Positions 1-64,000 of a stretch of DNA of 64,000 nt are shown piece by piece; position 1 is the stretch's first letter; every line of letters starts with the position of its first letter. The notes under the pieces were generated by a model. That model ran no database searches and was not told the origin of the DNA. It saw only the letters and a program-made list of their open reading frames with translations. A program made the position numbers and the translations under genes. This DNA is from Eledone cirrhosa (taxonomy: Eukaryota): assembly GCA_964016885.1 (NCBI GenBank), contig OZ024749.1:55304001-55368000 (forward strand), written 5' to 3'.

Positions 1-47497: not shown

Positions 47498-47900
47498 TTG
47501 TGTGTGTATGAAAAGGATTCAAAATGAAATATGAATCAGTTCATAATGTGTTTGCTTCTTGTTTTGTTCTGTGAAATGAAATGAAGAATTGGTGGCAATA
47601 TTGAGACAGAATCACTGATTATTTAATTAGTTTCTATTGAAAGACAATCACTAATTCTATATATTACTAGTTTCTATTGCAAAATAACAGCTTCAAATAA
47701 TAGACAGAAACACAGAATGTCTAAACTGCAACAAACTGAAGTTGAAGCAAAGGAAAATCAAAACAAACACACACACATATACACACACACACACACACAT
47801 ATATATACACACATATATATATGTATATATGCATATATATACACACACACACATACATATGTATATATGCATATATACACATATATATACATATATATAT

Positions 47901-48091
47901 GGAGGAGGTTATAGTTCACTTGAAGCATTGTGTAATGAGGTATAAACGTTTGAATATGTATAATAAAGCCAAAACAATGCAGGTATGGACATAGAAAAAA
48001 GAATGCAATTGCAAAAGATATTGTTGACAATTAGTCTTTTACCTTAGATTTATTTTGTTTTGGCTTTATTATACATATTCAAACGTTTATA
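47901..48091 (-). mobile_element. foldback element E: perfect 37-bp arms with a one-sided extension, TA-flanked
   Basis: 47941-47977 and 48055-48091 are exact reverse complements; 47901-47940 extension abuts (TA)n. Confidence 0.5.
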
Positions 48092-48386
48092 TATATATCA
48101 TCATCATCATCAACGTTTAACGTCCGTGTTCCACGCTTGCATATATATATATACACACACACACACATATGTACAGAGACACACACACACACATATATAT
48201 ATATCATCATAATACGTCCGCTTTTCCCTGCTTGCAAGGGTGGGACGGGTCCTATTCAGCACAGCATCTCCACTTGTCACGGTCCTTCGTCATCTCCTCC
48301 GTGATATATATATAGAAGTGGTTACACAACAGTTAGTTGACCATATCGAGAACAATTGTTTCACTTTAGCGGATCCTCAGCTCTAC

Positions 48387-48441
<55 letters not shown>

Positions 48442-48472
48442 TATATGTATGCATATATATATATATATACAC

Positions 48473-48524
<52 letters not shown>

Positions 48525-48759
48525 CAGACACATATATATGTATGCATATATACATACATATACAGACATATATATATACACACACACACACACACATATA
48601 TATGTATATATACATATATATATATATGTATATAAACATATACATATATATATATATGTATATATACATATACACAGACACATTTATATGTATGTATATA
48701 TTTATATATACACACACACAATAGTATTCAATACATACAGCACAGTTAATAACAGTGAT

Positions 48760-48950
48760 TCATTATTTGGGCACAAGGCGAGAAAACTGGAGGGGATGGA
48801 ACAGTGAATTATACAAGCCCCAGTATTTCACTGGTATCTATTTTATCAACTTTGGAACAATGGAAATCAAAGTTGACCTCGGTGGGATTTGAACTCAGAA
48901 ATATAAAGGGACATAATTAAACACCACAAGGTATTTTGTCAATCTCTATA
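48760..48950 (-). mobile_element. same abundant SINE family; further copies at ~4860-4965, 15535-15640, 29110-29345, 33300-33490, 35770-35960, 36040-36110, 43975-44135
   Basis: ggcacaagg...ctggta..ttttatc...aaagttgacctcggtgggatttgaactcag. Confidence 0.72.
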
Positions 48951-49079
48951 ACAACTTAAAACCCAAGCTTATATTGTCATTACCTAGTTTTACTTTAATA
49001 ACATAACTGACATTTTTTGTGATGTAAAAAGTTTTAAAAACAAAAAGAAATGATAGAGCAAAACCTCAAGTAAGGAGAG

Positions 49080-49625
49080 TGTAAAATATCAGTTTCCAAC
49101 TGTTGATAGGGTCATGAATCTTGGGTAATGACTGACAGAATATAATTGGGAATACAAGTAGCCGAAATGGGGTTCTTCTGAAAGGTCCTTGGAGTATCAT
49201 CACTAGATAGATTGCGTAGCTTGGAGATGAGAGAGTCACTCCAGGTAGAGCTGCTACTTCTCTAAATTGAGAGATCACAGATCCAATATTACGGACATGT
49301 GGTTAGAATATCTCAGGAAAGAATTGCTGGACAGATTTTGTGGGCAAAACCAATCCTGAGGACATGAAGGTGTAAACCCCAAGCAAGATGGTTGGATTAA
49401 CACCAATCCTCAGGACATGAAGGTGTAAACCAATCCTGAGGACATGAAGGTGTAAACCCCAAGCAAGATGGTTGGATTAACACCCATGAAATTAGCTGGT
49501 CTCATTTGGAGATCCAGTCAGATCAATTGGAGATGGTTACTTCTAACAGGACCCACTGGAAGAAGTACTTGAAGACTCTTCCCTAATGACCCTCCTAGGA
49601 ATAAGTGGGCAAAGAAAAATAATGA
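49080..49625 (+). mobile_element. 3' fragment of the same older RTE-like family, with internal ~55-80 bp duplications
   Basis: IERSQIQYYGHVVRISQERIAGQILWAKP...HEISWSHLEIQSDQLEMVTSNRTHWKKYLKTLP; duplicated accaatcctgaggacatgaaggtgtaaac blocks at 49347-49484. Confidence 0.72.
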
Positions 49626-50123
49626 TAAGAACTTTTGATAAAAGCAGAAGTGAACACATATCTATGTTTGTAAAAGAATTTCTCTAAAATACAAAAAGAT
49701 GCGATATAGATATCTTTACTCTTCTTGGTCACATAAAAAGAGGAGACACACAGACACACTGTATATTGTATATCACACACACACACACTGTATATTGTAT
49801 ATCACACACAGACACTGTATATTGTATATCACACACGGACTGTATATTGTATATTGTATATCATTCAGAATAAGAAAACTCCAAGATTGGAAGATTGGAA
49901 CAAAACCAACCAAAAAAGAAAAAAACAAAAAAAAAATGATATTTTAAGAACCAGAAGACAAGATAAAAAGCAGAAACAAAGAATGCAAACACACAATACA
50001 ACAACAACAATAATGATAATAATAATAATAATAATAATAATAAAACTAGTGAAACAAAGGAGCAGTTGTAGAAGCAGGTGTAGCACTAAAGGATGACGAA
50101 GAAGAGTTTTAGAGCACTACTAC

Positions 50124-50239
50124 CTGGTTGTTCTCATCAAAGTAATTAACACTAGCAGCGTTAGTAGGAAGTGAGGTGGTGCTAGTAGCAGCACTTGCCA
50201 TCGATGCAGGCTGGTGGTTAGTATTGGCAATCATCGGCA
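50124..50239 (-). CDS. mbl: muscleblind/MBNL-like gene, internal coding exon (linker before second CCCH pair)
   Basis: Minus strand ccactcacag|TG CCG ATG...AAC AAC CAG|gtagta; 116 nt, phase 1 in, phase 0 out. Reads xPMIANTNHQPASMASAATSTTSLPTNAASVNYFDENNQ and splices in frame to LLDTLP. YFDxNxQ-LLDTLP matches my recollection of protostome Muscleblind long isoforms. Confidence 0.82.
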
Positions 50240-50248
50240 CTGTGAGTG

Positions 50249-50281
<33 letters not shown>

Positions 50282-50640
50282 ATGGCGGTTGCGGTTGCAG
50301 TGGTGGTGGTGGTATTAGTTGTCATTGAAAAAAAAATTGTTTTTTTTTTTGTTTTTTTTTCAGTAGACAAGAAGGGTCAACAACAGAAGGTGGTGGTGGT
50401 GGTGGTGGCAGCAGCAGCAGTAGCAGCAGTAGTAGTAGTAGATGACAGCAGCAGGAGCAGCAGTGGCAGCAGCAGCAGCCGATAGCAGCAGCAGCAGCAG
50501 CAGGAGTGGTTATAAAAGTGCAGATGAAGCACAGGTTGCATGCAGAGTAGTGGTACGAGTGCACAGGAGAGGGTCAAGGTATGAAAGAGAGGAATAGCAA
50601 AAAAAAAGTAAAAAAAAAAAAAAGAAAAGAAATAATAGAC
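50240..50640 (-). promoter_or_regulatory. extended AG-exclusion zone with distal polypyrimidine tract, (CUG)n/YGCY cluster and UGCAUG upstream of an mbl exon
   Basis: No CT on + (no AG on -) from 50242 to 50640. U-rich tract at ~50584-50632; CUG-rich block at ~50408-50503; TGCATG on - at 50539-50544. Confidence 0.65.
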
Positions 50641-50999
50641 CTTATTTTCCTTTTTTTTTGTGATTTGCGTATTATTATTATTATTACTATTATTATTATT
50701 ATTGGTAAAACATTGAAAAAAAAAAATTAAGAAATCCTGGTCTTGGAGTCTTCAGGTTTTTCTTGTGCCTGCCACATGGAAAGAATCACAAAAATATGCA
50801 CGCAAGAACATTGCTTAGAAGTTTGGAATTCCAAAGAATTTTGGGAGTTTCTTTTTTGGACATGTCAAAATCTTAGCTGATCTAGACAGATACGAACGAC
50901 CAAGGAAGGAATCTTGTGAAATTCCAGTGAAAAAAAAAAAATTTTTTAATGGTAATTGTATTAGCAGAAGAGGTCACACTTGTACCAAAAAGTAGAAAG

Positions 51000-51530
51000 A
51001 ATTATTAAGGGTAACAGGAGAGGTGAGGCAGTGGGAGAAGAAGAAGTGACAAAATCTCTTGGAAAGGACAAGAGAGATGATTGTGGTGGTTTGTTGGAGT
51101 GTAGAAATTAAGAAAGGAAGAGTATGAGAGAATTCCAAGAGAGTGAATAAATTACAAGACCATAATATAGTCCATGTTGTCAGCCCTGATCTAGTAAATG
51201 GTGTATCAGAGAAGTAACAGGACTTTGTGTAAGACTTGTGTAAGCTATGAGTGTGGTAAGGTTGTGTCACCATGTGACAAATTATCCCTGGAGTGTGTAA
51301 CTGCAATCTTAGCTCTCTGCAGCCGTTGTATGTTTTTTCACATGCTTTTGTTAACAGCTCTTCAATTTTAGGCTATCGAGTGATGGAATCAGAACAATGA
51401 ACCAAACTGAAGTTTCTGATCCAATTGGGAAAACTGTCAGAAGCACTCAGAATCCTGCAACAAGTGTAGAGAGCAAAACTGTCCCAGATCTAATAATCCT
51501 GCCTTATATTCAGGTACACTGTACGTATGG
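51000..51530 (-). mobile_element. possible highly decayed CR1/Jockey-like LINE 3' fragment
   Basis: Non-microsatellite island with scattered IWD and WNSL-like remnants on -; many disruptions. Confidence 0.25.
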
Positions 51531-52008
51531 ATAAATTATATATCTTTAGCAAATTCAGTGTCCATATTATTGAAAGTCTCTGTTGCCCTTGTTTTTTTTC
51601 TAGGGGACAGGGAGCTAATCATCTTCAACCACGATCAGAGAACTAAAAGCAATTGAAGACAGAACAACATCAGACATAAAAGTGAAATATATCCAGCATG
51701 AACTAGGAAAGACAGGTGACTTAACTCTACAATATATTTGGTATAATGTGTCTATGAATATATATATATATATATACACACACACATTTCGAGAACTTAA
51801 CCTACACATCTGCTTTCTCTAGACAAGAATTTAGAAAATAATTTGTTATAAGAGAGGTTTGAATTCTATGGCAGCAAAAGAAAATGGCACAGACTTAGAA
51901 AGTTAGAATAATTTAAAAGTAGGTTTCTATGGAATTAAAATAAGACAAATTCAAGCAGAGCAAATCTGGAACTACATTATCTAAAGTAGTGTTTGTTAGT
52001 TAGCCTCA

Positions 52009-52426
<418 letters not shown>

Positions 52427-52710
52427 CATCATCATCATCGTTTAACGTCTACCTTCCATGCTAGCATGGGTTAGACGGGAGTTGTTCCACTTGAGGCAAG
52501 ATTGGTCGGGTGACTGTGTCTCGCTTGTATAGGACTATCTGGCAGGTGTGTGTGTGTGTGTGTGTATATGTATATATATATTCACACATATGGTCACCGA
52601 ACAGGCTAGAAATGGCTGCCAAATTCTTCCTAAAATCACATACTGTAGTTTTAACAAAAGTAAGCATACATCAGATATTGTAGCTCGACTTATTCTTAAA
52701 AATAATATGT

Positions 52711-52850
52711 TGTCTATTATATAAATATATATTGTTTATTATATAAATATATATTGTCTATTATATAAATATATATTGTCTATTATATAAATATATATTG
52801 TTTATTATATAAATATATATTGTCTATTATATAAATATATATTGTCTATT
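52711..52850. repeat. 22-bp AT-rich minisatellite, ~6 copies
   Basis: Unit tgt(c/t)tattatataaatatatat. Confidence 0.9.
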
Positions 52851-53049
52851 TACAAGAGACAACTGGTGAGAAACAATATTTTCCAGTGGAGTTTCATAGA
52901 TAGAACTTAGTGGCATGCAGCCAAATGAGCAAACAAAAGAACCTTATTGACAGCAGTAGGTATTTGATGTTGACTACAGGTTACTGAGATAATACAATAG
53001 AGATAGAGAGAAAGTGAGTAGTGTGAGAGAGAGAGTAGAGTGAGAGAGT

Positions 53050-53087
<38 letters not shown>

Positions 53088-54207
53088 CAAACAATGGAGA
53101 GAGAGGCGGGAGGAGAGATTTAGAGATTTTTTATCCTCAATGAAAAATACACCTTTCATACAAGCAGTAGGAAGATTTAGTTTAGTTTTGTCTTAAAAAA
53201 CACATGTGGTTAATCTTAGGATTAAACAAAGAGAAAAAAAAAACACCTTTTAACACAAAAGTATTTCATTTTATGTGTTTGTGTCTAGTTTTTTTTTCTT
53301 TTTTTGTTATCTATTATTTTAACAGGAAAGGAAAATAGTTAATGAAATAAAATCTTTAGAAAATCCCCCTTTAACAATGCCTGTTAAATAAGATAATTAG
53401 TGAGGTAGGTGTGGCGTTATTATCTACTGTGTCTCATTGTTTAAACAGGTTGATTTACAGAGTTTAGCAGCTGTTAGTTAACAAAAAAAAAAAAAAAGAG
53501 GAAAACTTTGTGGTTTGAATAGTTAAACAAATTTCAAATGCAGATTTAATGTAGGCATTAAAAAAGAAGAAAGAAAATAAGAATGACAGGTGGTAGTACA
53601 AGAAGTATCTTTCTTTTCTTTCTTTCTTTGCATAACCAGTTTGATACCAAACTACCTAAGCCTGTACCAGTTTCTATAATAGAAAACTTTCTTTTAGTGG
53701 CTATATTTATTTAAACACTTTTTGTCTATAATTTTATTTAAGAATAATTGTTAAATCCTGCTCCAAACACTCGCTTAATGACAAAGTTAAATTAATATAA
53801 CTAACACCCTCCAATTTCTTGATTATTTGAAAAAATTATAGGTAGAATATTTCATTAAAAATATGATTAGGAAATGGTTAATAAGCAGGAAGAATTCATC
53901 ATCATCATCATCACCGTTTTACGTCCGTTCTTCCACGCTAGCATGGGTTAGACGGGTTGTCCTGTTGTGGGCAGTGTCTGGTCGGCTGACCATGCCTTGC
54001 TCATACAGGAACTGATCTGGCTTGATTTCTACAGCTGGATGCCCTTCCTAACACCAACCTCATTTACAGTGAGTGCTGGGTGCTTTTTCGTGGCGCCTAC
54101 ACGTCCACTTTACAGTGTGGGCTGGGTGCTTTTTTGCCGTGGCACCTCCACGACCACCTTGCGGTGGGGGGGGGGGGGGGGGGGGGGGGGCATATTGTTT
54201 ATATGCT

Positions 54208-57200
54208 TCAGCATGTACCCATGGGAGGTCGGGTACCCTGTATTACTGCGTGACGCCAGAAGTCACGGTCGTGTGTCATTGACTTTGAGAGGTGTAGTTG
54301 GGTAAGGTCGGCTTTTATCACCTCATCCCAAGTCATCTTGGGTCTCCCCACTCCGCGGTTTCCATCAACTTCTAGTGCTCTGCACCTTTTTATGCAGCTG
54401 TCATCCTTCATACGCATCACATGTCCATACCAGCGTAACCGCCTCTCCTGCACGCAGCATTTGATTCCTCTTATGCTCAGTCTCTCTCTCAATTCATTTA
54501 TGCTTTGTCGTTCACGTATATTACTGTTACACATCCATCGGAGCATGCAGGCTTCGTTTCTCTCTAATCTACGTAAGTCTTCCACCTTCAGCGCCCAGGT
54601 CTCACTACCATGCAACATCGCTGTTCGGATACACGCATCATACAGTCTGCCTTTCATTCTGAGGGAGAAGCCTTTTGCAGCTAGCAGTGGTAGTAGTTCC
54701 CTAAACTTCTTCCATCCCGTTCTTACCCTAGTTATTGTACTTTCTGAGCACCCACCTCCGTTGCTAATTCGGTCACCTAGGTAGCAGAAGCTGTCTACTG
54801 TTTCTACAGGGCCCTCCCAGAGATTGGTGGTACTTGTTTCCTGTGGCTGTTTGCTTGCTGTTTCAGCACAGCTGCTGCATGTGAATCCTACATTCTTAAT
54901 TAAGCTTCCTGAGATCCCGCTACATCTCTTGTGTACCCATTGTTTGCATTTGGGGCAAAGAATGGAGTTCCTACCTACACCTTTCCTACATACTGAGCAA
55001 GGCCATTTCCCTGAGGGGATCTGGGTTCTGTTTTCTCGTCTACTTATAAGGACCTTAGTCTTTGTCATGTTGACTTTGAGGCCCTTTCTCTCTAGTCCCT
55101 GCTTCCAGGTTTGGAATTTATTCTCTAGTTCTACCATAGATTCAGCTATGAGTGCGAGGTCATCAGCATACAGGAGTTCCCATGGGCATCCGGTCTTAAA
55201 CTCCTCCGTTATTGCCTGCAGGACTATGATGAACAGGAGAGGGCTAAGAACAGAGCCCTGGTGGACCCCAACCTGTACGCTAAATTCCTCGCTATACTCA
55301 TTGCCAATCCTAACTTTGCTGACTGCTCCCCTATACATGGCTTGTACCGCTTTCACAAGCCATTCATCTACTCCTAGTTTTCTAAGAGCCCACCAGATTA
55401 CTGCACGTGGAACTCTGTCAAAGGCTTTCTCAAGGTCGACAAATGCCAAGTAGAGTGGCTTACTTTTAGCTAGGTACTTTTCCTGTAATTGCCTCACAAG
55501 GAAGAGCGCATCAGTGGTGCCTTTCCCTGGAACAAACCCAAATTGCATCTCGTCTATATTCACCCGGTCCCTAATCAGCTGTGCTATAACTCTTTCTGTT
55601 ACTTTCATGACCTGGTCCATCAACTTTATACCTCTATAGTTTCCTCTATCTAGTGCATCGCCTTTACCTTTGTAGCAGTTGACAATGATGCTACTGCACC
55701 AATCTTTTGGTATGGCCCCCTCTAGTATTACCTGGTTAACGATACGTGTGGTTATAGTGTGACCTACAGACCCAGATGCCTTCAGCATCTCGGCAGCTAT
55801 ACCCGATGGACCGGTTGCCTTCCCTATCTTCATATCTCTGATTGCCTTACTTACTACGCTGCCGCTGACTTGTACTGCTGGTCCCTCTATAGGGTCTACG
55901 TGGGGTAGGGTCTCTTCTTCCCATGCATTCTCCTCATTTAGTAATCTATCATAATGACTCTTCCATGCATCTTTCTTCTCAGCACTTGTGAGGGCAAGCT
56001 CACCTTTATCATTCCGGATACACTTCTCTCCAATGACATCACAACTATCTCTGACACACTGCCTCGCAATCTTGAATACCTCCTGTTTCTGGTCCTCACG
56101 TTGTAAAACATGCTTGAATTTTCTATCCTCTGCTTCCCTCCTAGCTAAGTATACTTGTCGCCTAGCTTCCCTCTTGGTCTCTATGTAATGTACCCTGCTC
56201 CCCCCGTTCTTCCATTCTTTCCATGCCTGTCTCTTGGCCTTGACTGCTTCATCTACCTTATTGTTCCACCACCAAGTCACTCTCCTCCTGCTTGAGGTCT
56301 TACTCCAGCCACAAACCTCATCCGTCGCCTCTAGTAAGTTATTTTTTAGGAACTCCCAGTTCTCTTCTACGTTAAATGTCTCTATCTGTTCTTCTTTACT
56401 GTCGTAGGCGTTGAGTAAAATATCTTTAAATCTGTTACTGGTTGAGGGGACTTTCAGCTTCCAGATCTTTCTTCTCCAGGTTGGCCTCTGTTTCAGGGCT
56501 CGTCTAGTTCTGACCGTGAGGTCGCTGACAACTAAGCTATGTTGGGATGTACATTCCTCACTAGGGAAGGCTTTTGTGTTTACGACCGTCCATCTGTCAC
56601 GTCCTCTGATGAGAATAAAATCTAACTGACTAGAGTGCTCCCCTGATCTATAGGTGATCAGGTGGTTGTCGGGTTTTTTAAAGTTTGTGTTACATATCGA
56701 CATGTCATTGGCGTCGCAGAATTCTAGAAGTCTGAATCCTTCCTCATTCCTTGTGCCAACTCCATGGCCTCCATGTACTCTATTGAAGCCGTCGCAGTGT
56801 TTACCTACGTGTCCGTTAAAATCTCCTGCAATGATTAGGAAGTCCTTGTCGTCTGTTAGAGCAGTAGTGTGTATTAGGGACTCGTAAAACCTATCCTTAA
56901 GTTCGTCTGGCAGCCCCGATTGGGGTGCGTAAGCTGATATTATTGTGGTAATTGTCTTATTCAGGACTAGTCTGAGTTTAATGATTCTTGCATTTACCCT
57001 GTACACTGAGATTACTTTATCTACCCACTTGTCAGCTAATAGTATACCTACACCACCCATCCCATCGTCATTTCCCACCCAGAAAAATTTGTAGCACTGG
57101 CTTTTTCCTACAAGGACTCTAGCAGACCCTCCTCTCCATCTAGTCTCTTGCACACAGCATACATCAACTTCCTTTCGCTCTAGCATTTCTACGATTTCTC

Positions 57201-57327
57201 CTGCTCTTCCTTTCATTGAGCCTACATTGATGGTACCAACTCGGAGTTTTGGGCATTTGTCGACACTCGTAGGGGAGGGTCTCTGGGTTGGCGCTTCACG
57301 TGGGTGCTTGGTAGCTCGCAGATTCAT
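54208..57327 (-). CDS. RTE-clade LINE ORF: APE endonuclease + reverse transcriptase + PHD-like Cys/His finger (1039 aa)
   Basis: EN motifs GTINV, QETRW, YAP, GDFNGH, QLDFIL, SQHSL; RT motifs NYRGI, QFGF, FVDLEKAFD, GVHQGSVLSP, YADD, YLG; CSVC-x9-CPKC-x4-HKRC...CSSC; C-terminal RLRWYGHV..GRPK. No stops or frameshifts. Confidence 0.96.
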   Translation of the reverse strand: MNLRATKHPREAPTQRPSPTSVDKCPKLRVGTINVGSMKGRAGEIVEMLERKEVDVCCVQETRWRGGSARVLVGKSQCYKFFWVGNDDGMGGVGILLADKWVDKVISVYRVNARIIKLRLVLNKTITTIISAYAPQSGLPDELKDRFYESLIHTTALTDDKDFLIIAGDFNGHVGKHCDGFNRVHGGHGVGTRNEEGFRLLEFCDANDMSICNTNFKKPDNHLITYRSGEHSSQLDFILIRGRDRWTVVNTKAFPSEECTSQHSLVVSDLTVRTRRALKQRPTWRRKIWKLKVPSTSNRFKDILLNAYDSKEEQIETFNVEENWEFLKNNLLEATDEVCGWSKTSSRRRVTWWWNNKVDEAVKAKRQAWKEWKNGGSRVHYIETKREARRQVYLARREAEDRKFKHVLQREDQKQEVFKIARQCVRDSCDVIGEKCIRNDKGELALTSAEKKDAWKSHYDRLLNEENAWEEETLPHVDPIEGPAVQVSGSVVSKAIRDMKIGKATGPSGIAAEMLKASGSVGHTITTRIVNQVILEGAIPKDWCSSIIVNCYKGKGDALDRGNYRGIKLMDQVMKVTERVIAQLIRDRVNIDEMQFGFVPGKGTTDALFLVRQLQEKYLAKSKPLYLAFVDLEKAFDRVPRAVIWWALRKLGVDEWLVKAVQAMYRGAVSKVRIGNEYSEEFSVQVGVHQGSVLSPLLFIIVLQAITEEFKTGCPWELLYADDLALIAESMVELENKFQTWKQGLERKGLKVNMTKTKVLISRRENRTQIPSGKWPCSVCRKGVGRNSILCPKCKQWVHKRCSGISGSLIKNVGFTCSSCAETASKQPQETSTTNLWEGPVETVDSFCYLGDRISNGGGCSESTITRVRTGWKKFRELLPLLAAKGFSLRMKGRLYDACIRTAMLHGSETWALKVEDLRRLERNEACMLRWMCNSNIRERQSINELRERLSIRGIKCCVQERRLRWYGHVMRMKDDSCIKRCRALEVDGNRGVGRPKMTWDEVIKADLTQLHLSKSMTHDRDFWRHAVIQGTRPPMGTC

Positions 57328-57570
57328 ATTTCATCTATTGATTCAGAGTTGCTCGTGTATTCCCAGCTCATCCATCCATAACGGTGGGAAAATTGAGGGC
57401 TAGAAGGACAGTGGTGGTGGGGTAATGGCAGGGTGTGTTGGGATGCGCCAGAGGAGGAGAGAGTTAGTTAGGCAGGTAGTAGCAGCAGCAGCAGTGGAAA
57501 TGGCATGCTAGGTTTGATTGGTCGAATAGACTATGGTGGTGTGTGGGGGTGGGGGGGAGGGAAATTGTGA

Positions 57571-59275
57571 GGTAGGAACTGAGGGTCGCATGGTAAATAT
57601 CCAAGTTAATACTACATCAGTAAAATTAACAATAATAACGTCATGAAAAAAGCTACTAAGAGAAACCCTCGAAAATTTATCGCTAATACAGCAGGGAAAA
57701 TTTAACGCTAATACAGCAGGGAACATCATAATATTAACGACATGAAAAAGCTACTAAGAGAAACCCTCGAAAATTTATCGCTAATACAGCAGGGAAAATT
57801 TAACGCTAATACAGCAGGGAACATCATAATATTAACGACATGAAAAAGCTACTAAGAGAAACCCTCGAAAATTTATCGCTAATACAGCAGGGAAAATTTA
57901 ACGCTAATACAGCAGGGAACATCATAATATTAACGACATGAAAAAGCTACTAAGAGAAACCCTCGAAAATTTATCGCTAATACAGCAGGGAAAATTTAAC
58001 GCTAATACAGCAGGGAACATCATAATATTAACGACATGAAAAAGCTACTAAGAGAAACCCTCGAAAATTTATCGCTAATACAGCAGGGAAAATTTAACGC
58101 TAATACAGCAGGGAACATCATAATATTAACGACAATATGTAGGCTAAAATACCTTCGTAGATTAGGTGGATGGCTGGCTGGGAAAATTTGAATCAGCTCT
58201 ACTGGTACATTTTAGCAGAGAAGAATGGCAAAGTGTCTTATCTCTTCAATATTTTCAGATTGAATGAATTAGGTTAAAGACAGGGTAGTAAGCCTTAAAG
58301 AAGTGCATAGAGGGGGGGGGGGTAGGAACTGAGGGTCGCATGGTAAATAACTGAGAGAGATACAATAGGATTAGAATACCGCATGGTAAATATCCAAGTT
58401 AATAAGTTAATACTACATCAGTAAAATTAACAATAATAACGTCATGAAAAAAGCTACTAAGAGAAACCCTCGAAAATTTATCGCTAATACAGCAGGGAAA
58501 ATTTAACGCTAATACAGCAGGGAACATCATAATATTAACGACATGAAAAAGCTACTAAGAGAAACCCTCGAAAATTTATCGCTAATACAGCAGGGAAAAT
58601 TTAACGCTAATACAGCAGGGAACATCATAATATTAACGACAATATGTAGGCTAAAATACCTTCGTAGATTAGGTGGATGGCTGGCTGGGAAAATTTGAAT
58701 CAGCTCTACTGGTACATTTTAGCAGAGAAGAATGGCAAAGTGTCTTATCTCTTCAATATTTTCAGATTGAATGAATTAGGTTAAAGACAGGGTAGTAAGC
58801 CTTAAAGAAGTGCATAGAGGGGGGGGGGGGGTAGGAACTGAGGGTCGCATGGTAAATAACTGAGAGAGATACAATAGGATTAGAATACCGCATGGTAAAT
58901 ATCCAAGTTAATAAGTTAATACTACATCAGTAAAATTAACAATAATAACGTCATGAAAAAAGCTACTAAGAGAAACCCTCGAAAATTTATCGCTAATACA
59001 GCAGGGAAAATTTAACGCTAATACAGCAGGGAACATCATAATATTAACGACAATATGTAGGCTAAAATACCTTCGTAGATTAGGTGGATGGCTGGCTGGG
59101 AAAATTTGAATCAGCTCTACTGGTACATTTTAGCAGAGAAGAATGGCAAAGTGTCTTATCTCTTCAATATTTTCAGATTGAATGAATTAGGTTAAAGACA
59201 GGGTAGTAAGCCTTAAAGAAGTGCATAGAGGGGGGGGGGGGTAGGAACTGAGGGTCGCATGGTAAATAACTGAGA
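57571..59275. repeat. nested tandem repeat: ~410-750 bp super-units carrying 5, 2 and 1 copies of a 98-bp monomer
   Basis: ggtaggaactgagggtcgcatggtaaata recurs at ~57571, 58322, 58831 and 59240. The 98-bp unit catgaaaaagctactaagag...attaacga recurs at ~57642, 57741, 57839, 57937, 58035, 58443, 58542 and 58952, nearly identical. Confidence 0.95.
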
Positions 59276-59850
59276 ATTGTTAGTTGAAAACCAGCAACAA
59301 CAAAAAGAAAAAAAAAGGGTTAGGTGAAAAGATTGGCTGGGGTGTAAATAACTGTGTCTTGCAGGGGTGTATGTAAATGTATTTCTCAGGAGTGTATGTA
59401 AATGTGTCTCTCAGGGGTGTATGTAAATATGTTTTGCTCTACATGTGTGGCAGGCCAACCAATACAAATCTAGACCAGGATCTCCAGAAGCAGAAAGAAA
59501 TCAACATTTTATATGCAAACCTGAAGACAAGTATTTATTAATATGACTGGCTATAATTTTTACACACTCCCACATATACACACACATAAATATACATACA
59601 TGTTGTGTGTACAGTTGTATCACATAATTTATAGTCAAGAGTGTATTGATGGTTAAATGTTAATTACTTTCGTTAATCTAATCACCAACAATTCAAAACT
59701 ATATAAAGAAAAAATGTTATGCTTTTAAATGACATAAGTTTAAAGTTGACAAACTTTAAATTAGACTAGAGTAGTTATTGACACTACCAATATCATTACA
59801 ATAATGAATGTCATTGAATTTAAGATGTTTTTCCAACAAAATGGAATGTA

Positions 59851-64000: not shown

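Follow-up and report, generated by a model that had tools for sequence, protein, structure and literature searches.

Feedback on the NLS exon of muscleblind genes has been described several times (PMC4176163, PMC10773944, PMC5082313, PMC11837677, PMC13044900). In human MBNL1 exon 5 and worm mbl-1 exon 7, YGCY motifs lie in an AG-exclusion zone that follows a distant branch point, and the protein represses inclusion of its own exon (PMC4176163, PMC10773944). The NLS exon is in-frame and controls nuclear import, whereas the octopus exon described here, E7, switches the reading frame, and its closest known cases are the vertebrate 95-nt exon and fly AE3 rather than human exon 5. The 95-nt exon of human MBNL1 (exon 9) has its main branch point at -229 and a 224-nt zone (PMC2991248). 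Loss of MBNL1 modestly raises inclusion of the 95-nt exon of Mbnl2 (exon 9), with a shift of frame, and iCLIP places binding upstream of and inside that exon (PMC9943662). Two 2026 preprints count MBNL1 and MBNL2 among vertebrate dual-coding genes. In the fly, including AE3 shifts the frame and brings in two more fingers (mbl-C vs mbl-O/P); the forms are cell-type specific, and knocking them down or overexpressing them revealed no crosstalk (PMC9352392), a finding that speaks against self-repression as a general rule. The second finger pair of MblF is divergent (PMC3315501), finger number varies among homologs (PMC5041496), and a 2026 review gives invertebrate Mbl a single finger pair and lists e8 among the self-controlled exons (PMC13044900).

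The exon E7 belongs to the muscleblind gene of the octopus Eledone cirrhosa and was analysed in a 64,000-nt stretch of contig OZ024749.1 (positions 55,304,001 to 55,368,000), referred to here as the window. E7 almost certainly acts as a frame switch between two protein ends.

The muscleblind gene and the AG-free zone before E7

The gene lies on the minus strand, and coordinates beyond the window are given as gene coordinates, in which the numbering of the window continues upward through the adjoining stretches L004-L019. The gene is identified as a muscleblind/MBNL gene by its tandem CCCH finger pairs (PF22628) and by homology with Mbl proteins that carry this name, and family and protein searches place three zinc-finger pairs on exons at about 212.9, 160.1, 108.1, 39.5 and 38.4 kb. 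The second pair is followed by a 69-nt NLS exon (gene coordinates 94536-94468, minus strand) and, in the exon map, by E6 (gene coordinates 87099-86958, minus strand), which ends in phase 1. Protein matches reveal two microexons that preserve the frame, one of 42 and one of 36 nt (gene coordinates 86315-86274 in L006 and 77496-77461 in L005), which are near-identical, lie 9 kb apart and are both found in octopus and further cephalopod-like proteins; the exons that other molluscs carry at this position are unrelated. An alternative last exon, taken from O. sinensis models, lies at 72.0 kb (L004:7961-8233) with its 5' part in a 200-N gap, and its use is a third outcome that bypasses E7-E9.

E7 itself is a 116-nt cassette exon at 50239-50124 on the minus strand, running from phase 1 to phase 0 and delimited by AG/GT borders and homologous proteins. 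It is followed by E8, an 85-nt exon at 39495..39579 (minus strand), and by the coding part of E9 at 38303..38439 (minus strand), which carries zinc finger 6 and the stop and is 3' untranslated in the skipped form. The first 35 nt of E8 (39579-39545) are dual-coded, giving zinc finger 5 after inclusion of E7 and GHPPTVPRF-stop after skipping. Fingers 5 and 6 are intact here and in a cephalopod-like protein.

Several other elements were seen along the locus. A LINE-type open frame of 1040 residues (endonuclease, reverse transcriptase, PHD-like finger) occupies 54208-57330 of the minus strand in the intron upstream of E7, on the same strand as the gene, and adjoining it, at about 57600-59300, nested tandem duplications, with unit lengths of roughly 60 bases and of several hundred, are visible by eye. 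AT-rich simple repeats at 8858-11990 (3.1 kb) and 39951-42300 (2.3 kb), the latter between E7 and E8, account for the longest AG-free stretches and for spurious long frames. A protein entry named as a spider toxin (P0015) is by its sequence a fragment of the muscleblind third pair and is probably mislabelled.

On the minus strand, AG is absent from 50640 to 50242, a distance of 399 nt, and the acceptor AG occupies 50241-50240. This AG-exclusion zone (50242..50640) contains 23 YGCY motifs, 19 of them in a (CUG)n/(CUA)n cluster at 50408..50503 that forms a predicted Mbl binding platform, and a motif search finds a single copy of UGCAUG at 50544-50539. The original prediction of a gap of about 400 nt before a real muscleblind exon of 116 nt, with over a dozen YGCY in the cluster and a UGCAUG at this site, was therefore accurate. 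Its description of the polypyrimidine tract was correct in placing the strongest one distally, where pure pyrimidine runs span 50632-50610 (23 nt) and 50594-50583 (12 nt), but it overlooked a weaker 8-nt run 3' of a second TTGAC at 50377 (-138). The splice sites of E7 consist of a weak donor (GTAGTA) and a U-poor acceptor, and among ten acceptors with a confirmed AG, a set without E2b and E2c, the lowest U content beside the AG is shared by E7 and the NLS exon (31% each). E7 thus stands behind a long AG-exclusion zone with clustered YGCY before a weak acceptor. The zone was rejected as an exon in its own right, since its reading frame is closed by a stop codon about 85 nt ahead of the acceptor and homologous proteins begin the exon at the acceptor. 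As a DNA query against its own genome, the zone returned CUG-repeat matches only.

An AG-free zone of this length arose in 0/20,000 mononucleotide shuffles and in 0/567 overlapping composition-matched segments, although both nulls overstate its rarity because CUG, CUA and CCA repeats are by nature without AG. Across 224 kb, 21 AG-free stretches, mostly TA repeats, are longer than the zone, 16 of 7,700 AG intervals in the gene reach at least 399 nt, and three 300-nt segments of the opposite strand hold 20-22 YGCY, compared with 23 at E7. Single features are common in this repeat-rich genome; their combination, together with the placement at an exon, is rare. The gene has 114 AG-free stretches that reach 150 nt; just 3 of them contain at least ten YGCY, and two of these three end at acceptors, namely those of E7 and the NLS exon, the count on the opposite strand being 1/42. 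Three of the four densest YGCY segments on the transcribed strand touch an exon, against a baseline of 4.4% of all segments within 100 nt of one, and 0/10 of the top opposite-strand segments fall within 3.5 kb of an exon. The E3 acceptor also lies behind an AG-free zone, of 227 nt and made of CT repeats, and E3 is present in the full-length octopus proteins retrieved.

Further YGCY clusters were noted elsewhere in the gene. A 353-nt AG-free stretch with 15 YGCY lies deep in intron 1 (gene coordinates 198605-198958, L017), with no known exon nearby. Clusters also occur just 3' of the donors of the finger 3-4 exon (gene coordinates 107792-108091) and of exon 2 (159392-159691), where they may promote inclusion or circle formation; fly exon 2 is known to form circles.

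Skipping, inclusion and the two frames of E8

Translation of the joined exons without E7 gives a protein ending in FAGHPPTVPRF, whereas its inclusion sets the downstream exons in the zinc-finger frame and adds 101 residues with two fingers. E7 has the properties of a frame-changing cassette: a length that is not a multiple of 3, a passage from phase 1 to phase 0 and a position before a dual-read exon. That it is alternative, as had been proposed, is supported by relatives in which both forms are annotated. The expectation that skipping would shift the frame and remove fingers was also correct, but the pair concerned is the third of the three mapped and not the second, and skipping is more than a loss, as it yields a conserved alternative protein end. 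The consensus of this short tail, GHPPxxPRF-stop, is conserved, and skipping therefore selects a conserved isoform instead of abolishing one.

In Mytilus, scallops, Patella, spiders and Centruroides, and within one fly species, the tephritid Eurosta, annotations exist for the skipped as well as the included form. The short end is found in Lineus, Lingula and a millipede, and six fingers in a hemichordate and a coral. These database isoforms are gene models, and the RNA support behind them was not seen. Among 24 cephalopod-type proteins, 12 have the short end (annotated O. bimaculoides, O. vulgaris and O. sinensis plus nine cephalopod-like proteins), 11 have the alternative last exon and one is partial; none contains E7. 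In P0011, a contig-derived protein of a relative, the microexon is joined to E8, and all ten spliced contigs from the metagenome scan (eight distinct) use the skip frame of E8, with fingers 5-6 intact behind the stop. In cephalopods, the skipped form seems to be the usual one. No E7-including transcript was seen in this species or in any cephalopod, and with 0/24 cephalopod proteins including the exon, its inclusion in octopus is weakly supported. One contig of run X1, at a depth of 3.4, starts exactly at donor 50124, which is a weak hint of splicing there, the RNA nature of the run being a guess.

The sequence of E8 indicates that both of its frames are under selection. Third-position diversity is 0.22 over codons 1-11 and 0.63 over codons 13-28 (Mann-Whitney p=4e-5, an optimistic value because the E8 sequences are related), and the stop in the second frame is kept in 12/12 distinct E8 sequences. 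Two coral-like loci, which stand outside this set of 12, have finger 5 without the second frame. A role of E7 as a poison exon, with unproductive splicing on skipping, was rejected, given that the skip frame is conserved and used in 10/10 spliced contigs. Between the end of the skip-frame stop and the last junction lie 50 nt, and the decay rule places the limit at 50-55 nt before a junction. With the stop at the edge of this rule and the skipped form common in contigs, decay after skipping is unlikely.

Counterparts in relatives, in a distant invertebrate and in vertebrates

Public sequencing runs were searched for reads matching the region. No run held half of the stretch's words, and this species itself is therefore unsampled, so the read comparison concerns relatives only (4/24 runs), with uncovered parts being uninformative; masking of repeats places the CUG cluster, and the intron beyond 50060..50123, outside the conservation figures. 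In run X11, an 890-nt contig of organism B is colinear with the E7 region and shows 4 differences in 155 nt over E7 and its downstream intron. The intron just 3' of the donor (50060..50123, minus strand) is conserved in organisms A and B with one substitution and one indel in 64 nt, and a 3-nt in-frame indel is seen in the E7 region of relatives, as read from loose ends. Upstream of the exon, a block at 50539..50595 (minus strand) containing UGCAUG and a TTGAC branch candidate has 3 differences in 57 nt in organism B (X11), and the spacer in this contig measures 278 nt, compared with 323 nt here. A second intronic block, upstream of the zone at 50732..50774 (minus strand), has 6 differences in 43 nt in X3 and X11, run X3 covering this upstream block only, and beyond it the contigs of the relatives diverge from the window.

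The strongest evidence for conservation of the zone comes from L042, a contig of a distant, non-cephalopod invertebrate that holds the NLS exon, E6, a 95-nt E7 ortholog, E8 and E9. Among its 557 AGs, the longest gaps are the 194 nt before the E7 ortholog and the 144 nt before the NLS exon, and the same two sites have the densest YGCY segments of its 10 kb (17 and 15 per 200 nt). The E7 zone of L042 contains CUG/CUA runs and a GCAUG at -32, with a branch candidate just 5' of the AG that bounds the zone. The CUG clusters of octopus and L042 gave no blastn match and only a gapped low-complexity alignment. The architecture at E7 is common to octopus and L042 even though the sequence is not, which indicates conservation in another lineage, represented by this one contig. 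In these respects the original prediction is supported: the zone lies in an intron, related species conserve part of it, and L042 rebuilds its architecture. No E7 ortholog was found in termite-like and coral-like genomic contigs. RNA structure is not supported as the mechanism, as the predicted fold of the octopus zone (z -3.2) is owed partly to an A-run/U-run hairpin and the L042 zone reaches only z -0.9. Fold prediction also pairs 50526-50516 with 50241-50231, covering the acceptor and the exon start, which may be chance; the same pairing is not significant in the L042 fold prediction.

The NLS exon of octopus is the ortholog of human exon 5 and lies 44 kb upstream of E7, where it keeps an element of its own, a 197-nt AG-free zone with 12 YGCY by motif count and UGCAUG on both sides (L007:429-671, G000:C9:55398429-55398671, minus strand). 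Its intron and exon match L042:950-1208 with 78% identity over 272 columns, an ultraconserved element. The original prediction held that the logic of human MBNL1 had been applied here to a different exon. Two findings speak against this view: the octopus exon 5 ortholog has retained its own element, and the same architecture is found in human MBNL1 at the exon that corresponds in position to E7, the 95-nt exon.

E7 and the vertebrate 95-nt exon share their position in the gene (downstream of the post-NLS exon and of small exons that keep the frame), the passage from phase 1 to phase 0, a length of 3n+2, similar peptide ends, a long AG-exclusion zone and a switch of frame at the C-terminus, and 95 nt is also the length of the scorpion and L042 exons. 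The vertebrate peptides (lizard and others) align end to end with a profile of nine invertebrate sequences, and the real score was reached by 1, 5, 47 and 6 of 500 shuffles for four vertebrate peptides; three of these fall at or below about 1% and one, at 9%, is not significant, the peptide being short and of low complexity. For the full lizard protein, the best local match is weak (E 0.023). The two exons are likely orthologous. They differ in that vertebrate inclusion leads to a short tail, with removal of a degron in MBNL2, and octopus inclusion to a third finger pair, and in zone length (224 nt in the vertebrate and 399 nt in octopus). The fly AE3 exon resembles E7 in that exclusion gives a short form while inclusion shifts the frame and supplies two further fingers, and a tephritid fly has the same two protein ends. 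It differs in that the available part of the fly paper reports neither an AG-exclusion zone nor self-repression, and in that its forms are cell-type specific (PMC9352392). As a separate observation, the vertebrate skip-form tail DTHNICR (P0269) resembles the start of finger 5, DTLPLCR (39573-39553), and is a possible remnant of a lost third pair, though the frame relation is opposite.

Proposed repression of E7, its alternatives and a possible origin

As an explanation of the whole, we consider it reasonably probable that E7 is a frame switch with a distant branch point on which Muscleblind represses its own exon. Use of the distal branch point in octopus is likely, as is repression of E7 by Mbl, both by analogy with the vertebrate 95-nt exon, where MBNL repression and a distant branch point have been demonstrated. 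The best distant candidate is the A at 50633 (-394), which together with a strong U-rich tract spans 50583..50633 (minus strand), is followed by 25 nt that are 96% pyrimidine and occupies the 5' edge of the zone, which matches the situation in human MBNL1. A further predicted branch point is the TTGAC in the conserved block at 50539..50595, with its A at 50574 (-335), and nearer candidates (50315..50377, minus strand) have their A at 50377 (-138), with the 8-nt pyrimidine run, and at 50315 (-76), with none. U2AF and U2 would assemble at the distal U-rich tract and at a branch point close to -394 or -335. From there the spliceosome would have to span about 400 nt to the first AG, a distance that would explain the missing AGs. 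Mbl bound to the CUG cluster, between the branch point and the AG, would block this step, perhaps together with an RBFOX protein bound to the conserved UGCAUG. E7 would be included where Mbl is scarce, and Muscleblind would in this way exert negative feedback on its own longest form.

The nature of the repressor is the point at which this mechanism is most open to a competing account, in which the frame switch and the distant branch point are retained but RBFOX-, CELF- or PTB-type proteins set the choice by cell type, with Mbl playing a minor part. The best-conserved intronic block does hold UGCAUG, L042 has its GCAUG at -32, the worm NLS exon is co-repressed by FOX-1 (PMC10773944), and the C and O/P forms of the fly each belong to particular cell types and show no crosstalk. 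However, the densest YGCY segments in both octopus and L042 are found at the E7 site, and the vertebrate 95-nt exon responds to MBNL1, so we regard this account as unlikely. A different concern is the branch point itself. If one of the nearer candidates, at -138 or -76, were used, Mbl could cover the region just upstream and the far zone would be incidental; the TTGAC with its 8-nt run and the CTAAT at -76 are compatible with such use, and the human MBNL1 95-nt exon has weak proximal branch points too (PMC2991248). Yet the distal point dominates in human (PMC2991248), and in octopus the strongest tract and the conserved block are both distal, which makes the use of a nearer point highly improbable.

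It could also be argued that neutral microsatellite growth accounts for the CUG runs and for the surplus length of the zone, with the weak splice sites causing the skipping and the exon perhaps nearly silent in cephalopods. The repeat-rich genome, with its equally dense opposite-strand YGCY segments and 21 longer AG-free stretches, fits this idea, as do the lack of E7 in all 24 cephalopod proteins and a zone about twice the length of that in L042 or human. But the same architecture stands at the matching exon of L042, in an intron without such a repeat load, and relatives show an open frame, a frame-keeping indel and conserved flanking blocks, with fingers 5 and 6 intact here and in the cephalopod-like protein. 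We therefore consider neutral growth very unlikely, and retain self-repressed frame switching from a distant branch point as the preferred reading.

Under this preferred reading, E7, fly AE3 and the vertebrate 95-nt exon would derive from one ancestral exon. A tentative scenario, which we put forward with somewhat less than even confidence, is that the ancestral animal Muscleblind had three finger pairs, that early bilaterians placed the third behind a self-repressed frame-switch exon, and that vertebrates lost the pair and kept the exon. In the same tentative scenario, vertebrates would also have kept the AG-exclusion zone and MBNL control, with the 95-nt exon now tuning protein stability. 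If ancestral, the switch would presumably be over 550 million years old.

Each component of this system is already known in another animal; linking them as one ancestral switch appears to be new, in that no description of E7 in molluscs, or of a vertebrate-fly-mollusc link, was found in the main text of the open literature searched. Part of it may already be visible in the supplementary alignments of PMC10773944 and PMC5041496. Cephalopod muscleblind is not mentioned among the matches listed, no such link appears among the matches listed for the dual-coding literature, and no paper on the tail peptides was found in the literature searched. Six fingers are annotated in molluscs, arachnids, a fly, a hemichordate and a coral, in contrast to the one pair given by the review, and the six-finger form is missing from the cephalopod annotations retrieved (n=24).

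In total, the comparison ties three separately published observations, the vertebrate branch point, MBNL repression and the fly AE3 switch, to one likely ancestral exon, and it shows the mollusc form of that exon. The predicted natural CUG-repeat exon silencer is relevant to myotonic dystrophy biology. The locus also raises the question of whether Mbl feedback controls the protein's own number of RNA-binding domains, and if the proposed reading is true, the octopus element would be a surviving feedback switch that counts them.
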